In this document: in pieces, positions 1-64,000 of the stretch | Position numbering within the stretch: position 1 is the first letter of the stretch | How the letters are laid out: every line of letters begins with the position of its first letter | Origin: an uncultured Ruminococcus sp. | Lineage (GTDB): Bacteria; Bacillota; Clostridia; Oscillospirales; Ruminococcaceae | Length of the DNA: 64,000 nucleotides | Assembly: GCA_947345935.1 (NCBI GenBank) | Contig: CAMZZN010000001.1 | Location: 47,049 to 111,048, forward strand | Direction: 5' to 3' | The notes under the pieces: generated by a model | Seen by the model: only the letters and a program-made list of their open reading frames with translations | Told to the model about the DNA's origin: nothing | The model's database searches: none | Made by a program: the position numbers and the translations under genes

Positions 1-55
1 AAATGTGACCGGAGAAATCGAGAAATATGTCGCAGGAGTCTCCGGAAAGGAATGA
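1..55 (+). CDS. 3' end of the upstream gene (possibly PlsX; partial)
   Basis: Open frame from nt 2 (NVTGEIEKYVAGVSGKE*) stops at TGA 53-55 just before rnc. plsX-rnc order is common in Clostridia, but identity cannot be confirmed from 17 codons. Confidence 0.3.
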   Translation, partial: NVTGEIEKYVAGVSGKE

Positions 56-61
56 TAAAAA

Positions 62-751
62 TTGGATAATATCAGAGAATTTGAAGAAATAATAGGATAT
101 ACTTTTAAGAAAAAGCAGCTTATCCGGCAGGCGCTTTCTCATTCCTCATATTCAAACGAGAGAAAGCATCCCGACGGAAGCAACGAGCGTCTGGAATTCC
201 TTGGGGACAGTGTTCTTTCAATTGTAGTCTCGGATTTTTTGTACAAAAATCTCAATGTGGCAGAGGGACAGCTTACAAAAATAAGAGCTTCTCTTGTCTG
301 TGAAAAATCTCTTCATGTTTTTGCAAAAAAGATACGTCTCGGAGATTTTCTTCTTCTGGGTAAAGGCGAAGAAAACACCGGAGGACGGCAGAGACCTTCT
401 ATTCTTGCGGATGCGTTCGAGGCAGTTATTGCCGCAATATATCTTGACGGGGGAATGCAAGCAGCGGCAAAGCATATACTTCGTTTTATGCCGGAGGATA
501 TCATTCATGCGGCTCATCCTGTTTTCAGCGATTTCAAGACGGTTCTCCAGGAGGTCGTACAGAAAAATCCTGAAGAAAAAGTGGAATATGTTCTGATAGG
601 AGAGGAGGGCCCCGACCACAATAAGCGTTTTGTGGTTGAAGTATGCCTTAATTCCCAGGTGATCGGCAAGGGCAGCGGAAGAAGCAAAAAGGAAGCCGAG
701 CAGCTGGCTGCCAAAGAAGCTCTGGAGCTTATGGGATATGAAGCACAGTAA
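62..751 (+). CDS. rnc: Ribonuclease III
   Basis: Signature NERLEFLGDSVL, ADAFEAVIAAIYLD, and C-terminal dsRBD (GPDHNKRF...GSGRSKKEAEQ). TTG start. Confidence 0.98.
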   Translation: MDNIREFEEIIGYTFKKKQLIRQALSHSSYSNERKHPDGSNERLEFLGDSVLSIVVSDFLYKNLNVAEGQLTKIRASLVCEKSLHVFAKKIRLGDFLLLGKGEENTGGRQRPSILADAFEAVIAAIYLDGGMQAAAKHILRFMPEDIIHAAHPVFSDFKTVLQEVVQKNPEEKVEYVLIGEEGPDHNKRFVVEVCLNSQVIGKGSGRSKKEAEQLAAKEALELMGYEAQ

Positions 752-1736
752 CATTTCGATTTTTATTCCGCATATCGGATGTCCGCATATGTGCAGCTTC
801 TGCGACCAGCGGACTATAAGCGGATCTCAGCACGCTCCGTCCGGAGAAGAAGTCAGAGAGATATGTTCAAAAGCGCTGTGCGAGTCAAAATCGCCGGAGA
901 ACAGCGAAATAGCTTTTTTCGGCGGCAGCTTTACGGCTGTTCCACGTGATTATATGGCAGAGCTTCTTGAAGCAGCGAAACCTTTTGTCGGTTCTGGAAA
1001 GTTTCACGGTATACGGATATCTACCCGTCCCGACTGCATAGACCGTGAAATTCTGGATATTCTGAAAAGTTACGGCGTTACGTCGATAGAACTGGGAGCA
1101 CAGTCCATGATGAATCATGTTTTGGAAGCAAATGAGCGTGGACATACTGCCCATGATGTTGATCAAGCCTGCGTACTGATACGTGAATACGGTTTTGAGC
1201 TTGGATTACAGATGATGATGGGATTATACAAAAGCATGCCGGATGACGATCTTGAAACAGTGCGCAGAATATTGGATATTCATCCCGATACGGTGAGGAT
1301 ATATCCTGTTGTAATACTGAAAGGAACAAAACTTGCAGAACTTTACGAAGCAGGCATATATAAAACTTATTCTTTTGACGAAATGATCGAGACAGTTTCG
1401 GCTGCTCTTATGATGTTTGCAGACAGCGGTATCAGGGTAATAAAATGTGGACTTCATGCCAGCGAATTTGTTGAAAAGGATATGACAGGGGGATTTTATC
1501 ATCCGGCTTTCAGGGAACTTTGCGAAAGCCGGATATACAGGGGCAAAATGAGTGAGATCATCGCATATGAACAATCGGATACGAAGAAGCTTGTATTAGC
1601 CGTTTCTTCGTCGTGCATCAGCAAGGCGGCAGGACATAAAAAGTCAAATATAGAATATTTCAGACAGTACGGTATAGAAGTGGAAATTGTGGGAGATGAA
1701 AATATCGCTAAATACGAGGTTCAGCTGAGGAGGTGA
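738..1736 (+). CDS. Radical SAM protein (Elp3/YhcC-like family)
   Basis: CxxxCxxC motif (CPHMCSFC), FFGGSFT, ISTRPD, IELGAQS. Overlaps the rnc stop. Confidence 0.85.
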   Translation: MKHSNISIFIPHIGCPHMCSFCDQRTISGSQHAPSGEEVREICSKALCESKSPENSEIAFFGGSFTAVPRDYMAELLEAAKPFVGSGKFHGIRISTRPDCIDREILDILKSYGVTSIELGAQSMMNHVLEANERGHTAHDVDQACVLIREYGFELGLQMMMGLYKSMPDDDLETVRRILDIHPDTVRIYPVVILKGTKLAELYEAGIYKTYSFDEMIETVSAALMMFADSGIRVIKCGLHASEFVEKDMTGGFYHPAFRELCESRIYRGKMSEIIAYEQSDTKKLVLAVSSSCISKAAGHKKSNIEYFRQYGIEVEIVGDENIAKYEVQLRR

Positions 1737-1740
1737 GAGT

Positions 1741-4700
1741 GTGTATCTGAAATCATTGGAAATACAGGGCTTCAAGTCGTTCCCGGACAAAATAAGCCTG
1801 ACCTTTGATAAGGGGCTTACGGCAGTAGTAGGTCCTAACGGCAGCGGAAAAAGTAATATCGGCGATTCTGTTCGTTGGGTTCTTGGCGAGCAGTCAACAA
1901 AGACGCTCAGGGGCAATAAAATGGAGGACGTTATTTTTTCCGGTACCGTTGCAAGAAAGCCTATGGGATTTGCCGCTGTTACTCTTAATATAGATAATTC
2001 CGACAGCACTATTCCAGATATGGGCGAGGAGATCTCAGTCACAAGAAAGCTATACCGCAGCGGAGACAGCGAATATATGATAAATGGCAGGTCATGCCGT
2101 CTGAAAGATATAAACGAGCTTTTTATGGATACCGGTATGGGACGTGACGGTTATTCTATTATAGGTCAGGGACGCATTGCCGAGATCGTCGGTGCAAAAA
2201 GCAGCGAACGCCGTGATATATTTGAAGAGGCGGCAGGAATCTCAAAGTTCCGCTATAAAAAGCTTGAAGCAGAGCGCAGGCTTACTTCGGCACAGGAAAA
2301 TCTGCTGAGACTTACGGATATCCTTGCAGAACTTGAAGGACGTGTTGAACCGCTGCGTATCCAGTCGGAAAAGGCGGAACGGTTCATTAAGCTGGCTGCT
2401 CAGAAGAAAAAACTGGAAATTTCTGTCTGGGTAGATCGTCTGGAGGAACTGAAAAGCAAGCAGAGCGTCCTGGATGAAAAAATCCTTGTCAGCAGGAATG
2501 AATATGAAAACATCGGCAACGATATCCGCCGTGAGGAAGAAAAGATCAGCGCAGGTTATCAGCGTATGCAGGAAAGTACGGTGAAATCGGATGAACTACG
2601 CCGTAAAATGATAGAAGAAGAACAGGAAGCTTCTGAAATGAAATCAGGCATAGCGGTGTTTGAAAACGATATAAGGCACTGCGAGGAGGCTATTTCGGCG
2701 GCACAGAAGAATATCAGAAATTCCGAGAAAAACAAAAAGTCGCTGCTTGAAGGCAAAAAATCGGCGGAGAACAGAGCAGCAGATCTCAGATCACGCTGTC
2801 AGGAGCTTGAGAAGGAAATAGAAGTAACAGCAGAAACCCTGGAAAAAGCCGAATCGGAAAGCTCACAGCTTGGTGAAAATGTTGATAAGGCAGGCAGCGA
2901 GGTCAACAGTTTGTATATAAAGCAGAGCGAGTATCGATTTGCTGTTGAATCGGCAAAGAAAGCAATAACGGAAGAAAGATCACGTCTCATGGAGATACGT
3001 GAGGGCAGCGGCGATTTCGTCAGAAAGCTGGATGAATACCGTTTCCGTCTCGATGAAGCCGGAAGAGAAAAGGAAAAAAATTTCGCCGAGAATCAGGAGA
3101 TAAAAAATAAGCTCAGTGGTCTGGAAATGTTGTACAGATCACGCAGGGAGGACTTTGAACAAGAAAAAAACAAGTTTGAAAAAGTTCTGTATGAGCTGAA
3201 AGAGAGACAGCAGAGAAGAAAGATTCTGGCAGATCTGGAAAACAATATGGACGGTTTTGCAGGAAGCGTAAAACTTGTGCTGAGAGCCGGAAAACAAGGC
3301 AGGATCGGAGGAATTCTGGGTACAGTTGCGCAGAACATTAGTGTGAAACCGGAATATGCAGTGGCTGTGGAAACGGCTTTAGGCGGTGCGATGCAGAATA
3401 TCATTGTAGAAAATGAGGAAACTGCAAAGCGTTGCATCCGTTTTCTCAAAGAGCAGAAAGGCGGACGTGCCACTTTTCTTCCGATTACATCCGTAAGCGG
3501 ACGTGAGCTTGGCGAGCGTGGTCTTGAAGAATGCGAAGGCTTTATCAGCGCTGCCAGCCGCATAGTTGATTTTGATCCGAAATACGGCGGTATAGTTAAT
3601 TCGCTTCTTGGAAGGATCGCAGTGGCTGAGGATATAGATTCAGCGGCGGTCATTGCCAAAAGGTATGGATACCGTTTCAGGATAGTAACGCTTGATGGTC
3701 AGGTCATCAATGCCGGAGGATCGTTTACAGGAGGATCGGCACAGAAATCAGGCGGAATCATTACACGAAAGAATGAAATCGACACTCTTGATTCCGGGAT
3801 TGCAGAACTTACCGTTCAGCGTGACTCTCTCCGGGAAAAAGCGGAGAAAATCAGAGCTGAATCGGAGAAGCGCAGATATGATTTGGAGGCGGCAAAGGAG
3901 GAACTTTCACGCAATGAAAATGATGCGGTACGTATTGGCGCTGAAATTTCAAGTCTGAACTCTCTTATCGAGCAGATGAAAGCTCAGTCCGAGAATTCAG
4001 AAAAGCTTGAGGATGACGTACAGAATAAGATCGCAGATAGTGAAAAGAGCATAGCAGATTCGGAAAAAGCGCTTTTTGAAACAGAGGAACTCATACGTCT
4101 TGCAGAGGAAAAATTAGCGAAGGGTCAGGGCGTAAGGGAAGAACTTCGTCTCAGACGGGGCGAATTGTCAGAAAAGCTTTCACAGCTGAAAATGAAGGAA
4201 ATAGAATTATCCGGAAATATTAAGAATCAGGAACTTGAAGCCGGACGTTTCCAGGATAGCATTGAAGAACTTGAACGTGGAAATAAGGGCTTTGAAGATG
4301 AAATAAACCGACAGAATGATATTATAATCCACAAGCGAAGCGATATTGAAAAACTTAAGGAAAATCTGGCAGGATTAAAGGACAACACTGATTTATATCT
4401 TAAACAGATCAGGCGTTATCAGGATATGCACACCGAGCAGAATCGTCTTGTGAACGAAATGACAAAAGGACTTAAACAGTTCAATGAGGCGAAAGAAAAG
4501 CTGTCCGGAGAGATAACCAGGCTTGAAGAACGACGGGACGCCGTTTGCCGTGACAATGATTACATCATAAAGCAACTGCTTGAAGTCTATGAACTGACAC
4601 GATCCGAGGCTGTCGGGCTGGCGGAAAAAATTGAGGATGCCGCAAAGGCTCAGAGGGAACTGGCGGATATCAAAAATAAGATACGTGCTCTCGGAAACGT

Positions 4701-5313
4701 CAATGTCGAGGCTATAGAAGAGTATAAGGAAGTTTCAGAAAGATACAGGTTTATGTCGGAACAGATAGCTGACGTGCAGAAGTCAAAGTCAGAGCTTGAA
4801 AATATAATCAGCAGTCTTACGCAGGAAATGTGCCGTATTTTCTCCGAGAGCTTTGTGATAATAAATTCAAATTTCAAGGAGATCTTCAAAGAACTTTTCG
4901 GCGGCGGAAAGGCGGAGCTTATTCTTACCGAACCGGAAAACGTTCTTGAATCGGGAATCGAGATAAGCGTTGCGCCTCCGGGAAAGGTGATAAAAAACCT
5001 CATCTCTCTTTCGGGAGGAGAGCAGTCGTTTGTGGCTATTGCTATTTACTTTGCAATACTGAAACTCCGGCCTGCGCCGTTTTGTATTCTGGACGAGATT
5101 GATGCTGCTCTTGATGAAGTCAACGTAAGAAAGTACGCTCAGTATTTAAAAAAATTTACCGATACAACGCAGTTTGTCCTTGTAACCCACAGACGAAGCG
5201 CTATGGAAGAAGCAAACGTTCTCTACGGAGTGACTATGCAGGAGGACGGCATTTCAAAGCTGCTGAAAATGGAACAGGTGGATTTTCAGGAGGACGCAGT
5301 GTCTATTGAATAA
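1741..5313 (+). CDS. smc: Chromosome segregation protein SMC
   Basis: Walker A GPNGSGKSN, coiled coils, hinge (GRATFLP), signature LSGGE, Walker B ILDEIDAALD. Confidence 0.98.
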   Translation: MYLKSLEIQGFKSFPDKISLTFDKGLTAVVGPNGSGKSNIGDSVRWVLGEQSTKTLRGNKMEDVIFSGTVARKPMGFAAVTLNIDNSDSTIPDMGEEISVTRKLYRSGDSEYMINGRSCRLKDINELFMDTGMGRDGYSIIGQGRIAEIVGAKSSERRDIFEEAAGISKFRYKKLEAERRLTSAQENLLRLTDILAELEGRVEPLRIQSEKAERFIKLAAQKKKLEISVWVDRLEELKSKQSVLDEKILVSRNEYENIGNDIRREEEKISAGYQRMQESTVKSDELRRKMIEEEQEASEMKSGIAVFENDIRHCEEAISAAQKNIRNSEKNKKSLLEGKKSAENRAADLRSRCQELEKEIEVTAETLEKAESESSQLGENVDKAGSEVNSLYIKQSEYRFAVESAKKAITEERSRLMEIREGSGDFVRKLDEYRFRLDEAGREKEKNFAENQEIKNKLSGLEMLYRSRREDFEQEKNKFEKVLYELKERQQRRKILADLENNMDGFAGSVKLVLRAGKQGRIGGILGTVAQNISVKPEYAVAVETALGGAMQNIIVENEETAKRCIRFLKEQKGGRATFLPITSVSGRELGERGLEECEGFISAASRIVDFDPKYGGIVNSLLGRIAVAEDIDSAAVIAKRYGYRFRIVTLDGQVINAGGSFTGGSAQKSGGIITRKNEIDTLDSGIAELTVQRDSLREKAEKIRAESEKRRYDLEAAKEELSRNENDAVRIGAEISSLNSLIEQMKAQSENSEKLEDDVQNKIADSEKSIADSEKALFETEELIRLAEEKLAKGQGVREELRLRRGELSEKLSQLKMKEIELSGNIKNQELEAGRFQDSIEELERGNKGFEDEINRQNDIIIHKRSDIEKLKENLAGLKDNTDLYLKQIRRYQDMHTEQNRLVNEMTKGLKQFNEAKEKLSGEITRLEERRDAVCRDNDYIIKQLLEVYELTRSEAVGLAEKIEDAAKAQRELADIKNKIRALGNVNVEAIEEYKEVSERYRFMSEQIADVQKSKSELENIISSLTQEMCRIFSESFVIINSNFKEIFKELFGGGKAELILTEPENVLESGIEISVAPPGKVIKNLISLSGGEQSFVAIAIYFAILKLRPAPFCILDEIDAALDEVNVRKYAQYLKKFTDTTQFVLVTHRRSAMEEANVLYGVTMQEDGISKLLKMEQVDFQEDAVSIE

Positions 5314-5349
5314 TGAAAGACCGCAGAATGCGGCAGATTGGAAGTAATT

Positions 5350-6717
5350 ATGGGAATTATAGCTAAAATTGCAGCCGGTCTTAAAAAGACCAAAGACAGT
5401 TTTCTCGGCAGACTGAAAAGAATATTTAATTCTTTTACAAAAATTGACGAAGAGCTTTTTGAAGAACTTGAAGAAGCCATGATAATGAGCGATATCGGCG
5501 TTGAAACCTCAGTGGAGATCTGTGACCGTCTACGCAAAAAGATCAAAGAAAGAGGTATCACCGATCCGAACGAGATCATGGAACTTATCCAGGAAGTAAT
5601 CGGCGAGATAATGGGAGACGATACAGGTCTTGATCTTACCCAGTCTCCGGCAGTTATAATGGTAATTGGCGTAAACGGAGCCGGCAAGACGACCAGCATC
5701 GGAAAACTCTGCTATCAGTTCAAAAAGGAGAAAAAGAAAGTTCTTGTTGCCGCTGCCGATACGTTTCGTGCCGCTGCGATAGATCAGCTTGAAGTCTGGA
5801 CGGAGCGTGCCGGTGTTGATATCGTAAAGCACGCAGAGGGTTCGGATCCCGGAGCTGTTGTTTATGACGCTCTTGAAGCTGCCAAGGCAAGAAATTGTGA
5901 CGTTGTTATCATTGATACTGCCGGACGTCTCCATAACAAGAAAAATCTTATGGATGAACTTGCCAAGATCAACAGAATAATAGACAATAAGGCAGGGGAC
6001 TGTTCACGTGAGGTGCTCCTTGTTCTGGACGCAACGACTGGACAGAACGCTGTAAATCAGGCAAAATTGTTCAGCGAGACAGCTCCTATTACCGGAATCA
6101 TACTTACTAAACTGGACGGAACGGCAAAAGGCGGTATCGTTATTTCAATCAAGAATGAACTGGGAATACCAGTCAAACTTATCGGCGTAGGAGAGAAAAT
6201 CGACGATTTGCAGCCATTTGACAGCCATACTTTCGTACAGGCTCTGTTCAGCGATACTGAGCTTGACGATACTGAAGTTGACGGAGAGGATATGGAAGAG
6301 TCCGCTGACGACAGTGAGAACGGAGAATATACAGAGGAATCGGAGGATAACGAGATCAACGAAAACGATACGGAAGAATCAGATGAATCCGAGGAGATCG
6401 AAACAGAAGAGGTTTACGAGGAAGAATCAGCGGAGGCAGAGGAAACTTACGAAGAAGAGACCGATGGATATGAAACTGATGATATCGAGATTGGCGTAAC
6501 TGATGAGGAAGAGCCTGAGAAACCGGAAGATATTGAAACTGATTTGGATGAATCTGAAGAAAACAAAGAATCAGAGGAATTAGCTGAAACGGAAGAATCA
6601 GAAGAAAACGGAACAGAAGATCAGCCGGAGGAATCTGCGGTAGAAGAAAAGGATAAAAAGAAAAAGAAGGGATTCTTTAAGAGACTTTTTGGCAGAAAGG
6701 ATGACGATGATGAATAA
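5350..6717 (+). CDS. ftsY: SRP receptor FtsY with unusual C-terminal acidic extension
   Basis: GVNGAGKTT, DTFRAAA, DTAGR, TKLDGTAKGG. Likely ATG at 5350 (ORF track begins at 5338). About 150 acidic residues follow the G domain. Confidence 0.96.
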   Translation: MGIIAKIAAGLKKTKDSFLGRLKRIFNSFTKIDEELFEELEEAMIMSDIGVETSVEICDRLRKKIKERGITDPNEIMELIQEVIGEIMGDDTGLDLTQSPAVIMVIGVNGAGKTTSIGKLCYQFKKEKKKVLVAAADTFRAAAIDQLEVWTERAGVDIVKHAEGSDPGAVVYDALEAAKARNCDVVIIDTAGRLHNKKNLMDELAKINRIIDNKAGDCSREVLLVLDATTGQNAVNQAKLFSETAPITGIILTKLDGTAKGGIVISIKNELGIPVKLIGVGEKIDDLQPFDSHTFVQALFSDTELDDTEVDGEDMEESADDSENGEYTEESEDNEINENDTEESDESEEIETEEVYEEESAEAEETYEEETDGYETDDIEIGVTDEEEPEKPEDIETDLDESEENKESEELAETEESEENGTEDQPEESAVEEKDKKKKKGFFKRLFGRKDDDDE

Positions 6718-7309
6718 GATCATTATGGCTACAAATAATGCCGATAAACTGCGTGAAGTCCATGAAATACTTTCTCCGCTCGGGATAGATGTTATTTCGC
6801 AGGCAGAGGCAGGGATGAGCTGCGCCCCTGAGGAAAACGGCTTGTCGTTCTCTGAAAATTCGGAAATAAAGGCAAAGGCTGTATATGATGCGTATTGGGA
6901 GAAAAACCATGAGAACATTGCGGTGATCGCCGATGACAGCGGTCTGTGCGTTGACGCTCTTGACGGCAGACCGGGGATGCATTCTGCAAGATATGCTCCC
7001 AAAGGACAGGAATGTACCAAGCTTCTTGATGAGATGAATGGTGTTCCTGATGAACGGAGAACGGCACGTTTTATCTGCAATATCACTTATATAAACGTAT
7101 ATGGTATAGCGTTCCACTTCGAGGGCGTATGCGAGGGCAGCATTGCTTATCAGGAACTCGGTAAAAACGGTTTCGGATATGATCCGGTGTTTATGTACGG
7201 CGGCAGAACTCTGGCGGAAATGACGGCAGAGGAAAAAAACAATATCAGCCACAGGGCAAAGGCTCTTGGCAGTCTTTATAAATTCCTTAAAGAAAGACAA
7301 GGTGAATAA
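6710..7309 (+). CDS. rdgB: Non-canonical purine NTP pyrophosphatase (RdgB/HAM1)
   Basis: ATNNxxK, ADDSGL, GFGYDPVF, SHRAKA motifs. Start overlaps the ftsY stop. Confidence 0.95.
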   Translation: MNKIIMATNNADKLREVHEILSPLGIDVISQAEAGMSCAPEENGLSFSENSEIKAKAVYDAYWEKNHENIAVIADDSGLCVDALDGRPGMHSARYAPKGQECTKLLDEMNGVPDERRTARFICNITYINVYGIAFHFEGVCEGSIAYQELGKNGFGYDPVFMYGGRTLAEMTAEEKNNISHRAKALGSLYKFLKERQGE

Positions 7310-7310
7310 T

Positions 7311-7616
7311 ATGCTAACAAGCAAACAAAGAGCGTACCTTCGTGGTATCGCATCAACATATGAAACGATCTTCCAGATAGGAAAGGGCGGCGTGACCGAT
7401 GTAATGTGCAGAGATATCGGAGAAGCGCTTCGCAAAAGGGAACTTATAAAGCTGAAGGTCCTTGAAAATTCCGGCTGGACGGCAAGAGAAGCAGCCGACG
7501 CTGTGGCAGAGCAGACTGGAGCTGATGTTGTTCAGGTAATAGGATCTAAATTCGTGCTGTTTAAACGTAATCCGAAAGAACCTGTTATAGAGAACATTCC
7601 GAAGTCAAAGGCATGA
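7311..7616 (+). CDS. yhbY: YhbY/CRM-domain RNA-binding protein
   Basis: MLTSKQRAYLR, QIGKGG, RELIKLKVL, VQVIG. ATG at 7311. Confidence 0.92.
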   Translation: MLTSKQRAYLRGIASTYETIFQIGKGGVTDVMCRDIGEALRKRELIKLKVLENSGWTAREAADAVAEQTGADVVQVIGSKFVLFKRNPKEPVIENIPKSKA

Positions 7617-8833
7617 AAACAGGGATATACGGCGGAAGTTTCAATCCTGTCCATAACGGACACATTCATCTTGCACTGACAGCTGCTGAGGAATTCGGAC
7701 TGGACAGGGTGTTTCTCGTTCCATCAAAGAAGTCTCCGCACCGTTCAAGCGACGAGTACGCATCTGATGAGGACAGGCTGGAGATGCTCCGCCTTGCCTG
7801 CATGATAAGCGATAAGCTTGAAATATGTTCCTATGAGCTTGAAAAAGAGCGTATCAGCTATTCGGTTTATACAGTGAGGCACTTCCGTAAAATTTATCCT
7901 AATGACGAGCTTTTTCTTCTGGTTGGGAGCGATATGCTTCTTTCTTTTGACAGCTGGTTCTGTTATGAGGAAATACTTGAAAATGCCAGTCTTTGCGTAA
8001 TTTCAAGGAATAAGGGAGATTTTGAGGAACTCCGGAAAAAAAGAGGAGAGCTTGAAAAAAAGGGAAAGATATTTATAAGCAGCTGCCCTCCCGTCGAACT
8101 TTCTTCTACAGAAATCAGAAAAAAAATTGAAAAAAATGAGAAATTCTCTTGCTATCTTGATGAAAATGTAGTACAATATATTATTATGAAAGAACTATAT
8201 TCATTCAGAGGTGAAAAGAAATTGCATTACGATACCGGAGAAAAGAAAAAGTATCTTAAAGAGAATCTTTCGGCAAAAAGATATAATCATTCGCTGAACG
8301 TGGCGGCTGAGTGCAGAAAGCTTGCTCTGAAATATGGTGAAGATCCGGATAAGGCTTATTTTGCCGGACTTCTTCACGATATATGCAAAGAACTGCCCTA
8401 CGGTGAACAGAAAGCTCTTGTTGAGAATTGCAGCTTTACGGTTTGCCGTGAAGAACTTGAAACAAGATCGCTGTGGCACGCAGTTGCAGGAGCAAGCTTT
8501 ATAAAGACCGAATTCGGGGTTGAAGATATAGATATACTCAATTCCGTAAGGTTTCATACCGTAGGCAGAGCGGGAATGTCACGCCTGGAGGAGATCGTTT
8601 ATCTTGGCGATCTTATTTCCGCTGACAGAGATTATAAGGATGTCGAAAAAATGCGTAAGCTGTCATATACAAGTCTTAATGAGGCTATGTTGGAAGCATT
8701 TGCTTTTTCCGTCAAATCTGTTATCAAAAAGGGAGGACTTGTTCCGATCTGTACCGCAGAAGGCTATAATTTTTACACAAGGCTGTATAAAGAAAATAAA
8801 AGCAGCAGCAATCTGAAAAGAGGACTCAAATGA
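7613..8833 (+). CDS. nadD: Fused nicotinate-nucleotide adenylyltransferase (NadD) and YqeK HD-domain Ap4A hydrolase
   Basis: N-half GGSFNPVHNGH ... SSTEIR; C-half RYNHSLNV, LLHDICKE, HAVAGA, FHTVG, YLGD in a single frame. Confidence 0.93.
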   Translation: MKTGIYGGSFNPVHNGHIHLALTAAEEFGLDRVFLVPSKKSPHRSSDEYASDEDRLEMLRLACMISDKLEICSYELEKERISYSVYTVRHFRKIYPNDELFLLVGSDMLLSFDSWFCYEEILENASLCVISRNKGDFEELRKKRGELEKKGKIFISSCPPVELSSTEIRKKIEKNEKFSCYLDENVVQYIIMKELYSFRGEKKLHYDTGEKKKYLKENLSAKRYNHSLNVAAECRKLALKYGEDPDKAYFAGLLHDICKELPYGEQKALVENCSFTVCREELETRSLWHAVAGASFIKTEFGVEDIDILNSVRFHTVGRAGMSRLEEIVYLGDLISADRDYKDVEKMRKLSYTSLNEAMLEAFAFSVKSVIKKGGLVPICTAEGYNFYTRLYKENKSSSNLKRGLK

Positions 8834-10371
8834 ACGAGAATGAAAAAATTGAAGAGATTTTAAAAGAGACTTCCGGAGCAGAAAAACGTCAGAAGCCGCT
8901 CAGGACGCTGAAAAGGATCGATACCGGAAAAACGGCAGGTGGAATTCAGGGAGAGTACCACGGAAAACACGAAAATCCGCCGCCGGCTGAATATCATGGA
9001 AAATACGAAGCGCCTTCTCCGGTACGGTATAACGGAGGCTGTGCTGATACAGAACGGGAATACGCAGACAGAATCAGAGACGGACAGGACAGTTCTGCTG
9101 ACGGCGGACGTCCGGCGAAAAGCAAAAGAAAAAAGAAAACGAAGAAAGATATTGCAGTTAAAACAGTTTCCGTTATTGCCAGTCTTGCTGTCATTATTTC
9201 ACTTGTGCTCACAATGCCGATTATGTGGTGGGATAAAAAGGGCGTTAAGGAAAAAATCGGACTTTACACCTATCTGAAGCGAAAGCAGCCCGCTGTTAGC
9301 ATTGAGGGCGAGCTTGATAAATCAAGTGACAAAATAGATTTGGGCATTAATTCCGTTGCTCTGCCTGATGACTATGACGACGGTCTTGATTTTATGGAGC
9401 AGTGGATAGAAGGACAGTATACAGTACTGTTTCTCGGCTTTGACGTTGACAGTCTGAATACGGACGTTATGTGGGTCTGCCAGTTTGATCTGAAGGGCAG
9501 AGCTTTGAATATCCTGCAAATCCCCAGAGATACGGCTGTCCCCGATTTCACCCAGTCTGCAAGCACAAAGTTCAACAGCATCTATTCATGCGGCGATCCG
9601 CAGTATGAGGATGTGCCCATTCAGCGTGTTGTTGACGCAGTGCAGCAGAATTTCGGTATTCCCATTGATGCCTACATCACAACATATATCACCGATATCC
9701 CCGAAATGGTGGATATGGTTGGCGGAATCCCTATTACTCTTGACGAGTCTATCCTTTACGAGGGCGCAGGCTACAACGCTAATGGCGAATATCAGGACGC
9801 AAAGATCATCCCCGCAGGCGATACCGTCCTTTCGGGCGAACAGGCAGAATGGTTCATCCGCTTTCGCTATGGCTGGGTTGAGGGCGATATAGGACGTATG
9901 CAGAATCAGCAGCGCTTTATGGCTGCGGCTATGAGAAAGCTTATCGACATCAAGAATAACGAGGGTAAGGCAAAGCTTAAGTCATATATTGACGAGGTTA
10001 TGGACAAGGAACTTATTGCCACGGACATGATGGTGGTCGATATTGCACGTCTTGCCGACTTCTGCGGTACGCTTTCAATGGAGAATATCCATGTTCATAT
10101 GCTTCCCGGCGAGGCAACCCCAAATGAAAACCTTTACGTGGGTTTTGACGGAAAAGAATATTCTATTTATTCTATCCACAAGCAGGAAACTATCGAACTT
10201 CTTAACAAATATTTCAGACCCTATCAGAATCCTTTGACGGGCTACGGCGATACGGCTATCGTTGAATATTATACAGATCATCATTATAATAATTATGATG
10301 ATAAGACAAATGACTTTGAAACGCTGCTGGAGGGACAATCTCCGGCACAAAACCCAAATTGGCCAAAGTAA
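8830..10371 (+). CDS. LCP (LytR-CpsA-Psr) family cell-wall polymer ligase
   Basis: One TM segment, then LFLGFD, TDVMWV, IPRDT, FIRFR, GDIGRMQNQQRF. Confidence 0.9.
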   Translation: MNENEKIEEILKETSGAEKRQKPLRTLKRIDTGKTAGGIQGEYHGKHENPPPAEYHGKYEAPSPVRYNGGCADTEREYADRIRDGQDSSADGGRPAKSKRKKKTKKDIAVKTVSVIASLAVIISLVLTMPIMWWDKKGVKEKIGLYTYLKRKQPAVSIEGELDKSSDKIDLGINSVALPDDYDDGLDFMEQWIEGQYTVLFLGFDVDSLNTDVMWVCQFDLKGRALNILQIPRDTAVPDFTQSASTKFNSIYSCGDPQYEDVPIQRVVDAVQQNFGIPIDAYITTYITDIPEMVDMVGGIPITLDESILYEGAGYNANGEYQDAKIIPAGDTVLSGEQAEWFIRFRYGWVEGDIGRMQNQQRFMAAAMRKLIDIKNNEGKAKLKSYIDEVMDKELIATDMMVVDIARLADFCGTLSMENIHVHMLPGEATPNENLYVGFDGKEYSIYSIHKQETIELLNKYFRPYQNPLTGYGDTAIVEYYTDHHYNNYDDKTNDFETLLEGQSPAQNPNWPK

Positions 10372-10488
10372 AGCGTCTATATCAGAACCTGTATTCATAG
10401 GATAATCGGAAAAATTATTTTCAAAGCTCCGTATATCTTCCCTATGAATACAAGTTCTCAAATAAAATAACGAAAGGATGAAATATAA

Positions 10489-10854
10489 ATGTCTCAACAG
10501 GAAAAACTTGAGCTTATCATAAAAACTCTTGACAGCAAGAGAGGCGAGGATATTCGGGCAATAAAAATTGCTGATCTTACAATACTTGCAGATTATTTTG
10601 TCATTGTAAACGGAACGAGCAACACTCATGCCAGAACTCTTGCAGACGAGGCTGAGTTTCAGATGTCACAGAAGGGAATAGAACCTCTGAGACGTGAAGC
10701 AGATACTGGCAATACATGGATTGTTCTTGATTATGGCGATATTATCATTCACGTTTTCTACAAGGACACCCGAAATTTTTATAAACTTGAAGGGATGTGG
10801 GCCGACGGCGAACAGATAGACATCAGTAATATGATAACCAAGGAGAATGAATGA
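10489..10854 (+). CDS. rsfS: Ribosome silencing factor
   Basis: ADYFVIVNGTS, WIVLDYGDIIIHVF, FYKLEGMW. Confidence 0.95.
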   Translation: MSQQEKLELIIKTLDSKRGEDIRAIKIADLTILADYFVIVNGTSNTHARTLADEAEFQMSQKGIEPLRREADTGNTWIVLDYGDIIIHVFYKDTRNFYKLEGMWADGEQIDISNMITKENE

Positions 10855-11207
10855 TGAATGTAAATAATCAAAAGGGAATGACGATAGGCATTGCGGTAGG
10901 AATTTATCAGATAATCAAGCTTATTCTCAATATGATACTGGGAGGAAGTTTTGACGTGCTTACCCTGCTTATTGGAGCAGCCGCTTTTATTCTGGCGATA
11001 ACCGGAATCAAATACGGAAATTATGCTGTTGCAGCAGTTCTTGCATTGATAGCACTTGTGCATCTTCCGGATAACATCTCGAATATAGGCAGCAACTGGA
11101 TCTATCTTGTCGAGGGAATAATTGATATCGGAGCAGCCGTGGTTCTTTGTACAAGCTCTGACGTAAAGGAACAGTTCTCTAAGGGATTGGATGAAATAGG
11201 CAAATAA
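10851..11207 (+). CDS. Small hypothetical membrane protein
   Basis: Three to four hydrophobic segments; coupled to rsfS by overlap. Confidence 0.7.
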   Translation: MMNVNNQKGMTIGIAVGIYQIIKLILNMILGGSFDVLTLLIGAAAFILAITGIKYGNYAVAAVLALIALVHLPDNISNIGSNWIYLVEGIIDIGAAVVLCTSSDVKEQFSKGLDEIGK

Positions 11208-11216
11208 AGCAAAGGA

Positions 11217-13631
11217 ATGATAAAAATGAGCAGATATGATTATAAATCCGTTGAAAAGAAGTGGCAGAAATACTGGGAGGATCACGATAGTTTCAAGGCA
11301 GTTAACGACAGCAGCAGGGAGAAATTTTATGCTCTTGTAGAGTTTCCCTATCCGTCAGGACACGGTATGCACGTAGGTCATATCAAGGCTTACTCCGGAC
11401 TGGAAGTAGTATCAAGAAAGAGACGCCTTGAAGGATATAACGTATTGTTTCCAATCGGATTTGACGCATATGGACTTCCTACTGAAAATACCGCTATAAA
11501 GGAAAATATACATCCTCGTCTTGTTACGGACAGAAATATTGAGAAATTCACGAATCAGCTTAAAACTGTAGGATTTTCTTTCGACTGGTCAAGGGTTATA
11601 GATACTACCGAAGAGGGTTATTACAAGTGGACTCAGTGGATATTCCTTAAAATGTTTGAAAACGGTCTTGTTTTCCGTGACAAGACGTCGGTAAATTATT
11701 GTCCGAGCTGTAAGGTAGTTCTCTCTAACGAGGACTCTCAGGGAGGCAAATGTGATATCTGCCACAGCGATATCGTGCAGAAGACCAAGGAAGTATGGTA
11801 TCTGCGCATAACAGAATATGCTGATAAACTGCTTCAGGGACTTGAAGAAGTAGACTATCTTCCGAATGTAAAGCTTCAGCAGCAGAACTGGATAGGAAAA
11901 TCAACAGGAGCTTTTGTAGATTTCAGCATAAAGGAATGTGATGAAAAGCTCCGCATCTATACTACACGGCCGGATACTCTTTACGGTGTGACTTTTATGG
12001 TAATTGCTCCGGAGCATCCTATTTTAGAGAAGTACAGGGATAGTATTAAAAATTATGCTGACCTTGAAGCTTATAAGGCGGAATGCGCCAAGAAGAGCGA
12101 ATTTGAGAGAACGCAGCTCGTCAAGGAAAAGACAGGTGTGAAGATCGAGGGACTGACAGTGGTAAATCCTGTTACAGGCAAAGAAATTCCGATCTATATT
12201 GCCGATTACGTAATGATGGGATATGGTACAGGCGCTATAATGGCTGTTCCGGCTCACGATACGAGAGACTACGATTTTGCAAAAAAATTCGGCATTGATA
12301 TTATCGAAGTTATTAAAGGCGGAGATATTTCAGTCGAGGCATATACCGGAGAGGGAGAGCTGGTAAATTCCGGCGAACTTAATGGAATCAGCAACAAGAA
12401 GGACGCTATTGAAAAGGCTCTGGAGATTCTCGGCAGACTGGGATGCGGTGAAAAGGGCGTTCAGTATAAGATGAAGGACTGGGCATTCAACCGTCAGCGC
12501 TATTGGGGAGAGCCTATCCCGATCGTTCATTGTCCCGAGTGCGGAATGGTTGCCGTTCCTTATGAGGAACTTCCGCTCAGACTTCCGGCTGTAGAGAATT
12601 TTGAACCCGGCACTGACGGTGAAAGTCCTCTTGCCAAAATCGACAGCTTTGTAAACTGCAAGTGCCCGAAGTGCGGAAAGGACGCCAGACGTGAAACAGA
12701 CACTATGCCTCAGTGGGCAGGATCTTCATGGTACTTCCTGCGCTATTGTGATCCGCACAACGATCAGCAGTTTGCTTCAAAGGAAGCTCTTGAATACTGG
12801 ATGCCTGTTGACTGGTACAACGGCGGCATGGAGCACGTTACAAGACATATGATATACAGCCGTTTCTGGCATAAGTTCCTCTACGATCAGGGATATGTGA
12901 ATACATCGGAGCCATATGCAAAGAGAACTGCTCAGGGACTCATACTCGGTCCGGACGGCGAAAAGATGTCCAAGTCCAGAGGAAATGTCATTGACCCCAA
13001 CGACGTAGTTGACGAGTTTGGTGCAGACGTTCTCAGACTTTATGTTCTCTTTATGGGCGACTATGAGAAAGCAGCTCCATGGAGCGAATCAAGCATAAAG
13101 GGATGCAAGCGTTTTATCGACAGAGTATGGGGATTACAGGATATCCTCACTGACGGCGACAGCTACAGCGACGCTCTCAGCTCTAAATTCCATAAGACCG
13201 TTAAGAAGGTCACAGAAGATATAGAGGCAATGAAGTTCAATACAGCAATCGCTGCAATGATGACGCTTATCAATGATATTTATGCAGCTGGCAGCATCAA
13301 CAGGGCGGAACTGCACGCTTTCTGCATTATGCTCAATCCTTTTGCTCCGCATATAACTGAGGAAATATTCAGCAATAATTTTGGACAGATTCTTAGTGAG
13401 CAGAAGTGGGTGACATTTGATGAAGACCTTTGCAAGGATGAAACCATAGAGATAGTTGTTCAGGTAAATGGCAAGCTTAAAGCAAAATTGAATATTGTGC
13501 CGGGCTCTGATAAAGATTCAGTTATCGCAGCGGCAATGGCAGACGAGAAAGTTAAAGAATCTGTTGACGGCAAGAATATCATTAAACAGATATATGTGCC
13601 AAATAAACTTGTTAATATTGTTGCAAAATAA
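11217..13631 (+). CDS. leuS: Leucine--tRNA ligase
   Basis: FPYPSGxGMHVGH, TTRPDT, VPAHD, KMSKS. Start could be the ATG at 11226. Confidence 0.98.
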   Translation: MIKMSRYDYKSVEKKWQKYWEDHDSFKAVNDSSREKFYALVEFPYPSGHGMHVGHIKAYSGLEVVSRKRRLEGYNVLFPIGFDAYGLPTENTAIKENIHPRLVTDRNIEKFTNQLKTVGFSFDWSRVIDTTEEGYYKWTQWIFLKMFENGLVFRDKTSVNYCPSCKVVLSNEDSQGGKCDICHSDIVQKTKEVWYLRITEYADKLLQGLEEVDYLPNVKLQQQNWIGKSTGAFVDFSIKECDEKLRIYTTRPDTLYGVTFMVIAPEHPILEKYRDSIKNYADLEAYKAECAKKSEFERTQLVKEKTGVKIEGLTVVNPVTGKEIPIYIADYVMMGYGTGAIMAVPAHDTRDYDFAKKFGIDIIEVIKGGDISVEAYTGEGELVNSGELNGISNKKDAIEKALEILGRLGCGEKGVQYKMKDWAFNRQRYWGEPIPIVHCPECGMVAVPYEELPLRLPAVENFEPGTDGESPLAKIDSFVNCKCPKCGKDARRETDTMPQWAGSSWYFLRYCDPHNDQQFASKEALEYWMPVDWYNGGMEHVTRHMIYSRFWHKFLYDQGYVNTSEPYAKRTAQGLILGPDGEKMSKSRGNVIDPNDVVDEFGADVLRLYVLFMGDYEKAAPWSESSIKGCKRFIDRVWGLQDILTDGDSYSDALSSKFHKTVKKVTEDIEAMKFNTAIAAMMTLINDIYAAGSINRAELHAFCIMLNPFAPHITEEIFSNNFGQILSEQKWVTFDEDLCKDETIEIVVQVNGKLKAKLNIVPGSDKDSVIAAAMADEKVKESVDGKNIIKQIYVPNKLVNIVAK

Positions 13632-13658
13632 CGAAATTTTAAAGTCTGGAAAAAAGCC

Positions 13659-13687
13659 TTGACAATTAAAGAAAACTATGATAAAAT
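13659..13687 (+). promoter_or_regulatory. Sigma-A promoter of rpsU
   Basis: TTGACA (13659-64), 17 nt spacer, TAAAAT (13682-87) with extended TG. Confidence 0.8.
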
Positions 13688-13815
13688 AATATTATATTAT
13701 TTTTGAGTATATCTGCTGTCTTTCAGGGTATATGCTGACTGGCGTCCTTCGGGATGATTAGTATAGAGCTCGGAAGCGATTCCGGGAAACCTCTGAATAA
13801 GGGAGGGAAAGTTAA

Positions 13816-13989
13816 GTGGCAGAAGTTCGTGTTGGTAAAAACGAGTCTTTGGATACAGCTCTTAAAAGATTTAAGAGATCATGTGCAAAGGATGGCGTTA
13901 TCGCTGAGGTTCGCAAGAGGGAACATTACGAAAAGCCTTCTGTAAAGCGCAAGAAGAAGTCTGAAGCAGCTCGTAAGCGCAAGTATTGA
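13816..13989 (+). CDS. rpsU: 30S ribosomal protein S21 (absent from the ORF track)
   Basis: GTG start after GGGAGG; translates to [57 protein letters not shown]. Confidence 0.97.
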
Positions 13990-14012
13990 TCTTGCAGACT
14001 GATCGTGCTGAT

Positions 14013-14040
14013 AAAAGCGGACCCGGAGGGTTCGCTTTTT
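14013..14040 (+). terminator. Intrinsic terminator after rpsU
   Basis: AAAAGCGGACCC-GGA-GGGTTCGCTTTTT hairpin ending in a T tract. Confidence 0.8.
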
Positions 14041-14086
14041 CATTTATATTTTAGTAAACGGATATTTTGTAGATCTTGGAGGTATT

Positions 14087-14593
14087 ATGGGATCAATAAT
14101 TACGGCTGCATTCCGGCGGGTAACTGATATCACACCGGACATACTCAAAAGTCTGGGGATAAGGGGACTTATCCTTGACCTTGACAATACGCTGACAACT
14201 CATGATAATCCTGTTCCCGGCGAGGGCGTTCTTAACTGGCTTGAGCTTATGAAAAAAAGCGGCATAAAGCTGATAATAGTTTCCAATAATCACCCTCCGA
14301 GAGTCAAACCGTTTGCGGATATGCTGGGGCTGGAATTTGTCAGCGAGGGAAAAAAGCCTCTTACAAAGGGATTCCGGGAGGCGAAAGCTAAAATGGGACT
14401 TCCGAAAAAAAGCATAGCCGCTGTGGGAGATCAGATATATACCGATGTTTTAGGAGCGGTTCTTTTTGGTATAAAAATGCTTTATGTAGAACCTATTGAA
14501 CATGAGAAAACAACATTTTTCAAGGTGAAGAGAAAGTGCGAAAAGCCGTTTCTGCCGAGAAAATACTATAATGAACAGGAGAAAAAACAATGA
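14087..14593 (+). CDS. YqeG-family HAD IIIA phosphatase
   Basis: DLDNTL, VSNN, KKP, VGDQIYTDV. Confidence 0.9.
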   Translation: MGSIITAAFRRVTDITPDILKSLGIRGLILDLDNTLTTHDNPVPGEGVLNWLELMKKSGIKLIIVSNNHPPRVKPFADMLGLEFVSEGKKPLTKGFREAKAKMGLPKKSIAAVGDQIYTDVLGAVLFGIKMLYVEPIEHEKTTFFKVKRKCEKPFLPRKYYNEQEKKQ

Positions 14594-15021
14594 TTAAAAA
14601 AATACTTGTAATACACGGTCCGAACCTCAATCTGCTCGGTGAGCGTGAACCGGGAATTTACGGCAGCGATTCCATTGAAAATCTTAATAGCAGTATTATT
14701 GACCGTGCCAGAGATCAGGGATTGGAGTGCGAGATATTTCAGTCAAATCATGAGGGGGCTATCATAGACAAGCTTCATGCAGCCAGAAATTCTTTTGACG
14801 GCGTTGTTATCAATGCCGGAGCATATACTCATTACAGCTATGCTATCAGGGACGCTATCGCTGCTGTGAAGATCCCATGCATTGAAGTACATATCAGCAA
14901 CGTTTTTGCAAGGGATGAATTTCGTTCAAAGTCGGTGATTGCTCCTGTGTGCAAGGGAAGTATAAGCGGTTTCGGTTTTGGCAGCTATTTTCTTGCTATA
15001 CAGGCGCTTGCAGAGATGTGA
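14590..15021 (+). CDS. aroQ: Type II 3-dehydroquinate dehydratase
   Basis: HGPNLNLLGEREPGIYG, QSNHEG, INAGAYTHYS, IEVHISN. Confidence 0.96.
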   Translation: MIKKILVIHGPNLNLLGEREPGIYGSDSIENLNSSIIDRARDQGLECEIFQSNHEGAIIDKLHAARNSFDGVVINAGAYTHYSYAIRDAIAAVKIPCIEVHISNVFARDEFRSKSVIAPVCKGSISGFGFGSYFLAIQALAEM

Positions 15022-15031
15022 GGTGTGAATT

Positions 15032-16096
15032 TTGACACGATTTGAGAAACTTTTCCGGGAAATTGATACCGAATGCGTCCTTATAACGTCGGATATAAAC
15101 AGACGGTATTTCACCGGTATGAAGTCCTCTGCCGGATTTGTTCTTGCGTTTCCTGAAAAATCGTATCTTCTTGTAGACTTCCGTTATATCGAGAAAGCAC
15201 GCAGCACCGTTTCTGATGCTGAGGTGATCGAGCTGAAAAAGTTTTATCCGCAGGTCAGCAGGCTGCTGAAGAAGCATGGAGCATCCAGAATCTCGATCGA
15301 GTCAGACACAATGACTGTTAAGCAGCTTAACAGCTATAAGCATATTTTTCAGGAGATCGAATTTGACAGCTCTGACGATCTCAGTAATGCCATACAGACG
15401 CTCAGAATGACCAAGGATGATGAGGAAATCTCTTGTATCAGAAAGGCGCAGGAGATCGCTGAAACAGCTTATGAAGAGCTTCTTCCGTTTATAAGGGAAG
15501 GCGTGACAGAGCGTGAGATTGCACTGGAACTGAACCGTCTGATGTTTGTTCATGGAGCGGAAGATCTGTCGTTTGATACGATCGTGCTGTCAGGGGCTAA
15601 TACGTCAATGCCGCACGGAGTTCCTTCAAATAAAAAAGTTGAAGAAGGAGAATTCGTTCTAATGGATTTCGGAGCGGTCTGGAACGGCTATCACAGCGAT
15701 ATGACCAGAACAGTCTGCATTGGAAAGCCGTCGGAGGAAATGGAGAAAGTCTACAATATCGTTTTGGAGGCGCAGCTTGCCGGGATCAGGGCTGCAAAGC
15801 CGGGCATTACCGGTGCAGAACTGGACAATGTTTCCCGTGAGATAATCGAAAAGGCCGGTTACGGTGAATATTTCGGTCATTCACTGGGACATGGCGTCGG
15901 AATGGAAATACATGAATTGCCTAACGCTTCTCATGGATATAAGAATCCTCTGAACGAGAAAGCTGTCGTAACAGTTGAACCCGGTATATATCTGGCAGGA
16001 AAATTTGGAGTTCGTATTGAAGATTTTGTCATTTTAACCGAAAACGGATGCGAAAATCTGACAAAATGTGCAAAAAAGTTAATATCTTTGAATTAA
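15032..16096 (+). CDS. Xaa-Pro aminopeptidase (M24)
   Basis: [34 protein letters not shown] start; conserved aroQ-peptidase-efp order. Confidence 0.92.
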
Positions 16097-16110
16097 TATC
16101 ATTTAGGGTA

Positions 16111-16139
16111 TTGCAAAAAATAAAAAAATGTGGTAAAAT
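16111..16139 (+). promoter_or_regulatory. Sigma-A promoter of efp
   Basis: TTGCAA, 17 nt, TAAAAT with extended TG. Confidence 0.65.
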
Positions 16140-16181
16140 AGAAATATATTATTATAGTCTAATTATACGGAGGTATTTCTA

Positions 16182-16739
16182 ATGATTTCAGCAGGAGATT
16201 TCAGAAACGGCGTTACTTTTGAGCTTGACGGTCAGGTCGTTCAGGTCGTTGAATTTCAGCACGTTAAGCCCGGAAAAGGAGCCGCTTTTGTAAGAACAAA
16301 GTATAAGAATGTTATTACCGGTTCAGTTGTTGAAACTTCTTTTAACCCTACAGCAAAGTTCCCTACGGCTTTTGTTGAGAGAAAAGATATGCAGTACAGC
16401 TACAATGACGGCGATCTTTATTATTTCATGGATATGGAGACTTACGAGCAGGTTCCGATCAGCGCCTCTATCCTCGGCGACAGCTTTAAGTTTGTCAAGG
16501 AAGAAATGATCTGTAAGATCCTTTCTTATAAGGGCACAGTATTTGGAGTAGAACCGCCCAACTTTGTTGAATTGGTCGTTACACAGACAGATCCAGGATT
16601 CAAGGGCGATACGGCTACAAACGCTACAAAGCCCGCTATCGTTGAGACGGGAGCAGAGGTAAAGGTTCCGCTCTTTATTGACGAAGGTGAAAAGATCCAG
16701 ATCGATACAAGAACAGGCGAGTATATGTCAAGAGCCTGA
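16182..16739 (+). CDS. efp: Elongation factor P
   Basis: [25 protein letters not shown]. Confidence 0.98.
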
Positions 16740-16772
16740 TTACCGCAAAATTTATTTGCAGGAGGAATTATT

Positions 16773-17273
16773 ATGAATCTTAATGAAAAAATGTCATATC
16801 TTCAGGGGCTTCTTGCAGGTCTTGAGCTTGATACCACTACAAAAGAGGGCAAAGCTATCACGAAAATGGCAGAAGTTATGTCGGAACTTGTTCTTTATGT
16901 AGACGATCTTCAGTCACAGGTGGACGAGCTTACAGAGTTGTGTGATATTCTTGACCAGGATCTCGGCGCTGTAGAGGATGACTTTTATGACGATGACGAA
17001 TTTGAATGTTCCGGTAACTGTGACAACTGCGATGAAGACGACTGGAGAGACGACGGCAGCGACGATGATTTTGATGAATATGACGATGATGAAGATGATG
17101 AGTTGTATGAGATAAATTGTCCTACCTGTGGCGATACTATTCTTCTTGATGAGGGAATGCTTGAGGAAGGTTCTATCAATTGTCCGAACTGCAATGAGCT
17201 TCTTGAATTCGATTATGATGATCTTAAAATAGAAGATATCGAGGAGCTTAACGAAGGCGAGTCCGAGCAGTAA
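16773..17273 (+). CDS. Acidic CD1247-like protein with C-terminal zinc ribbon
   Basis: N-terminal helical region (YLQGLLAGLE), D/E-rich middle, CPTC...CPNC. Typical efp neighbour in Clostridia. Confidence 0.75.
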   Translation: MNLNEKMSYLQGLLAGLELDTTTKEGKAITKMAEVMSELVLYVDDLQSQVDELTELCDILDQDLGAVEDDFYDDDEFECSGNCDNCDEDDWRDDGSDDDFDEYDDDEDDELYEINCPTCGDTILLDEGMLEEGSINCPNCNELLEFDYDDLKIEDIEELNEGESEQ

Positions 17274-17291
17274 TTTAATATGATGCAAATT

Positions 17292-17325
17292 AAAATATCC
17301 GTCCTTTACAGGGCGGATATTTTTT
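17292..17325. terminator. Bidirectional intrinsic terminator between convergent genes
   Basis: AAAATATCCGTCCT / AGGGCGGATATTTT inverted repeat with A run before and T run after. Confidence 0.85.
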
Positions 17326-17336
17326 ATTATACGGTA

Positions 17337-17912
17337 TTATCTGACACCATAGTCAGCCAGTATGCGCAGAGCTGTTTCACGCCTTGTCTGCCGGCTGTTC
17401 ATTGCCTGTTTTTCAATGTAACGATGAGCTTGCGGTTCGGTAAATTTCAGATATTTCATAAGTGTCGCCTTGGCACGACTGATTATTCGGATCTCTTCGG
17501 TTTTTATCAGAATATCGGAACTTTCTTTTTTCAGCTCTGCAAATCCCCCATGAGAAGCGGCAGCAAGATCTGCAGCTTCTGAAAAAAGTATCCTGCTGAC
17601 AGGGCGTGAAACAACGTATATCCCACTTTCACAGACGTATTCGGCAATATCGCCGGAAATATCATTTCCGCAGATGAGTATAACGCCCGTCTGATATTCC
17701 TCAGCGATCATTAGTGAAAGTTCCTGACCAAATTCGTCAGAAAGCGGAGTATTTATGACTGCAAGACTGATTTCCGGATCGGTACGCATAAATCTGCGTG
17801 CTTCACTTCCGCTTGAAACAACCGTGATGAGGCTGACCCCATCTGCCCTTAGAAATTGCTCAATCATGGAAGCAATCTCTTCAGAGGATGAAACTATTAG
17901 TGCCTTGTTCAT
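17337..17912 (-). CDS. ANTAR-domain antiterminator with a degenerate (pseudo-)receiver domain
   Basis: ANTAR motif IISRAKATLMKYLKFTEPQAHRYIEKQAMN. Receiver fold has VSS in place of the acidic pocket and N (VINTP) at the phosphoacceptor position. Confidence 0.9.
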   Translation of the reverse strand: MNKALIVSSSEEIASMIEQFLRADGVSLITVVSSGSEARRFMRTDPEISLAVINTPLSDEFGQELSLMIAEEYQTGVILICGNDISGDIAEYVCESGIYVVSRPVSRILFSEAADLAAASHGGFAELKKESSDILIKTEEIRIISRAKATLMKYLKFTEPQAHRYIEKQAMNSRQTRRETALRILADYGVR

Positions 17913-17929
17913 ATTCTGAATATCCTTTT

Positions 17930-19225
17930 CTAAATAATTTTAAAGTAGGTCTTGTCCTCAAATTCATCTTTATTCCGGGCAAGATCATAATTTTTTAGCT
18001 GCTCATCAAGCTGCCGGAAGATATTTTTTCTGGTTTCGTGGGAGAGCGTATGCTTGACGAATTCGCTGTTTTCAGCAATTTCTGCGGCTTCTTTCAAAGA
18101 ATGAGGCAGAGCCTGCAATTCACTTACGGCAGTTGTGGATTTTCTTGTCCTTTCCAGAAGAGAGCAGTCACCGCTGCGTATTCCTTCCATGCCGGCTGCC
18201 AGTATAAGCTTAAATGTAATGTATGGATTGCAGGCTGCGTCAGCAGAGCGTATTTCAATCCCTGACAGAGAACCGACGGCACGTGGAAGTCTTATAAGCT
18301 GCGAACGGTTTTCGCATGACCAGTCAACATATTTAGGGGCATATCCGATGCCGAATCGTCTATATGAATTTGTGGTGCTGTTGAGAAATGCGGTTATCTC
18401 GCAGATGCGCCTTAAAATACCTGAAATAAAACATTTTCCGTTGTGTGACATTTCATCGAAATCAGGGTGGAACAAATCCTCACCTGATTTTTTTATGCTC
18501 AGAGATATGCTCAGGGCGCTTCCGTGTTCGTCCGCAAGAGGTTTGGGCATAAACGAAGCGAAAAGACCATTCTGGGCGGCAATTGATTTTACTACGGTCT
18601 TGTAATGGACCATATTGTCGGCTGCGGTAACAGGTTCGCTTTCACGGAATTCTATTTCGTTCTGGGCAGGACCATGCTTGTGGCAGGAACTACGTGGGTT
18701 CATTCCCATTTCCTCCAGAGACAGACAGATCTCACGCCTTGCGTTTTCACAGCGGTCGAGGGGCGCTACGTCCATAAAACCACCGTTGTCGTGCGGAATT
18801 TTGGTGGGTTCGCCCCGTTCGTCCAGTTCAAAAAGGTAAAATTCGCATTTTGTTCCCATTTCACAGGAATATCCCTCAAGGCGCAGCTGATTTATATAAT
18901 TTGTAAGTTCCGTGCGCATATCACCGACGTAGTCAGAGCCGTCGGTATTTTTCAAACTACAGAAAAAGCGGACTACACGTCCTGATTTAGGCCGCCATGG
19001 TAGAACAGAAAGAGTGGATATATCAGGCATCAGCATCAGGTCGGAGCATCCTTCGTAAATACTGGAAGCGTCAAACGGGATACCGTATTCAAAAGCCCTG
19101 GGAAGCTCGTCCGGCATTATTGCAAGATTTTTCAGGCTGCCGAACATATCACAGAAAGTGAGACGGATAAACTTAACGTCGTTTTCTTCAATGAACTTCA
19201 GCAGTTCTTTTGGAGAATTGTTCAT
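17930..19225 (-). CDS. Glutamine synthetase type I-like protein, probably catalytically degenerate
   Basis: GSI fold motifs (FDASS, FMPKP, NRSQLIRLP, IEIRSADAACNPY) present, but several metal and catalytic residues are substituted (see findings). Confidence 0.88.
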   Translation of the reverse strand: MNNSPKELLKFIEENDVKFIRLTFCDMFGSLKNLAIMPDELPRAFEYGIPFDASSIYEGCSDLMLMPDISTLSVLPWRPKSGRVVRFFCSLKNTDGSDYVGDMRTELTNYINQLRLEGYSCEMGTKCEFYLFELDERGEPTKIPHDNGGFMDVAPLDRCENARREICLSLEEMGMNPRSSCHKHGPAQNEIEFRESEPVTAADNMVHYKTVVKSIAAQNGLFASFMPKPLADEHGSALSISLSIKKSGEDLFHPDFDEMSHNGKCFISGILRRICEITAFLNSTTNSYRRFGIGYAPKYVDWSCENRSQLIRLPRAVGSLSGIEIRSADAACNPYITFKLILAAGMEGIRSGDCSLLERTRKSTTAVSELQALPHSLKEAAEIAENSEFVKHTLSHETRKNIFRQLDEQLKNYDLARNKDEFEDKTYFKII

Positions 19226-19273
19226 GGTAAAACCTCCGTAAAAATTGATTTGCGTGGGAATTTTCTATCTTCA

Positions 19274-19302
19274 ATTATATCACTTTTTCATGCTAAAGTA
19301 AA
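19274..19302 (-). promoter_or_regulatory. Sigma-A promoter of the GS-like/ANTAR operon
   Basis: Minus strand TTTACT, 17 nt, TATAAT with extended TG, about 50 nt before the ATG. Confidence 0.6.
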
Positions 19303-19524
19303 TAGTTTCGGAAAAATTTGACTTATCTTTTCATTTTCTTTGCATTTTTGTGAGGACTTTATTGTTTCATATATGGTATATTATAAAAGATCCAGGGTAT
19401 ATTGAATGTCACATATACAATATGCTTTATGTTATATTAAACAGAGGATCACTTAGAGCATATTCACATAAAATATGTTTTGAATTTCTGAAACATATTT
19501 TAAGAAATAAGGGAGTTTGTTAGA

Positions 19525-20628
19525 ATGTGGAAGATAATTGATACATGGAATGAAAAAGAAGTTAAAATATACGAGGATTTTGTAAGCGGTCATATAAACG
19601 GTTCATTTACCCAGTCGATACGTTGGGCGCAGTTCAAGTCAAACTGGAAATACGAGGCAATCATCGTTACTGATAACGACGGTAAAATCAAGGGGGCGGC
19701 GCTTATTCTCATTAAAGTGATACCGGTTATAAGACGGTCGTTTCTCTATTGTCCAAGGGGGCCTGTATGCGATTTCAGCGACAAGGATACGCTTGGGGAA
19801 ATACTGGAAGCTGTCAGCGAGCTTGCAAAAAAATACAAGGCATACCAGTTTAAAACAGATCCGTGTATTACTGAGGACGAAACAGAATATATAAATGCTT
19901 TCAGAGATTTGGGATTTCAGTTCAGAGAAAATGCCCCGGAACTGTCAACCATCCAGGCAAGGAACAGCTATATGCTTTTCTTTAACGGTCGGAACAAGGA
20001 CGAGCTTTTCGCCGCATTTCACAGCAAATGGAGATACAATATACGTGTTGCCATGAAAAAAGGAGTTGAATGCAGAGTCTGCGGCAGAGAGGCTGTTGAC
20101 GATTTCTACAGTCTTATGGAAGAAACAGGTAAAAGAGACTGTTTCTATATCAGAGAAAAAAGTTACTTTGAAGGAATGCTGGACAAGCTCGGCGACAGCT
20201 GCCGTCTTTATATGTGCTATCATGAAGGAGTTCCGCTTTCGGGAGCAGTATGCGTAAAATACGCCGGAAAATCTCATTATGTTTATGGAGCTTCAACTGT
20301 TCGCATGAGAAACGTAATGCCGAATTATCTTATGCAGTGGACAATGATCTCTGACGCCGCTGATAGCGGATGTTATGTTCATGATTTTATGGGAATACCT
20401 TTTTATAAGAATCCCGAACATCCTAATTACGGAGTTTACCGTTTTAAGAGCGGATTTAACGGAGAAGTTGTCACATATGCCGGCGAGTTTGATATAAGAT
20501 ACAGACGTTTTATTTCCAAGCTGTCGGATGCGGCAGTCTTTGCCGTAAGGGAGTTCAGAAAGCTTTATACACGTATTATGATAAGAAGAAAAAATAAGGA
20601 AGAACAAAAAACAAAAAAATCACTTTGA
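19525..20628 (+). CDS. FemABX/MurM-family aminoacyl-tRNA-dependent peptidoglycan bridge ligase
   Basis: FTQSIRWAQFK, YCPRGP, WRYNIRVAMKKGV, HYVYGAS, PNYLMQW, GVYRFKSGFNG. Confidence 0.9.
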   Translation: MWKIIDTWNEKEVKIYEDFVSGHINGSFTQSIRWAQFKSNWKYEAIIVTDNDGKIKGAALILIKVIPVIRRSFLYCPRGPVCDFSDKDTLGEILEAVSELAKKYKAYQFKTDPCITEDETEYINAFRDLGFQFRENAPELSTIQARNSYMLFFNGRNKDELFAAFHSKWRYNIRVAMKKGVECRVCGREAVDDFYSLMEETGKRDCFYIREKSYFEGMLDKLGDSCRLYMCYHEGVPLSGAVCVKYAGKSHYVYGASTVRMRNVMPNYLMQWTMISDAADSGCYVHDFMGIPFYKNPEHPNYGVYRFKSGFNGEVVTYAGEFDIRYRRFISKLSDAAVFAVREFRKLYTRIMIRRKNKEEQKTKKSL

Positions 20629-20632
20629 AAAC

Positions 20633-20660
20633 TTGACATTTCCGGAAAATGTGATATAAT
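20633..20660 (+). promoter_or_regulatory. Sigma-A promoter of alaS
   Basis: TTGACA, 16 nt, TATAAT with extended TG. Confidence 0.75.
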
Positions 20661-20666
20661 AAAAAT

Positions 20667-20870
20667 GTATAGCATTGATGGGATTAATTGTCAGCAATGT
20701 GTTTCAGAGTGAAAGCGGCCAGCGCTGCTTTTACACAAGGGATAGGTGCTGTCCGTGAACTTCTGCGGAAAAACGCAGCAATTTCATGCGTTATAGAAAA
20801 GAGATTTTCAATTTTGAACCAGGGTGGTACCACGAGAGCCTTCGTCCCATATGCGGCGGGGCTTTTTGTA
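20667..20870 (+). promoter_or_regulatory. T-box riboswitch leader of alaS
   Basis: T-box AACCAGGGTGGTACCACG (20817-34), AG-rich Stem I element, and terminator GCCTTCGTC...GGCGGGGCTTTTT. A GCT at 20748-50 is a tentative Ala specifier. Confidence 0.88.
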
Positions 20871-20894
20871 TTATATTATAAGGAGTAAATCAAT

Positions 20895-23525
20895 ATGCAA
20901 TGGATCGGATTAAATGATCTTCGTGAAAAATATCTTTCTTTCTTTGAAAGCAAGAACCATACGAGAATGGCAAGCGCATCGCTTGTTCCGCAGGGCGACA
21001 AAAGCCTTCTGCTTATCAACTCCGGTATGGCACCGCTGAAAAAATATTTTCTGGGACAGGCTGTTCCGCCGAATAAGAGGGTCACTACCTGTCAGAAGTG
21101 TATCAGAACTCCAGACATCGAAAGCGTTGGAAAGACAGCACGACATGGCACTTATTTTGAAATGCTGGGAAATTTCTCTTTCGGTGACTACTTCAAGCTT
21201 GAAGCCATCGCATGGGCATGGGAATTTCTGACAAAGGTTCTGGAGATACCGGCAGACAGACTCTGGATCACGATTTTTGAAAGCGACGACGAGGCAGAGC
21301 AGATATGGATGAACAATATAGGAATCCCGCAGGACAGGATCATTCGCCTTGGCAAAAAAGATAATTTCTGGGAACACGGCTCCGGTCCGTGCGGTCCATG
21401 TTCCGAGATTCATTTCGACCGTGGCGAGGCATATGGTCCTTTTGAGAACTTTGAACAGGCGAGCGACTGTGATCGTATTATCGAGATCTGGAATCTGGTA
21501 TTCAGCCAGTTCGACAGTGACGGAAACGGTCATTACGAAGAAATGAAGAACAAGAATATCGACACCGGAATGGGTTTGGAACGTCTTGCCTGTGTAATGC
21601 AGGGCGTGGATAACATCTTTGAGGTCGATACGGTTCAGAAGATAATGAAGCATATTTCTTCTGTTGCAGGGGTTGAATACAAAAAGGATGCAAAGACTGA
21701 TGTTTCGCTCCGTGTTATCACCGACCATATAAGAAGCACAACATTTATGGTGGGCGACGGCATCATGCCTTCAAACGAGGGAAGAGGCTACGTTTTGAGA
21801 CGTCTTCTGAGAAGAGCTGCACGTCACGGCAGACTTCTGGGCATTACAAAGCCGTTTCTCTGCGATGTGGCTGATACCGTTATCAACGAGAATGCCAGCG
21901 CATATCCTGAACTTGCAGAAAAGAGAGAATATATCAAAAAGATCATCGGCGTAGAGGAGGAAGCCTTTGCCAAAACGATTGACAAGGGAACGGAGCTTCT
22001 TAATCAATACATGAAAAAGCTTGAAAACGACAAGAACAACGTTCTTTCAGGCGACGACGCATTCAGACTTTCCGATACCTACGGCTTCCCTATTGATCTC
22101 ACTATTGAGATATGCGAAGAAAAGGGAATCCAGGTCGACGTTGAACGATTCAGGGAACTTGCTCTTGAACAGCGTAATCTTGCAAAGGCAGATCATCTTG
22201 CAAAGGCAGGCTCGTCCTGGGCTGACAACAGCATTAAAATAGATGCTCCGGCTACTGTATTCACAGGATATACTTCTTTTGAAGTAAAGGATGCCGAGGT
22301 TCTTGCCATTTATATGGGCGGTGTTGAGATAGAGACTGCCGTAGAGGGCGATGATGTTACCATTGTTCTGGATATAACGCCTTTCTACGCCGAGTCGGGC
22401 GGACAGACAGGCGATACCGGCGTGCTTCTTACCGGAGCAAGCATTGCTTCTGTTGAAGATACTATAAAATCTGAGGGACATTTCCTCCACCTCGCAACTA
22501 TCGAGCAGGGAAGCATTTCAAAGGGCGATAAGGTTCTTGCGCAGATCGAAAAAGAACGTCGTCTTTCCATTATGAGGAATCACACAACGGCTCATCTTCT
22601 TCAGTATGCTCTTCGCCAGGTTCTGGGCGATCACGTTCATCAGGCAGGACAGCTTGTAAACGAAAAAGCGTGCCGTTTTGACTTCAATCATTTCAGCGCC
22701 ATGACCGCAGAGGAGATCGTTAAGGTAGAGGAACTGGTAAATGCCGAAATCCTTGCCGCAGTTGACGTGACCATGAAAGAAATGCCGATCGAAGAAGCGA
22801 GAAAACTTGGAGCAATGGCTCTCTTCGGTGAAAAGTACGGCGATACCGTAAGAGTTGTAACCGCTGATAATTCCGTGGAATTCTGCGGGGGTACACACGT
22901 TTCAAATACATCGCAGATCGGTCTTTTCAAGATCGTTTCTGAAAGTTCTGTCGCAGCCGGAGTACGCAGAATAGAGGCTGTAACAGGTTCCGGAGTTCTT
23001 GCGCTTCTGGATGGCTACAAAAATACGCTTCTCAGGTCGGCTAAGGCTCTCAAGGTCTCGAACCCTTCTGAACTTCCGGAAAAGTGTAGGGCAGCCGCTG
23101 CTGAGATCAAGGAAAAGGACAAGAAGATCGAAAGTCTTACGCAGCAGATTGCCAATGCAAAGGTTGCGGCAATCTTTGACAACGCCGAGGATATCTGTGG
23201 AGTAAAGGTGATTTCCGCAATGATGACCGGAGTTACTCCCGATGCCCTCAGAAAGCTCGGAGACGGCGTAAAAGACAGAACAGAAGCTGTAATCGCTCTC
23301 TTTGCCGGAATTGACGGGGAAAAGGGTACATTCTACTGCGTCTGCAATTCAGGAGCTGCCGACAGGGGAGCTCATGCCGGAAAGATAGTTCAAAGGATCG
23401 CAGCTATTACCGGCGGCAAGGGCGGCGGACGTCCTGACAGCGCTATGGCAGGTATCGGCAAAACATATATGGTGGATGAGGCGCTTATGTCCTTCAAATC
23501 CATTGCTAAGGAATTTATATGCTAA
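20895..23525 (+). CDS. alaS: Alanine--tRNA ligase
   Basis: NSGMAPLK, HGTYFEMLGNFSFGDYFK, IDTGMGLER, editing motifs HTTAH and CGGTH, C-terminal GGGR. Confidence 0.98.
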   Translation: MQWIGLNDLREKYLSFFESKNHTRMASASLVPQGDKSLLLINSGMAPLKKYFLGQAVPPNKRVTTCQKCIRTPDIESVGKTARHGTYFEMLGNFSFGDYFKLEAIAWAWEFLTKVLEIPADRLWITIFESDDEAEQIWMNNIGIPQDRIIRLGKKDNFWEHGSGPCGPCSEIHFDRGEAYGPFENFEQASDCDRIIEIWNLVFSQFDSDGNGHYEEMKNKNIDTGMGLERLACVMQGVDNIFEVDTVQKIMKHISSVAGVEYKKDAKTDVSLRVITDHIRSTTFMVGDGIMPSNEGRGYVLRRLLRRAARHGRLLGITKPFLCDVADTVINENASAYPELAEKREYIKKIIGVEEEAFAKTIDKGTELLNQYMKKLENDKNNVLSGDDAFRLSDTYGFPIDLTIEICEEKGIQVDVERFRELALEQRNLAKADHLAKAGSSWADNSIKIDAPATVFTGYTSFEVKDAEVLAIYMGGVEIETAVEGDDVTIVLDITPFYAESGGQTGDTGVLLTGASIASVEDTIKSEGHFLHLATIEQGSISKGDKVLAQIEKERRLSIMRNHTTAHLLQYALRQVLGDHVHQAGQLVNEKACRFDFNHFSAMTAEEIVKVEELVNAEILAAVDVTMKEMPIEEARKLGAMALFGEKYGDTVRVVTADNSVEFCGGTHVSNTSQIGLFKIVSESSVAAGVRRIEAVTGSGVLALLDGYKNTLLRSAKALKVSNPSELPEKCRAAAAEIKEKDKKIESLTQQIANAKVAAIFDNAEDICGVKVISAMMTGVTPDALRKLGDGVKDRTEAVIALFAGIDGEKGTFYCVCNSGAADRGAHAGKIVQRIAAITGGKGGGRPDSAMAGIGKTYMVDEALMSFKSIAKEFIC

Positions 23526-23537
23526 AGGAGAATTAAT

Positions 23538-23891
23538 ATGGAATGCTTATTCTGTAAAATAATTGACGGTGAAATTCCGAGCACAAAGGTGTATGAAGAC
23601 GAGTATGTTTACTGTTTTAAGGATATTGCACCTATCGCACCGGTACACTATCTTATAATACCCAAAATTCATATCAGCGGAGCCGACCAGATCACCGGAG
23701 AGAATGCGTCCGTTGTTGCAAAGGTGTTTGAGGCGGCAGCTAAGATAGCCGGGGCTGAGGGAATCGAAAGCTATCGTATTATCAACAACTGCGGAGACGA
23801 TGCAGGGCAGACTGTAAAACATCTTCATTTCCACTTTCTTGCAGGTGTGAAAATGGGATGGGGACCTGAATCTCTCGGAAAGATCGAGTAA
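23538..23891 (+). CDS. HIT family nucleotide hydrolase
   Basis: CLFCKI, GQTVKHLHFH triad. Confidence 0.93.
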   Translation: MECLFCKIIDGEIPSTKVYEDEYVYCFKDIAPIAPVHYLIIPKIHISGADQITGENASVVAKVFEAAAKIAGAEGIESYRIINNCGDDAGQTVKHLHFHFLAGVKMGWGPESLGKIE

Positions 23892-23902
23892 GGCGGATAA
23901 GA

Positions 23903-24439
23903 ATGAATACCTATAAAATGATTATAGCTGGGATGGAGAGGGAGCTTCCTCTCTGTCCTCTCAACGAAAAGCTTGATATTGCGGCATTCGTTATGTTCTC
24001 AGATACGGAGCTTACAGTTGCGGCTTCAAAGGAACTGCTGAAAAAATGCCCGGATTTTGACGTTATCCTCACTGCCGAGTCAAAGGGTATACCCCTTGCA
24101 TATGAAATGTCAAGACAGTCCGGAAAGCCTTATGTTGTAGCGAGGAAGTCTGTCAAACTGTATATGACTGAGCCGGTGTCGGTTACCGTTAAATCAATTA
24201 CTACTGCTGCCGAGCAGACACTCTATCTCTCGCAGGAAAAGGCTGCTATGCTGAAAGGAAAAAAGGTGATTCTTGCCGACGACGTAATAAGCACCGGAGA
24301 ATCAATTTCAGCTCTTGTGAAGCTTACGGAAGCTGTAGGCGGTGAAGTCGCAGGAAAGGCGGCTGTTCTTGCTGAAGGCGATGCGGCTGACAGAGACGAT
24401 ATAGTTTTTCTTGAAAAGCTGCCTTTATTTTTTAAGTAA
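23903..24439 (+). CDS. Type I purine phosphoribosyltransferase (Apt-like)
   Basis: TAESKGIP, ARK, VILADDVISTGES PRPP loop. Confidence 0.85.
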   Translation: MNTYKMIIAGMERELPLCPLNEKLDIAAFVMFSDTELTVAASKELLKKCPDFDVILTAESKGIPLAYEMSRQSGKPYVVARKSVKLYMTEPVSVTVKSITTAAEQTLYLSQEKAAMLKGKKVILADDVISTGESISALVKLTEAVGGEVAGKAAVLAEGDAADRDDIVFLEKLPLFFK

Positions 24440-24451
24440 GGGAGAATTATT

Positions 24452-26452
24452 ATGAAGCGGAAAATGATTGGTGCTGCTGCAGCTTATCTGGCAGGATTGT
24501 TTTTCGCTTCATTTTTTACAGGAATAAAATTTGCTGCCATTTTGATTCTTATATTTACTCTGGTAATTATAAAGGGAATAAAAAGCAGGGATCTTTTGAT
24601 GCTTTTCGTCTGTTTCTCGTGTGCATTTATCGTTTCAAAGACATACGAGCATTTTTATTATGACAGGATAGTATCCCTGTCAGGATCTTTAGGGAACTTT
24701 GACGGCAGAATAGTTGAAATTGAAAATTATGCCGGAGATCTCGCTCTTTATACGCTTAAAGGCAATCTTGACGGAGTGTCTGGTGTAAAAGTTACATACC
24801 TTGGCAGCGGATTCAATGCTGAATACGGCGATATCCTGCATTTGAAGGGATGTACGTTTTCAAAATACAAAAATGACTATGTATTCAGAAACAAAGATAT
24901 TTTTATGTCCGAGGGAATATTTCTCAGCGCTGATTACCCCGAAAGTGCCGAATTGGAGCGCACCAATTCAAGACCTGTTAAAAATTCTCTGGCAGGGTAT
25001 CGTGAGAAGATGATCTCACGTTTCCGGAGCAGTATGGACGGCGAAACCGGCGATTTTATCAGTGCGATGGTATTCGGAGAAAAGAGGGGCTTTGACCCGG
25101 ATATGAGAACGTCTCTTTACCGCAGCGGTGTCGGTCATGTCATGGCGGTATCAGGTCTCCACGTTTCTGTGATCGCTGTAATGTTGATGGCTCTTTTCAA
25201 GCGGCTAAGACTGGGCCGTGTACTGCCTTTTGTTTTTATGAATATCCTGATGTTTCTGTTCATATCCATGGCAGAACGGCCTGTTTCGGCAATAAGAGCT
25301 TCAATAATGATCGATTTTGTATATTCAGCTAAGATATTCAGGCGTCAGAGTGATACGTTCAATTCCCTTGCGGCAGCAGTTCTGATTATTTGTGTTTCAA
25401 ATCCGTATGCAGTATATAGCAGCGGTTTTCTGCTGTCAGTGACGGCTTCTTTCGGGATAGGCGTATTCGGTCCGTACATGACGAAAAACTTTACGGATAG
25501 AAAATTTGCCAAAAGCGCAGTAATAATGACGTGTACCAGCCTATGCATATTTCCGTTGTCAATTAAATACTTCGGTGAGACGTCTCTTGTTTCTCCGGTA
25601 ACGAACCTGTTGTTTCTGCCATTGTGTTCGGCTGCACTTGTTTTGGGAGCGATTTTCGTCATAACCGGAGGATTTCTTCCTGTTCTGGGTCTTGCAGAGT
25701 TTTTACTGCGTCCGGTAATTGCGGCTTCCGATATTATCTCACAAAACGATCTGACATATTTCTGCTTTCCGGGAGAGAATTCCGTTATCATTATTTTTGC
25801 TCTTGCCGCAGTTGTTGTTTCTGTTCACGTTGTTTTCAGCCGCAGACCGCTTACAGCATTGGCGATGGCGGCTGCATTCAGTGCGGTTATGATATGTTCG
25901 GCGATAAGCGGCAGATCAGTTAATGAATCTTTGAGAATAGCTTTTCTCGGAAGCGGACGGAATAATGCGGCGGTAATAACATACAAGGGCAGTGCCAGAA
26001 TATTTGACCTTGGCGGATATCACAATGCTCCTGTGTATGTAAGAAAATATCTCGGAGAAAACGGTATATCAGTCGCCGACAGCATAGTGCTGACAAAAAA
26101 CGAGCCGTCTCAGTATTCTGCATACATATCCGGGCTTAAGCCGGTTACAGTGGAAAAATGGTACACATCAGACGATATATTTGTGTACGGATCCGCAAAT
26201 ATTTCTTCTGCCGGAGATGAAATTGGATTTTCCGGCAATTCCCTAGAGATTGCATATTACGGCGGTGAACTTAATGCAGATCTTGCGGGAAACGTGATAA
26301 GTGTGAAACCGTCTGGAAACAGAGGATCTCTGATAGTCAGCGGAGATGCCATGAACCATGACATCCTGATAGACCGGGATGAAAACGGAGGCATAGACAA
26401 CTTTGAGATAACGCTGTTTGAGGACGGCAGGTATAAATTCAGGAGGCTGTAA
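24452..26452 (+). CDS. comEC: ComEC/Rec2 competence channel with degenerate metallo-beta-lactamase domain
   Basis: GVGHVMAVSGLHV, SAIRA, GFLLSVTA, multiple TM segments; followed by holA. Confidence 0.88.
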   Translation: MKRKMIGAAAAYLAGLFFASFFTGIKFAAILILIFTLVIIKGIKSRDLLMLFVCFSCAFIVSKTYEHFYYDRIVSLSGSLGNFDGRIVEIENYAGDLALYTLKGNLDGVSGVKVTYLGSGFNAEYGDILHLKGCTFSKYKNDYVFRNKDIFMSEGIFLSADYPESAELERTNSRPVKNSLAGYREKMISRFRSSMDGETGDFISAMVFGEKRGFDPDMRTSLYRSGVGHVMAVSGLHVSVIAVMLMALFKRLRLGRVLPFVFMNILMFLFISMAERPVSAIRASIMIDFVYSAKIFRRQSDTFNSLAAAVLIICVSNPYAVYSSGFLLSVTASFGIGVFGPYMTKNFTDRKFAKSAVIMTCTSLCIFPLSIKYFGETSLVSPVTNLLFLPLCSAALVLGAIFVITGGFLPVLGLAEFLLRPVIAASDIISQNDLTYFCFPGENSVIIIFALAAVVVSVHVVFSRRPLTALAMAAAFSAVMICSAISGRSVNESLRIAFLGSGRNNAAVITYKGSARIFDLGGYHNAPVYVRKYLGENGISVADSIVLTKNEPSQYSAYISGLKPVTVEKWYTSDDIFVYGSANISSAGDEIGFSGNSLEIAYYGGELNADLAGNVISVKPSGNRGSLIVSGDAMNHDILIDRDENGGIDNFEITLFEDGRYKFRRL

Positions 26453-27513
26453 TGGCATATACTGACGCAAAAACAATAAAGTCCCTGTTAAGAAAGGGCG
26501 AACTCAGCAATTTGTATTATATCTATGGCGAGGATGTAAGCGGCGTTGAAAGGCTGACAAATCAGATAATAAAGGCGGCTGTAGGAGAAAATGAAGACTT
26601 TGCCCTTAACCGTATAAACGGCAGGAATCTTGATCCCTCGGAACTTCGTGATCTGACAGAAATGATGCCGATGATGTCGGAGTATAACTGTATTCTTATC
26701 AATGATTATAACTGCGAGGATCAGCGTGAGGAGCTTACAAAGCGTGTGGCTGAAATTCTCAGAGAGGTTCCTCCTATGACAGTAATAATCATGAACGTTA
26801 CCGGTTTTGAGATAAAAACAAAGTTCGATTACAAGACAAAAAACCGTGTTATCGCTGACAAGAACAAAAAACTGGCGGATATAATAGCCAAGAACGGTTC
26901 TGTAGTCTGCTTTTCACTGAAAACGCCGCAGGAGCTTGCAAAGGATATCTCTGCGGCAGCGTCATCACGGGGCGGAGCGATATCCCTGGATAATGCACGT
27001 GAAATAGCCGAGCGCTGTCTCTGCGATCCTCTTGCTTCTGAAAACGAGATAGATAAGCTTTGCGCCTATGCGCAGGGAAGAGAGATAACCAGTGAAATGA
27101 TAGACGCAATGGTTCATCGACAGAGCGGCGTTACTGTTTTCAAGCTTGCCGATTCTGTTGCTGCATTCAACGGAAAACAGGCATTCGATGCCCTTGATGA
27201 GCTTATGCAGGCAAAGGAAAACAGAGGAACGGTTCTTGCAAGCATAACAAATTCTTTCCTTGATATGTATCGTGTCCGGACGGCAAGGCAATCCGGGCAC
27301 AACGCCGCAGAAGTTATTCAGGATTTTGGATATTTCAGCCGGGGATTTATTATTGAGAAAATGTTCCGCTCTCCGTCACGAATAAGCATTGCACGTCTGA
27401 GAAGCTGTCTGATAATACTTCGTGATACGGCAGTTACTCTGAATTCGACAGGCGGAGACGAAAAGACAGTTCTGGAACAGGCAGTGGCAAAAATGCTTGC
27501 ATTGAAGAATTAA
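26452..27513 (+). CDS. holA: DNA polymerase III delta subunit
   Basis: YYIYGED, NEIDKL, VFKLADSV; conserved comEC-holA order. Confidence 0.88.
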   Translation: MAYTDAKTIKSLLRKGELSNLYYIYGEDVSGVERLTNQIIKAAVGENEDFALNRINGRNLDPSELRDLTEMMPMMSEYNCILINDYNCEDQREELTKRVAEILREVPPMTVIIMNVTGFEIKTKFDYKTKNRVIADKNKKLADIIAKNGSVVCFSLKTPQELAKDISAAASSRGGAISLDNAREIAERCLCDPLASENEIDKLCAYAQGREITSEMIDAMVHRQSGVTVFKLADSVAAFNGKQAFDALDELMQAKENRGTVLASITNSFLDMYRVRTARQSGHNAAEVIQDFGYFSRGFIIEKMFRSPSRISIARLRSCLIILRDTAVTLNSTGGDEKTVLEQAVAKMLALKN

Positions 27514-27523
27514 CGGTGATATA

Positions 27524-28123
27524 ATGATAAAGATAAGTCAGGCTGTGATAGTCGAGGGAAAATACGATAAGATCAAACTTTCATCAATTATAGACGGTAC
27601 TATTATCGTAACCAATGGGTTCGGGATTTTTAAAGATAAAGAAAAACTGGAACTTATACGCTATTATGCCCGTACGACGGGAATTATTATCCTGACCGAC
27701 TCCGACAGCGCCGGGCGTAAGATACGAGGCTATATAAAGGGTGCAGTGAACGGCGGCAGCATAAAGAACGTGTTTATTCCGGATATCTTTGGCAAGGAAA
27801 AACGAAAGGAAAAGCCGTCCGCAGAGGGAAAACTGGGGGTCGAGGGCGTTGATGTTGGAATACTTTTTGAAGCCTTTGAAAAAGCGGGGATCGCTGCTTC
27901 TGAAAGTCTGATGACAGGCGATATAACAAAGCAGACTATGTTTGAACTTGGTCTTAGCGGCGGTACCGGCAGCAGAATTCTGCGTGAACGTCTTCAGAAA
28001 GAACTGGGACTTCCTTCGGTGATGTCTGTGACGTCACTTATAGAGGTGCTCAATACAATGATGAGCGCTGATGAGCTTAAACAGCGTGTAATTTCGGAAA
28101 CGGAGGGGTCGGATGATATATAG
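27524..28123 (+). CDS. rnmV: Ribonuclease M5 (TOPRIM plus DUF4093)
   Basis: IVEGKYD, ILTDSDSAGRKIR, GKLGVEG. Confidence 0.85.
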   Translation: MIKISQAVIVEGKYDKIKLSSIIDGTIIVTNGFGIFKDKEKLELIRYYARTTGIIILTDSDSAGRKIRGYIKGAVNGGSIKNVFIPDIFGKEKRKEKPSAEGKLGVEGVDVGILFEAFEKAGIAASESLMTGDITKQTMFELGLSGGTGSRILRERLQKELGLPSVMSVTSLIEVLNTMMSADELKQRVISETEGSDDI

Positions 28124-29492
28124 CAGTCTGCTGTTTATTTATATTTTTTTCCCTGTTTCTCTGCTGATATACTATGTCACCCCGAAAAAGCACCGGAATA
28201 TTACGCTTCTTGTACTGAGTATGATTTTCTGCGCCGGGTCAGGAATAGGATTTTTGATGTTTATGACTGCATATACGGCGTTGAATTACGCAGCCTGTAT
28301 ATTAATTGAAAAATACCGTTCAAATAAATGTATATCTGGGGTTATATTGGGACTGGCGCTGCTGCTTGATATACTGGTTCTGTTTATTTTCCGCAGCAGT
28401 TTTTTCAGTTTATACAGGGAATTTCTTTTAATTCCGGAGTCATTTTTTCCGGTTGGAATATCTTTTTTTACGCTTTCGGCAGTTGGCGCTCTTGCAGACG
28501 TTTACTGTGGGAGGGTGAAAGCGGAGAAGAATATAGTATCGTTTGGTCTTTATATCATGTTCTTTCCAAGGCTTATAATGGGACCGGTACTGCGCTATTC
28601 AAGTTTCCGGAAGATGCTTGACAACCGACATGACGGTCTTTCAGGGATCGGTGTAGGTGTCTCGTTATTCGTAAAAGGATTTGCAAAAAAGGTGATAGCA
28701 GCCGACAGTCTTTATGCTCTTTATACTGCTTCTGTCAGCGTTGACGTGGATGAAATGGCAGCTCTTACAGCGTGGTTGGGAGTGACGTCATATTTACTGT
28801 GTTTTTATTTTACTTTGTCCGGCGTTTCCGACATGGGTGCAGGTATAGGTCATTGTTTCGGATTTCGTCTGCCGCAGAGCTTTAACTATCCCGTTTTCAG
28901 TTCAAATATCAGATATTTTGCCGCCCGGTGGCATATACAGGCTGTTCAGTGGTTCAGGCGATACGTTACCAGACCGCTTTTGTGCTTTTCTTCGAACAAA
29001 GTATTCAGAATCTTTGCATTCATTTCGGTATGGGGACTTTTCGGCTTCTGGTATGCATTTGACGTGAACGGAGCGGTATGCGGTGCGGTGTTGGGCACGG
29101 CTATCATTATTGAAACACGTTTCAGACACGGACGGCTTCTTCCCTTAACAGGCGTATTTTACACCTTTATAATATCTGTGATATGTTCCGCTTTTATGGC
29201 GGGGGACAGTCTTGCGTATTCGTTCAGATATCTTTTTGCTATGATCGGCGGAAACGGTATCATAGCGGATTCTCTATCGGTTTATCTGCTAAAATCATAT
29301 ATATTGATACTTCTTATAAGTATGTATGCGTCTACAAGTCTTTTCAGAAATCTTTTGATGCGTTCCGGACACGGAAAGGAACAGCGTATTATTACGGTTC
29401 TGTCCCCGGTGATCGTGCTTGCCATGATGATACTCTGTACTGTTTTTATTTCTTACAGGGGAAGTTCGGGAATAGATCTGCTGAAAATGTAA
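28113..29492 (+). CDS. AlgI/PatA-like MBOAT membrane protein (catalytic His position is Tyr)
   Basis: PVGISFFTL, FFPRLIMGPVLR, GFAKKVIAAD, FNYP, RWHI; WHG motif reads WYA. Confidence 0.85.
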   Translation: MIYSSLLFIYIFFPVSLLIYYVTPKKHRNITLLVLSMIFCAGSGIGFLMFMTAYTALNYAACILIEKYRSNKCISGVILGLALLLDILVLFIFRSSFFSLYREFLLIPESFFPVGISFFTLSAVGALADVYCGRVKAEKNIVSFGLYIMFFPRLIMGPVLRYSSFRKMLDNRHDGLSGIGVGVSLFVKGFAKKVIAADSLYALYTASVSVDVDEMAALTAWLGVTSYLLCFYFTLSGVSDMGAGIGHCFGFRLPQSFNYPVFSSNIRYFAARWHIQAVQWFRRYVTRPLLCFSSNKVFRIFAFISVWGLFGFWYAFDVNGAVCGAVLGTAIIIETRFRHGRLLPLTGVFYTFIISVICSAFMAGDSLAYSFRYLFAMIGGNGIIADSLSVYLLKSYILILLISMYASTSLFRNLLMRSGHGKEQRIITVLSPVIVLAMMILCTVFISYRGSSGIDLLKM

Positions 29493-29504
29493 CGGGAGGC
29501 AGTC

Positions 29505-30659
29505 ATGAAAAATTCAGACAGCAAAATAACCGCAGTAATTGTACTGATATATTTATCCGCTGTGATGCTGTTTATTTTCTTTGGAAATGGAAACGACAGA
29601 ACCGGAATTTACGTTGGTTCCTGCCGGAAATCGTATTGTATATCAGTATCGGACGTTATGGACGGCAGTTATATGGAATATCTTACGGAGCGTGCCGCAA
29701 GCCGGCTTCCGGCACGCAGCCGTATGATAGCGGCGGACTCAAGACTTAAATCGGCAATGAACGAGAGCATAGTAAACGGTGTCTGTGTGGACAGCAGTAT
29801 GCTTCTTGACGCCGAAGTTTCAGACAGAGGTTCAACGACTAAAAATGCCCGGATAATAAACGAATTCTGCGGCAATTATAAAGGGGCTGTTTATTTTGCG
29901 GCGATACCTACATCTTCAGGAGTATATGAAAGCCGCTTGCCGGAGTATATGCGCAAAAATCCGGAAAGTTTGCAGATAAGCAGCTTTTACGGTGAACTTG
30001 AAGGGAATATCCGGGAAATAGACGCATATAATATCCTTAAAATGCTGAATGAAAATTATATCTACTACCGGAACGATACAAGGTGGACGAGTTACGGGGC
30101 ATATTGCGTTTACAGAACGGTGATACAAAAGCTGGGATTCAGTCCCGTTGCCTATGACAAATATACGATAGATCACGTTGTCGACGATTTCAGGGGGAAT
30201 CTTTACGCCAGAACTTTTTATTCTCGTGTCAGACCCGATATAATAGATATTTATAGATATCCCGAAGGATCGGGGATCATAAGCTGTACCGCTTACGACA
30301 ATGATATGAAGAGCTTTGCAGGTAAGCTTTACGACAAGTCGTTTATTGATTCGGGGGATATGTACGATATGTATCTCGGTGAAAAACGTCCTCTTATAAG
30401 AATAAGGACAACGGTTAACAATGAGCGCAGGCTTCTTGTAATAAAGGATAGTTTTGCCGATTGCTTCATACCTTTTCTTACACAGCATTACAGTGAGATC
30501 GACATTGCAGATCCGGCTTATATGGAAGGCTCTATAAGTAATTTTGTCGACCCCGATTATTATGAGCAGATCCTCTTTCTTTTCGGGATAGACAGCATGG
30601 ATGATGAAAATTTATTTGACGTACTGGCAAATACGCCGGAAGAAAGGAGCGCAGAATGA
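29505..30659 (+). CDS. DHHW-family (AlgJ/AlgX-like) protein with DTRW variant motif
   Basis: YYRNDTRWTSYGAY, FRGNLY, YDMYLG, LLVIKDSFAD; adjacent to the MBOAT gene. Confidence 0.82.
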   Translation: MKNSDSKITAVIVLIYLSAVMLFIFFGNGNDRTGIYVGSCRKSYCISVSDVMDGSYMEYLTERAASRLPARSRMIAADSRLKSAMNESIVNGVCVDSSMLLDAEVSDRGSTTKNARIINEFCGNYKGAVYFAAIPTSSGVYESRLPEYMRKNPESLQISSFYGELEGNIREIDAYNILKMLNENYIYYRNDTRWTSYGAYCVYRTVIQKLGFSPVAYDKYTIDHVVDDFRGNLYARTFYSRVRPDIIDIYRYPEGSGIISCTAYDNDMKSFAGKLYDKSFIDSGDMYDMYLGEKRPLIRIRTTVNNERRLLVIKDSFADCFIPFLTQHYSEIDIADPAYMEGSISNFVDPDYYEQILFLFGIDSMDDENLFDVLANTPEERSAE

Positions 30660-31432
30660 AAGCACTTGTAACGGGAGCCACCTCCGGAATAGGGAAAAAG
30701 ATTGCTGAAAAACTCGGTGAAAGAGGCTGGGAGCTTATTCTCACAGGGCGCAACGAAAAGATATTGAAAGAAATGCAGAAAAGTCTTGGACATACGGAAA
30801 TAATTGCTGCCGATATATCACAGAAGGACGAAGTTTACAAAGTCTATGAATTTTGCAGGGATAAGGATATTGATATGCTGGTGAATAACGCCGGTTTTGG
30901 TATTTTTGGAAAATTTGCCGATACCGGTCTTGACGGCGAGCTTGAAATGATAAATGTAAATATCACTGCCGTTCATATGCTTATGAAGCTTTTCCTCCGG
31001 GATTTCAGGAAGCGTAACAGCGGAATAATCCTTAATGTTGCGTCAGTAGCAGGATTTATGCACGGTCCCCTTATGTCCGGGTATTACGCCTCAAAGAATT
31101 ACGTTCTCAGGTTGTCTATGGCTGTTCATGAAGAACTTCGCCGTGAGCGTTCAAACGTAAGCATAACTGTGCTCTGTCCGGGGCCTGTAGATACGCAGTT
31201 CAACAACCGTGCAGGCGTGAGTTTCAGCGCAAAGCCGATAACTGCCGATTACGCTGCGGAGTACGCTCTCAGAAAAGCTTTTTCAGGCAGTCTGCTGGCT
31301 GTTCCGGGACTTACGGCAAAGTTCTGTACCCTGGGACAGCGATTCGTGCCCTATAAGCTTCTGTCGGCGGCAGTATATCATATTCAGCACGCAAAGAAAT
31401 CTCCTGACGTCAGCAAAAAGGTAATAGAATGA
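30656..31432 (+). CDS. Short-chain dehydrogenase/reductase
   Basis: TGATSGIG, NNAGFG, YYASK, CPGPVDT. Confidence 0.93.
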   Translation: MKALVTGATSGIGKKIAEKLGERGWELILTGRNEKILKEMQKSLGHTEIIAADISQKDEVYKVYEFCRDKDIDMLVNNAGFGIFGKFADTGLDGELEMINVNITAVHMLMKLFLRDFRKRNSGIILNVASVAGFMHGPLMSGYYASKNYVLRLSMAVHEELRRERSNVSITVLCPGPVDTQFNNRAGVSFSAKPITADYAAEYALRKAFSGSLLAVPGLTAKFCTLGQRFVPYKLLSAAVYHIQHAKKSPDVSKKVIE

Positions 31433-31971
31433 TGCATGATGTGAGTTACCGTGTGGCGCTTGGAGGCATAGTATCGGCGCTTTGTCTTTTGACCATGTTT
31501 CTGGCAGGGATCATTGCGCCGCTGTATATTGTTTTTCCCATGATCGCCGGCTGCCTTATGATGATAATTGCCGTAGAGGTCAGCCGTGGCTGGGCAATGC
31601 TGACCTACATAGCTGTAAGTCTTTTGTCGCTGCTTGTAACATTTGATAAAGAGGCGGCGCTGCTTTTTATTCTTTTTTTTGGACATTATCCGATTCTGAG
31701 GATGTATCTGGAAAAAATACGGTTTAGTCTGCTGCGGAAAGTATTGAAATTCCTGATTTTTAACGGATGCATTCTGGCATATTTTTTCATAACCGTCTAT
31801 GTTGTCGGTCTTGACCAGATGCTTGAGGAGATGGGAGATTTTGGAAAATACGGCGGTCTGATCATGCTTTCCCTTGCGGATGTGATCTTTGTACTGTACG
31901 ATCTTAACCTGAATATTTTCTATAATTCTTATAATCAGAGATTCATGCCCAGGCTGAGAAAAAAACGTTGA
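31429..31971 (+). CDS. Conserved hypothetical membrane protein
   Basis: About five TM segments, FFGHYP motif; overlaps the SDR stop. Confidence 0.7.
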   Translation: MMHDVSYRVALGGIVSALCLLTMFLAGIIAPLYIVFPMIAGCLMMIIAVEVSRGWAMLTYIAVSLLSLLVTFDKEAALLFILFFGHYPILRMYLEKIRFSLLRKVLKFLIFNGCILAYFFITVYVVGLDQMLEEMGDFGKYGGLIMLSLADVIFVLYDLNLNIFYNSYNQRFMPRLRKKR

Positions 31972-32011
31972 ATCAAAAACATGACAACTGTATTTGCTTT
32001 TATTATGTATA

Positions 32012-32040
32012 TCAGGGAGTTTTTGTATCCCTGACTTCTT
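32012..32040 (+). terminator. Possible terminator of the preceding operon
   Basis: TCAGGGA / TCCCTGA stem followed by CTTCTT; weak T tract. Confidence 0.45.
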
Positions 32041-32070
32041 GTTAAAGGAAATGATTTCTGTTTGGTTTTC

Positions 32071-32232
32071 ATTCTGATTCTTTAAATTTCCCTTGAGGGG
32101 ATTTTAAAGAATCAATAATGGGTTTCCAAAGGGTGACTTCCCACAGTGTGGGGAGATGTCACGCAGTGACAGAAGGGACGGGCGCCGGTAAGGCGTGTAC
32201 TTCCCTTTGGCAGGGGGGACAGAGTCCCCTCT
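32071..32232. repeat. Composite palindromic REP/MITE-like element
   Basis: Hairpins: TGATTCTTTAAA/TTTAAAGAATCA; CCAAAGGG/CCCTTTGG enclosing TTCCCAC/GTGGGGA, TGTCAC/GTGACA and GCGCC/GGCGT; then GGGGGAC/GTCCCCT. Confidence 0.65.
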
Positions 32233-32272
32233 TATAAACATGAATAGAAGCAAATGCCGTGAGCAAAAAATA

Positions 32273-32302
32273 TTGACAAAACTATGATATTTGTTGTATA
32301 AT
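32273..32302 (+). promoter_or_regulatory. Sigma-A promoter of glmS
   Basis: TTGACA, 18 nt, TATAAT, about 30 nt before the ATG. Confidence 0.7.
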
Positions 32303-32334
32303 GAAATAGTATTTATATTAATGGAGGTAAATTT

Positions 32335-34173
32335 ATGTGCGGAATTGTTGGTTTTACCGGAATATCACAGGCAGCTCCCATTCTGCTTGACGGACTTTCC
32401 AAACTGGAATACAGAGGCTATGACTCAGCAGGAATAGCCATTCGTGACGACGACGGCGAAACAGAAATCGTCAGAGCAAAGGGTAAGCTTAAAGTACTTA
32501 AAGAAATGACAAATAACGGCAGCGCTGTCAGCGGAAACTGCGGAATCGGGCATACAAGGTGGGCTACCCACGGAGAACCGTCCGCCGTCAATGCTCATCC
32601 TCATAGCAGCGACGACGCTAACGTTATCGCTGTACACAATGGAATTATTGAGAATTATCAGGAACTGCGTGAAAAACTTCTTAAAAGCAGTTATGAATTC
32701 AAGTCGCAGACCGATACGGAAGTAGCGGTAAAGCTTATCGATTATTACTATAAAAAGTACGGGCTTGGTCCGGTGGACGCTATATGCCGTGCAATGATCC
32801 GTATAAGAGGTTCTTATGCGCTTTGCGTAATGTTCAGGGACTATCCCGGAGAGATCTATACGGCTCGTAAGGATAGTCCTATGATAATCGGAATCTCCAA
32901 CGGCGAAACTTACGTCGCTTCTGACGTTCCGGCTATTCTTAAATATACCAGGAACGTTTATTATATAGGCAATATGGAAATTGCAAGACTTGAAAAGGGA
33001 AGGGCTACATTTTATAATATTGACCGTGAGGAGATCAGTAAGGATATTACCGAGATCAAGTGGGACGCCGAAGCAGCAGAAAAAGACGGCTATGAACACT
33101 TTATGCTCAAGGAGATCTACGAGCAGCCAAAGGTAGTTAAGGATACTATCAACTCGGTTGTCAAGGACGGAAAAATTGATTTCAGTGAAATTGGTCTGAC
33201 TGACGAAGAGATACGGAAGATCAGTCAGATATATATCGTTGCCTGCGGTTCTGCATATCATGTAGGAATGACTGTTCAGTATGTGATCGAAGATCTTACC
33301 TCCCTGTCGGTAAGAGTGGAGCTTGCGTCAGAATTCCGCTATAGAAAAATGACGCTTGCGAAGGATAGTCTTGTTATTATAATCAGTCAGTCAGGAGAAA
33401 CTGCCGACAGTCTGGCTGCTCTCAGAGAAGCAAAGGAAAAGGGCATAAAAACTCTGGGTATAGTCAATGTAGTAGGATCTTCAATCGCTCGTGAAGCGGA
33501 TAATGTTTTCTATACGCTGGCAGGACCTGAAATTTCTGTTGCTACTACGAAGGCTTACAGCACGCAGCTTATCGCAGGGTATCTTCTTGCGATGCAGTTT
33601 GCCGTTGCAAGGGGCGAGATGACTGAAGAAAAGTGCGCTGAAATGATAAATGAACTGAATACTATTCCGGATAAGATTGAAAAGATACTCGAAGATAAAG
33701 AGCGTATACAGTGGTTTGCAAATAAACTTGTCGGAGCAAAGGACGCATTCTTTATCGGCAGGGGAATAGATTATGCTATCAGTCTTGAGGGAAGCCTAAA
33801 AATGAAAGAGATCAGTTACATTCACTCAGAGGCATATGCGGCAGGCGAGCTCAAGCATGGTCCTATAAGTCTTATCGAGGACGGAATTCTTGTTATAGGC
33901 GTTCTTACGCAGCAGGATCTTTACGAAAAGACTGTCAGCAATATGGTAGAGGTTAAGAGCCGGGGAGCTTCTCTTATGGGGCTTACTACCTACGGCAACT
34001 ACAGCATGGAAGATACCGCCGATTTCACGGTATATATTCCGCATACCGATCCCCATTTTGCAGGAAGCCTGTCGGTAATTCCGCTTCAGCTTTTAGGATA
34101 TTACGTATCTGTTGCCAAGGGATATGACGTAGATAAGCCGAGAAACCTGGCAAAGAGCGTCACTGTAGAATAA
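32335..34173 (+). CDS. glmS: Glutamine--fructose-6-phosphate transaminase
   Basis: MCGIVG, EYRGYDSAG, HTRWATHG, HNGIIEN, SQSGET, ELKHGP, KPRNLAKSVTVE. Confidence 0.99.
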   Translation: MCGIVGFTGISQAAPILLDGLSKLEYRGYDSAGIAIRDDDGETEIVRAKGKLKVLKEMTNNGSAVSGNCGIGHTRWATHGEPSAVNAHPHSSDDANVIAVHNGIIENYQELREKLLKSSYEFKSQTDTEVAVKLIDYYYKKYGLGPVDAICRAMIRIRGSYALCVMFRDYPGEIYTARKDSPMIIGISNGETYVASDVPAILKYTRNVYYIGNMEIARLEKGRATFYNIDREEISKDITEIKWDAEAAEKDGYEHFMLKEIYEQPKVVKDTINSVVKDGKIDFSEIGLTDEEIRKISQIYIVACGSAYHVGMTVQYVIEDLTSLSVRVELASEFRYRKMTLAKDSLVIIISQSGETADSLAALREAKEKGIKTLGIVNVVGSSIAREADNVFYTLAGPEISVATTKAYSTQLIAGYLLAMQFAVARGEMTEEKCAEMINELNTIPDKIEKILEDKERIQWFANKLVGAKDAFFIGRGIDYAISLEGSLKMKEISYIHSEAYAAGELKHGPISLIEDGILVIGVLTQQDLYEKTVSNMVEVKSRGASLMGLTTYGNYSMEDTADFTVYIPHTDPHFAGSLSVIPLQLLGYYVSVAKGYDVDKPRNLAKSVTVE

Positions 34174-34187
34174 TTTTTATTATATAA

Positions 34188-34217
34188 ACGGGCGGCAGCA
34201 TTGACCGCCCGTATTTT
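34188..34217 (+). terminator. Terminator after glmS
   Basis: ACGGGCGG / CCGCCCGT stem followed by ATTTT. Confidence 0.7.
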
Positions 34218-34231
34218 CTGGAGGTTATAAT

Positions 34232-34879
34232 ATGAGTAAAAATACAGAACAAAAGATGTCTGTTACCGAACTTGGAAATCCGGGAAAACCTCACGGAAGT
34301 GCAGGAGAAGAAATGTTACGTGGTATGAATGAGCGTCACTATGCCGTTACCGGCTGGGCGCTGGATTTCCTTGAACTGTACCCGGAAAGCAGAGTTCTTG
34401 ATATCGGCTGCGGAGGCGGTGAAACGCTCCGGCGCATGACAGGATATATAAAGGGAGGACGTCTCACCGGCGTAGATCATTCGCCTCTTTCCGTTAAGAT
34501 GAGCGCTGCACGGAATCGTGAGTCGGTTGACGCCGGAAAAATGGAAATAATATGCGCTTCGGTATCCGAACTGCCTTTTGAGGATGATTCCTTTGACAGG
34601 ATAATCACTGTAGAAAGCTTTTATTTCTGGCCTGACCCGGAAAAAGATCTCCGTGAGGTTCTGCGTGTGCTTGACAGCGGCGGAATTTTCCTGATAACTG
34701 CGGATATATACGGAGATGCTGATCTTTCCGGCGAGGACAGAGAAAACATTGCAAAGTATGGACTTTTCAATCCGACTATTGACGAATTCCGGAAGCTGCT
34801 TGAAAATGCCGGTTTCCGTGAAGTTAAGATACACACTAAAGAAAACACGAGCTGGATATGTGCGGAGGGAAGAAAATAA
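34232..34879 (+). CDS. Class I SAM-dependent methyltransferase
   Basis: VLDIGCGGG, GVDHS, FDRIITVESFYFW. Confidence 0.88.
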   Translation: MSKNTEQKMSVTELGNPGKPHGSAGEEMLRGMNERHYAVTGWALDFLELYPESRVLDIGCGGGETLRRMTGYIKGGRLTGVDHSPLSVKMSAARNRESVDAGKMEIICASVSELPFEDDSFDRIITVESFYFWPDPEKDLREVLRVLDSGGIFLITADIYGDADLSGEDRENIAKYGLFNPTIDEFRKLLENAGFREVKIHTKENTSWICAEGRK

Positions 34880-34887
34880 GTTTTTTC

Positions 34888-35541
34888 TCAGATCTCGCTC
34901 CATGCATAGCGGGTGTAGTCCGGAACGTCGCCTATTATCACTGTTTCAGCCAGAAGAAATTCAAATTCTACTTCTGTATCAAAGGAATAAATAGGCAGAG
35001 CAGAGCGTATTTCAGCTTTTACAACGGCAGAAATGCGATGAGTCGTTTGATTGATTCCGGCAGAATCGAAAGTACTTTTCAGCCGGACTGATATTTTTTC
35101 CGCAGGGCATATCTTTATCTTTATATCCGGACCTCTTCCTGCCAGAACGTACGAACCGGTGAGAGAACCGGCAGGAATACGGTGCACTGAATCGGACATA
35201 CGGCTGAATTTTCTGCGTATCAGGAGAGTAAGTTCCGACTGAATACGATTGATATTGACGGGGATTGCTTCAATTGATGCCGGGTGACCGTTTTCGTCAT
35301 AAAGCACGGCGGCAAAATCACTGTATGAGAAATTATTTTCCGCAAGATATTCCGCAACTGATTCCGATATGGCTTCTTCAGCGGTTTTGCGGGCAAAATG
35401 TTCTGCTTGAGCTGCGGCGGCAGGTTTCAGCGCCTTGTCAGTTTTTATGATGCAGATTATCAGCAGAATTATCATTATTATAAAAATTGCAGCTCCGATC
35501 AGAGGTCGGAGCTCTTTTTTTCTGTGCTTTCTTTTTCTCAT
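34888..35541 (-). CDS. yunB: Sporulation protein YunB
   Basis: N-terminal TM, IPAGSLTGS..LAGRGP, FDSAGINQTTHRI, ETVIIGDVP. Confidence 0.85.
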   Translation of the reverse strand: MRKRKHRKKELRPLIGAAIFIIMIILLIICIIKTDKALKPAAAAQAEHFARKTAEEAISESVAEYLAENNFSYSDFAAVLYDENGHPASIEAIPVNINRIQSELTLLIRRKFSRMSDSVHRIPAGSLTGSYVLAGRGPDIKIKICPAEKISVRLKSTFDSAGINQTTHRISAVVKAEIRSALPIYSFDTEVEFEFLLAETVIIGDVPDYTRYAWSEI

Positions 35542-35686
35542 GCAGTTCCCTCCGTTCCTGATTACAATATATTCCGCAGGGGCTTTATTTGTGACAGTAT
35601 TCTATGATTATCTTTCATAATGACCAGAAAAATATATAGATTGTGAAAAAATGAACAAAAGGTTATATATGTTGTAATATTTATCA

Positions 35687-35715
35687 TTGAAATTGATTTT
35701 GTCATACTGTATAAT
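35687..35715 (+). promoter_or_regulatory. Strong sigma-A promoter upstream of the structured element and GH9
   Basis: TTGAAA (35687-92), 17 nt, TATAAT (35710-15). Confidence 0.75.
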
Positions 35716-35719
35716 AAAA

Positions 35720-35940
35720 TTAAGGCAGCACTGCACAAAGATTGTGTGACAGATGTACTCTGCGAGCATAAACTCCGTCAGATTTTTCGTCAGATTGTGC
35801 AGAAATTTCGCAGGCATACTGTCGTATGTCAAGAAATTTATGTGTAAGATGTCGGAAAATATGTAAGCAGATGACGTGCAAAGCCGTCAGGCGTGCTTTG
35901 TGCGGTGTTGCCTTAAGGCGGCATCTGCACTGTTGCTGCC
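35720..35940 (+). ncRNA. Unidentified ~200-nt rod-like structured element (6S-like RNA, regulatory leader or MITE)
   Basis: 21-bp terminal pairing 35720-40/35896-916 (19 WC plus 2 G.U), nested inner stems, and alternative hairpins at 35900-930 and 35917-940. Confidence 0.45.
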
Positions 35941-35996
35941 GAAAAAAATGCCATTTCTGCGTTAAGCGGCAAAGGCGGATATGAGAGGGAAAATTT

Positions 35997-38369
35997 ATGA
36001 AAGTACAGAAAACATTTATCAGAAAATGTCTTGCTGCTGCTGTGTCAGGAGTGATGCTTACATCTGTCTGTGCCGTTAATACAGGCGGCGTTACAGTAAA
36101 TGCAGCGGAAAATCTTATCAGCAATTCTACGTTTGAAAACGGAACTTCAGGCTGGGCTCTCTATAAAGAAAGCGGCGGAGCTGCAACGCTCGGTACTGAA
36201 AACGGACGTCTGGCGGTAAATATTACTTCGCTTGGAACTGTAAATTATGCCGTTCAGCCTAATTTTGATGTAATACCTTTGTACAAGAACGGCGTTTATC
36301 GTCTGAAATTTGATGTGTCATGCACCGTAGACAGATTTATTGAGGGAATGATACAGCAGAACGGCGGAACATATACGGCGTATACATGGAAAGGAATCAA
36401 TCTTACATCCGAGATGCAGACGATAGACTATGAGTTTGTAATGGAATATGATACCGATATTATGACAAAGCTCTGCTTTAACTGCGGCATTCAGGAAGAT
36501 CATGAGGGTCAGCTTCCGCCTCATACTATTTATTTTGATAACGTTTCTCTTGAACTTGTAGACGACAGCAACGTTGATTACAGTGCTGATAAGCCCTATG
36601 AGCCGGATATAGTTACCAATCAGGTAGGATATCGGACAGATGATGTTAAAACGGCTGTATTCCGCAATATTTCAGGATTTGGCACATTTAATGTTGTAAA
36701 TGCCGATACAAAAGAAAATGTCTATACAGGCAAAATGTCGGAAGCAATAAGCTACTCATTGGCTGACGAGACGGATTATACCGGCGATTTTTCAGCTGTT
36801 ACCGAACCGGGAACTTACTATATTACTGCTGACGGAGCTGATGATTCGTATACATTCATCATAGGCGATAACGTTTATAAAGAACTTATTGATGACTCCG
36901 TCCGTATGTTGTATTTACAGAGATGCGGATGCGAAGTTATAGATGATGAATTCGGTCATCCTGCCTGCCATAATACTATGGCTACGATCTATCAGACGGA
37001 CCAGAAAATAGACGTCAGCGGCGGATGGCATGATGCCGGCGATTACGGTCGATATATAGTTCCGGCGGCAAAGGCTGTTGCCGATCTTCTCTATGCATAT
37101 GATGCTGCTCCGGAACTTTACGGTGATGATCTTAACATTCCGGAAAGCGGAAACGGTGTTCCGGACGTTCTTGACGAAGTGCGTTACGAGTTGGAATGGA
37201 TGCTCAAAATGCAGTCGGAAAACGGAGGCGTTTACCACAAAGTAAGCTGCGACACTTTTCCCGGATATGTAATGCCGCAGGCTGAAACCAAGCCTCTTAT
37301 CGTAACTCCCGTTTCTTCAACGGCTACGGCAGACTTCTGTGCATCTATGGCTCTGGCTTATGAATTGTATCTGCCTGTTGATGCGGAATTTGCAGAGGAG
37401 TGTTTCACAGCGGCTGAAAGATCATGGGAATGGCTTGAAAAAAATCCCGGTTTCCTGTTTAAAAATCCTTCCGATATCGTAACGGGAGATTACGGCGATA
37501 AGACTGACAGCGACGAGCGTTACTGGGCGGCCGTTCAGATGTATCGTGCTACAGGAGACGAGAAGTATCTGAATTCTGTTTCTTACGCACTCAGGGGACT
37601 TGATTGGGGTACAGTCGGAGATTACGGAAATATTGCTCTTCTTACAATGAAGGATGTCGATAAGAATTCCGAAGTATATAAAGATGCAAAGGATGCAGTT
37701 ATCAACCAGGCAAATAATTTCAAAGCTGTATCCAACTCTTCACCTTATGGAGTTTCTCTTATGAAATTTGCATGGGGCAGCAATATGACGGTTGCTAATG
37801 CCGGCGTTATCTGCGGTCTTGCATATAGACTTACAGGCGATGAGACATATCTTAAAGCAGCTAATTCAAATCTTGATTATCTGCTTGGATATAATCCGAA
37901 TGCAGTATGTTTTGTAACGGGATATGGCACGGTGTCTCCCGAATATCCTCACCACAGACCTTCAATGGCTGTTGGAAAAGCAATGAAAGGTATGTTGGTA
38001 GGCGGTGTAAACTCTGCGCTTGAAGATCCGGCAGCAAAGGCATATCTTAAGAATGCTCCGGCAGCAAAGTGCTACGTTGATAATTCGGAGAGCTATTCCA
38101 CTAATGAAATCACTATTTACTGGAATTCTCCTCTGACATACCTATTTTCACTTACGGAAAAAAATGAGACTTCTGTTCCGGCAAAGGACGGAGATATTAA
38201 TAATGACGGATATGTAAATATCGCTGATCTGGTTTGTCTTCAGAATTATCTGCTCAAAAGGGAGACTATAACTCCTGAGCAGGCAGCGGCAGCCGACGTA
38301 TGCAGGGATAATGAGATAGACGTATTCGATCTTGTTAAATTAAGACAGATTGTTATTGAAAACAAATAA
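35997..38369 (+). CDS. Cellulosomal GH9 cellulase: signal peptide, CBM4, Ig-like, GH9, dockerin
   Basis: GGWHDAGDYG, PHHRPS, SYSTNEITIYWN; two Ca-binding dockerin repeats (DINNDGYVNIAD, DVCRDNEIDVFD). Confidence 0.93.
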   Translation: MKVQKTFIRKCLAAAVSGVMLTSVCAVNTGGVTVNAAENLISNSTFENGTSGWALYKESGGAATLGTENGRLAVNITSLGTVNYAVQPNFDVIPLYKNGVYRLKFDVSCTVDRFIEGMIQQNGGTYTAYTWKGINLTSEMQTIDYEFVMEYDTDIMTKLCFNCGIQEDHEGQLPPHTIYFDNVSLELVDDSNVDYSADKPYEPDIVTNQVGYRTDDVKTAVFRNISGFGTFNVVNADTKENVYTGKMSEAISYSLADETDYTGDFSAVTEPGTYYITADGADDSYTFIIGDNVYKELIDDSVRMLYLQRCGCEVIDDEFGHPACHNTMATIYQTDQKIDVSGGWHDAGDYGRYIVPAAKAVADLLYAYDAAPELYGDDLNIPESGNGVPDVLDEVRYELEWMLKMQSENGGVYHKVSCDTFPGYVMPQAETKPLIVTPVSSTATADFCASMALAYELYLPVDAEFAEECFTAAERSWEWLEKNPGFLFKNPSDIVTGDYGDKTDSDERYWAAVQMYRATGDEKYLNSVSYALRGLDWGTVGDYGNIALLTMKDVDKNSEVYKDAKDAVINQANNFKAVSNSSPYGVSLMKFAWGSNMTVANAGVICGLAYRLTGDETYLKAANSNLDYLLGYNPNAVCFVTGYGTVSPEYPHHRPSMAVGKAMKGMLVGGVNSALEDPAAKAYLKNAPAAKCYVDNSESYSTNEITIYWNSPLTYLFSLTEKNETSVPAKDGDINNDGYVNIADLVCLQNYLLKRETITPEQAAAADVCRDNEIDVFDLVKLRQIVIENK

Positions 38370-38376
38370 GTATAAG

Positions 38377-38412
38377 AAAAATTCTCCGATTATTTATAAT
38401 CGGGGAATTTTT
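38377..38412 (+). terminator. Terminator after GH9
   Basis: AAAAATTCTCCGATTA / TAATCGGGGAATTTTT stem. Confidence 0.8.
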
Positions 38413-38413
38413 G

Positions 38414-38442
38414 TTTACAAATCAAAATATATATGTTATAAT
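38414..38442 (+). promoter_or_regulatory. Sigma-A promoter of the C1A peptidase gene
   Basis: TTTACA, 17 nt, TATAAT with extended TG. Confidence 0.65.
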
Positions 38443-38494
38443 GAATTATATTTATAGTATGAGCGTGAGTTATAAAAATTATGGGAGGTAAAAA

Positions 38495-41400
38495 ATGAAA
38501 GTTTATTTCAAAAAAATAACTGCCGCAGCATCTGCTGCCGCTGTTGCAGCAACATTCTGTTTTTCAACAGCTTACAGCGCCTGGGATCTTTCGCCGGATA
38601 AGAATAAAGAAAGACCTCCGTCGAAAAGTTATGATATATCATCCTTTTCAATGGAGCTTCCTCAGTTCAGGTATGTAATGGGCGGCGGCGGAATTACACT
38701 TGAACCTATGTCGGTGCATGATTATTCATTGGATGCGGGGGCTTACGGCAGTTCCGCTGAATTGCCCTCCGATTTCGATCTCCGTAAAGCGTCCGGCATG
38801 ACCGGAGTGAGAGATCAGAAGCAATACGGAACCTGTTGGGCTCATTCCTCTGCCGCCAGCGCAGAAAGCGTAATTCTTGACAGCGATCCGTCTGTGGATT
38901 TTTCAGAGTTTCACACAGCGTATTTTACCTATTACGGCAGTGACCAGGTCGAGCCGGATTCTGATAATATCGAAGATATACTTAATATGGGAGGTTCAGC
39001 TTATAACGTTATAAATTTATGGGCACAGTGGATAGGTCCGGTATATGAAGAAAAAATGCCGTACGGGGATCTGAGTATCTTTGAGAGTGAAAAAATAATT
39101 TCGGAACTCAGGAATACCAGTGATTATCATCTTGAAAATGCCTATGTTTTTGATTATAACTATGACAGAACGAATTTTGACGAATTAAATAACGTCATAA
39201 AAGATTTTGTGTACGGCGGTCAGGGAGTGGACGTATCGTTTTACAGCGATCAGTCTGTAAACTACAGCTACAGCTACAGTACGTCCAATACCCAGCGTAA
39301 GCCAAGGTTTGCCAATCATGCCGTAACTATTTGCGGTTGGGACGATAATATTCCGGCTGAAAAATTCAGAAATTCTCCCGAAGGCGACGGCGGCTGGCTT
39401 GTCAAGAACAGTTGGGGAGCGGATTTTGGCAATGACGGTTATTTCTGGATCTCATATTACGACAAGTCGCTTGTTAATTTTGGCGTATACGATCTCGGAG
39501 ATAAGAAAAATTATGAAACGATCCACCAGCATGATACATTTGCGCCAACGAATGCAATGTCGGCTCATGCGGATGGAGCAGCTGATAAACCTTCGTATAT
39601 GGCAAATATATTTCAGACTGAAAACGGCGAGGAGATACGGGCAGTATCTACGTATTTCAATATGCCGGAAACAGAATACGAAATAACTGTTTACAGCGGT
39701 CTGAGCGATCCCTCTGACCCGACGTCGGGAACAGGACACACGGCTGCTTCAGGCGTCAGCGGACTTCCGGGATATCAGACGATCGAACTTGACTCGGATG
39801 TTTACGTTGAACCGGGAGATTTTAGCATTGTTGTAAAGCTGTTTTGTCCTGACAGTCCGTTTGTTATTCCCGTTGAGGCAAGTCTTTACGCTGAGAATCG
39901 GGAAACACATGAGGTAATGGATATGGGAAAATTTACCGCTAAGGACAGGATAGAAGCCAATACCGGAGCAAACGAAAGTTTCTACAGCCCCGACGGTCTG
40001 ACATGGAAGGACGCCGGATGCGAAACGTATCTGTATACTGACGAAGAAAAATCTGATCTTCTGAAAGGTCTGGAGTCTGAGCTTTTTGATGGCATTGACG
40101 AAAACGACGGCGAAATATATCAGAAGGCGCAGAAACAGCTTGAAACATATACCGAGTTGATCAAAGCCAGCGATATGAAGATAATCACGGGAAATGTATC
40201 GCTCAAGGCATTCGGAAATGGTGCGTCATCGGTGGAATTTTCGCACATTTCTGGTGAGATTCCGGCTGACGAGGCGGTGTCTCTTTCTGCTTCGGCAGGA
40301 GAGAAAATACTGGTATCAGTAAACGGAAGCGAGTATCTGCCGTATGAAAGCCCGATTGCAGTGACCGGTAAAATGACGATTTCAGCTACCACGAACAGAT
40401 ATAATTTTACGGAACGTACTTACGAACCGTCTGCCGCACAATTCTTTGAACTGGACTATGCTGCCAATAAAAGCGGCTACGCTGCTGATTTAAAAAAAGC
40501 CAAAAGAATCAGTCGCAGCGAGTATCTGATAGAACTTGGAGCTGCGGAAAGTCAGCTTCGTCTTTATCCGGTAACGGATGCAGATATCATTATGGACGGT
40601 ACACCGATCGAGAAGTATAAGATCACAGATATAATAGAAATTGGCTACGGTGAAACAGAGATCATTTTTGATTTGTCAAAAGAAAATGCCGTTGATAATA
40701 AGGTGACCCTTACAGTAAAAAAATTTCCTATTGAAATAGATCTGGAAGGTGAAACGATAAAGTATACCGGAGCTGACAATGTTTTTTCAATGAATCTTGA
40801 AGAAATCCCTGATAATTCATATATCGGCGATCGTTCCGGGGAGACTGTCAAGGTATTTGTTGGGCTGGACAGTTATGAATATGTTCTCCCGGAAAGAAAC
40901 GTTTTGCCGCAGCTTGAAACAGACTATACTTATGAAATGCTTGGATTTATCCCGAATGAAACGGCAGAACTTCTGGAATACGCAGTTAATGACGATCCGG
41001 CGGATGAGGATTTTATAAGCGCATCTGATCGTCTTTATGACGGCACGTGGATAAATTCCGGCATGATAATGAATAAAGCGTTTGCAGTAATACCCGGAGA
41101 AAAAGTGACCCTGAAAATTGCGGCAGGAAACGGAATGTTTGCCAGTGATCCGGTGGTATACGATATTCCTGAAGCTCCGGCTGCTCCGAAAGTTCTTCCA
41201 GCCTGCACGATAAATGGAGATATGTGTATCCTTGACGATTTCAGCTATGAAATAGCGCTTCCGTCCGAATGTTCATTTACCTCTGAGGAACAACTTGCGT
41301 CTCACTGGGGATATTCTGATGCAGAGAGATTTGAAAAGCTGATGTTCCGTCGCATGAATGTATCGGACATTGAAAGCGTGACAAATTATATTTCATCTGA

Positions 41401-41746
41401 CTGGAATACATCCATTGTTACAGATACGGATAAAAAAATTGCCGTAAGATATGCTGCAACCGAAAATTCTTTTGCATCTCAGAGCGTATACGTTGATGTT
41501 TCAGAGCTTATGAAGAATGATGTGATGAAGGGCGACGTAAATCTTGACGGTATCATAACCGGCACGGACGCAACGCTTGTGCTTATACATTACACGTTGA
41601 TATCTTCTGGAAGAGATGGTATTCTTACCGGAACAGCGCTGGAAGCTGCCGATTATACCGGTGACGGTATTATTACCGGTTCAGATGCAACGCATATTCT
41701 GGTGCTTTATACAACACTTTCTTCAATGATAGGAAAAAATACCTGA
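38495..41746 (+). CDS. Secreted papain-family (C1A) cysteine peptidase with beta-sandwich modules and C-terminal dockerin
   Basis: DQKQYGTCWAH (Q, C), NHAVTICGW (H), WLVKNSWG (N); dockerin GDVNLDG...ADYTGDG. Confidence 0.9.
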   Translation: MKVYFKKITAAASAAAVAATFCFSTAYSAWDLSPDKNKERPPSKSYDISSFSMELPQFRYVMGGGGITLEPMSVHDYSLDAGAYGSSAELPSDFDLRKASGMTGVRDQKQYGTCWAHSSAASAESVILDSDPSVDFSEFHTAYFTYYGSDQVEPDSDNIEDILNMGGSAYNVINLWAQWIGPVYEEKMPYGDLSIFESEKIISELRNTSDYHLENAYVFDYNYDRTNFDELNNVIKDFVYGGQGVDVSFYSDQSVNYSYSYSTSNTQRKPRFANHAVTICGWDDNIPAEKFRNSPEGDGGWLVKNSWGADFGNDGYFWISYYDKSLVNFGVYDLGDKKNYETIHQHDTFAPTNAMSAHADGAADKPSYMANIFQTENGEEIRAVSTYFNMPETEYEITVYSGLSDPSDPTSGTGHTAASGVSGLPGYQTIELDSDVYVEPGDFSIVVKLFCPDSPFVIPVEASLYAENRETHEVMDMGKFTAKDRIEANTGANESFYSPDGLTWKDAGCETYLYTDEEKSDLLKGLESELFDGIDENDGEIYQKAQKQLETYTELIKASDMKIITGNVSLKAFGNGASSVEFSHISGEIPADEAVSLSASAGEKILVSVNGSEYLPYESPIAVTGKMTISATTNRYNFTERTYEPSAAQFFELDYAANKSGYAADLKKAKRISRSEYLIELGAAESQLRLYPVTDADIIMDGTPIEKYKITDIIEIGYGETEIIFDLSKENAVDNKVTLTVKKFPIEIDLEGETIKYTGADNVFSMNLEEIPDNSYIGDRSGETVKVFVGLDSYEYVLPERNVLPQLETDYTYEMLGFIPNETAELLEYAVNDDPADEDFISASDRLYDGTWINSGMIMNKAFAVIPGEKVTLKIAAGNGMFASDPVVYDIPEAPAAPKVLPACTINGDMCILDDFSYEIALPSECSFTSEEQLASHWGYSDAERFEKLMFRRMNVSDIESVTNYISSDWNTSIVTDTDKKIAVRYAATENSFASQSVYVDVSELMKNDVMKGDVNLDGIITGTDATLVLIHYTLISSGRDGILTGTALEAADYTGDGIITGSDATHILVLYTTLSSMIGKNT

Positions 41747-41973
41747 ACAGCATTAATGATATTGAACAAAAATGGTATGTTTTTTTATTGGTTCTTCTAT
41801 ATATTGGTAGATAGCAATAAAAGAAACAGGCTGAATTTGTGAAATAAATAAAATTGGTGTAACCAATCTGTAACTTTTATAATTTGTCGTTATGAATTGT
41901 GTTAAAATCACTGAAAATATAGTGTTGAAAATATACAGAGTGCTCAAAAAATATTAAAGAACGATACAAAGCA

Positions 41974-42002
41974 TTGACTTTAAACGAAAAATAGGGTATA
42001 TT
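41974..42002 (+). promoter_or_regulatory. Putative sigma-A promoter of the sugar ABC operon
   Basis: TTGACT, 17 nt, TATATT, about 300 nt upstream of the first gene. Confidence 0.5.
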
Positions 42003-42305
42003 TTATATTGCAAAGAGCAATTATGCCTGTATGCACTGATTATGTCCGGATTTATAACCGCATCCGAACAAAGAAGTGTAAGAGGGACAGACCAGGCGAA
42101 ACTTTGCCGTATTGTCTGTTTTTGTGATTGCTTAATATTACATTGACCTATATGGCTATTGTAATGCATCGGATGAATAAGGATCCGGAAAGCGTGGAGA
42201 ACATTCCACGCAATTGCTTGGTCTGAAAAACGGTGCGGAAAAATTATCCAAACATATTATACTTTAAATCGAGTATAATATACATATTTAAGGAGGAAAA
42301 TTCTA

Positions 42306-43811
42306 ATGAACACACTTAAGAAAACATTAGCTTTAGTAGCTACACTTGCTATGGCTTCTACAGCATTCGTTGGATGCGGCAAGGATGATTCCAGCTCAGA
42401 TTCCACAGCAACAAAGGATTCTTCTTCAACAGAAGATAAGACAGATGCCCCTGACAGCACAGACGCTCCTGATACTACAGACGGAGAGACACCTACAGAT
42501 GCTCCCGAGGATCCTACAGATGCTCCTACTGCTGCAGGCACACCTAACTCAACAGAGGTTGGCGCTGTAAAACTTAAGACAGGCGGCGACAAATTTACAG
42601 TTGCAGCTTGGAACCCTGATGACGTTCCTGCTCTTCTCGAAGCTTGGGAAAAGGCTACAGGCTATGATGCAAACAAAGTAAACTTCATTAACCTTGACTG
42701 CGGCGGTGGAGATGCTGCTGAAAAGTATGACAATCTCTTTAAGTCAGGCGATGATCTCGACGTATTCTTCTGCGAAGCAGACTGGGCACTCAGATACATC
42801 AACGACGATACAAAGACAGCTGCTCTTGAGGATCTCGGATTCACAGATGCTAACTTCACAGATCAGTTTGCTTACACACAGGAAATCGGCAGAGCTACTT
42901 CCGGTAAGAATGCTGGCAAGATTGTAGGCGCTTCATGGCAGGCAGCAGCAGGCGGATTTGCTTACAGAGCTGATCTTGCAGAGCAGTACCTCGGCGTTAA
43001 GACACCTGATGAGATGCAGGCTAAGATCGAAGGCTGGGACAACTTCGTTGATGCAGCTACAACAGTTGCAGAGCAGTCCGGCGGTAAGGTTGCACTTGCT
43101 GACTCACTCGGCGGTATGTGGCAGGTATTTGCTGCTAACAGAACAACTCCTTGGGTTGTAGACGGACTTGTTGAAATCGATGATTCCTGCAAGACATTCG
43201 CTGATTACGCTAAGACACTCTGGGACAACGGCGGTGTAACACACAACAGCCAGTGGTCAGACGCTTGGATTCCTGCTGGTAAGGACGGTTCATGCATGGG
43301 TTACTTCGTATCCACATGGGGCTTCGGCGAGCAGGCATTCTTCGGCCAGGCTTCTTCTGAGTCTTACGGCAAGTGGGCACTTTGCGAAGGTCCTGACAGC
43401 TACTTCTGGGGCGGCACATGGATCGTTGTAAATCCTGCAACAGACAATGCTGAGGAAGCTCAGAGCTTCATCCTCAACTCTGCTGTAGATCAGGCAGCTA
43501 TGAAGGAATATGCTATCAGCAAGCCTGAGTATGTAAACAACATGAGCGCAATGAAGGAGATCATCGACAACGGTGAGAACCCCAACGAGTTCGTTACAAA
43601 GAACCTTGGCGGACAGAACTACTTCCAGGTTCTCAACGAGAGCGTTCTTGGCGTAGATCTTAAGGGTCTTATCACTCCTTATGATGCTACAATCAAGACA
43701 ACTTTCCTTGATGCAGTTACAAAGGAATACTGCACAAATGGTACATCATGGGATGATGTAAAGCTCAAGGTTTTGGCTGATGTAACTGCTGCAATCCCTG
43801 ATCTTGGTTAA
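42306..43811 (+). CDS. Carbohydrate ABC transporter substrate-binding lipoprotein
   Basis: Lipobox FVGC, D/T/P-rich linker, YRADLAEQYLG, WGGTW; strongly biased codon use. Confidence 0.9.
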   Translation: MNTLKKTLALVATLAMASTAFVGCGKDDSSSDSTATKDSSSTEDKTDAPDSTDAPDTTDGETPTDAPEDPTDAPTAAGTPNSTEVGAVKLKTGGDKFTVAAWNPDDVPALLEAWEKATGYDANKVNFINLDCGGGDAAEKYDNLFKSGDDLDVFFCEADWALRYINDDTKTAALEDLGFTDANFTDQFAYTQEIGRATSGKNAGKIVGASWQAAAGGFAYRADLAEQYLGVKTPDEMQAKIEGWDNFVDAATTVAEQSGGKVALADSLGGMWQVFAANRTTPWVVDGLVEIDDSCKTFADYAKTLWDNGGVTHNSQWSDAWIPAGKDGSCMGYFVSTWGFGEQAFFGQASSESYGKWALCEGPDSYFWGGTWIVVNPATDNAEEAQSFILNSAVDQAAMKEYAISKPEYVNNMSAMKEIIDNGENPNEFVTKNLGGQNYFQVLNESVLGVDLKGLITPYDATIKTTFLDAVTKEYCTNGTSWDDVKLKVLADVTAAIPDLG

Positions 43812-43845
43812 TTAAAACAATATAAGTTTTACTAATTAATTGAAT

Positions 43846-43889
43846 TTATAATGGTTGCCTGTAGTTTTTCTTGCAGGCAGCCATTATAA
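43846..43889 (+). promoter_or_regulatory. Intergenic stem-loop between SBP and permease genes (likely mRNA stability or processing element)
   Basis: 18-bp stem TTATAATGGTTGCCTGTA / TGCAGGCAGCCATTATAA with no downstream T tract. Confidence 0.65.
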
Positions 43890-43921
43890 TCTATAATATT
43901 ATCACGAGAGGGTGTGTAGCT

Positions 43922-45073
43922 ATGGCATCAGCTGCTCAGAGGAGAATTAAATCTATCAGTTATGCTAAATATGGCTATATATTTATTCTTCCGTTTTTTC
44001 TTGTTTATTTCTTTTTTCAATTCTGGCCTTTAATTAATACTTTTGTTCTTAGTTTTCACGGAAATGACACTAATGTTGAAGAATTTGTAGGCTTAGATAA
44101 TTACAAAACTATTCTTTTTGAAACAGAGGTTGACAATGATATTCTTCTGAGAAAATCAGATAAGCTTGAAGGAAAGTCTGCTGAAGAAAAGAAAGCAATG
44201 ATCAAAGCAGAACAGGATAATCAGGCACTCCAGTCGCAGCATGAATTTTTCAAGAAATCATTTGGAAATACGCTGATTCTCTGGTTTGGCAACTTTATTC
44301 CTCAGATTATCCTTTCACTTTCGCTTGCTGTTTGGTTTACAGATGCGATGCTGAAAATACCTGGAAAGGGATTTTTCAAAGTTGTCATGTATATGCCGAA
44401 CATTATCACGGCTGCTTCAGTAGCTGTACTCTTTCTTTCGCTTTGCTCTGAATCAAAATACGGTGCATTCAACCAGATTTTACATAGTGTAGGTGTTGTT
44501 GAAGATATTGAATCAACTGCGTCCGATGATTTTGTAAAATTTGTAACTGGTACTTGGGAACCACGTATAGTTATAATGTTTATTCAAACTTGGATGTGGT
44601 TTGGTAATACTATGATTATGCTTATGTCTGGTATTATGGGTATCAATCCGTCGCTGTTCGAAGCTGCAAGTATCGACGGCGCAACAAGCGGACAGGTATT
44701 CAGAAAGATTACTCTCCCGCTTCTCAGCCCTATCATGGTTTACACACTTGTAACATCTATGATAGGCGGGCTTCAGATGTTCGATATTCCTTACCTCTTC
44801 CATAAGGGAACCGGTATCAGCAGTATCAACCCGAATGTTCGTACAGTTGCAGTTTTCATTTATGAGAGATTCCATACAAGGGGTACAAGCGACTTCTCGT
44901 ACGGTTATTCAGGTGCGGCATCTGTTCTTCTCTTTATTGTTACGCTTATTCTTGGTTCTATTACATTCTATCTCAACAGAGACAAGGATGCTATTGCTAA
45001 AAAGAAGCAGCGTAAAAAGCTTGCACAGCAGGCAAAGATCAAAAATAAGCAGTTTGGAGGTCTGAGCATATGA
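43922..45073 (+). CDS. Carbohydrate ABC transporter permease (MalF-like)
   Basis: GYIFILPFF, EAA motif LFEAASIDGA, ITLPLL. Likely ATG at 43922. Confidence 0.93.
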   Translation: MASAAQRRIKSISYAKYGYIFILPFFLVYFFFQFWPLINTFVLSFHGNDTNVEEFVGLDNYKTILFETEVDNDILLRKSDKLEGKSAEEKKAMIKAEQDNQALQSQHEFFKKSFGNTLILWFGNFIPQIILSLSLAVWFTDAMLKIPGKGFFKVVMYMPNIITAASVAVLFLSLCSESKYGAFNQILHSVGVVEDIESTASDDFVKFVTGTWEPRIVIMFIQTWMWFGNTMIMLMSGIMGINPSLFEAASIDGATSGQVFRKITLPLLSPIMVYTLVTSMIGGLQMFDIPYLFHKGTGISSINPNVRTVAVFIYERFHTRGTSDFSYGYSGAASVLLFIVTLILGSITFYLNRDKDAIAKKKQRKKLAQQAKIKNKQFGGLSI

Positions 45074-45966
45074 GTGATATGAAATCTGTTTATGGACAGG
45101 GCAAAGATAACTATATGCTCAAAATCAGATTAAAGTCAACAATACTCTTCATCTGGTTTGTTATCCTTACTATTATCTGTCTGCTTCCTATTTACGTGCT
45201 GCTTATCAATGCAACACGAAGCAACAATGATATTTCCGGTGGTTTTTCACTGATCCCCGGCGATTATTTTGCTACAAACTTTAAGAATATGCGTACTCTT
45301 GAATATGCTAAGAATGCATTCAAGCCTTTGATTGGTTACAGAAACAGTGCTATCATTACTTGCAGTGCTACAATTCTTACTGTATTCTTTTCAGCGCTTA
45401 CTTCTTACGGCATTCATGTATATGATTTTAAGCTTAAAGAAATTTCGTATACATTTATTCTTCTTATCATGATGGTTCCGACTCAAGTAACTTCTGCCGG
45501 TTTTGTTAACTTCATGATTAAAATTGGACTTCAGAATACATATATTCCGCTTATTGTTCCCGCTATTGCAGCGCCTGCGGTTATTTTCTTCATGAGGTCA
45601 TATCTGAAATCCTCGTTCCCCCTTGACATTGTTGAGGCTGCTCGTATCGACGGTTCGGGCGAGTTCAGAACATTCCTTACAATTGCTATTCCTATGATGA
45701 AGCCGGCTATTGCTGTTCAGGCAATCTTCGCTTTCGTTGCTAACTGGAATAACTTCTATACACCTTCTATGATCCTTCTTGATGGTGATAAGATGAAACA
45801 GACACTCCCGATGATGGTTCAGGCTGTTCAGTCATCTGATAAGTTTACCGACTTTGGTATTGTTTATACTTGTATTGCTCTTAGTATCATTCCGATTGTA
45901 ATTGCTTACGTTCTTCTTTCAAAGTGGATCGTTGGCGGTGTTGCTCTCGGCGGTGTAAAGGAATAA
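45070..45966 (+). CDS. Carbohydrate ABC transporter permease (MalG-like)
   Basis: EAARIDG, IPMMKPA, WNNF. No ATPase gene in the operon. Confidence 0.93.
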   Translation: MSDMKSVYGQGKDNYMLKIRLKSTILFIWFVILTIICLLPIYVLLINATRSNNDISGGFSLIPGDYFATNFKNMRTLEYAKNAFKPLIGYRNSAIITCSATILTVFFSALTSYGIHVYDFKLKEISYTFILLIMMVPTQVTSAGFVNFMIKIGLQNTYIPLIVPAIAAPAVIFFMRSYLKSSFPLDIVEAARIDGSGEFRTFLTIAIPMMKPAIAVQAIFAFVANWNNFYTPSMILLDGDKMKQTLPMMVQAVQSSDKFTDFGIVYTCIALSIIPIVIAYVLLSKWIVGGVALGGVKE

Positions 45967-45976
45967 TTTACGATTT

Positions 45977-46013
45977 AAAGTGCCTTCGGAGGTATTTCCG
46001 GAGGTACTTTTTT
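45977..46013 (+). terminator. Terminator of the ABC operon
   Basis: AAAGTGCCTTCGGA / TCCGGAGGTACTTT stem plus T tract. Confidence 0.85.
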
Positions 46014-46016
46014 CTA

Positions 46017-46045
46017 TTGACAAAAAACAAATTATGTGATATAAT
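46017..46045 (+). promoter_or_regulatory. Sigma-A promoter of TM1266-hydG
   Basis: TTGACA, 17 nt, TATAAT with extended TG (perfect consensus). Confidence 0.85.
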
Positions 46046-46051
46046 ATATAA

Positions 46052-46202
46052 GATATCTGGCAGTGGGATTTATTCCACTATCGGAGGGTCAAAATTAATA
46101 TTTGTTTTCGGGCAGCAGGATTTTATTTTGCTATCGGATCACAGACAATACGGCATTGAAATATGTTGATTCTGTCCGCCCGGAAAGGCGGATTTTTTAT
46201 TT
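46052..46202 (+). promoter_or_regulatory. Attenuator leader with tandem repeated hairpins and intrinsic terminator
   Basis: Hairpins at 46056-85 and 46108-38 share GGCAG...CTATCGGA; terminator TCCGCC-CGGAAA-GGCGGA-TTTTTT (46175-98) lies just before the RBS. Confidence 0.75.
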
Positions 46203-46211
46203 GGAGGGATA

Positions 46212-46460
46212 ATGGAAGATAAAAGGATAGCAGTTGCAGCCATAGTAATTGACGAAAATTTGGCTGCTTCTGAGGTGAACAGAGTACTGCATGAGTACAG
46301 TGATATTATCATCGGAAGAATGGGGATTCCATACAGGGATAGAGGAATTTGTCTGATATCTGTTGCTCTCGATGCACCCACCGATGTTATCAGCAGCCTT
46401 ACAGGACGTCTTGGCAGAATAAGCGGCGTTTCAGTAAAAGCCGCAATATCAAAGAAATGA
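46212..46460 (+). CDS. TM1266-family putative [FeFe]-hydrogenase system regulator
   Basis: 82 aa, VNRVLHEYSDIIIGRMGIP, ISSLTGRLGRI; directly upstream of hydG. Confidence 0.85.
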   Translation: MEDKRIAVAAIVIDENLAASEVNRVLHEYSDIIIGRMGIPYRDRGICLISVALDAPTDVISSLTGRLGRISGVSVKAAISKK

Positions 46461-46470
46461 GGAAAAAATA

Positions 46471-47919
46471 ATGTATGACGTTAAATCATTAAAAGCAGAG
46501 GAATTTATCAGTAACGAGGAAATTCTTGAAACTCTTGATTATGCTGAAAAAAATAAGCATAATCGCCAGCTGATCGAGGAGATACTTGAAAAAGCTGCAC
46601 CCAAAAAGACCGGCAGGGGAGTAGAGTGTGCTGGATTGTCACATCGGGAGGCAAGCGTTCTTCTTGCCTGCGATGTTCCGGAACTTAATGAAAAAATGTA
46701 TAGTCTTGCCCGTGAGATCAAGGAAGCTTTTTACGGAAACAGAATTGTTATGTTTGCACCTCTGTATCTTTCAAATTATTGTGTGAATCAGTGCGTTTAC
46801 TGTCCATATCATATGCAGAATAAAGAGATACCCAGAAAAAAACTAACTCAGGATGAGGTACGGAATGAAGTGGTCGCACTTCAGGATATGGGACATAAAC
46901 GTCTTGCAATTGAATCGGGAGAAGATCCAGTAAATAATCCTATTGAATATATTCTCGAATGTATTAACACGATTTACTCAATAAAGCATAAAAATGGTGC
47001 AATTAGACGTGTAAATGTCAATATTGCAGCTACAACTGTTGAAAATTACAAGAAGCTTCACGATGCAGGCATCGGCACGTATATTCTTTTTCAGGAAACA
47101 TATCACAAGGAAAGCTACGAAAAGCTTCATCCGGCAGGACCCAAGCATAATTACGCATATCATACCGAAGCTATGGACAGAGCTATGGAGGGCGGCATTG
47201 ATGATGTTGGTCTCGGCGTTCTTTTCGGTCTGGATATGTATAAGTACGAATTTGCCGGTCTGCTCATGCACGCAGAGCATCTTGAAGTTGTACACGGCGT
47301 AGGACCTCACACTATCAGCGTTCCACGTGTAAAGAGGGCGTCTGATATCGACCCGGATGTATTTGATAACAGCATTGACGATGATACGTTCGCAAAAATC
47401 ATTGCCTGTATCAGAATTGCTGTCCCCTATACCGGAATGATTATCTCTACACGTGAAAATGAGGAATGCCGTGACAGGGTTATTGGACTTGGTATTTCTC
47501 AGATTTCCGGAGGTTCGAGAACGTCGGTAGGCGGATATGCGGGATATTCGCCGGAAGAGCGCCCTCATGACACGGAGCAGTTCGATGTTTCAGATCAGCG
47601 CTCGCTTGACGAGGTTGTCAGGTGGCTGATTGATTTGGGCTATATTCCGTCATTCTGTACTGCCTGCTATCGTGAAGGCAGAACAGGCGACAGATTTATG
47701 TCCCTTTGCAAAGTCGGGCAGATCCAGAATTGCTGTCATCCCAACGCTCTTATGACGCTTCAGGAATTTCTTGAGGACTATGCTTCGCCTGAAACCAAGG
47801 TTGCCGGAGAGAAACTTATTGCACAGGAGATCAACAAGGTAACTAATCCGAAGGTTCTTGAGAGAGCTGTACAGAATCTGAAAGATATAAAAAATGGAGA
47901 GAGAGACTTCCGTTTCTGA
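46471..47919 (+). CDS. hydG: [FeFe]-hydrogenase H-cluster maturase HydG
   Basis: CVNQCVYC radical SAM motif, GPHTISVPR, and the auxiliary-cluster motif FCTACYR...IQNCCHPN that ThiH lacks. Confidence 0.9.
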   Translation: MYDVKSLKAEEFISNEEILETLDYAEKNKHNRQLIEEILEKAAPKKTGRGVECAGLSHREASVLLACDVPELNEKMYSLAREIKEAFYGNRIVMFAPLYLSNYCVNQCVYCPYHMQNKEIPRKKLTQDEVRNEVVALQDMGHKRLAIESGEDPVNNPIEYILECINTIYSIKHKNGAIRRVNVNIAATTVENYKKLHDAGIGTYILFQETYHKESYEKLHPAGPKHNYAYHTEAMDRAMEGGIDDVGLGVLFGLDMYKYEFAGLLMHAEHLEVVHGVGPHTISVPRVKRASDIDPDVFDNSIDDDTFAKIIACIRIAVPYTGMIISTRENEECRDRVIGLGISQISGGSRTSVGGYAGYSPEERPHDTEQFDVSDQRSLDEVVRWLIDLGYIPSFCTACYREGRTGDRFMSLCKVGQIQNCCHPNALMTLQEFLEDYASPETKVAGEKLIAQEINKVTNPKVLERAVQNLKDIKNGERDFRF

Positions 47920-47951
47920 TTTGCATAATATAACAGATCTACTGAATAAAT

Positions 47952-47984
47952 GCCGGATATATGCAGTTTTATCCGGCTTTTTTT
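47952..47984 (+). terminator. Terminator after hydG
   Basis: GCCGGATA / TATCCGGC stem plus T7. Confidence 0.85.
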
Positions 47985-48014
47985 GTATCTAAACACGGTT
48001 TTTAGTTTGTGATG

Positions 48015-48043
48015 TTGACATTAAGAAGAAAAGGTGATATAAT
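48015..48043 (+). promoter_or_regulatory. Sigma-A promoter of the lipoprotein cluster
   Basis: TTGACA, 17 nt, TATAAT with extended TG. Confidence 0.8.
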
Positions 48044-48117
48044 ACTTATTACTGAATTCTGCTGATGAGAGTGCGCTCCGGCTGGGTTCATAATCAAAAT
48101 TATACGGAGGTAATAAA

Positions 48118-48981
48118 ATGAAAAAAGTACTCGCATTTATTATGGCGGTAACTACCTGCCTTTGCACCTTTGCAGCCTGCGGTGATAAGGATGACAGCAG
48201 CAAGAGCGAAAAGTCTGAAAAGAAATCATCTTCTGAGGTGAAGGATGAGGACGACAAAAATGATGATGAAAAGAAACCCGATAAAAAGGATTCGGAAGAT
48301 GAAACAGAGCCTGAGACAGACGATACTGACATTAAGGATAAAAAAGACAACGATAAGGATGATCCCGACATCGACGTAACTGAACCCGAGAAAGATGATC
48401 CTGTAAGTAATCCCGGCAGCAATTCCGGTAATGTTTCTGATGATGTTTACCTTGAAACGTTTATGGAATTTTGTCAGATGGCTGTAGATCAGGACATAGA
48501 GGGTCTTATGAACCTGACTTTCCCTGATGTGCTGATTGAAGCAATGAGAAAGACAAATGCATATGACTTTATGGCAGAGGAACTTGACGGTTCATACGAT
48601 TCTATGTCTGCTGATGATCTCAGCAAGATTGAGCTTGAAAGCGTTACCGACTGTGATGCTGTAACTAAGGAAAAACTTGAAAAGCTGTATTCCGTTTATT
48701 CAAACCTTTTCTTCTGCATGGCTGAAAACAATATCATGTATGAGGATATGGAGTCTGGAAATATTGACGAGGAAAAGGCTCTTCTCATTATGGAGCCCGC
48801 TATGCAGCTTGCTCAGTTAAGCGATATTGAGAACCTTGACGTTGAAATCACTGTTCCTTTTGAGGAGGCTAAGTTTGTAACTCTGTCCGCTGACGGCGAT
48901 GATCAGAAGTTTGTTATGTACAAACTTGCAGGAGAGGACTGGAAGATGGATACTATCGGTCTTGCACTCTTTGGATTCTGA
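48118..48981 (+). CDS. Hypothetical lipoprotein, paralog 1
   Basis: Lipobox FAAC, D/K/E linker, shared core (LYSVYSN...GNIDE...YKLAGEDWK). Confidence 0.8.
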   Translation: MKKVLAFIMAVTTCLCTFAACGDKDDSSKSEKSEKKSSSEVKDEDDKNDDEKKPDKKDSEDETEPETDDTDIKDKKDNDKDDPDIDVTEPEKDDPVSNPGSNSGNVSDDVYLETFMEFCQMAVDQDIEGLMNLTFPDVLIEAMRKTNAYDFMAEELDGSYDSMSADDLSKIELESVTDCDAVTKEKLEKLYSVYSNLFFCMAENNIMYEDMESGNIDEEKALLIMEPAMQLAQLSDIENLDVEITVPFEEAKFVTLSADGDDQKFVMYKLAGEDWKMDTIGLALFGF

Positions 48982-49004
48982 TGCGATATTAAGGAGAGCA
49001 GATC

Positions 49005-49709
49005 GTGAAAAAAATGCTTGCATTTTTTACGGCAGCCGTATGTTGTTTCGGTTTGCTTACAGCCTGTGGAGAGAAGAAAGACAGCAGTCGGGAAGGAGAT
49101 AGCGTCTCTGAAGGGGCTGCTGATCCCGGCAATGAAATAAGCAGCGCTGTTGAGAAAATTTCCGGCGAAGAATTTACGGAAACATTCCGTAAATTCTTCG
49201 GCAGCGGCGACCCTGTTCAGATGATGGAAGTCTCTCTTCCGGATATTATTGTTGACTCAATGAAGAATATCGGAGGTTTTGAAACCATAAGTGAAACTAT
49301 GGCGGTTTCCTCTTCTCGAGCGATGGCGGATATGCAGGAAGTTGATATCGCAGCTGTCGAGTATATTTCCCAGAGCGAATGTGATCCGGAGATACGCAGC
49401 AGGCTTGAAAGTCTGTATTGTGCATATTATAATGTGTACAAGACCATGGAGGATAACGGCATAAGTTATGAGCAGTATATTGCCGGTGATATTGATGAAG
49501 ATAAAATGAAGCTTATTTTAGAGGCGCTTTCAGATTATAGCAGGGTCGGCAGCGGCGAAGAAACCGATGTCGGAGCGTATGTGAAATTTGAAGATGTGAA
49601 ATTTGTTACTTTTTCGATGAACGGTGAGCCAGTTGAATTTCTGATGTACAAAATAAGTGGGGAAAGCTGGAAGATTGATATGATCGGTCTTGCAGTTTTT
49701 GAATACTGA
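49005..49709 (+). CDS. Hypothetical lipoprotein, paralog 2
   Basis: GTG start, lipobox LTAC, core LYCAYYN...GDIDE...YKISGESWK. Confidence 0.8.
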   Translation: MKKMLAFFTAAVCCFGLLTACGEKKDSSREGDSVSEGAADPGNEISSAVEKISGEEFTETFRKFFGSGDPVQMMEVSLPDIIVDSMKNIGGFETISETMAVSSSRAMADMQEVDIAAVEYISQSECDPEIRSRLESLYCAYYNVYKTMEDNGISYEQYIAGDIDEDKMKLILEALSDYSRVGSGEETDVGAYVKFEDVKFVTFSMNGEPVEFLMYKISGESWKIDMIGLAVFEY

Positions 49710-49728
49710 TTATTTAAGGAGAATTTTT

Positions 49729-50442
49729 ATGAAAAAGATTTTGGCTTTTCTTATGGCAGTAACAACGTGTTTTTGTGCGTTTACAGCCTGCGGTGATACA
49801 GACGACAGCAGTGAAAAGGATAAATCCAATAAATCGTCAAGTGAGGATTCTGATGAAAGCGGAAAGAAAAACAAAGACAATAAAGATGATGACGAGTCTG
49901 AGAATGAGGTATATCTTGCAGCTTTCCAGAAGCTTATTGATGCGGCGGCAGCCGAAGATGTTACAGCTACAATGAGAGCTACGCTTCCTGATATGACAAT
50001 GGACGCCATTGAGAATACTGATTCCATGGATGCTATTTCTGATGCTATGGGAAGCCTTGCCGGATACGGTTTTGACAATATAACATCACCGGAGATCGCT
50101 GCTGTAGACGAGTGTGATGCTGACGTTGTCGAAAAGCTTGAAAAGCTCTATTCCGTTTATTCTAATATGTTCTTTATCATGGATGAAAATGACATTAGCT
50201 ATAATGATGTAATGAGCGGAAATATTGATGAGGATAAGGCAACGCTCATTATGGACGCTGCTACTCAGCTTGCGCAGATTGATAATTTTGACAGCCTTGA
50301 CATAGATATATCTGTTGAGTTCGAAGAAGCAAAAATGGTTACTTTCAGTTATAATAACGTGGAAGAAAAGGCTGTAGTATATAAAGTTGCAGGTGAGGAT
50401 TGGAAAGTGGATAGTATCGGTATAGAGGCTATCGGATATTAA
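49729..50442 (+). CDS. Hypothetical lipoprotein, paralog 3
   Basis: ATG at 49729 after AAGGAG, lipobox FTAC, core LYSVYSN...GNIDE...YKVAGEDWK. Confidence 0.8.
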   Translation: MKKILAFLMAVTTCFCAFTACGDTDDSSEKDKSNKSSSEDSDESGKKNKDNKDDDESENEVYLAAFQKLIDAAAAEDVTATMRATLPDMTMDAIENTDSMDAISDAMGSLAGYGFDNITSPEIAAVDECDADVVEKLEKLYSVYSNMFFIMDENDISYNDVMSGNIDEDKATLIMDAATQLAQIDNFDSLDIDISVEFEEAKMVTFSYNNVEEKAVVYKVAGEDWKVDSIGIEAIGY

Positions 50443-50522
50443 TGCTCTGTTTTCGTCAGCATGATTCCAATAAATTGATCGCTGAAAATCTTTCGTCGGA
50501 AACATAATGGAGGAATTTAAAA

Positions 50523-50723
50523 ATGATGTACAAATTAATGGCAGCAGTTGGAAATGCTCCTGTTACGGGGGATACTTTCCCGGTCAAAACAATTCTTATC
50601 ATTGCAATAATTGCCGTGGCAGCAGCTGTTGGAATGGTCATTTTGACCAAAGGCAGGAATAATGATGATGAAGATGATAACAACGAGGAGTCAGAAGAAC
50701 AGAATAATTCTAAAAATGAATAA
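50523..50723 (+). CDS. Small membrane protein resembling an isolated sortase sorting signal
   Basis: GGAGG RBS; PVTGD, hydrophobic helix, KGR, acidic tail. Confidence 0.65.
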   Translation: MMYKLMAAVGNAPVTGDTFPVKTILIIAIIAVAAAVGMVILTKGRNNDDEDDNNEESEEQNNSKNE

Positions 50724-50771
50724 TTACAGGAATGTCCCTCCGCATACAATATGTATGCGGAGGTGTTTTTT

Positions 50772-51071
50772 ATGATATGCAGTCTTGATGATTTGAGAAG
50801 AAAGGAAGTAATAGATATAACGAGCGGCGAACGGCTGGGATACATAGACGACGCAGAAATGGATCTGGAAACGTCGGAAGTTGAGGCTCTTATGATCTAC
50901 GGCAGACAGAAATTATTTGGCTTGCTCGGACGTGAAACAGATGTGTTGATACCATGTTCGGATATCAGGGTGGTCGGCAGTGATGTTATACTTGTAAAGT
51001 TGTCAGTACGTCCGGAATTGTCACATCCGGCAAAAAAAGAAGAGAATAAATTTAAAAGTTTGTTAAAATAG
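50772..51071 (+). CDS. YlmC/YmxH-family PRC-barrel sporulation protein
   Basis: LRRKEVIDITSGERLG, IPCSDIRVVGSDVILV. ATG at 50772 follows GGAGG. Confidence 0.85.
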   Translation: MICSLDDLRRKEVIDITSGERLGYIDDAEMDLETSEVEALMIYGRQKLFGLLGRETDVLIPCSDIRVVGSDVILVKLSVRPELSHPAKKEENKFKSLLK

Positions 51072-51086
51072 ACAACCGCTTAGTAC

Positions 51087-51115
51087 TTGAAAAAAAAAGG
51101 AAAATATGGTATAAT
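51087..51115 (+). promoter_or_regulatory. Sigma-A promoter of rpsB
   Basis: TTGAAA, 17 nt, TATAAT with extended TG. Confidence 0.75.
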
Positions 51116-51121
51116 ATTAAA

Positions 51122-51226
51122 GCAATTCGCACGCAGATGTTTTTACGGGCTGGTGCATCTCAGATGTTGTCTGTAAGTTAAACTCTGCGGAGGATTAATT
51201 TTAACCAATTTAAGGAGGACTACACC
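51122..51226 (+). promoter_or_regulatory. S2 (rpsB) ribosomal leader
   Basis: Leader with CGCACGCAG...GGTGC...CTGCGGAGG elements resembling the S2 autoregulatory RNA. Confidence 0.55.
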
Positions 51227-51979
51227 ATGGGAGTAGTATCAATGAAGCAGCTTCTTGAGGCAGGCGTTCATTTCGGACACCAGACAAGAAGATGGAACCC
51301 TAAAATGGCTCCGTACATCTTTACAGAAAGAAACGGAATCTACATTATCGACCTTCAGAAGACGGTAAAGAAGCTTGAAGAAGCTTATATGTTTGTTCGT
51401 GATCTCTCGGCAGAGGGCGGCGAAGTTCTTTTCGTAGGTACAAAGAAGCAGGCTGGCGACTCTGTAAGAGAGGAAGCAACAAGAGCTGGTGCACATTATG
51501 TAAATGCAAGATGGCTTGGCGGTATGCTTACAAACTTCAAGACCATCCAGACAAGAATCAAGAGACTTGAGCAGCTCCATGCAATGGAAGAAGACGGTAC
51601 CTTTGCTCTTCTCCCTAAGAAGGAAGTTGTTAAGCTTAATCTTGAGATAGAGAAGCTTGAAAAGTTCCTTGGCGGTATCAAGAATATGAAGAAGCTCCCC
51701 GCAGCTCTCTTTATCGTTGATCCCAGAAAGGAAAAGATCGCTGTAGCTGAGGCTAAGAAGCTCAACATCCCGATCGTTGCTATAGTTGATACAAACTGCG
51801 ATCCTGATGAGGTTGACTACGTTATCCCCGGCAACGATGATGCTATCAGAGCAGTAAAGCTTATTGCAGGTACTGTTGCAAACGCTATCATCGAAGGCAG
51901 ACAGGGCGATGACGCTGTTGAAGAAGCAGTAGCAGAGACTGATGCTGCTGAAGAAGCACCTGCTGAGGATGCTGAATAA
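51227..51979 (+). CDS. rpsB: 30S ribosomal protein S2
   Basis: [35 protein letters not shown]. Confidence 0.99.
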
Positions 51980-52110
51980 TTTATAAATAAAAACAAGGCA
52001 GTATCGGACGGCAAAGGCGTGAGCCGCTGATTATGCGGTGCTGCCTTATAAGCCCGAATGTAAACGTTCGGGTTTTTGCAGATAATACAATATTACAGGA
52101 GGTAATTACA

Positions 52111-53028
52111 ATGGGAAAGGTTTCCGTTGCTGAAATCAAAGAACTTATGAAATCTACCGGTGTTGGTATGATGGACTGCAAGAAGGCTCTCGAAGCTAAC
52201 GACGGCGATATGGATAAGGCTATCGAGTTCCTCAGAGAAAAAGGTCTTGCAACGCAGGCAAAGAAGAGCGGCAGAGCTGCTGCAGAGGGTATTGTTACAG
52301 CTGTTGTAAACGGCAATGTAGGAGTACTCCTTGAAGTAAATACAGAGACAGACTTCGCTGCAAATACAGATGACATCAAGAATTTTGTAAACGGCGTTGC
52401 AAACACGATTATTGAAAAGAATCCTGCTGACGTTGAGGCTCTCAAGGCTGAGGTTATCAGCGGCGGTACGGCTACAGTAGGCGATGTTCTCACTGAACTT
52501 GCCGGCATGAAGATCAGAGAAAATATTGTTATCCGTCGTTTTGTAAGAATGGAGGGCGTTCTTGCTTCTTATATTCATAACGGCGGCAGCATTGGCGTTA
52601 TGGTAAAGCTTGATACAGAACTTTCTGCTGACCAGGTAACTGCCATTGGTAAGGATGTAGCTATGCAGTCGGCTGCTCTTAATGCTCCTTATTTAAAGCG
52701 TGAGGATGTTCCTGCCGATGTTATCGAGAAAGAAAAGGAGATCATGCTCGCTCAGATGGCTGAAGATCCTAAGATGGCAAGCAAGCCTGAAAAGGTAAAG
52801 GAAGGCATTGTTCAGGGTAAGATCGGTAAATACTACAAGGAAAACTGTCTCCTCGAACAGGCATTTGTCAAGGATGATAAGCTTTCTGTTCAGGGATATG
52901 TTGACGCTGAGGCAAAGAAGCTTGGCGGTTCTATTGTCGTAACTGACGTTATCCGTTATGAGAGAGGCGAGGGTGTTGAGAAGAAGGAAGACAACCTTGC
53001 AGACGAAGTTGCAAAGATGATTAAGTAA
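52111..53028 (+). CDS. tsf: Elongation factor Ts
   Basis: TGVGMMDCKKAL, NTETDF. True start is the ATG at 52111 after AGGAGG. Confidence 0.98.
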   Translation: MGKVSVAEIKELMKSTGVGMMDCKKALEANDGDMDKAIEFLREKGLATQAKKSGRAAAEGIVTAVVNGNVGVLLEVNTETDFAANTDDIKNFVNGVANTIIEKNPADVEALKAEVISGGTATVGDVLTELAGMKIRENIVIRRFVRMEGVLASYIHNGGSIGVMVKLDTELSADQVTAIGKDVAMQSAALNAPYLKREDVPADVIEKEKEIMLAQMAEDPKMASKPEKVKEGIVQGKIGKYYKENCLLEQAFVKDDKLSVQGYVDAEAKKLGGSIVVTDVIRYERGEGVEKKEDNLADEVAKMIK

Positions 53029-53033
53029 TGTAT

Positions 53034-53066
53034 ATCGGCACACGGTTATTCTGTGTGCCGATTTTT
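53034..53066 (+). terminator. Terminator after tsf
   Basis: ATCGGCACACGG / CTGTGTGCCGAT stem plus T tract. Confidence 0.85.
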
Positions 53067-53076
53067 GGAGGTTTAT

Positions 53077-53853
53077 ATGAAAAATAAAATAGTTATTCTG
53101 TTGCTGGTTATGGTTGTCAGCGGTATTTTTGCGTTTGCAGGTTTTTCAGACGCAAAGCTTGTATTTGAGGATAAGAGACTGGATATAAATAGTGCGGAAA
53201 GAGATGATTTCAGTTTTCCTGCAATTGCCGAGGGCGAGGCTTATATTATTTCCGGACCGTTTGCTGAACTTGAAGAAAAGAATACGGTTTACGGAATTCC
53301 GGTAGGAAAGAAAAGTACATATTATTATCTTGTCAGCAATACTGACTACGAAACGTTTTCTGATATCATAATGTCTGATACCGACAATATATTTGGTGAA
53401 ATGACCTGGTATATAGCATCTGTGTCTGATGAGGATCTTGTCGAGAAGTTTGATTCTGCTGCATTAAAAATGGATAGATGGATGCAGAATTACTCAAATC
53501 TTGTTTCTCTTTTTGAAAAAAGCGGTTATGACGATGAGCTTGATGCTCAGAAAGTTGAAAATTTACTCGATCAACTGCCTGATGAAACGATAAAGATCAG
53601 CGGTTTTTTGAAAAGTCAGAGTTCTGATTCTGATTACGAAAAGTACAGGGACGATTTCCTTGCTTCCGCAGATTTTGATTCATCAGATATAGGTGAACTT
53701 TTAATCAAGGCAGAGGGCGAAGGTTCAAAGACCGGAACTATTGAAGTTATAATTTTCTTTGCAGCATCGGCTGTTTTCCTCATCTCGTTTATTCTTCTGA
53801 TTGTTTCACTTATAAAGAAAGCGAAGAAAAAGAAGTCAGAGGAACTGTGGTAA
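53077..53853 (+). CDS. Hypothetical membrane protein (N- and C-terminal TM segments)
   Basis: ATG at 53077 after GGAGG; two hydrophobic helices and a basic tail. Confidence 0.7.
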   Translation: MKNKIVILLLVMVVSGIFAFAGFSDAKLVFEDKRLDINSAERDDFSFPAIAEGEAYIISGPFAELEEKNTVYGIPVGKKSTYYYLVSNTDYETFSDIIMSDTDNIFGEMTWYIASVSDEDLVEKFDSAALKMDRWMQNYSNLVSLFEKSGYDDELDAQKVENLLDQLPDETIKISGFLKSQSSDSDYEKYRDDFLASADFDSSDIGELLIKAEGEGSKTGTIEVIIFFAASAVFLISFILLIVSLIKKAKKKKSEELW

Positions 53854-53890
53854 TTAATTCTGAAAATATTATATAAAACAAGTGAGTTGT

Positions 53891-53939
53891 GCTCCTGAAA
53901 CTTTGTGCAGAATAACGAAGAGTCAGGAGCTCTTTTTTT
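53891..53939 (+). terminator. Terminator-like hairpin
   Basis: GCTCCTGA / TCAGGAGC stem with inner stem, followed by T7. Confidence 0.65.
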
Positions 53940-53950
53940 GTGCAATATGC

Positions 53951-53979
53951 TTGCAGTTCCAGAAAAAGTATGTTATAAT
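53951..53979 (+). promoter_or_regulatory. Sigma-A promoter of the moxR operon
   Basis: TTGCAG, 17 nt, TATAAT with extended TG. Confidence 0.6.
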
Positions 53980-54032
53980 AATATGGAATAGATATATCTG
54001 TTCTTATTATGAAAATCAGCGGGGTGGATTAT

Positions 54033-54974
54033 ATGAATCAGGATGTCACAAGGATTGCGGAATCTGTGGGAAGGGTAATTGTCGGAAAAAATGATACGAT
54101 CGTTAAACTGATTGCTGCAATGCTTTGTGAGGGTCATGTTCTTCTTGAAGATGTTCCAGGCGTTGGAAAAACCCAGCTTATCACGTCGCTGTCACGATCT
54201 ATAGGCGGAAAATTTAACAGAATTCAGCTTACCCCGGACGTAATGCCTTCGGATATTGCAGGTTTTACGATGATGGATCAGAAAAGCGGCGAATTCATTT
54301 ACCGTGACGGCGCTGTAATGTGTAATTTTCTTCTTGCAGACGAGATCAACCGTGCTTCGCCGAAAGTACAGTCAGCGCTCCTTGAAGCAATGGAGGAACG
54401 GCAGATAAGCCTTGACGGAGTGACTCATAAGCTTCCGCAGCCTTTTCTTGTAATGGCTACTCAGAATCCGGTTGAAACTTACGGCACATTTCATCTTCCG
54501 GAAGCTCAGATGGACAGATTTTTCATGAAGTTGTCAATGGGGTATCCATCGGAGGATGAAGAGATAAAGATTCTTGAGCGTACTGAAAAACATAATCCGA
54601 TAAATAATATCGAATCTTCTGTCATGTCCCTTGACGATGTTCTGGAAATGCAGGATGATGTGCGGCGCATACGTGTTACCGATCAGGTCAGGCAGTACAT
54701 AGTAAAGATGATAAATTCAACACGGGATAACAGAAATACAATTCTTGGAGTCAGTCCACGTGGAAGTATCGCTTTGTACAAGGCGGTAAAGGCTCTTGCA
54801 TACATTTACGACAGAGAATATGCCACTCCCGATGATGTAAAAAATATGGCTGTTGCGGTTCTTGCTCACAGGATAATACTTTCACCGCAGGGAAAAACGG
54901 CTTTTGGCACTAATGAAGCGTATGTTGAGCATCTGCTTTCAGAAATCAGCGTACCGTCAATGAGCGCAAAATGA
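54033..54974 (+). CDS. MoxR-family AAA+ ATPase
   Basis: LLEDVPGVGKT, LLADEINRASPKVQSALLEAM, ATQNP, QMDRF. Confidence 0.95.
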   Translation: MNQDVTRIAESVGRVIVGKNDTIVKLIAAMLCEGHVLLEDVPGVGKTQLITSLSRSIGGKFNRIQLTPDVMPSDIAGFTMMDQKSGEFIYRDGAVMCNFLLADEINRASPKVQSALLEAMEERQISLDGVTHKLPQPFLVMATQNPVETYGTFHLPEAQMDRFFMKLSMGYPSEDEEIKILERTEKHNPINNIESSVMSLDDVLEMQDDVRRIRVTDQVRQYIVKMINSTRDNRNTILGVSPRGSIALYKAVKALAYIYDREYATPDDVKNMAVAVLAHRIILSPQGKTAFGTNEAYVEHLLSEISVPSMSAK

Positions 54975-56137
54975 TAAAGAAAATTGAAACCATTGTCAGT
55001 ATAGCAGCTATTGCCTTTATTCTGTATATTTTTACTTTCTACATTGAGGGAGAAATGGGCGTTGTGCTCATCGCTTTTCTGATTGTTCCGCCGCTTGTTT
55101 CGTTTCTGTCTGCGTTTTACGCCAGAAAAAGAATTACGGTCAGTATATTCTCTGATGCATACGTGAAAAAAGGAAGCGAACTTGAAGTAACGGTAACTAT
55201 TGAAAAAAAAGGAAAACTTCCGGTAGCTGTAGCAGAGGTTTGTCCCGGAGCATCTGAGGTGTTTGAAAAGCAGAATAAGAAATATCGTCTTTCTCTTCTG
55301 ACCGAAGATAAAATTGAATTCACATACAAAGTAAAGGCTTTGATTGGCGGAAACGGTGAAATATCGGTAAAGAGCTTCTGCTCATGCGGATTTCTGGGCT
55401 TTGTAAGATTTAAGATCAAAAGCAGCTTGCCGGAGTCTGTATCTGTTGGAGTTATTCCGGAGATCCCAGACGTAAAAACGTCCTCGCAGCTGTTCAGACA
55501 AATTGCCGATTCTGTTCTTACCAGCGATGATGACGACGAAAATGATACGGAACTTCTTTATTCTTTGAATGCAGCGCCGGGCTATGATCATCGTGAATAC
55601 GTTCAGGGGGATCCGCTTAAAAGGATCAACTGGAAACTGTCTTCAAAGAAAGTCAGACTTATGGTGCGCCTTGACGAAGCAGTTGCGGCTGTTCAGCCTC
55701 TTGTAGCGCTGGATCTTTACAGGAGCGCAGATGCCGATCCCGAAAAGGCAGTGCTCATAGAAGAAAAGCTTATCTGCTCTGCCGTCGGACTGGCGAAAGC
55801 TCTTATTAAGCAGGGTATCTCCTGTAACTTTGCCTATAATACGGGAGATGGTACGGTAGTGGAAAGCATAGACAATCCAGATTACACGGACATCGTTCTG
55901 TTTAAAATTCTGGCTGAAAAAGTCGTACCAGAACGAAGAATAGATATAAGTTCCTGTGGTTCAGTATGCTCATGTGTGGCTTCTACAACAGAACCCGGCG
56001 GAAGCTTTTCCGATGTTCTGCAAGGTTCTGTAAATTCTTCGGCAGTAAGTATAATCATTCCGAAGCCTGCCGTACATGAGGGATTTTCTGAACTTTGGTA
56101 TCTTGACGAAACCGACAACGTATTTAAAATGGTATGA
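54971..56137 (+). CDS. DUF58 (vWA-like) MoxR partner
   Basis: REYVQGDPLKRINWKLS motif; two N-terminal TM segments. Confidence 0.9.
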   Translation: MIKKIETIVSIAAIAFILYIFTFYIEGEMGVVLIAFLIVPPLVSFLSAFYARKRITVSIFSDAYVKKGSELEVTVTIEKKGKLPVAVAEVCPGASEVFEKQNKKYRLSLLTEDKIEFTYKVKALIGGNGEISVKSFCSCGFLGFVRFKIKSSLPESVSVGVIPEIPDVKTSSQLFRQIADSVLTSDDDDENDTELLYSLNAAPGYDHREYVQGDPLKRINWKLSSKKVRLMVRLDEAVAAVQPLVALDLYRSADADPEKAVLIEEKLICSAVGLAKALIKQGISCNFAYNTGDGTVVESIDNPDYTDIVLFKILAEKVVPERRIDISSCGSVCSCVASTTEPGGSFSDVLQGSVNSSAVSIIIPKPAVHEGFSELWYLDETDNVFKMV

Positions 56138-56141
56138 ATAT

Positions 56142-58421
56142 ATGCATGAAACTGAAAAGAAAACAACAGGAGTGAAATTCCTGCTGGTCAGATATCTCTG
56201 TGACCCGGTTTTGATTTATACCGTCATTGTGATGACATCTATTATGTATCATTACCGTGACACCATGCTTACGGTTGCCTATGCACTGGCTTCATTGATG
56301 ATAGGAGCGCTGATTTTCCGGCTGTTTGATTTTATGATGAGTCACAAGGTGATCGGCACAGCGGCATACATAGGATTGCTTTATGTCTTTATCCAGACTG
56401 CGGTGCTGTGTGCGGAAAAAGGAGCAGAGGATTACCCCATTTCTTTTGGAGTATGGTTCATCACGCCGCAGGCAGTCGTGGATTTTAACAGCTGGTATAC
56501 GGTTAGTATGTTCCTGCTGTTTATGATGTTCATGAGTTCTGTCATCTACTATTTTACTCGTGTGCGCTACAGGATATTCATGGGATTTCTTATTTTTATA
56601 ATCCCATTTGCCGTTTATGGTAAAGAAGCCGAGAAAATGCCTATTGCTTTCATTATCCTTATGGCGGTAGGATATATAATGCTCCTTGTTTATTTCAGGC
56701 AGCTTAAAGACAGCGATACAGTGGTCGTTAAGGTAAAGAAAGAGACGTGGCAGTCAGCCGGGATATACGCTCTTTTATTTGCGGCTATTGCCGCTGTAGT
56801 TCCGAAGCCGCAGGTAGAAACTGACCGTACGTTTATTGAATCCCTTATTTCAGCCGAGCAGTTCACGGATAGGCTTATGGCGATGCTTGGAAATTTTCGT
56901 GATGAATCTTCCGGCGGACAGTACAGGGATGTCGATAACAATACGCCTCTGTACTATGTCAAAGCTGATGAGGAACTTCATCTGAAAATGCGTACATCTT
57001 CAAATTACCATTATGACGATGATAACTGGTACGAAGGAGATGTAGATGAAACTACGGAAAAAGATGAAGAAGTCGAAGTGTCTTTTGAACTTGGACAGGC
57101 AGGCGAACTTACAAAGGCTGTTCTGACTGCGGCGGAGCTTGACGGCGATTTCGCAGAAGAATACGGACTTTCCGGCTATTCTCCGGAGAATGTAGTGACA
57201 CCGGGGAAAAAAAGAGCAGAAATATATTCTGCTTACAGATACTCACAATTTGCGCCTGTTCCGCAGTTTGTGAAAAGTCTTATATGGACAAGTTCCAAAG
57301 AAATAATGAAAATGTCAAAAACGGGATTTATATACAGCGATAAATACTTTCCGGCGTCAGATGTTTGGGTATACGATTATTATGAAAATACATTTTTCGC
57401 AAACAGTTTCAACAAGGAAATAATAGATATTATTTCTCAATCAGATTATGCGCATCTTCTCTGGGATGCTGAACATATCCTGAAATCCACATACCGTGAC
57501 AGCGGAGAAAATAATGAGGTTATCGGACGGTATGCTGATGTTTTATCACAGGAATACGACGAATACACCGATTATTGCAGAGATCTGCTTGATTACGGTG
57601 ACAGCAGTAAGATCTATGATCTTGCGCAGGAAATAACTCAGGGGCTGGATTCCGATTACGACAAAGCAAAGGCTATCGAGCAGTATTTCTTCGCCAACGA
57701 CTTTGTTTATGATCTGAAATATGTAAAGTCAAGGGGAGAAAATGTGGAAAATTTCCTCTTCAATACAAAGCGTGGCGTTTGCTATGAATATGCTACGGCG
57801 ATGGTTCTTCTTTCGAGAGCGGCAGGGATTCCGGCACGCTACTGCGAGGGATATCTTGCGTCGCAGCCGAATGAAGATCCCAAAGATCCAAAAATTGACG
57901 CAAATTATGTTGTAACGCCGCAGCAGGCTCACGGGTATCCGGAATTGTACATAGAGGGATTCGGCTGGGTCACATTCGAGCCGACAATTGCCGCTGCCGA
58001 GCAGCAGGAAGAAAAAATAAGCCTTTCGCAGATGCTCATGATTGCAGGAATCATGCTTTTCGTGTTTATTGTTTTGATTTTTGCTGCGATCAAAGCTTAT
58101 CCGCCGATCTCACATAAATTTTTCATTTTCAAGTGCAGAAAGAAAAAAACGGAAGACGTTGCAAAGGAAGTTATGTACAGACTTTGCAGACTGTATCGTA
58201 TTTCAGGAGTGAATACTTCTCACCAGGCAGCAGAAAAAATAATAAATATTTCGGGCTCTGATATTACAGTGTTGGCAGATTTGTTCGATGCGGCTGTTTA
58301 TGGAAATTCCGCTTTGGACAGTCAAGATAAAGAAATAATCATAAATGTTTATACATCAGCGTATGAGGCATTTATGGAGATAAAGAAAAAGAAGAAAAAG
58401 AGACGCATAACGACCGCTTGA
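56142..58421 (+). CDS. Membrane protein with transglutaminase-like domain
   Basis: Many TM segments, then GVCYEYATAM (Cys), AHGYPE (His), FEPT. Start uncertain; the ORF opens at 56076. Confidence 0.88.
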   Translation: MHETEKKTTGVKFLLVRYLCDPVLIYTVIVMTSIMYHYRDTMLTVAYALASLMIGALIFRLFDFMMSHKVIGTAAYIGLLYVFIQTAVLCAEKGAEDYPISFGVWFITPQAVVDFNSWYTVSMFLLFMMFMSSVIYYFTRVRYRIFMGFLIFIIPFAVYGKEAEKMPIAFIILMAVGYIMLLVYFRQLKDSDTVVVKVKKETWQSAGIYALLFAAIAAVVPKPQVETDRTFIESLISAEQFTDRLMAMLGNFRDESSGGQYRDVDNNTPLYYVKADEELHLKMRTSSNYHYDDDNWYEGDVDETTEKDEEVEVSFELGQAGELTKAVLTAAELDGDFAEEYGLSGYSPENVVTPGKKRAEIYSAYRYSQFAPVPQFVKSLIWTSSKEIMKMSKTGFIYSDKYFPASDVWVYDYYENTFFANSFNKEIIDIISQSDYAHLLWDAEHILKSTYRDSGENNEVIGRYADVLSQEYDEYTDYCRDLLDYGDSSKIYDLAQEITQGLDSDYDKAKAIEQYFFANDFVYDLKYVKSRGENVENFLFNTKRGVCYEYATAMVLLSRAAGIPARYCEGYLASQPNEDPKDPKIDANYVVTPQQAHGYPELYIEGFGWVTFEPTIAAAEQQEEKISLSQMLMIAGIMLFVFIVLIFAAIKAYPPISHKFFIFKCRKKKTEDVAKEVMYRLCRLYRISGVNTSHQAAEKIINISGSDITVLADLFDAAVYGNSALDSQDKEIIINVYTSAYEAFMEIKKKKKKRRITTA

Positions 58422-58444
58422 GATTTATATTAACGGAGGTAATT

Positions 58445-59683
58445 ATGCAGACTACAGGAAAAAAAGGAATTTTAAAGAGCGTTCTGAGTATATTGACTGC
58501 TTTGATATTCTTTGTGGGCATCAATCAGCTGTACATTGGAAAAATAAACGAAATATCAGCAGCAGAAGATTATCACACATGGCGTCAGATGGATCCACGG
58601 TGGGGGAACGTCAGTATGAACGGAACTACAGTTGCTAAGTCGGGATGTCTAATAACGTCTCTGTCCATAATGGCAATGGCGTCTGATTCACTGGACAGTA
58701 CGGCTCTTGCAAATCTTGGTATCAGCAGGATAGACGACTTCAATCCCGGTATACTTGCCAACGCATACACCAACAGAGGCGGTTTCAGCTACGGCGGATC
58801 TATCGCCAGCTGGGGAACGATTGGTCAGATCATCCCGCAGATAACATTTGTAAAAGACGCAAATTTCAAAAGCTTTACTCAGGAGGGAATTGCGGCTGAA
58901 ATAAAGGCGATGATGGATCAGGGACTTCATGTTATAGTAAATGTCAACTGGCACTGGGTATATATTGAAGGCGTTGTTGGAAATGATATATATATGATAG
59001 ATCCAGCGTCGGACACGGTTCTGCTGTACGATGAATATAAGCTCAGCGGAGGAAACGAATACTGGGCGCTGACCTGTAAGAATCCGCCTGCACCTTTTAA
59101 TCCTTCCGTAACATCAACTACGACAACTACAACTGAAACGGCAACTACAACCACTACTGAAGTAATTACCACCACAACCACACCTACAACAACTACTACT
59201 GAAGTGACTACGACCATGACCACAACGTCCACGACAGCCAAACCGACTGATGCGACGACCACCGTGATGCAGACCGGAGAGTATTTCAATTCCGGAACGG
59301 CTGAAATAGGCATTTATGATTCTTTTGACTGTACCGGAGATCCGGTATCATATGTCGTACCTGGCGGAGTGGTGAATGTTCCGGAGGGTACTGGAACTAT
59401 CGGTCATATAGCAGGAACTGATAACTTTGCCGGTTGGATTGATCTTTCTGGTATGGCTTTTGTAAAGGCTGAAATGCCTCATGAAAAAGGGGATATCAAT
59501 GGTGACGGAAAAATTGATATGTATGATCTCGGACTGCTCGGCGAGTATCTGAACAGCCTTGCCGATATGCCCGATGGAGTGTCGATGCTGACTGCCTGCG
59601 AGATAAAAGCAGCCGATATCAACGGAGACGGCAGGGTAAACAGCGGAGATGTTCTGGTGTACCTGATACTTGTCTGCAATTAA
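58445..59683 (+). CDS. Secreted C39-like peptidase with Thr-rich linker and dockerin
   Basis: QMDPRW...SGCLITS (Cys), HWVYI (His), IDP (Asp); poly-Thr linker; dockerin GDINGDG...ADINGDG. Confidence 0.82.
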   Translation: MQTTGKKGILKSVLSILTALIFFVGINQLYIGKINEISAAEDYHTWRQMDPRWGNVSMNGTTVAKSGCLITSLSIMAMASDSLDSTALANLGISRIDDFNPGILANAYTNRGGFSYGGSIASWGTIGQIIPQITFVKDANFKSFTQEGIAAEIKAMMDQGLHVIVNVNWHWVYIEGVVGNDIYMIDPASDTVLLYDEYKLSGGNEYWALTCKNPPAPFNPSVTSTTTTTTETATTTTTEVITTTTTPTTTTTEVTTTMTTTSTTAKPTDATTTVMQTGEYFNSGTAEIGIYDSFDCTGDPVSYVVPGGVVNVPEGTGTIGHIAGTDNFAGWIDLSGMAFVKAEMPHEKGDINGDGKIDMYDLGLLGEYLNSLADMPDGVSMLTACEIKAADINGDGRVNSGDVLVYLILVCN

Positions 59684-59695
59684 GGAGAACAGTTT

Positions 59696-60667
59696 ATGGA
59701 ATGGACAGAAGTTAATATTTATACTGCCACAGCAGGGATAGAGCTGCTGTGTGCAAAACTTATGGATATAGGAATTAAGGGATTTGTTATTCAGGACGCC
59801 GAGGATTTCAATGAATTTCTGGAAAATAAGAACGGCAAATGGGACTATATTGACGAAGATCTTATGGGTCTGTCAACCTGTGAAACAAGAATAACGGTGT
59901 ATCTGCCTTCAAATTCTCAGGGAGCCGATATGCTGCTGTCGATACGTACAATGCTTTCACAGCTGAAAGCAGACGACGCAGACGGCGTGTACGGACGTCT
60001 TGAAGCAGAACTTTCAAGTATCCGTGAAGAGGACTGGGCAAATAACTGGAAGCAGTATTTCAAGCCGGTTAAGATAGGTGAAAGGCTGGTGATAAAGCCT
60101 TCATGGGAAGAATATGAAAATGACGGCAATCGCATTGTTCTTGAGATAGATCCGGCTTCAAGCTTTGGCACAGGTCAGCATCATACGACAAGATTATGTT
60201 TGGAACTCCTGGAAAAAGGTCTGAAAAAGGGCGACAGGATTCTGGATATGGGCTGCGGCAGCGGAATTCTTTCAATAGGAGCAATGTTGCTGGGTGCAGA
60301 AAGCGCCGTTGCTGTCGATATTGAGCAAAATGCAGCGGAAACGGCTATGGAAAACGCCATAAAGAATCATATAAGACCTGAGAAGTACAGGACGTTTTAC
60401 GGAAATATACTGACAGATGAAGAACTTGCAGATAAGATCGACGCAAAATACGATGTGATAGCTGCAAATATTGTGGCGGATGTTCTTATTGCAATGAAAG
60501 ACTACTTTTTGCGTTATGTAAAAAGCAGTGGTACTCTGATCGTGTCAGGTATTATCGAGGAGAGGATGCACGAGGTGATCGGCGAGCTTGAAAGCGTCGG
60601 ATTCAAGGATCCTCAGATCAACGTAAAGGAAGGCTGGGCAGCAGTTGGATTTACGGCACCTGTTTAA
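59696..60667 (+). CDS. prmA: Ribosomal protein L11 methyltransferase
   Basis: EEDWANNWK, SFGTGQHHTT, LDMGCGSGIL, ANIVA. Confidence 0.95.
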   Translation: MEWTEVNIYTATAGIELLCAKLMDIGIKGFVIQDAEDFNEFLENKNGKWDYIDEDLMGLSTCETRITVYLPSNSQGADMLLSIRTMLSQLKADDADGVYGRLEAELSSIREEDWANNWKQYFKPVKIGERLVIKPSWEEYENDGNRIVLEIDPASSFGTGQHHTTRLCLELLEKGLKKGDRILDMGCGSGILSIGAMLLGAESAVAVDIEQNAAETAMENAIKNHIRPEKYRTFYGNILTDEELADKIDAKYDVIAANIVADVLIAMKDYFLRYVKSSGTLIVSGIIEERMHEVIGELESVGFKDPQINVKEGWAAVGFTAPV

Positions 60668-60763
60668 TTTTTCCCGGAATAATGGTATCACTGTACGATA
60701 ACTTTGTACAGTGCTGTTCAAAGGGATCAATATACAATTTATAATATAAGGAGAATGGTAAAA

Positions 60764-62011
60764 GTGGCACTTTTTAAGAAAAAAAAGAAAGAAGAACAGA
60801 TTGAGGAATTAACTCCCCAGGTTCAGGCTGAAAAGGCAAATGAAGCTATAATTCTGGAGGTACTCAGAAAGCTGAACGAAAAACTGAACGGAACGCTTTA
60901 TGACAACTGTATCATTATGCCCAAGGGATATACGATAGATGTTCAGGTAGGACATAAAGAAGATAAGGGCAGTGTAAAGCTTGTTCAGGTTATATTTATT
61001 GTGAAAAATGACGCTTTTGACGAGCCGCTTATCGATCCGGTCGACGCACAGGGCGCTACAGAGATGGATGCGGCAAAAATGGCTGCGGATATTTTCTATG
61101 CAGGACTGTGGCATCCCATAGATCAGTCGATAAACAAGAAAAATCCTATACCGGTTTCTGTGGACTTTCTGAGACAGCACTATGATTTTGATATGTATTG
61201 TCAGTCGGTCGTAAGGATCAGAGCAGGCGAACAGAAAAAAGAACCTGTTATGCTTGTGAAGTTCCTCATGAATGAGCTTCCTAAGTATCTTGGATCAAAA
61301 AAATATTATTGGGTAAGAATTTACCTTGCAAGGATGTTTGTGCCGGGAACTGAGGAAAATAATCAGCAGCCAAGAGTAAGAAAGATGATAGAGGTTCGTG
61401 TAAACGGTTCTGTATGTCCGCAGCTCAATAAGCTAATGGAGCCATATATCGACTCATGGGGAGACGAAGAGGGATTTGCCTGCGAAAAGCAGCACGCTAT
61501 TTTTGTTCAGCGTGAAGATGATAAGTGTCCTTTTGACAAGGAAACCGTAATGAAAGCAGCAGAAGAATGTCTGAATTCTATGGTTAAGATCGAAAAGCAG
61601 GAGGATTATGTAGAACTGGCAAAGAGACTCGATGAAATGACGGGAAATAAATCGCTCGCTTCGGAGATAAGAATATTTATTCCTGAGATTCTTGCAAAGC
61701 TTACGCTCGGCTATCAGGAGGGCGACAGTCTGTTTTTGATCGAGGGCGAAGGCGATGATCAGAAGCAGATCGAATTTAAGAAAACCCAGCTCAGATCATA
61801 TTTTTATCTTCAGCAGGCAATTCTGGAATTTCTTGGAAAGCGTCCGCCGCAGGAAGATGTCAAGAAGATCGTGGTGAATAGTATCGCATTCAGGGAAATG
61901 ATGAAAATCCAGAAGCAGCTTACGGAACAGGGGAAGGAATTCAAAATGTCCGACTTATATGTTCCCGGAACATCTTATAAAATCGGTGAACCCGGTTATA
62001 AGGTCTGGTAA
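60764..62011 (+). CDS. Conserved hypothetical protein
   Basis: Long ORF; GTG at 60764 is well spaced from AAGGAG. No motif I can assign. Confidence 0.7.
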   Translation: MALFKKKKKEEQIEELTPQVQAEKANEAIILEVLRKLNEKLNGTLYDNCIIMPKGYTIDVQVGHKEDKGSVKLVQVIFIVKNDAFDEPLIDPVDAQGATEMDAAKMAADIFYAGLWHPIDQSINKKNPIPVSVDFLRQHYDFDMYCQSVVRIRAGEQKKEPVMLVKFLMNELPKYLGSKKYYWVRIYLARMFVPGTEENNQQPRVRKMIEVRVNGSVCPQLNKLMEPYIDSWGDEEGFACEKQHAIFVQREDDKCPFDKETVMKAAEECLNSMVKIEKQEDYVELAKRLDEMTGNKSLASEIRIFIPEILAKLTLGYQEGDSLFLIEGEGDDQKQIEFKKTQLRSYFYLQQAILEFLGKRPPQEDVKKIVVNSIAFREMMKIQKQLTEQGKEFKMSDLYVPGTSYKIGEPGYKVW

Positions 62012-62073
62012 ATTGGAAAGAGCATAGAAGTATTCCGGAATAGCCACTTTTTTCAAAAAATCTTAAAAAAACC

Positions 62074-62102
62074 TTGACAAAGGTCAGGCTTTGTGGTAAA
62101 AT
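62074..62102 (+). promoter_or_regulatory. Sigma-A promoter of rplU-prp-rpmA
   Basis: TTGACA, 17 nt, TAAAAT with extended TG. Confidence 0.8.
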
Positions 62103-62108
62103 ATTATT

Positions 62109-62186
62109 ACCGCTTGTAAACGGGTATTTAAAGATGTGTGTTCGCACGCCCGGTACAGCGAGTTTATGAAAAGGCAGGTGCCATAA
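62109..62186 (+). promoter_or_regulatory. L21 ribosomal leader
   Basis: GTGTGTTCGCAC element in the rplU 5' UTR, resembling the Firmicutes L21 leader. Confidence 0.55.
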
Positions 62187-62498
62187 ATGTACGCAGTTAT
62201 TGAAACCGGCGGAAAGCAGTACCAGGTAAACGAGGGCGATGTTATCTTCATTGAGAAGCTTGCAGCTGAGGCTGACGAGACAGTTACATTCGATAAGGTT
62301 GTAGCGCTTGGAGCAGACGATGGTCTTAAGATCGGCGCTCCTTATGTTGACGGTGCGGCAGTTGAAGCAAAGGTTATTAAGAACGGTAAAGCTAAGAAAA
62401 TCACTGTTTTCACATACAAGCCTAAGAAGGGCGAGAAGAAGAAGCAGGGACACAGACAGCCTTACACTCAGGTGAAGATCGAAGCTATCAAGGCTTGA
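62187..62498 (+). CDS. rplU: 50S ribosomal protein L21
   Basis: [22 protein letters not shown]. Confidence 0.99.
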
Positions 62499-62500
62499 TC

Positions 62501-62812
62501 ATGATCCGTGCAGAATTTTATGAATCAAAAGGGAAATTAAGTGGTTTCAGGCTCAGCGGTCATGCAGGAATGGCGGTAAATGGCAGAGATGTAGCGTGTG
62601 CTTCAGTTTCATCGGCAGTTCAGTTAACGGTAAATCTGCTTGATGAATTCGAATGTTTTCCTGTAGTAAAAACAGGAATCAACGTTATAAAATGTACAGC
62701 TGGCAGTCGTTTTGACGATGCGTCGAGAATGTTTGGACGGCTGAAACAGCATTTTGAAGCAATACTTGAAGAATTCCCAAACACAATTAAAATCATTATT
62801 TCGGAGGTGTAA
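62501..62812 (+). CDS. prp: Ribosomal-processing cysteine protease Prp (YsxB)
   Basis: GHAG and DVACASVS catalytic His/Cys; lies between rplU and rpmA. ATG at 62501. Confidence 0.88.
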
Positions 62813-62814
62813 GT

Positions 62815-63093
62815 ATGTTTAAGATCAGTATGCAGTTCTTCGCTCATAAAAAGGGTGTTGGTTCTACAAAGAACGGTCGTGACTCTGAGTCTAAGAGACT
62901 TGGCGTCAAGAGAGCTGACGGTCAGTTCGTTAAGGCAGGAAATATCCTCGTTCGTCAGAGAGGTACACATATCCATCCCGGCGAGGGCGTTGGCATTGGT
63001 TCAGATGATACATTATTCGCAACAGTAAGCGGTAAGGTTAAATTTGAGCGTTTAGGCCGTGATCGTAAAAAGGTTTCTGTTTACGAGCAGTAA
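62815..63093 (+). CDS. rpmA: 50S ribosomal protein L27 with Prp-cleaved N-terminal extension
   Basis: MFKISMQFF|[15 protein letters not shown]. Confidence 0.99.
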
Positions 63094-63103
63094 CCACTTT
63101 TAA

Positions 63104-64000
<897 letters not shown>

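Follow-up and report, generated by a model that had tools for sequence, protein, structure and literature searches.

bS21 is the last, loosely bound protein of the 30S ribosomal subunit, and it modulates both Shine-Dalgarno (SD)/anti-SD pairing and ribosome heterogeneity. In the Ruminococcus genome considered here, the gene encoding it, rpsU, is preceded by a leader of about 120 nt that runs from the promoter to the GTG start codon (about 13694 to 13815), and the question raised by this locus is whether the leader is an RNA element under selection and, if so, what it responds to. Autoregulation by bS21 has been described, in the literature that we found, in members of other phyla, for Flavobacterium (PMC9976891) and for Francisella rpsU2, the latter without a known mechanism (PMC13374519), and a 2024 review gives regulation of rpsU as known only for Flavobacteria (PMC10931766). 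The window, i.e., the whole stretch of DNA that was analyzed, is 64,000 nucleotides long, and all positions refer to it.

The rpsU transcription unit

The features of the locus are collected in Table 1. The promoter is near consensus, with 11 of 12 consensus positions matched and the TG extension present, and from its position transcription would start at about 13694. The same arrangement, TTGACA-N17-TGnTAnAAT/ACT, is also found 5' of rpsU in 24 congeners, whose S21 proteins are 89 to 100% identical to the bS21 encoded here (S21 was located in these 24 congeners and in 16 genomes of other families). Having its own promoter and its own terminator, rpsU is a monocistronic unit. A search of the leader for transcription attenuation revealed no intrinsic terminator within it, the sole terminator-like site being the one after rpsU, and U-runs are absent after hairpin A and after hairpin B. 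The next gene downstream, which starts at 14087, has a GGAGG SD before its ATG (14070 to 14086). The positions and sequences given for the leader elements in a preliminary description of this DNA all proved correct.

Table 1. Features of the rpsU locus, in window coordinates
Feature	Position (strand)	Description
leuS	11217-13631	5' of the rpsU promoter
Promoter	13659..13687 (+)	-35 TTGACA at 13659, 17-nt spacer, TG-extended -10 TAAAAT ending at 13687
5' block AUCUGCUGU	13711..13719 (+)	Nearly invariant in two leader alignments
Hairpin A	13738..13762 (+)	ACUGG-CGUCC-UUCG-GGAUG-A-UUAGU, 10 bp, one bulged A
Hairpin A inner stem	13743-47/13752-56	CGUCC/GGAUG, UUCG cap
Linker GAUUAGUAUAGA	13756..13767 (+)	Invariant or nearly so; overlaps the 3' strand of hairpin A
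Hairpin B	13769..13786 (+)	CUCGGAA (13769-75)/UUCCGGG (13780-86), GCGA cap
Anti-SD-like tract AACCUCUG	13788..13795 (+)	ACCUC in common with the 16S rRNA 3' tail
Predicted SD-sequestering hairpin	13790..13806 (+)	CCUCU (13790-94):GGAGG (13802-06), loop GAAUAAG
Extended SD tract AAGGGAGGGAAA	13799..13810 (+)	GGAGG core at 13802-13806, 9 nt before GTG
rpsU, ribosomal protein bS21	13816..13989 (+)	57 aa, GTG start
Intrinsic terminator 3' of rpsU	14013..14039 (+)	12-bp stem, 6 G-C pairs, T-rich tail

Two covarying hairpins in the Ruminococcus leader

The single-sequence fold of the leader contains the two hairpins and a third small one at -38.8 kcal/mol, an energy that is not beyond chance (z = -1.54, with 15 of 200 shuffles equally good). 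With the single fold at chance level, the UUCG and GNRA loops by themselves prove nothing. The preliminary description had read these two canonical tetraloops as a sign of selection, and this part of it did not stand: the loops are species-specific rather than conserved, and only 3 of 32 species have UUCG at the tip of hairpin A.

A covariance model of the full Ruminococcus leader (R1) was used to realign 34 leaders, 32 of them distinct; the related species are not independent observations, and the genomes are samples of their groups. Pairing is found in 91.9% of the cells of the 32 distinct leaders, compared to 44 to 52% with slid partners, and 12 of the 22 pairs of the whole structure show double-sided changes. 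The covariation score is 0.379, compared to at most 0.09 for partners slid by 1 to 3 columns, and none of 500 shuffles reached it. Hairpin A is paired in 95.3% of cells, with 6 of its 10 pairs changed on both sides, and hairpin B in 80.3% of cells, with 6 of 7 pairs so changed, giving 12 of 17 for the two hairpins together. Because the R1 alignment is model-fitted, the hairpin segments were also folded species by species without an alignment. Hairpin A was recovered in all 32 distinct species, in sequences that are quite different, and hairpin B in 31 of the 32, at -5.8 to -12 kcal/mol. The hairpin architecture and the promoter are both common to all congeners examined. Selection on the rpsU leader at the RNA level is clear from these compensatory changes, and to this extent the preliminary description, which had proposed a structured, selected 5' leader, is borne out: both hairpins are kept, with compensatory changes, among the 32 distinct Ruminococcus leaders, and conservation and covariation were found in every congener examined.

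The extent of the stems had to be revised. For hairpin A, the 7-bp outer register originally described, AUGCUGA/UUAGUAU (13732-38/13758-64), shows no covariation, scores no higher than shuffles, and has two outer pairs that are lost in 12 and 22 of the 32 sequences. The register ACUGG/UUAGU (13738-42/13758-62) directly adjoins the inner stem, is the choice of the minimum free energy (MFE) fold, and is the sole register available to other genera that have a single CUGA beside the stem. For hairpin B, the AGAG/CUCU outer stem that had been drawn around it shows one-sided changes only.

The sequence of hairpin B is free while its stem is retained. The hairpin is missing from one Ruminococcus species (L019 and L044, which have identical leaders) and from most other genera, and judged from these comparisons it is a Ruminococcus-specific insertion. 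Hairpin A is also present in several other genera, where its stem differs in length and is flanked by CUGAC and UUAGUAUA.

An anti-SD-like tract faces the Shine-Dalgarno sequence

The most conserved part of the leader is its 3' end. AACCUCUG is nearly invariant in 35 leaders from 28 genera, as it is in a set of 58 leaders, and AAGGGAGGGAA (13799-13809), which is complementary to it, is invariant in all 35 leaders from the 28 genera. The 3' end of 16S rRNA is not in this genome's own assembly, so a congener tail was used instead, which reads GGAUCACCUCCUUUCUA; ACCUC is common to AACCUCUG and the tail CACCUCCUUUCU, and the duplex predicted for the leader is, by sequence, SD/anti-SD-like. When AAGGGAGGGAA is set against the tail GAUCACCUCCUUUCUA, contiguous pairing is obtained for GGAGG only, and pairing with the ribosome thus leaves the invariant flanks of the SD unexplained; the tract differs in this from the extended SD of 9 to 13 bp reported for rpsU of Bacteroidia (PMC9976891). 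The preliminary description had not noticed that an anti-SD-like tract faces the SD.

The CCUCU:GGAGG helix is present in the MFE fold, in the centroid fold, and in the RNAalifold consensus, with a local energy of -6.6 kcal/mol. It is sequence-invariant, and so no double-sided covariation is possible within it. A reading of the geometry is nonetheless available from the family-wide core, since in most genera of the 58-leader set a 3-bp inner hairpin lies between the C-tract and the G-tract, and all 3 of its pairs are changed on both sides (C-G to U-A, or U-G). This covariation indicates that ACCYCU is set opposite AAAGGGAGG by a real helix. As to how that helix is extended, three registers fit 97 to 99% of cells: CCUCU:GGAGG, CUCU:AGGG, and a continuous helix with one C-A mismatch. 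Two of the three reach only the first Gs of the SD, and a U-to-C change in 7 leaders is compatible with the CUCU:AGGG register only. Variant lineages stay complementary, with CCCCUGC(C) opposite (G)GCGG-A-GGG, CUCCU opposite GGGAG, and CCCUU opposite AAGGG; in the rpsU leader of another genome, a CCCUU tract presumably faces GCAAAGGGAGGG. The pattern across the variant lineages argues that the conserved property is the pairing of a pyrimidine tract with the SD, in its core or in its 5' part.

Folding calculations give weak evidence for this pairing. With CCUCU replaced in silico, the SD core is predicted to pair at 0.37 instead of 0.96 across the 32 Ruminococcus leaders. Compared with dinucleotide-shuffled upstream sequence, the predicted SD pairing is 0.74 versus 0.63 in Ruminococcus and 0.62 versus 0.60 in other genera, and this thermodynamic test of SD sequestration is not significant in Ruminococcus, in the family, or in the class. 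A G-rich SD pairs in silico with almost any U/C-rich leader.

Distribution of the leader and its core

A search with R1 for a dispersed repeat in the organism's own 2.73-Mb genome, at E values up to 1, returned the leader as a single copy, which settles a check proposed in the preliminary description. Among 150 genera of the family, each represented by a single genome, R1 matched in 27, and the element common to these consists of AACCUCUG, a short hairpin, CAAAGGGAGGGAAU, and the start codon.

A second covariance model (R2), restricted to the 50-nt core, gave matches in 60 of 151 family genomes, 4 of which are weak and do not adjoin rpsU, as determined by inspection of the DNA. Of the 150 genera sampled, about 55 have the core immediately 5' of rpsU; the other approximately 95 have no R2 match at the threshold used, a threshold absence that is not the same as a true one. 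All family matches of at least 27.7 bits are adjacent to rpsU except that in L123 (31.6 bits). In the sample of the order, two more families also have the core 5' of rpsU, in forms that vary in sequence. A class sample of 150 genomes, 145 of them outside the family and the families f13 and f14 of the order, yielded three core matches, none adjoining rpsU. A GGAGGGAGGG tract precedes rpsU in 21 of 29 sampled Clostridia genomes, which come from many families.

As read from these leaders, hairpins A and B are modules of the Ruminococcus lineage that appear to have been added upstream of a family-wide core, and in Ruminococcus the small inner hairpin has disappeared while hairpin B has been acquired.

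Comparison with known leaders and bS21 systems

No match to Rfam 15 was found in the 64-kb window at gathering thresholds; the leader gave only chance-level matches at E values up to 10, and the leaders of 20 related loci had no Rfam match. S21 and rpsU are not mentioned in the main catalogue of ribosomal leaders (PMC7247131), and other large surveys of structured RNAs have no rpsU in their main text. The preliminary description, which knew of no established S21 leader in Clostridia and had proposed the Rfam comparison, agrees with both results. A literature search for a bS21 mimic within its own mRNA found none.

The general kind is nonetheless familiar. Autogenous leaders of ribosomal proteins (e.g., those for L10, L20, S15, and S4, and the candidates of Eckert and Weinberg 2020, PMC7247131) share with this one a conserved, covarying structure in the 5' untranslated region (UTR) of a ribosomal protein gene and a lineage-restricted distribution; overlap of the structure with the ribosome binding site (RBS) is predicted here, and mimicry of an rRNA element is plausible. 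They differ in that none is described for S21, in that catalogue or in Rfam 15, and in that the mimicry proposed here would be of the SD/anti-SD helix itself, with the SD of the gene as one of its strands.

The closest precedent for the mimic itself is stem P6 of OLE RNA; for no other RNA outside the ribosome has binding of free bS21 been demonstrated (PMC12054373). The bS21 of Halalkalibacterium halodurans binds an intramolecular SD/anti-SD mimic duplex in OLE RNA at ~0.67 uM; inversion of conserved G-C pairs in the duplex abolishes binding, whereas pairing-preserving changes elsewhere do not (PMC12054373). OLE RNA is likewise from Bacillota, and an anti-SD-like pyrimidine tract (CCUCCU) pairs in it with an SD-like purine tract (PMC12054373), as CCUCU is predicted to do here. 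However, OLE is a ~600-nt noncoding RNA of an RNP complex and not an mRNA leader, and its SD-like strand is not a functional RBS. The OLE consensus in Rfam does not match the rpsU leader, and the two have only the mimic-duplex principle in common. The authors of the Francisella study caution about specific RNA binding by free bS21 outside OLE (PMC13374519).

The two other described cases of bS21 control have different features. In Flavobacterium johnsoniae (PMC9976891, PMC7797042), bS21 homeostasis also depends on an SD region of rpsU that is unusual and highly conserved, but there the SD makes 9 to 13 bp with the 16S tail, is read by ribosomes lacking bS21, belongs to an SD-poor organism, and has no anti-SD in cis. 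The Ruminococcus leader has an ordinary 5 contiguous bp (AAGGGAGGGAA gives GGAGG only, rather than 9 to 13 consecutive bp), a cis anti-SD tract, and extra hairpins, and its organism, judged from the GGAGG of one neighboring gene, uses SD sequences. In Francisella tularensis, the 5' UTR of rpsU2 and the first codons suffice for bS21 control, as might hold here, but the effect is on mRNA stability and two predicted stem-loops are dispensable (PMC13374519).

A candidate bS21 operator and its alternatives

On the ribosome, bS21 sits beside the SD/anti-SD helix. This position suggests how the leader could work. AACCUCUG would imitate the anti-SD end of 16S rRNA and pair in cis with AAGGGAGGGAA, which holds the RBS of rpsU. 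When bS21 exceeds the available 30S subunits, free bS21 would bind the mimic helix, probably with contributions from hairpin A and its conserved flanks. In doing so it would lock a marginal helix (about -6.6 kcal/mol), block binding of the 30S subunit, and lower the translation of rpsU; when bS21 is scarce, the helix would breathe and the strong SD would be used.

Several lines point toward this scheme. The combination of a leader free of terminators, conserved elements that end at the SD, and a marginal SD helix is the anatomy of a translational operator. bS21 becomes the candidate ligand from the protein that the mRNA encodes together with the precedent of the OLE duplex (PMC12054373). We infer from these features the formation of the C-tract/G-tract helix in vivo, its limiting of translation, and the role of bS21 as ligand. 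Whether the leader represents a new autoregulatory class for S21, in which free bS21 stabilizes an SD/anti-SD mimic duplex that hides the RBS, is in our judgment an evenly balanced matter. We propose that it be placed among the ribosomal protein leaders, a known kind, as a new class that presumably resembles OLE P6 in its working and is unrelated to OLE P6 in origin of sequence. A more far-reaching version is that the cis anti-SD/SD duplex is an autogenous bS21 operator, and that free bS21 reads SD/anti-SD helices by both sequence and shape and is titrated by a mimic built from the gene's own RBS; this version is tentative and on the doubtful side. If it were true, the near-universal GGAGGGAGGG tract of Clostridia would reflect a class-wide logic of bS21 supply with lineage-specific partner strands and a mechanistic link to OLE.

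The alternative that survives best, although we consider it unlikely, is that of a cis element that acts constitutively and has no protein ligand, in which the 5' hairpins protect a short mRNA from decay that depends on its 5' end and the weak SD hairpin tunes a strong SD. A structured 5' region and an SD hairpin of only -6.6 kcal/mol are what such an element would have, and the free sequence of hairpin B and its complete loss from the leader of L019 and L044 are as expected for a spacer or a stabilizer. But tuning of this kind has no need for the near-invariance of about 8 plus 11 nt across dozens of genera while the rest drifts, and it leaves the conserved single-stranded flanks of hairpin A (CUGAC and GAUUAGUAUAGA) unexplained; such conservation of particular sequences is usually the sign of a binding site. 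That about 20 nt are nearly invariant, and that the element is associated exclusively with rpsU, both argue against it.

Sensing of the state of the ribosome, as in Flavobacterium, would have 30S subunits without bS21 initiate better in the SD context of rpsU, with no binding of free protein. No other mechanism of bS21 autoregulation has been proven, and this one likewise acts on an unusual rpsU SD (PMC9976891); an unusual, conserved, G-rich SD precedes rpsU across the Clostridia, as the GGAGGGAGGG counts above attest. We regard it as decidedly unlikely for this leader. The Flavobacterium mechanism requires a sequestered anti-SD, an SD-poor genome, and 9 to 13 bp, and here GGAGG alone pairs and a neighboring gene has an ordinary GGAGG. 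Two features of the leader argue against it: its complementarity to 16S rRNA is not extended, and it has a cis anti-SD tract, for which this mechanism does not account. In addition, E. coli bS21 is reported (as cited in PMC12054373 and PMC10931766) to promote SD pairing, which would give positive rather than negative feedback.

Another factor acting in trans could be the ligand in place of bS21, e.g., another ribosomal protein, an assembly protein, an initiation factor, an RNase, or a small RNA that pairs with the 5' block or the C-tract. The AUCUGCUGU block and the flanks of hairpin A have no assigned partner, and a sequence cannot give the identity of a ligand. We rate this possibility highly unlikely, since the element stands only before rpsU (one match in its own genome, and all family matches of at least 27.7 bits adjacent to rpsU bar L123) and the encoded protein is the usual ligand in known ribosomal leaders.

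Finally, an RNA thermometer, i.e., a short imperfect SD hairpin that melts with temperature, is extremely improbable: the SD helix is indeed short, with a G-U pair, and the leader bears a weak partial resemblance to the Avashort thermometer RF02699 (19.3 bits, E = 0.33), but that score falls far short of the gathering threshold (88 bits), the gut or rumen in which the hosts live has a constant temperature, rpsU encodes a ribosomal protein and is not a heat-shock gene, the extra conserved modules would be unexplained, and the near-invariant 20 nt tied to rpsU argue against it as they do against passive tuning.

Returning to the proposed bS21 operator, the leader provides a concrete candidate for the control of bS21 levels in bacteria that use SD sequences. 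Confirmation would extend the ribosomal leaders by an S21 class, give free bS21 a second natural RNA ligand, and reveal a kind of rRNA mimicry that is new, with the SD of the mRNA itself as one half of the mimic. The covariance models can also serve as a seed for annotating rpsU leaders in Oscillospirales of the rumen and gut.

Other conserved parts of the leader and rejected candidates

In congeners, the parts of the leader follow one another in a fixed order: the AUCUGCUGU block; GCUGACUGAC, a variable stem-loop, and GAUUAGUAUAGA; a stem-loop of free sequence; AACCUCUGAAYAAGGGAGGGAAA; a few nucleotides; and the start codon. According to the models, the AUCUGCUGU block may be paired to UGGCAGA (13817-13823, at the start codon) or be part of a weak local hairpin. 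The long-range UCUGCUG:UGGCAGA helix over the start codon is compatible with 90.5% of cells, but its 3' strand is invariant for coding reasons and so gives no covariation readout, and the local 5' hairpin P0 (13706-12/13730-36) is paired in only 60.6% of cells.

The flanks of hairpin A, CUGAC and GAUUAGUAUAGA, are conserved, and in other genera UUAGUAUA directly adjoins AACCUCUG. We considered these flanks as a second promoter (CTGACT...TAGTAT, -35/-10-like) and rejected this possibility: the spacer covaries as an RNA stem, and the distance between CTGACT and TAGTAT ranges from about 25 to 36 nt in other genera (L047, L057, and L069), a variation in stem length that rules out a promoter. The covariance model aligned true promoters of other genera onto the hairpin A flanks.

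A further candidate was an extension of the AGAG/CUCU stem to UAUAGA/UCUGAA, which would serve as the arm of an on/off switch for the SD. It shows one-sided changes, fails in the species with UAUAUAG (L001, L003, L020, and L025), and is impossible in genera where UAGUAUA adjoins AACCUCUG. A perfect 6-bp UAUAGA/UCUAUA is present in two species (L017 and the leader common to L019 and L044), and L039 has UAUAGA/UCUAUG, 6 bp with a terminal U-G; the switch arm is a minor possibility.

An ATG at 13754 opens a 63-codon frame that overlaps rpsU. It is GTG in most congeners, and the ATG recurs only in L008, L035, and L039.

A G-rich Shine-Dalgarno tract and a second leader motif in Clostridia

The G-rich tract on the 5' side of the rpsU start is nearly fixed across Clostridia, as judged from the DNA upstream of rpsU in a class-wide sample of 29 genomes (loci L131-L159). 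Exact GGAGGGAGGG occurs in 21 of these genomes, from many families and mostly in the form CGGAGGGAGGGAA/AU, and near variants (GGAGGGGAGGG, GAGGGGAGGG) are found in a further 4/29. None of 20 such upstream loci with the G-rich tract had an Rfam match. When the class sample was tested in a generic way for sequestration of this tract, the value was 0.60, compared to 0.55 in shuffles, which is not significant.

Seven of the sampled loci carry a different conserved motif, ...CC(C)GGCACAAUUG... or CCGCGCACAAUUGAUAGUAGCGGAGGGAGGG, whose CCGC or CCCG is able to base-pair with the (G)CGG that opens the G-tract; this motif is probably a separate class of rpsU leader.

Four weak matches to the core model, the 50-nt covariance model of the pyrimidine and Shine-Dalgarno tracts, do not adjoin rpsU (L123, L126, L127, and L130; 24-32 bits). 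They too have a pyrimidine tract hairpinned onto a AAGGGAGGGAA-like Shine-Dalgarno sequence, e.g., CCCUUUCC...GGAAAAGGGAGGGAA.

Possible further pairings in the Ruminococcus leader

The conserved 5' block of the leader, AUCUGCUGU, is complementary to UGGCAGA, which covers the start codon and codons 2 and 3. Every substitution seen at the variable positions of the block is a wobble-compatible transition, and 34/34 Ruminococcus leaders share the same first codons, GCA GAA GU(U/A). A long-range helix that would sequester the start codon is possible.

Hairpin B, a covarying stem-loop of the leader, is wholly absent from a single Ruminococcus species, in which a perfect 6-bp UAUAGA/UCUAUA pairing flanks the deletion; UCUAUA is present in another leader, L017, as well. 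On the sequences of these leaders, the outer stem that the preliminary description placed around hairpin B could form in some species.

Features of the rpsU leaders and the surrounding genes
Feature	Coordinates	Locus or remark
G-rich tract, window	13799-13810	
5' block, window	13711-13719	
UGGCAGA, window	13817-13823	
Leader without hairpin B	1395-1515	L019
Leader without hairpin B	1911-2031	L044, identical to L019, same species
Weak core-model match	G135:C12:112972-113154	L123
Second leader motif	~20-45 nt upstream of rpsU	L131, L148, L151, L152, L149, L153, L146
168-aa ORF	14087-14593	same strand, downstream of rpsU
143-aa ORF	14590-15021	same strand, downstream of rpsU
354-aa ORF	15032-16096	same strand, downstream of rpsU
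185-aa ORF	16182-16739	same strand, downstream of rpsU

Genes around rpsU

T-box leaders of leuS are common in Bacillota. The leuS gene of the window (11217) appears to have none, and the whole window (1-64000), including the region upstream of leuS, gave no match to a T-box, another Rfam family, or a tRNA-type element at gathering thresholds. The four ORFs downstream of rpsU, judged by sequence alone, presumably resemble, in order, a HAD-type phosphatase, a type II 3-dehydroquinate dehydratase, an Xaa-Pro aminopeptidase, and elongation factor P.

What the first reader, a model, noticed from the sequence alone, without database searches (positions are those of the whole stretch)
17337..19225. 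Candidate new signalling system: catalytically dead glutamine synthetase as the sensor for an ANTAR antiterminator
Seen, aligned by eye to B. subtilis GlnA: GPE132PEFF becomes GTKCEFY (E to K); SHHE189V becomes SCHKH (E to K); NGSGMH245 becomes HGSALS (H to S); the catalytic E304 flap GYEAP is GY-AP (deleted); the IEGFVRIEESD loop is shortened to IYEGCSD. D53, E134, E196, R298, R316, R321, E333 and R335 equivalents are kept. Loss of metal ligands, two replaced by Lys that could mimic the cation, with substrate-binding Arg residues retained is typical of a ligand-binding pseudo-enzyme. The gene sits 17 nt from a pseudo-receiver ANTAR gene behind one promoter, and no kinase is present. Established analogies: B. 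subtilis GS controls GlnR/TnrA by protein contact; AmiC controls the ANTAR protein AmiR; glnA-nitR occurs in Clostridium saccharobutylicum. Inference: the pseudo-GS senses glutamine, glutamate or nucleotide and switches antitermination of nitrogen-assimilation leaders elsewhere in the genome.
Basis: partly seen in the sequence, partly recalled or inferred. Interest (0 to 1): 0.88.

Follow-up and report, generated by a model that had tools for sequence, protein, structure and literature searches.

The report
Dead glutamine synthetase paired with antiterminator
A rumen Ruminococcus keeps a glutamine-synthetase copy that has lost its catalytic metal-binding residues, always encoded next to an RNA-binding antiterminator that cannot be phosphorylated. 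The pair most likely forms the still-unidentified nitrogen sensor that opens terminators in front of the ammonium-uptake and glutamate/glutamine-synthesis operons.

Summary
The 431-aa GS-like protein (window 17930-19225, minus strand) aligns over its full length with solved type I-alpha glutamine synthetases. It has Lys for two metal-ligand Glu residues and Ser for the metal-ligand His. It has no catalytic flap Glu and lacks the Arg62 loop. A 191-aa ANTAR protein without a phospho-acceptor pocket starts 17 nt downstream.

Comparative data support a functional pair:
- The Lys substitutions are fixed in 121 orthologue clusters.
- The genome has a second, differently degenerate GS-like/ANTAR pair after gltBD, plus two intact type III GlnN enzymes.
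- In 300 Clostridia genomes, GS-I and ANTAR co-occur (137 both, 133 neither, 15 and 15 alone).
- 75 of 77 relatives chosen by the GS gene alone have ANTAR directly downstream.
- All GS-linked ANTARs lack the receiver acidic pair.

ANTAR-type hexaloop hairpins overlap terminators in front of amt-PII-pyrG-glnN and gltBD. A sister species whose only pair is this one keeps those leaders.

Direct contact between the two proteins and the ligand are not shown. 2-oxoglutarate is a strong candidate ligand. The module is a pseudo-enzyme variant of the known clostridial glnA-nitR pair, not a wholly new system.

The parts
17930..19225 (-). gs1: a 431-aa type I-alpha glutamine-synthetase paralogue with a dismantled active site (K126, K183, S239, no flap Glu, R62 loop deleted)
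17337..17912 (-). ANTAR1: a 191-aa pseudo-receiver plus ANTAR antiterminator. It has SS in place of the CheY D12/D13 pair, and N54 (VINTPL) in place of the phospho-acceptor Asp.
19274..19302 (-). Sigma-70-type promoter (TTTACT, 17 nt, extended TG, TATAAT) for the two-gene operon. The 5' UTR is about 40 nt and contains no terminator.
17913..17929 (-). 17-nt intergenic spacer with the RBS of ANTAR1. Orthologues have 8-20 nt here.
17292..17323 (.). Bidirectional intrinsic terminator that ends the gs1-ANTAR1 operon and the convergent ORF

Best explanation
gs1 is a catalytically inert glutamine-synthetase paralogue that has been kept as a metabolite-sensing subunit. ANTAR1 is its output subunit. 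This is inferred, not shown.

Proposed mechanism:
1. The gs1 oligomer reads nitrogen/carbon status by binding a small molecule. The best candidate is 2-oxoglutarate at the inter-subunit allosteric site known from archaeal GS. Glutamate or glutamine in the vestigial active site, where the two Lys residues replace the lost metal ions, is the alternative.
2. In one ligand state gs1 holds ANTAR1 through its non-phosphorylatable receiver-like domain. In the other state it releases ANTAR1. This copies AmiC-AmiR and NasS-NasT.
3. Free ANTAR1 binds hexaloop hairpins (A at loop position 1, G at position 4) in the leaders of amt-PII-pyrG-glnN and gltB-gltD-gs2-ANTAR2-purF. Each hairpin shares bases with the 5' arm of an intrinsic terminator, so binding prevents termination and switches ammonium uptake and GS/GOGAT on.

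Actual glutamine synthesis is done by two type III GlnN enzymes. The gs1-ANTAR1 operon has its own promoter and no attenuator. It therefore looks like the standing sensor, while the second pair (gs2-ANTAR2) sits inside the regulated operon as a feedback copy.
For: Shown:
1. Loss of 3 of 6 metal ligands, of the flap Glu and of the R62 loop, in proper alignments.
2. Purifying selection on the replacements. K/R at position 132 and K at 189 occur in 121/121 orthologue clusters, and frames are intact in 35 of 41 genomes of the genus.
3. Real GS candidates exist. Two GlnN genes are present, and one aligns end to end with B. fragilis GlnN 3o6x with its catalytic motifs intact.
4. Exactly two ANTAR genes occur in the genome, each directly after a degenerate GS-I gene.
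5. Within the genus, the number of ANTAR genes matches the number of GS-I-like genes in 11 of 13 genomes re-checked (0, 1 or 2; the two exceptions have an extra ANTAR on a short or cut contig). 20/20 gs1 and 20/20 gs2 orthologues are followed by their ANTAR.
6. At class level, 137 genomes have both genes, 15 have ANTAR only, 15 have GS-I only and 133 have neither, out of 300 (odds ratio 81). 56 of 80 ANTAR loci have GS directly upstream. 75 of 77 clade-B GS loci picked by GS alone have ANTAR directly downstream, including Treponema and Endomicrobia.
7. Every GS-linked ANTAR lacks the receiver acidic pair, and most have N, G or H at the Asp57 position. ANTARs not linked to GS are often canonical DD-D-T-K. 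The site drifts (N/D/V/Y/C/S/E) among ANTAR1 orthologues.
8. A graded series runs from intact GS, through E304K only, to multiply degenerate forms within one well-supported clade.
9. Targets exist. The amt leader has a dual hexaloop P1/P2 overlapping a terminator, and its 33-nt core is 94-98% identical in many genomes of the genus (matches in 18 fetched loci). A single-hexaloop hairpin overlaps a first terminator. The gltB leader has a hexaloop hairpin whose A1 and G4 are invariant and whose position 3 varies, overlapping a covarying terminator.
10. Genome G320 has only the gs1-ANTAR1 orthologues (gltB-gltD-purF with no gs2-ANTAR2), yet it keeps all these attenuators.
11. The M. mazei 2-OG contact residues F24, R26, R87, R172, R173 and S189 are invariant in 121/121 gs1 orthologues and in 27-29 of 29 other clade-B members. 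Only 159 of 431 positions are invariant overall.

Literature lead: in C. thermocellum the same layout exists, and deleting the type I GS is reported by title to deregulate nitrogen metabolism.
Against: - No experiment or structure shows gs1 and ANTAR1 touching.
- Adjacency could simply mean a regulator next to its ancestral target gene.
- The 2-OG site residues are also largely conserved in ordinary GS-I of Clostridia, so their conservation does not single out this ligand.
- Which ANTAR paralogue binds which hairpin is unresolved. Genomes with only gs2-ANTAR2 (G312, G361) keep the same leaders.
- Genome-wide scans for further targets were no better than controls.
- Co-occurrence statistics are not corrected for phylogeny.
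- The single-chain AlphaFold model was poor (pLDDT 58.5).
- No transcript data could be obtained.
Confidence: 0.6

Rival explanations
1. gs1 is a regulatory pseudo-enzyme, but ANTAR1 is not its direct client. It might modulate GlnN, the Amt-PII fusion or another protein. ANTAR1 would then be controlled in some other way, for example by the PII domain or by a ligand bound to its own receiver-like domain. The two genes would be co-expressed only because they belong to the same nitrogen circuit.
For: - No direct contact is shown.
- A PII domain is fused to Amt in the regulated operon.
- GS proteins are known to bind several kinds of partner (PDB 4s0r GS-TnrA, 8tfb family GS-GlnK).
Against: - The near-obligatory adjacency (75/77), the one-to-one gain and loss in most genomes of the genus, and the tight 8-20 nt coupling are stronger than expected for mere membership of one regulon.
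- GS-linked ANTARs specifically lack phospho-acceptor residues, so they need a protein or ligand input, and no other candidate sensor gene is conserved beside them.
Confidence: 0.2
2. Adjacency reflects only ancestry. NitR-type ANTAR genes sit next to glnA because they regulate it. In Ruminococcus the glnA copy became redundant after GlnN took over and is drifting, without having gained a new function.
For: - Clade A loci show intact glnA followed by ANTAR, with ANTAR-type leaders upstream of glnA.
- gs1 and gs2 sit on very long branches (1.6 substitutions per site).
Against: - Frames are intact in 35 of 41 genomes at 62-86% identity.
- The replacement residues themselves are fixed (K/R at 132, K at 189, A at 243).
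- 159 positions are invariant, including all 2-OG contact residues and the Glu-binding Arg residues.
- Two independent degenerate lineages are retained side by side, and each is lost only together with its ANTAR.
- Many 50%-identity clusters of degenerate GS-like proteins persist in metagenomes.
Confidence: 0.05
3. gs1 is still an enzyme with altered chemistry, for example a gamma-glutamyl ligase for another amine, or a metal-independent reaction that uses the two Lys residues.
For: - GS-like paralogues with new ligase activities exist. NCBIfam gives weak hits to gamma-glutamylputrescine synthetase and to the type III model. Glutamate-methylamine ligase 9qur is among the PDB hits.
- The Glu-binding residues E134, R298 and R335 are kept.
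Against: - All characterised members of the fold use two metal ions bound by the six ligands, and three of those are lost here.
- The flap Glu is gone.
- The ATP-contact R316 equivalent varies freely among orthologues.
- All NCBIfam equivalog scores are far below their cut-offs.
Confidence: 0.07

Closest known systems
glnA-nitR(-gltAB) nitrogen cluster of Clostridium saccharobutylicum NCP262 (NitR; Stutz et al. 2007, as cited in PMC6316151), and the C. thermocellum cluster Clo1313_2030 (ANTAR) / 2031 (type I GS) / 2032-2036 (GOGAT)
   Same: - Gene order is GS-I followed by an ANTAR response-regulator-like gene.
- The pair is linked to GOGAT genes (true for the gs2 pair here).
- NitR is described as an antiterminator that induces GS/GOGAT under nitrogen limitation, by a mechanism called not fully understood.
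   Different: - The GS partner here is catalytically dead, and the genome has two such pairs.
- This pair is unlinked from GOGAT and has its own unattenuated promoter.
- GlnN supplies GS activity.
- An antisense RNA, as reported for C. saccharobutylicum, was not looked for.
- No paper in the searchable library proposes GS as the sensor for NitR.
AmiC-AmiR (Pseudomonas aeruginosa) and NasS-NasT (Paracoccus) sensor/ANTAR pairs
   Same: An ANTAR protein with a receiver-like domain that is not phosphorylated is controlled by a separately encoded ligand-binding protein. The output is antitermination at a leader terminator.
   Different: The sensor there is a periplasmic-binding-protein fold that binds amides or nitrate. 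Here the candidate sensor has a glutamine-synthetase fold and is presumably a large oligomer. The complex itself is not shown here.
Bacillus subtilis GS controlling TnrA and GlnR (PDB 4s0r, 4lnf)
   Same: A type I-alpha GS acts as the nitrogen sensor and regulates gene expression by protein contact. gs1 is about 45% identical to this enzyme.
   Different: B. subtilis GS is an active enzyme whose glutamine-inhibited state depends on R62 and E304, and both are absent here. Its clients are MerR-type DNA-binding proteins, not an RNA-binding antiterminator.
2-oxoglutarate-activated GS of Methanosarcina mazei (PDB 8s59; PMC11957540)
   Same: It is the best PDB hit (E 7e-90). All direct 2-OG contact residues (F24, R26, R87, R172, R173, S189) are conserved in gs1 and its orthologues.
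   Different: The M. mazei protein is a working enzyme in which 2-OG drives dodecamer assembly. No antiterminator partner is known there.
EutV/EutW ANTAR system and its dual-hexaloop RNA substrate (Ramesh et al. 2012, PMC3369931)
   Same: The RNA logic is the same: two hexaloop hairpins with A1 and G4, the second sharing bases with a terminator. That paper also found such sites before ammonium-transporter, PII, and glutamine and glutamate synthase genes.
   Different: EutV is a true response regulator phosphorylated by EutW. Here there is no kinase, and several sites have only a single hexaloop hairpin overlapping the terminator.

Membership tests
Type I glutamine synthetase (GlnA, TIGR00653) | Gln-synt_N beta-grasp domain plus Gln-synt_C catalytic domain, full length | tested here: met
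   PF03951 E 9e-20 and PF00120 E 3.7e-74. Full-length alignment to 8s59 and 4lnf.
Type I glutamine synthetase (GlnA, TIGR00653) | Score above the curated equivalog cut-off | tested here: not met
   298.4 bits against a cut-off of 429.15.
Type I glutamine synthetase (GlnA, TIGR00653) | Six metal ligands (B. subtilis E132, E134, E189, E196, H245, E333) | tested here: not met
   E132K, E189K and H245S. The other three are kept. The changes are fixed in orthologues.
Type I glutamine synthetase (GlnA, TIGR00653) | Catalytic flap Glu (E304) and Asp50' (D53) | tested here: not met
   D52 is kept. The flap position is Tyr295 or a gap, with no acidic residue in any of 121 orthologues.
ANTAR antiterminators (PF03861) | C-terminal ANTAR three-helix domain | tested here: met
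   PF03861 E 2.2e-13, 50.2 bits against a cut-off of 27.3.
ANTAR antiterminators (PF03861) | Cognate RNA: hexaloop hairpins (A1, G4) overlapping an intrinsic terminator | tested here: met
   Found in the same genome, outside the window. The amt-PII leader is at C44:15209-15072(-) and the gltB leader at C44:16187-16285(+). Both are conserved and covarying in the genus. Binding by this particular protein was not tested.
Two-component response regulators (phosphorylated receiver) | Acidic pair, phospho-acceptor Asp, Thr/Ser and Lys (CheY D12, D13, D57, T87, K109) | tested here: not met
   S, S, N, C, R at these positions. The site varies among orthologues. No adjacent kinase.
glnA-nitR module of clostridia | GS-I gene immediately followed by an ANTAR gene on the same strand | tested here: met
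   17-nt gap here. 56/80 and 75/77 in the comparative sets.
glnA-nitR module of clostridia | The GS member is the cell's working glutamine synthetase | tested here: not met
   The active site is dismantled. GlnN is present and intact. Enzyme activity itself cannot be tested with these tools.
AmiC-AmiR / NasS-NasT partner-switch ANTAR systems | Ligand-dependent complex between the sensor protein and the pseudo-receiver of the ANTAR protein | not testable with these tools
   No complex prediction or experiment was available. Only genomic coupling is shown.
AmiC-AmiR / NasS-NasT partner-switch ANTAR systems | Sensor of the periplasmic-binding-protein fold | tested here: not met
   The partner has a GS fold.
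B. subtilis-type GS regulator of TnrA/GlnR | R62 and E304, which create the glutamine feedback-inhibited, regulator-binding state | tested here: not met
   The R62 loop is deleted and the flap Glu is absent, in gs1 and in the whole of clade B.

The most novel reading that the evidence does not exclude
The two pseudo-GS/ANTAR pairs in this genus are not redundant. They would form a two-sensor circuit. gs1-ANTAR1, expressed from an unattenuated promoter, would be the standing sensor of one metabolite, such as 2-oxoglutarate. gs2-ANTAR2 is embedded in the attenuated gltBD operon and is degenerate at different residues (D53, E132, E304 and R316, with H245 and E189 kept). It would read a second metabolite, such as glutamine, and supply feedback. 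The tandem attenuators in the amt-PII-pyrG-glnN leader (a single-hexaloop T1, then a dual-hexaloop T2) would integrate the two inputs as a logic gate. More broadly, the GS fold would have been recruited repeatedly as a signal receptor across Clostridia, spirochaetes and Endomicrobia.
Probability: 0.2. Interest if true: 0.8.

Novelty: new variant of a known kind. Interest (0 to 1): 0.6.

Why it matters
How clostridia sense nitrogen status is an open question. They lack TnrA/GlnR and NtrBC, and NitR is described as working by a mechanism that is not fully understood.

This locus, with the comparative series around it, gives a concrete and testable answer: the GS-I protein encoded beside NitR-type antiterminators is the sensor. 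In lineages where GlnN took over catalysis, the GS-I copy has been reduced to a pure receptor.

About half of the sampled Clostridia carry the module. These include major rumen and gut fibre degraders and cultured species such as R. flavefaciens, Anaerotruncus colihominis and C. thermocellum. In C. thermocellum, deleting the type I GS is already reported to deregulate nitrogen metabolism and raise ethanol yield.

If confirmed, this would be a clear bacterial case of an ancient central enzyme turned into a signalling pseudo-enzyme. It would also be a new class of input for ANTAR antiterminators.

Tried and rejected
- AlphaFold2 of gs1 with 22 close orthologues gave a poor model (mean pLDDT 58.5). 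It was not used, and fold search was not run.
- Rfam gave no hit above gathering score in the window. In the amt/gltB leader locus it gave only far sub-threshold noise, so the leaders are not a known riboswitch or T-box.
- Genome-wide scans of my own for dual or single hexaloop hairpins with terminators gave counts like control loops (19 hits; 13 against 0-14; 16 against 2-20). Only the C44 sites were convincing.
- I tried to assign the dual-hexaloop site to ANTAR2 and the single-hexaloop sites to ANTAR1, from presence and absence across genomes. This failed. G320, which has only gs1-ANTAR1, does carry the dual site with compensatory changes that my 3-mismatch pattern missed. G312, which has only gs2-ANTAR2, carries all the sites.
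- The gs1 leader (window 19226-19524) has no terminator or hexaloop element.
- The second glnN (C41) also has a plain short leader.
- Rydzak et al. 2017 is not held. Only its title and citing statements were used.
Full report
**What is there**

The window is part of contig C1 (47049-111048) of a 2.73-Mb Ruminococcus genome. The closest named relative of the gene is R. flavefaciens.

On the minus strand a 431-aa ORF (17930-19225) is followed, after 17 nt, by a 191-aa ORF (17337-17912).

- The first ORF has both glutamine-synthetase Pfam domains.
- The second has an ANTAR domain and a receiver-like N-terminus that scores below the Pfam cut-off.
- A good sigma-70 promoter with an extended -10 lies at 19302-19274. 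It leaves a plain UTR of about 40 nt.
- A bidirectional terminator at 17292-17323 closes the operon.
- The neighbours are a divergent FemAB-family gene and a convergent acidic zinc-ribbon ORF. There is no kinase.

**The active site**

HMMER alignments to solved type I-alpha enzymes are unambiguous over the whole length: M. mazei 8s59 at E 7e-90 and B. subtilis 4lnf at E 4e-87.

In B. subtilis numbering:

- The n2 ligands E132 and H245 are K126 and S239.
- The n1 ligand E189 is K183.
- G243 is Ala.
- The D50' loop is 4 residues shorter and lacks R62.
- There is no acidic residue at the catalytic flap.
- D53, E134, E196, R298, R316, R321, E333 and R335 are present.

Within its own clade the flap is one residue shorter and the E304 position is Tyr, so "deleted" is a matter of alignment. 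The GlnA equivalog model scores 298 bits against a cut-off of 429.

In 121 orthologue clusters at 73-95% identity, the pattern is this:

| Position | State in orthologues |
|---|---|
| 132 | always K or R |
| 189 | always K |
| 243 | always A |
| flap Glu | always absent |
| R316 equivalent | varies freely |

This is selection for a changed site, not decay. It also argues against a nucleotide ligand.

**The rest of the genome**

There are four GS-family genes:

- gs1.
- A second 425-aa GS-I paralogue, gs2.
- Two roughly 695-aa type III GlnN genes. One aligns end to end with B. fragilis GlnN with its catalytic motifs intact.

There are exactly two ANTAR genes, and the second directly follows gs2.

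gs2 is degenerate in a different way: D53T, E132S, E304S, R316E and R321M. In 20 orthologues D53 is never Asp, E132 is always Ser, and E304 is always Ser or Thr.

Contig C44 joins the start of C1. This gives one nitrogen supercluster:

- On one strand: glnN, pyrG and an Amt-PII fusion.
- Divergently: gltB, gltD, gs2, ANTAR2 and purF.

gs1-ANTAR1 lies about 62 kb away.

**Is the pairing meaningful?**

*Sampling by ANTAR.* ANTAR is present in 152 of 300 Clostridia genomes. Of 80 loci fetched, 56 have a GS-I gene immediately upstream on the same strand.

*Co-occurrence.* In the same 300 genomes, 137 have both genes, 15 have ANTAR only, 15 have GS-I only and 133 have neither. The odds ratio is 81 and Fisher p is 5e-49, uncorrected for phylogeny.

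*Sampling by GS alone.* In named genomes, 75 of 77 loci with room downstream have ANTAR directly after the GS gene. These include Anaerotruncus colihominis, Marasmitruncus, Ruthenibacterium, Allobaculum, and Treponema and Endomicrobia MAGs.

*Within the genus.* In 11 of 13 genomes re-checked, the number of ANTAR genes equals the number of GS-I-like genes, at 0, 1 or 2. The two exceptions have an extra ANTAR on a short or cut contig. All 20 gs1 and all 20 gs2 orthologues examined are followed by their own ANTAR, at 8-20 nt and 12 nt respectively.

*Receiver domains.* Every GS-linked ANTAR lacks the CheY D12/D13 pair, and most carry N, G or H at the phospho-acceptor position. ANTARs not linked to GS are often canonical. 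Among ANTAR1 orthologues the site drifts (N, D, V, Y, C, S, E), while the motifs SGSEARR and PLxDEFGxEL stay fixed.

**Evolutionary series**

A maximum-likelihood tree splits the ANTAR-linked GS genes into two clades with 100/99 support.

- Clade A contains B. subtilis GlnA. It has every catalytic residue, the R62 loop and the LVPGYEAP flap.
- Clade B proteins are 400-440 aa, have no R62 and have a shorter flap. gs1 and gs2 belong here, on very long branches.

Among 80 named relatives retrieved with a clade-B profile:

- 25 keep all 12 residues.
- 37 have one change, mostly E304K.
- 18 have 2 to 6 changes.

There is a stepwise path to gs1: first E189K with E304L; then D53N, E132R, E189K and H245K; then the K/K form of R. 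flavefaciens.

Among the 105 full-length representatives of 50%-identity clusters nearest to gs1, about 85 carry at least one change at these positions, and the K132/K189 pattern recurs.

**RNA targets**

*The amt-PII leader (C44, minus strand)* has these elements in order:

1. A promoter.
2. A hairpin CAGC-AAAGGC-GCTG that shares bases with terminator T1.
3. A weak P1 hairpin (loop AGCGCT).
4. P2, CATACAC-AAAGGG-GTGTATG, whose 3' arm is the 5' arm of terminator T2.

The P1-P2-T2 part is the published ANTAR substrate layout. The 33-nt P1-P2 core is 94-98% identical across many genomes of the genus (matches in 18 fetched loci), and some genomes have several copies.

*The gltB leader* has these elements:

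1. GAAC-AAGGAC-GTTC overlapping a terminator. Loop positions 1 and 4 are invariant and position 3 varies across the 17 leaders inspected.
2. A second hairpin with loop AAWGGC and many compensatory changes. In a 13-sequence alignment, 11 of 25 predicted pairs show double changes.

Rfam has nothing for these leaders. My own genome-wide scans found no further convincing sites.

**Does this particular pair act there?**

Genome G320 (92% complete) has gltB-gltD-purF with no gs2-ANTAR2 in between. Its only GS-I-like and ANTAR genes are the gs1 and ANTAR1 orthologues.

Its amt leader still has H1', T1, P1, P2 (with compensatory stem changes) and T2. Its gltB leader still has H1 and the terminator.

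So the gs1-type pair alone coexists with the full set of attenuators. The converse also holds for gs2-only genomes (G312, G361). The two pairs therefore probably share targets, and I could not separate their roles.

**Ligand**

The residues that contact 2-oxoglutarate in M. mazei GS are F24, R26, R87, R172, R173 and S189 (PMC11957540). They are invariant in 121/121 gs1 orthologues and in 27-29 of 29 other clade-B members, although only 159 of 431 positions are invariant overall.

They are also mostly conserved in ordinary clostridial GS-I. This makes 2-OG a good candidate, not a demonstrated ligand.

The Glu-binding residues E134, R298 and R335 are kept as well. The two fixed Lys residues sit where the metal ions would neutralise the acidic cluster, so metal-free binding of Glu or Gln in the old active site remains possible. 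The B. subtilis route of glutamine sensing through R62 and E304 is excluded.

**Literature**

NitR of C. saccharobutylicum is a known ANTAR antiterminator encoded after glnA. Its mechanism is described as not fully understood.

C. thermocellum has the same layout of ANTAR, type I GS and GOGAT, plus three GlnN genes. Deleting its type I GS is reported, by title, to deregulate nitrogen metabolism.

Ramesh et al. found ANTAR-type sites before nitrogen genes in Firmicutes.

Searches for ANTAR together with glutamine synthetase, or for a GS pseudo-enzyme, found no paper that proposes GS as the ANTAR sensor. The library is incomplete, so this is absence in what could be searched.

**Earlier notes of this scan**

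Earlier notes describe the same module in at least 25 other genomes. I treated them as leads. The single-hairpin and 2-OG ideas were re-tested here, with the results above.

**Verdict**

- A conserved pseudo-GS is functionally tied to a kinase-less ANTAR protein that very probably controls the amt-PII-pyrG-glnN and gltBD operons.
- The sensor role and the direct contact are inferred. I hold the full model at 0.6.

It is a new variant of the known glnA-nitR and sensor-plus-ANTAR kinds, not a categorically new system.

Noticed in passing
Same genome, outside the window: G000 C1:2897-4770 (L002:1189-3062): A second pseudo-GS/ANTAR pair (gs2, 425 aa; ANTAR2, 199 aa) lies between gltD and purF. It is degenerate at different residues from gs1: D53T, E132S, E304S, R316E and R321M.
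   Followed up: yes
Same genome: C44:15249-15020(-) and C44:16160-16290(+): The divergent leaders of amt-PII-pyrG-glnN and gltBD carry tandem attenuators with hexaloop hairpins. The gltB leader has an extra covarying hairpin (loop AAWGGC) after the terminator and just before the RBS. Its role is unexplained; it might act on translation or RNA stability.
   Followed up: partly
Same genome: C44:13168-15012(-): The ammonium transporter is fused to a C-terminal PII domain (PF00909 plus PF00543). The same fusion is described for C. thermocellum Clo1313_2260.
   Followed up: partly
P0121 (4424 aa) and P0132 (2757 aa) from the representative search: Two giant proteins contain 12 and 6 GS-like stretches, each about 31% identical to gs1. 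They could be tandem GS-domain arrays or assembly or gene-calling artefacts.
   Followed up: no
Genus relatives G318 and G328: Two genomes of the genus have neither a GS-I-like gene nor an ANTAR gene. G318 is 98% complete. The whole module is therefore dispensable in some lineages.
   Followed up: partly
window 16773-17273 (+): A 166-aa, extremely acidic ORF has two CxxC pairs and a weak CSL zinc-ribbon hit. It is convergent with the operon and shares its terminator.
   Followed up: no
L013, L017, L063, L065, L069, L070, L078, L082 (other Clostridia): ANTAR genes not linked to GS carry canonical DD(or ED)-D-T/S-K receivers. L017 and L069 have dual-hexaloop sites nearby and are probably EutV-type systems. 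They served as an internal contrast set.
   Followed up: partly

What the first reader, a model, noticed from the sequence alone, without database searches (positions are those of the whole stretch)
35687..35996. ~197-nt rod-like inverted-repeat element starting at the promoter of the GH9 cellulase, with mutually exclusive alternative stems
Seen: the predicted TSS (~35722) falls in the 5' arm of a 21-bp stem (35720-40/35896-916) whose two non-WC pairs are both G.U. Inner stems continue symmetrically: TCTGC/GCAGA, a central bubble, AAATTTC(35803-09)/GAAATTT(35833-39), and GGCATAC-TGTC-GTATGTC. The 3' arm can instead pair with 35917-30, which can in turn pair with 35934-40, giving an attenuator-like layout but with an A run rather than a U run. 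TTAA flanks both ends, and TTAAGGC(A/G)GCA recurs at 35720 and 35913, with a partial copy at 35962. Hypotheses: (a) divergent 6S-like RNA (right size and shape, but I do not see the Firmicutes 6S sequence motifs I recall); (b) a novel processing or regulatory leader for a major cellulase; (c) an IS5-type MITE with TTAA target duplication. The interior also has a perfect Spo0A box (TTCGTCA, 35786-92) and several near matches, next to the divergent yunB.
Basis: partly seen in the sequence, partly recalled or inferred. Interest (0 to 1): 0.72.

Follow-up and report, generated by a model that had tools for sequence, protein, structure and literature searches.

The report
Jumping-element hairpin in cellulase leader
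The 197-base hairpin in front of the GH9 cellulase gene is one copy of a small non-coding jumping element (a MITE) that is scattered through Ruminococcus and related gut bacteria, not a 6S RNA or a cellulase-specific switch. It is ordinary in kind, but its fold is unusually well preserved on one strand.

Summary
Window 35720-35916 folds into a rod (z = -7). It has a 21-bp basal stem with two G.U pairs, TTAA on both sides, and a promoter-like site just upstream.

It is not locus-specific. The body (35724-35912, 189 nt) is one of 9 full-length and about 25 shorter copies in this genome, all intergenic. The family has a 172-nt consensus and occurs in many Ruminococcus species, Subdoligranulum, Acutalibacter and gut phage contigs. 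R. callidus ATCC 27760 has about 410 copies.

- **Target duplication:** 50 of 68 unique copies carry an exact 4-bp duplication, mostly TTAA but also TAAA, TTTA, CAAG and CTTA.
- **Partner element:** a 1126-bp IS5-family insertion sequence (321-aa transposase) with the same 15-nt ends and the same 4-bp duplications occurs in gut metagenomes.
- **6S RNA:** the genome's real 6S RNA lies on another contig, and Rfam gives no hit at this locus.
- **GH9 orthologues:** the nine examined in other species lack the element.

Hypothesis (b) survives only as possible co-option, because the element probably starts the GH9 5'UTR.

Unexpectedly, the rod is kept by compensatory changes and folds far better on one strand in 193 of 194 copies, yet its orientation relative to genes is random. 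No transcript data could be obtained.

The parts
35687..35715 (+). Promoter-like site TTGAAA-17-TATAAT of the GH9 gene. It belongs to the host flank, not to the element.
   Evidence: 11 of 12 match. Upstream flanks of different copies share no similarity.
35720..35723 (.). Left copy of the 4-bp target-site duplication (TTAA). It lies 5-8 nt after the -10 box, at about the predicted transcription start.
35724..35912 (+). Body of the MITE: 189 nt, against a family consensus of 172 nt. It folds into a rod-like hairpin on this strand.
   Evidence: nhmmer E = 9e-55 over model positions 1-172. Fold. Family alignment and covariation.
35724..35740 (+). Left terminal inverted repeat, GGCAGCACTGCACAAAG.
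   Evidence: The autonomous IS begins GGCAACACCGCACAA.
35756..35776 (+). 21-nt stretch (TACTCTGCGAGCATAAACTCC) that replaces 4 nt of the consensus. All or part of it is shared with copies C20:33086 and C22:14700, so it marks a subfamily.
   Evidence: Alignment.
35896..35912 (+). Right terminal inverted repeat, CTTTGTGCGGTGTTGCC.
35913..35916 (.). Right copy of the target-site duplication (TTAA).
35917..35940 (+). Small hairpin GGCGGCA-N10-TGCTGCC whose two ends resemble the element's ends. It may be a decayed mini-copy. It is the source of the 'alternative stem' with the element's 3' arm.
   Evidence: D6, D7; -11.6 kcal/mol. Mini forms of 35-46 nt exist elsewhere. The identification as a mini-copy is inferred.
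35983..35999 (+). Ribosome-binding site GAGAGGG and the ATG of the GH9 cellulase. Both are unpaired in the predicted fold.
35997..38369 (+). GH9 cellulase gene (CBM4_9, CelD_N, Glyco_hydro_9, dockerin). It is the gene whose 5'UTR would carry the element.
34888..35541 (-). Divergent yunB gene. The element lies about 180 nt beyond its start and is not part of it.

Best explanation
[quoted passage not shown] It is a non-coding element of 189 nt here and 172 nt in the family consensus. It has 17-nt terminal inverted repeats (GGCAACACCGCACAAAG in the consensus).

**How it got here.**
- It was inserted into a TTAA that lay a few bases downstream of the -10 box of the GH9 promoter.
- The insertion duplicated that TTAA.
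- The family is mobilised in trans by an IS5-family DDE transposase. That transposase belongs to a 1126-bp insertion sequence with the same 15-nt ends and the same 4-bp, TTAA-like target duplication.
- The insertion sequence was not found in this assembly, so this copy is probably stranded, and it looks fixed in the species.

**Shown:**
- Multi-copy family.
- Target duplications.
- Shared ends with an IS5-family element.
- Absence from the nine GH9 orthologues examined.
- No match to any RNA family.

**Inferred:**
- The GH9 mRNA starts at or just before the element, so the rod forms the extreme 5' end of a 275-nt leader.
- There it would most likely act as a passive 5' stem-loop that changes mRNA stability or is cut by RNase III.
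- It would not act as a switch.
For: **Copies**
- 9 full-length and about 25 shorter copies in the own genome, all intergenic.
- 17 of 41 related genomes carry the family, all in the same genus.
- Named hosts include R. flavefaciens FD-1, R. callidus ATCC 27760 and Acutalibacter. Subdoligranulum and gut phage contigs also carry it.
- R. callidus has 439 + 407 end matches, against 14 + 8 for the control pattern.

**Target duplication**
- 50 of 68 unique copies have identical 4-bp flanks, against 18.1 +/- 2.7 in permutations (maximum 28 of 5000).
- 23 of the 34 copies whose left flank is not TTAA also match. These include CAAG, CTTA, TCAA and ATAA.
- One copy is nested inside another with a CTAG duplication (L329).

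**Partner element**
- It is 1126-1137 bp with ends GGCAACACCGCACAA. Of 19 examples, 9 have exact 4-bp duplications (TTAG, TTAA, TAAA, TATG).
- Its 321-aa protein scores 319.5 bits on NF033581 (IS5 family; cut-off 140) and carries PF05598 and PF01609.
- A 593-bp deletion derivative sits in R. callidus (L330).

**Not specific to this locus**
- No element within 1.5 kb of the nine GH9 orthologues examined (60-67% identity).
- The closest species lacks the GH9 gene at this site.

**Recurring position**
- Promoter-like sites reading into the element pile up within 0-19 nt of its ends. There are 26 such sites among 184 copies, a few of them overlapping in one flank, and the count declines with distance.
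Against: - No empty site was found. Four conspecific metagenome assemblies carry the identical 455-nt spacer. The shorter Logan contigs break inside the element.
- The partner insertion sequence is absent from this assembly and from the 13 other same-genus genomes searched for its transposase. Many of these look like metagenome bins, which often lose multi-copy elements.
- Similarity between the MITE and the insertion sequence is limited to the terminal 15 nt, so the MITE is not a simple deletion derivative.
- The strong one-strand bias of the fold is not predicted by plain DDE transposition.
Confidence: 0.88

Rival explanations
1. Co-opted leader. The element is a MITE by origin, but at this locus it has become a working part of GH9 regulation. 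It could be a 5'-terminal stem-loop that protects the mRNA from 5'-end-dependent decay, or an RNase III site that sets the mRNA level. This adds to the best explanation rather than excluding it.
For: - The insert sits at the predicted start, so the rod would lie within 0-2 nt of the 5' end.
- It lies in the orientation that folds best, -84 kcal/mol.
- The insertion is identical in four conspecific assemblies.
- The ribosome-binding site stays unpaired.
- In Bacillus cereus, the similar bcr1-3 repeats are often parts of UTRs, and the presence of bcr3 correlates with mRNA decay rate (PMC3446304).
Against: - No transcript or decay data exist for this locus.
- The GH9 orthologues examined do without the element.
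- Family copies sit next to genes in both orientations without bias: 19 against 14, and 26 against 39.
- Identity among conspecific contigs may only reflect their closeness.
Confidence: 0.2
2. Dedicated riboswitch- or attenuator-like leader of the cellulase, in which mutually exclusive stems switch expression on cellulose.
For: An alternative 13-bp hairpin (35900-35930, -19.4 kcal/mol) can form and competes with the basal stem.
Against: - The alternative is about 21 kcal/mol worse than the rod.
- It is followed by an A run, not a U run, and no terminator-like site lies between the element and the start codon.
- No Rfam family matches.
- The sequence is a dispersed repeat found next to unrelated genes.
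- It is absent from the GH9 orthologues examined.
Confidence: 0.03
3. A divergent 6S-like RNA that binds RNA polymerase.
For: Its size (about 190 nt) and rod shape with internal loops.
Against: - No hit to RF00013 or RF01685, or to any family at E <= 10.
- The genome's own 6S RNA is at C15:39954-40138, scoring 66.1 bits against a gathering score of 46.4.
- There are dozens to hundreds of copies per genome with target duplications.
Confidence: 0.01
4. A REP/REPIN-like or IS200/IS605-derived palindromic element moved as single-stranded DNA by a tyrosine (HUH) transposase.
For: - The whole-length hairpin folds much better on one strand, as expected for elements handled as single strands.
- No partner transposase is present in this genome.
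Against: - Such elements insert without target duplication, whereas exact 4-bp duplications of variable sequence flank 50 of 68 copies.
- The ends are identical to those of an IS5-family DDE element.
Confidence: 0.03

Closest known systems
bcr1 (and bcr2, bcr3), MITE-like repeats of the Bacillus cereus group
   Same: - Firmicute intergenic repeat of about 155 nt with a short AT-rich target duplication.
- Variable positions between strains.
- Often transcribed as part of UTRs.
- The secondary structure is kept by compensatory base changes at the RNA level (PMC3184786, PMC3446304).
   Different: - bcr1 has 5-bp duplications and is drawn as a cruciform-like fold with two stem-loops (PMC3184786). 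The present family has 4-bp TTAA-like duplications and one continuous rod.
- The present family has an identified IS5-family partner with identical ends.
- There is no sequence similarity between the two.
IS5-family insertion sequences (IS5 group) and their MITEs
   Same: - The partner transposase matches NF033581 and carries DUF772 plus DDE_Tnp_1.
- Ends begin with GG, the duplication is 4 bp, and the targets resemble the YTAR preference recalled for IS5 (TTAA, TTAG, CTAA, CTAG). The features of IS5 itself are from my own knowledge.
   Different: - Targets also include TAAA, TTTA and TTAT.
- The MITE shares only the terminal 15 nt with the insertion sequence.
- Its interior is a full-length palindrome under structural selection, not a remnant of the transposase gene.
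Correia elements (Neisseria), ERIC/IRU (enterobacteria) and RUP (pneumococcus)
   Same: Short palindromic MITEs inserted between promoters and genes and co-transcribed. From my own knowledge, they alter mRNA processing or stability through RNase III or RNase E.
   Different: Those have TA duplications and different partner families. No processing has been shown for the present element.
6S RNA (RF00013)
   Same: Size and overall rod shape only.
   Different: No model match. The true 6S gene is elsewhere in the genome. The element is multi-copy and mobile.

Membership tests
MITE (non-autonomous DNA transposon) | Short and non-coding | tested here: met
   189 nt here and 172 nt in the consensus. 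ORFs overlapping the element were not tested for coding; the interior is a near-complete palindrome.
MITE (non-autonomous DNA transposon) | Terminal inverted repeats | tested here: met
   17-nt ends, 21 nt with the TTAA, 90% complementary here. They are conserved in all copies.
MITE (non-autonomous DNA transposon) | Target-site duplication of fixed length | tested here: met
   Exact 4-bp direct repeats in 50 of 68 copies, against 18.1 +/- 2.7 by permutation. The same test at 2, 3, 5 and 6 bp gives nothing.
MITE (non-autonomous DNA transposon) | Many copies at non-homologous sites that differ between genomes | tested here: met
   A nested insertion is shown.
MITE (non-autonomous DNA transposon) | An autonomous element with the same ends that encodes a transposase | tested here: met
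   A 1126-bp IS5-family element with ends GGCAACACCGCACAA in gut metagenome contigs. It was not found in this genome.
MITE (non-autonomous DNA transposon) | Empty site at this locus in a close relative | tested here: not met
   All conspecific contigs carry the insert. In the closest other species the locus is rearranged and has no GH9 gene. GH9 orthologues elsewhere lack the element, but their leaders cannot be aligned.
MITE (non-autonomous DNA transposon) | Mobilisation by the partner transposase | not testable with these tools
   This needs a transposition assay.
6S RNA (RF00013 / RF01685) | Match to the covariance model | tested here: not met
   No hit at E <= 10 in 35000-36600. The genome's 6S RNA is at C15:39954-40138.
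Transcription attenuator or riboswitch leader | Intrinsic terminator that alternates with an antiterminator | tested here: not met
   No terminator-like site between 35720 and 35996. The hairpin at 35917-35940 is followed by an A run. The alternative stem is 21 kcal/mol worse than the rod.
Transcription attenuator or riboswitch leader | Conservation upstream of orthologous genes | tested here: not met
   Absent from the nine GH9 orthologues examined.
REP/REPIN or IS200/IS605-derived palindromic elements | Insertion without target duplication, with a linked Y1 transposase | tested here: not met
   4-bp duplications are present and the partner is a DDE transposase.

The most novel reading that the evidence does not exclude
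The family is not just DNA junk with inverted ends. Its whole-length rod appears to be selected as a single strand of one polarity.

**Evidence for one-strand selection**
- The + strand folds better than the - strand in 193 of 194 copies.
- In the 60-copy alignment the paired positions hold 449 G.U cells against 28 A.C cells.
- 29 of 65 pairs show compensatory changes.
- Two internal loops are conserved tandem G.A pairs within AGAU motifs.

**Why it is puzzling**
- Copies face either way relative to genes.
- This would mean that mobilisation by this IS5-family transposase passes through, or needs, a folded single strand (DNA or RNA). Alternatively, the element may make a structured RNA of its own.

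**Consequence here**
- Where a copy lies in the sense orientation at a transcription start, as before the GH9 gene, the same fold would govern mRNA fate.
Probability: 0.25. Interest if true: 0.6.

Novelty: new member of a known kind. Interest (0 to 1): 0.33.

Why it matters
- **Annotation.** The result removes a false lead. This is neither a novel cellulase riboswitch nor a 6S-like RNA. It also explains similar 'long hairpin' findings in other Ruminococcus and Oscillospiraceae windows.
- **A named family.** The report defines a widespread, apparently undescribed MITE family and its IS5-family partner in major fibre-degrading gut and rumen bacteria. With about 410 copies in R. callidus, the family is likely to shape intergenic regions, break short-read assemblies (as the Logan contigs here show), and add leaders to genes.
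- **An open question.** The one-strand structural selection is testable and touches on how IS5-type elements, or their passengers, are handled.
- **Cellulase biology.** For the GH9 gene itself, the only open point is whether a 190-nt 5' stem-loop alters expression of a cellulosomal enzyme.

Tried and rejected
- **Rfam (E <= 10):** only chance hits outside or across the element.
- **Partner transposase next to solitary ends in the own genome:** the neighbouring ORFs looked like ordinary genes from their sequence; no domain search was run on them.
- **PF01609 transposases:** none in 17 same-genus genomes, R. callidus or Ruminococcus sp. JL13D9 is flanked by the element's ends. The partner was reached only through a 593-bp deletion derivative followed by a metagenome scan.
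- **A 35-nt match of the partner IS to nine contig ends of the own genome:** this turned out to be a different unassembled repeat with a similar promoter region.
- **Empty site:** sought through exact-protein look-ups and through yunB and GH9 orthologues. None was found, and synteny is broken in the closest species.
- **Orientation bias relative to genes:** a first, crude open-frame method gave a spurious bias. With a codon-usage model it disappeared.
- **Internal sigma-70 promoter:** looked for by eye in the consensus; nothing convincing.
- **Literature:** no paper holds the end sequence, and none describes a Ruminococcus MITE of this kind.

Full report
**1. The observation**

Window 35715-35996 folds at -108.4 kcal/mol, against -77.4 +/- 4.4 for shuffles (z = -7.0). 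The rod 35720-35916 alone gives -84.3 kcal/mol.

- The basal stem 35720-40/35896-916 is 21 bp. Its two exceptions are both G.U on the + strand.
- TTAA flanks both ends.
- A promoter-like site, TTGAAA-17-TATAAT, ends at 35715.
- The flanking genes are a GH9 cellulase with CBM4_9, CelD_N and a dockerin, and a divergent yunB.

**2. It is a dispersed repeat**

A search of the window's own genome (2.73 Mb, 114 contigs) found many copies.

- A profile search gives 9 full-length copies with a 172-nt consensus. The window copy is 189 nt because a 21-nt stretch at 35756-35776 replaces 4 nt of the consensus.
- It also gives about 25 shorter forms of 35-150 nt that keep the same ends.
- All lie between genes.
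- Of 41 related genomes, 17 carry the family, and all 17 are in the same genus.
- A public scan with both ends names R. flavefaciens FD-1, R. callidus ATCC 27760, Ruminococcus sp. JL13D9, Acutalibacter caecimuris and many Oscillospiraceae bins.
- Copies at about 72% identity and the same 172-nt length occur in Subdoligranulum variabile records. Closer copies occur in human gut phage contigs.
- R. callidus has 439 forward and 407 reverse matches to the 15-nt end, against 14 and 8 for the control pattern. That is about 410 elements in 3.2 Mb.

**3. It is mobile**

- Among 68 unique full-length copies from 14 genomes, 50 have identical 4-bp flanks. Permuting the right flanks gives 18.1 +/- 2.7, with a maximum of 28 in 5000 trials. 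The same test at 2, 3, 5 or 6 bp gives nothing.
- The duplicated sequences are TTAA (27), TAAA (6), TTTA (5), TTAT (3) and TATA (2). CAAG, CTTA, TCAA, CTAA, ATAA, TTGA and TTAG occur once each.
- The non-palindromic cases show that these are direct duplications, not extensions of the inverted repeat.
- In R. callidus one copy sits inside another with a CTAG duplication (L329).
- The window copy has TTAA at 35720-23 and 35913-16.

**4. The partner element**

Transposases of the PF01609 family were checked in same-genus genomes and in two complete genomes. None is flanked by the element's ends.

- A 593-bp stretch in R. callidus, bounded by the same ends, encodes the first 100 residues of a DUF772-type transposase (L330).
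- A metagenome scan with that fragment found dozens of full-length copies of 1126-1137 bp. Their left end is GGCAACACCGCACAATTGC, and their right end is GGCAACACCGCA(T/C)A on the other strand. They carry one 321-aa ORF.
- Of 19 examples, 9 have exact 4-bp duplications (TTAG, TTAA, TAAA, TATG, TTTC).
- The protein scores 319.5 bits on NF033581 (IS5 family transposase; cut-off 140). It carries PF05598 and PF01609.
- The MITE shares only the terminal 15 nt with this insertion sequence.
- The insertion sequence was not found in the window's genome, either by protein or as a broken contig end. Its transposase was not found in the 13 other same-genus genomes searched. Many of these look like metagenome bins, which tend to lose multi-copy elements.
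- R. callidus also has a second IS5-family element: 1222 bp, 353 aa, ends GGAAACACTG, duplication TTAG. Matching MITE variants lie next to it.

**5. It is not a cellulase-specific or known RNA element**

- No Rfam family matches the region at E <= 10.
- The genome's 6S RNA lies at C15:39954-40138, scoring 66.1 bits against a gathering score of 46.4.
- The nine GH9 orthologues examined in other species (60-67% identity), and a paralogue in this genome, have no copy within 1.5 kb.
- In the closest species (YunB 79% identical), yunB lies directly next to the C1-peptidase/dockerin gene that follows GH9 in the window. The GH9 gene itself is missing there. A 46-nt mini form with a TTTA duplication sits 28 nt from the yunB start.
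- Four conspecific metagenome assemblies carry the same 455-nt spacer; three are identical and one has a single mismatch. Shorter Logan contigs break inside the element at about 35779 and 35887, as expected for a repeat.
- The insertion therefore looks fixed, and no empty site was seen.

**6. The 'alternative stems'**

- 35917-35930 (GGCGGCATCTGCAC) resembles the element's own left end (GGCAGCACTGCAC). It is therefore complementary to the right end.
- The resulting hairpin, 35900-35930, is worth -19.4 kcal/mol. Forcing it costs about 21 kcal/mol overall.
- 35917-35940 forms a small hairpin with end-like termini. It may be a decayed mini-copy, but this is inferred.
- An A run follows it, and no terminator-like site lies in the leader.
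- The ribosome-binding site is unpaired in the predicted fold.
- TTCGTCA lies in a nearly invariant part of the repeat, so it is not a Spo0A site specific to this locus.

**7. An unexpected property of the family**

*Covariation (60-copy alignment).*
- 97.3% of cells in 65 pairs form standard pairs.
- 29 pairs show changes on both sides, against 11.4 +/- 1.9 in shuffles and 4-12 when the partners are slid.

*One-strand bias.*
- The fold is much better on one strand. The + strand gives -87.8 against -60.9 kcal/mol and is better in 65 of 66 copies.
- An independent, more diverse set gives -88.2 against -66.0 kcal/mol, with the + strand better in 128 of 128 copies.
- Paired positions hold 449 G.U cells but only 28 A.C cells. 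Most A.C counts at a given pair are only 1-3 copies.

*Conserved loops.*
- The conserved internal loops are not hidden A.C pairs. They are tandem G.A/A.G pairs within AGAU/AGAU, fully invariant at the first site and nearly so at the second.
- (C)AGAT therefore occurs five times as a direct repeat on the + strand.

*No orientation bias.*
- Between co-directional genes, the sense to antisense counts are 19 to 14 and 26 to 39 (p = 0.14).

A double-stranded cruciform would treat both strands alike. Selection therefore seems to act on a single strand of the lineages that propagate, but which molecule that is remains unexplained. In the window the element lies in the well-folding orientation relative to GH9.

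**8. Position relative to promoters**

Among 184 copies, promoter-like sites reading into the element cluster at its ends. There are 15 sites whose -10 box ends 0-9 nt away and 11 at 10-19 nt, falling to 3 at 50-59 nt. Sites reading away from the element number 3-8 per bin. A few sites overlap in the same flank. The GH9 arrangement (promoter, TTAA, element, gene) is therefore a recurring one. It probably reflects the AT-rich target and tolerance of such inserts.

**9. Mechanism and comparison**

- **Origin (shown):** transposition in trans by an IS5-family DDE transposase into a TTAA.
- **Effect here (inferred):** the GH9 mRNA would begin with a 190-nt rod. By analogy with 5' stem-loops in Firmicute mRNAs and with co-transcribed MITEs, this would alter stability or create a double-strand-specific cleavage site. 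It would not act as a switch.
- **Closest described analogue:** bcr1 of the Bacillus cereus group. It is about 155 bp, has 5-bp duplications, is transcribed, and has compensatory changes that keep an RNA-level structure (PMC3184786). The bcr1-3 repeats are frequent in UTRs (PMC3446304).
- **Literature:** no paper in the library holds the end sequence or describes this family.
- **Other notes in this scan:** look-alikes were flagged in 11 other windows, including nested copies with empty-site stages. I treat those notes as leads only.

**Verdict**

This is a new member of a known kind. Interest is modest, raised somewhat by the one-strand structural selection.

Noticed in passing
G000 contig ends (for example C1 end, C9 start, C15 end, C21 start, C96 start, C103 start): About 20 contig ends finish in the same sequence...CCCATATGCGTTTACTTAATAGAAGAAATATGATATAATAAGAAATATGGAAAC... 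Each of the nine ends printed is preceded by a G-rich stretch running into the CCC. This is an unassembled multi-copy element that differs from the MITE's partner. Two further classes of shared contig ends have 7-8 members each.
   Followed up: partly
G000:C15:39954-40138 (+), outside the window: The genome's canonical 6S RNA gene, scoring 66.1 bits on RF00013.
   Followed up: yes
L069:1583-1752 (G014:C87, closest species): Here yunB lies directly next to the C1-peptidase/lectin/dockerin gene, so the GH9 gene of the window (35997-38369) is a presence/absence difference between species. A 46-nt mini form of the repeat with a TTTA duplication sits 28 nt upstream of yunB.
   Followed up: partly
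L329, L328 and L330 (R. callidus ATCC 27760, G041:C1 about 3017870-3018217, 3036125-3036459 and 1419810-1420402): Three things in this genome: a nested copy-in-copy insertion with a CTAG duplication, a 335-nt composite form, and a 593-bp end-bounded remnant that encodes the first 100 residues of the partner transposase.
   Followed up: partly
L295:1005-2226 and L297 (R. callidus): A second IS5-family element: 1222 bp, 353-aa transposase, ends GGAAACACTG..., duplication TTAG. It lies directly beside MITE variants whose ends begin GGAAACACTGCATAAAG. This suggests several matched IS-MITE pairs in one genome.
   Followed up: partly
Family alignment A1, columns 28-31/131-134 and 52-55/109-112 (window about 35751-35754, 35792-35795, 35846-35849 and 35868-35871): Conserved AGAU/AGAU internal loops with tandem G.A pairs (the first invariant, the second nearly so). 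(C)AGAT occurs five times as a direct repeat on the well-folding strand. It may be a protein-binding motif.
   Followed up: no
G000:C51:2432-4780 (-): A GH9 paralogue, 60% identical to the window's enzyme, has one in-frame TGA. It is either a pseudogene or a sequencing error.
   Followed up: no
MT835572.1, MT835489.1 and other 'Bacteriophage sp.' contigs from human faeces; OY725839.1 and other Subdoligranulum variabile records: Copies of the same 172-nt family occur in putative gut phage contigs and in another genus, with TAAG and TTTA duplications.
   Followed up: partly
window 32071-32232: Another first-stage note describes a nested palindromic repeat here. The profile of the present family gave no listed match there at E <= 10, so it appears to be a different repeat.
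   Followed up: no

Follow-up and report, generated by a model that had tools for sequence, protein, structure and literature searches.

The DNA that we analysed is a 64-kb window of the genome of an uncultured Ruminococcus species, and the locus of interest within it is an operon that begins with a TM1266-family gene and continues with hydG, the product of which makes part of the [FeFe]-hydrogenase cofactor (Table 1). Ruminococcus species are major H2-producing, fibre-degrading bacteria of the rumen and gut, and for about twenty years the TM1266 family has been annotated only as putative regulators of the iron-only hydrogenase system. The operon is headed by a leader of approximately 160 nt, placed between the promoter and an intrinsic terminator, in which two hairpins, H1 and H2, are followed by the terminator and then by TM1266 and hydG; hairpins of another type, described below, occupy the same position in other lineages. 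Transcription probably starts near 46052, as judged from the position of the promoter, and equivalent promoters precede the twin-hairpin motif in relatives too. Refolding of the leader gave an MFE structure composed of H1, H2 and the terminator (z = -2.5), in agreement with the positions that the first-pass annotation had assigned to all three elements. The hydE and hydF genes of this genome are found on other contigs, where they directly follow other genes and have no such leader.

Table 1. Features of the TM1266-hydG leader and its surroundings, with positions in the window
Feature	Position	Strand	Description
Upstream ABC-transporter permease gene	3' end 45966		own strong terminator at 45977-46010
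Sigma-70 promoter	46017-46045	+	TTGACA-17 nt-TATAAT with TG extension; 12/12 consensus matches
Hairpin H1	46056-46085	+	UCUGG-C-AGUGGGA / UUUA / UUCCACU-A-UCGGA
A/U-rich linker, H1 to H2	46086-46103	+	
GUUUU preceding H2	46104-46108	+	86-96% conserved
Hairpin H2	46108-46138	+	proposed sensor and anti-antiterminator
Antiterminator (predicted alternative fold)	46105-46186	+	main pairing of 46105-13 UUUUCGGGC with 46178-86 GCCCGGAAA
Small variable hairpin in the expression platform	46151-46168	+	CGGCAU/AUGUUG; sequence not conserved, length of the region varies in relatives
Intrinsic terminator	stem 46174-46193	+	7-bp stem GUCCGCC/GGCGGAU, loop CGGAAA, then UUUUUUAUUU, to 46199
Shine-Dalgarno sequence	46203-08	+	GGAGGG, 5' of the TM1266-family gene
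TM1266-family gene	46212-46460	+	82 aa, stand-alone NikR-C/ACT-like domain; TIGR03959, 107.4 bits against a cut-off of 60.8
HydG gene	46471-47919	+	TIGR03955, 909 bits against a cut-off of 312

The frame common to H1 and H2 can be written as the pattern GGCAG..CTATCGGA, which occurs twice in the window against an expectation of 0. The 2.7-Mb genome to which the window belongs holds six further matches to a shorter pattern, and the one that was read (L006) lies inside a coding frame; the covariance model R1 finds one site only in this genome. For a first survey, TM1266 was searched in 60 related genomes and the DNA upstream of it was read. Leaders of the same genus keep the layout, and their upper stems change sequence yet still pair. 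When 13 leaders are aligned with MAFFT, 82% of the cells are paired and 14 of the 26 pairs show double changes, a number that none of 500 shuffles reached and that compares with 3 to 9 in slid controls; RNAalifold recovered the same two helices, H1 and H2, de novo. Applied to 162 Ruminococcus species genomes, a set that includes R. flavefaciens FD-1, R1 detects the motif in 126, almost always once in each. When 100 distinct leaders are considered, 82.6% of the cells pair and 23 of the 26 pairs are compensatory (12/13 in H1 and 11/13 in H2). The covariation score of these leaders is 0.427, compared to 0.222 after shuffling and at most 0.107 after sliding. A search of the 64-kb window with Rfam 15 returned no match at the gathering threshold, and at E <= 10 the region 45950-46260 gave chance-level matches only (14-20 bits against thresholds of 44-144); among 20 related loci a tRNA was the sole match. 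A search of the literature on the function of TM1266 or on a hydG leader found nothing. The leader also has no features of ANTAR, T-box or riboswitch classes, and its placement outside the known RNA classes, already proposed from the window, stands.

The two hairpins share a small module at the base of their stems. In the window, the lower stem of H1 consists of U-A, C-G, U.G, G-C and G-U, followed by a C.A mismatch and a covarying middle stem, and that of H2 consists of U-A, C-G, G.G (46110/46136), G-C, G-U, C.A (46113/46133) and A-U. The first-pass annotation was right to describe twin hairpins with the same frame, but it took the C.A mismatch for the shared feature and read the base of H2 as fully paired, overlooking that G46110 faces G46136. 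What is common to both hairpins is C-G, G.G, G-C and then R-Y, i.e. CGG opposite CGG. The G.G mismatch is found in H1 of 88 and in H2 of 82 of 99 leaders, the window's own H1 having U.G instead, whereas C.A is kept in H2 only (62/99) and the corresponding position of H1 is usually a normal pair. Spacing is also constrained: 20-22 nt separate the two CGG modules in 68 of 97 leaders, and H1 spans 28 nt in 79 of 98. The apex of H1, GGGA-UUUA-UUCC (46065-46076), which includes a G.U pair, is more than 90% conserved and nearly invariant, with UUUA as the loop in 81 of 98 leaders; the loop of H2 is 2-18 nt long and variable in sequence. In H2 the upper stem and loop vary and covary while the A-U pair next to C.A is invariant, so that the freely varying parts of the motif are the apex of H2 and the middle of H1. 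A conserved C-A-G follows H2 in the leader alignment. RNAalifold places an outer helix, P0, around H2 by pairing UGU(U) with the conserved RCA (46141-46144), which leaves a U-rich internal loop; P0 may be real but is unproven, its covariation being weak because the G-C pair is almost invariant. An IRE-like reading of the CAGUG in the window's H1 was considered and rejected, as these nucleotides lie in the stem and are not conserved.

Of 99 leaders, 96 have a terminator equivalent to that of the window 3' of the motif, and the distance from the motif to the U run is mostly 35-50 nt; in the window the run (U6) reaches approximately 46198. According to the computed folds, the terminator competes with an antiterminator that occupies its whole 5' arm and that requires an open H2 lower stem. 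Of the antiterminator pairings, those of GGA (46136-38) with UCC (46175-77) and of CAGA (46142-45) with UCUG (46171-74) had been recognised in the first-pass annotation and hold, but they are incomplete, the stronger pairing being that of UUUUCGGGC with GCCCGGAAA. An alternative register, CGGGCAG (46109-15) with CUGUCCG (46172-78), is perfect, and CUGUCCG equals the 3' strand of H2, CUAUCGG, except at the two mismatch positions. For a transcript truncated at the terminator loop the antiterminated MFE is -39.8/-41.6 kcal/mol compared to -35.9 kcal/mol when the H2 lower stem is enforced, i.e. the antiterminated nascent fold of the window is 4-6 kcal/mol better than the H2-closed fold. The full-length RNA at equilibrium prefers the terminator fold (-44.6 against -40.5 kcal/mol), and the ON state therefore depends on a kinetic argument.

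The same competition can be followed through the family. Upstream of the terminator loop, 28 of 94 leaders contain a perfect complement to the 7-mer CGGRCAG (shuffled 7-mers: 5.7%), and 66 of 94 contain one of at least 6/7 (shuffled: 47%); 46 of the latter sites overlap the terminator arm. Among the 66 partners, C or U stands opposite the G.G position in 64 and G stands opposite the C.A position in 48. The energy of the arm duplex is -8.8 kcal/mol, compared to -8.06 +/- 0.18 for cross-genome pairs, a modest permutation signal, and to -5.7 for shuffled arms. In folds of truncated transcripts the 5' arm of the terminator pairs mainly with H2 strands in only 51 of 96 leaders and with H1 strands in 20. 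The additional pairing of UUUU with the GAAA of the terminator loop, which gives the window a 9-bp antiterminator, was tried as a general rule and rejected, since most relatives pair CGGRCAG with CUGYCCG instead. By the computed folds the sensor hairpin, the antiterminator and the intrinsic terminator are mutually exclusive, and this arrangement is conserved across relatives. The folds point to H2 as a weak anti-antiterminator, such that anything clamping H2 should cause termination (OFF). The first-pass annotation had likewise proposed a cis-regulatory leader with terminator/antiterminator logic in which stabilisation of H2 favours termination, and both proposals agree with the near-universal terminator, the family-wide complementarity and the computed competition between the antiterminated fold and the H2 lower stem.

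We put the probability at roughly 85% that the leader is a real, well-conserved RNA family, outside Rfam and the literature that we searched, which acts as an OFF-type transcription attenuator. It adds to RNA biology a well-supported family absent from Rfam, with about 125 species-level examples and abundant covariation. The control of H-cluster assembly is essentially unexplained, and the leader is a concrete candidate for a device that regulates hydG in Ruminococcus.

The mechanism that we propose is factor-dependent transcription attenuation of the anti-antiterminator type, a design suggested by the computed competition between folds. RNA synthesis would begin near 46052, and H1 and H2 would fold first. 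The lower stem of H2 (CGGGCAG opposite CUAUCGG) would be weak by design because it holds the G.G and C.A mismatches. If the factor is absent (ON), the emerging segment would displace the 3' strand of H2 and pair with both strands of the opened lower stem, and the antiterminator would thereby take the 5' arm of the terminator and let RNA polymerase continue into TM1266 and hydG. If the factor is present (OFF), it would clamp the CGG/CGG modules of H1 and H2 together with the apex of H1, H2 would stay closed and the terminator at 46174-93 would form.

This scheme is close to PyrR attenuation in the Bacillus pyr operon, where a hairpin bound by protein serves as the anti-antiterminator, the antiterminator is the more stable default and binding leads to the terminator (OFF). 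In B. subtilis, pyrR is also the first gene of the operon that it regulates. We regard the leader as a new RNA family that uses a mechanism already known, namely attenuation of the PyrR/TRAP kind. The parts differ: PyrR has a PRTase fold and recognises one loop/bulge (ARUCCAGAGAGGYU), while here two G.G hairpins face a candidate protein of ACT/NikR-C fold, and the only hit of RF00515 (16.3 bits against a gathering threshold of 54) falls at 45950-46014, on the terminator of the upstream ABC-transporter. Targets of ANTAR proteins (EutV, NasR, AmiR) likewise consist of two tandem hairpins beside a terminator and are bound by a dimeric regulator. Their hexaloops carry A1 and G4, however, their second hairpin overlaps the 5' arm of the terminator and binding turns expression ON, whereas in the Ruminococcus leader the loops are UUUA or variable, conservation lies in the stem bases, the logic is OFF and there is no such overlap for H2. 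Known riboswitches with tandem units of similar structure are guanidine-II, which repeats a hairpin, and NAD+-I, which repeats a domain. Guanidine-II (mini-ykkC) resembles the leader in having two small similar hairpins, a variable linker and one sensor, but it has ACGR tetraloops and is usually translational, while our motif has other loops, conservation in the lower stem and no Rfam hit.

The genomic neighborhood of the motif in Ruminococcus points to the downstream gene. Every strong R1 hit stands at the head of a TM1266 operon. In 123 cases the hit is on the same contig and strand as TM1266; 89 of these hits lie immediately upstream of TM1266, and 34 have a gene for a lipase-like alpha/beta-hydrolase in between. 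TM1266 is present in 131 genomes, 124 with an R1 hit and seven without. In four of the seven, diverged twin hairpins can still be recognised by eye; in one a contig end interrupts the sequence, and in the remaining two (G084 and G154) the leader is truly absent. hydG was found in 145 Ruminococcus genomes. Where it occurs without TM1266, the upstream DNA was fetched for eleven genes; in eight of them hydG is preceded by a plain promoter and a short UTR that lacks both hairpins and a terminator. These comparisons lean towards a leader that accompanies TM1266 and not hydG, with two confounders. The leader and TM1266 are adjacent and can be removed in a single deletion, which weakens the evidence for the link, and the hydG genes without TM1266 fall in perhaps two or three clades and so represent few independent events.

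Several loci of this survey have features of their own. The intervening lipase-like gene of the 34 genomes encodes about 300 aa with the motifs HGMGF... and AHSKGG (e.g. at 452-1453 of L030, from G012), and L030 has two more genes, one pyridoxamine-phosphate-oxidase-like and one NUDIX, that separate TM1266 from hydG; given these variable insertions, the attenuator controls a variable gene set. In L168 (G084:C64) the last 250 nt or so before TM1266 contain, in place of the twin hairpins, a long and nearly perfect inverted repeat, TTGCTCCCCCAATTAAACTTTGCC ... GGCAAAGTTTAGTTGGGGGAGCAA, which may be a palindromic element that inserted there. L181 (G161:C3), one of the eleven upstream regions mentioned above, comes from a species that has lost TM1266; its hydG still has the promoter and an intact terminator, but of H1 only a remnant that lacks the CGG module. 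This leader may be a snapshot of decay following the loss of TM1266.

The twin-hairpin motif is essentially restricted to Ruminococcus. A search of 400 genomes from 179 genera of the order with R1 and with R2, a model of H2 alone, gave weak hits only, none of them beside TM1266 or hydG. A related single hairpin was found in only two of 72 non-Ruminococcus TM1266 loci (L194, 618-667, and L199, 1380-1429), in MAGs labelled Ruminococcus sp. SIG547 and uncultured Clostridium sp. It joins a lower stem of the H2 type (GUUUU, C-G, G.G, G-C, G-U, C.A) to an H1-like apex, GGAUUNNUUCU, and is followed by a terminator with a 5' arm complementary to CGGGC. These one-hairpin relatives suggest that the twin arose via duplication of a single recognition hairpin.

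Other lineages use a different hairpin, so a collection of TM1266 leaders, as suggested in the first-pass annotation, does not converge on a single motif. Before TM1266 in 33 of the 72 non-Ruminococcus loci stands a dyad hairpin with CUGA-N4-RAGG on both strands and a central helix that covaries (defined for this count as YYGA-N3-5-RARR on each strand of the same hairpin, at a distance of 14-34 nt). The dyad is found in 0 of 99 Ruminococcus leaders, and the R1 and R2 models give no hits in the CUGA-type loci. Many CUGA-type leaders are followed by terminator-like U runs. The two types share the order of promoter, hairpin, terminator, TM1266 and hyd genes, the same presumed OFF logic and a mismatch module that is presented twice. 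They differ in that the CUGA type consists of one hairpin that carries CCU-GA-NNN-AA-AGG on each strand and has purine-purine internal loops, while the Ruminococcus leader has two separate hairpins, each with C-G / G.G / G-C, plus the conserved apex. That a second, unrelated RNA architecture precedes the gene for this small protein in other phyla sharpens the protein-binding hypothesis. The CUGA-type lineages include Lachnospiraceae, Acutalibacteraceae, Loigolactobacillus rennini, Hydrogenedentota and Abditibacteriota. Single loci from very distant lineages in which we noted a CUGA-type leader together with TM1266 are L197 (Loigolactobacillus rennini DSM 20253), L220 (a Hydrogenedentota MAG), L249 (an Abditibacteriota MAG) and L263 (a Lentisphaeria MAG), a range that fits horizontal spread of a module made up of TM1266 and its leader.

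The protein encoded by the first gene is well defined by its fold. It matches PDB entry 2nzc (E 5e-13), the crystal of which has four chains, and its predicted model (pLDDT 94) reaches a TM score of 0.92 to 2nzc and 0.84 to the NikR C-domain. Fold searches rank 2nzc first, the C-terminal nickel-binding domains of NikR second and ACT domains third, and several of the matching NikR C-terminal crystal entries are tetrameric. It has no DNA-binding part, and its charge is near neutral. The description of TM1266 as a NikR-C/ACT-like domain without a DNA-binding part, which came from the translation of the window, is thus borne out. The fold search found no RNA-binding relative, the neighbours being regulatory domains that bind metals or amino acids, and to our knowledge no RNA-binding activity is known for TM1266.

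We nevertheless favour a TM1266 oligomer, made from the adjacent downstream gene and possibly holding a small ligand in its ACT/NikR-C-like fold, as the factor that binds the hairpins, at odds that we would place slightly below even. This choice is based on four properties of the leader: it carries two copies of a recognition module with local two-fold symmetry, its conserved elements sit on simple helices about one turn apart, it controls one operon only, and it accompanies TM1266 rather than hydG. That two similar sites would suit a multimeric binder had been proposed from the window, and the two-fold-symmetric C-G, G.G, G-C module of both hairpins, held in a fixed geometry, is a sign of such a binder, as are the four chains of the 2nzc crystal and the tetrameric NikR C-domains that share its fold. 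Against TM1266 stand the missing RNA-binding precedent, the near-neutral charge, the metal- and amino-acid-binding neighbours and the 34 genomes in which the lipase-like gene separates the leader from TM1266. If TM1266 is the factor, the attenuator would bring about negative autoregulation of TM1266 and control the dosage of HydG, and TM1266 would represent a new class of attenuation protein beside TRAP, PyrR and HutP.

A broader proposal, which we hold more tentatively than the binder itself, is that the TM1266 family as a whole consists of RNA-binding attenuation proteins built on the ACT/NikR-C fold and possibly gated by a ligand. Tetramers would clamp mismatch modules that are presented twice, the target in most lineages being one dyad hairpin (CUGA-N4-RAGG twice), replaced in Ruminococcus by two CGG/CGG G.G hairpins. 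If this is true, the CUGA dyad and the CGG/CGG twin offer two natural protein-RNA specificities with which recognition could be dissected. TM1266 proteins with both leader types have an invariant core of N23, L26, H27, I33, GRMG (35-38), P40, Y41, D54, L63, G65, G68 and K76. Residues 32 and 79 differ, being I/V32 and I79 with CGG-module leaders and mostly Y32 and Y79 with CUGA-type leaders; as residues of leader specificity they are suggestive only, because phylogeny confounds the comparison and L204 and L220 are exceptions.

The strongest rival to a TM1266 oligomer, which we consider unlikely, is a riboswitch for a small molecule or metal, in which the twin hairpins would form the aptamer and the ligand would close H2 and so cause termination. 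Perhaps the apex of H1 would dock on the U-rich internal loop of H2, or the two G.G modules would pack. The ligand would then be tied to the chemistry or supply of HydG; examples are a precursor or by-product of the H-cluster, 5'-deoxyadenosine, p-cresol, CO/CN, Fe and tyrosine. Highly conserved nucleotides that are unpaired or pair non-canonically, such as GUUUU, G.G, C.A, the UUUA loop and the G.U pair of the H1 apex, are typical of aptamers, but here the conserved elements are spaced by a helical turn along plain helices, the fold lacks multi-helix junctions and pseudoknots, covariation does not point to any tertiary contact, and the one-hairpin leaders L194 and L199 could not form a pocket between hairpins. 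Among Firmicutes riboswitches the most frequent design is an OFF switch that works through an intrinsic terminator, and as several RNA classes per ligand are common, a riboswitch could also account for the CUGA-type hairpin elsewhere; a single locus per genome and a distribution almost confined to one genus speak against it, as do the hydG genes of the same genus that would face the same metabolite without TM1266 and without the leader. Should the leader RNA bind a metabolite, hydrogenase maturation would gain its first dedicated riboswitch.

We give still less weight to another trans-acting factor, an RNA-binding protein or small RNA, which would bind the hairpins while TM1266 is a passenger that acts on HydG or HydF protein. 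The missing precedent for TM1266 as an RNA binder counts in its favour, and most relatives carry a palindromic box, TTAGTA-n-TACTAA, 5' of the -35, so that the operon presumably has at least one further regulator. A leader with one locus would nonetheless need a dedicated factor, TM1266 is the only gene that always accompanies it, and the pattern and R1 searches found no second target in the genome. Least probable is a leader without a sensor, in which a constitutive partial terminator and stabilising 5' hairpins, of a kind that commonly stabilises mRNAs in Firmicutes, would fix a low TM1266-hydG level or protect the 5' end of the mRNA: the full-length leader does prefer the terminator fold at equilibrium, but mismatches conserved against stability, a near-invariant apex and fixed spacing are hard to explain without a binding partner, and the antiterminator mirrors the H2 strand while repairing exactly the two mismatches.

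Two further observations concern the surroundings of the operon. The genome of the window has a second HydE-like match at C35:23382-24242 (minus strand, at a contig end), with 500 bits over model positions 53-339; it contains one in-frame TGA and is cut by the contig end, and may be a pseudogene, a duplicate or an assembly artefact. The palindromic DNA box of the relatives, TTAGTA-n(2-5)-TACTAA(CA), lies just 5' of the -35 of the TM1266 operon in 28 of 97 cases by the strict pattern, and in more when one change is allowed; in L040, L080, L088, L113, L122 and others it is approximately 48 nt upstream of the start of the motif. The box resembles an operator, and the DNA-binding regulator acting on it would add a second layer of control. 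In the window its place is taken by the 15-bp terminator hairpin of the sugar ABC-transporter operon, which stops 7 nt 5' of the -35 and thus leaves no space for such an operator, and the box occurs elsewhere in the same genome at C2:117418 and C24:19642.
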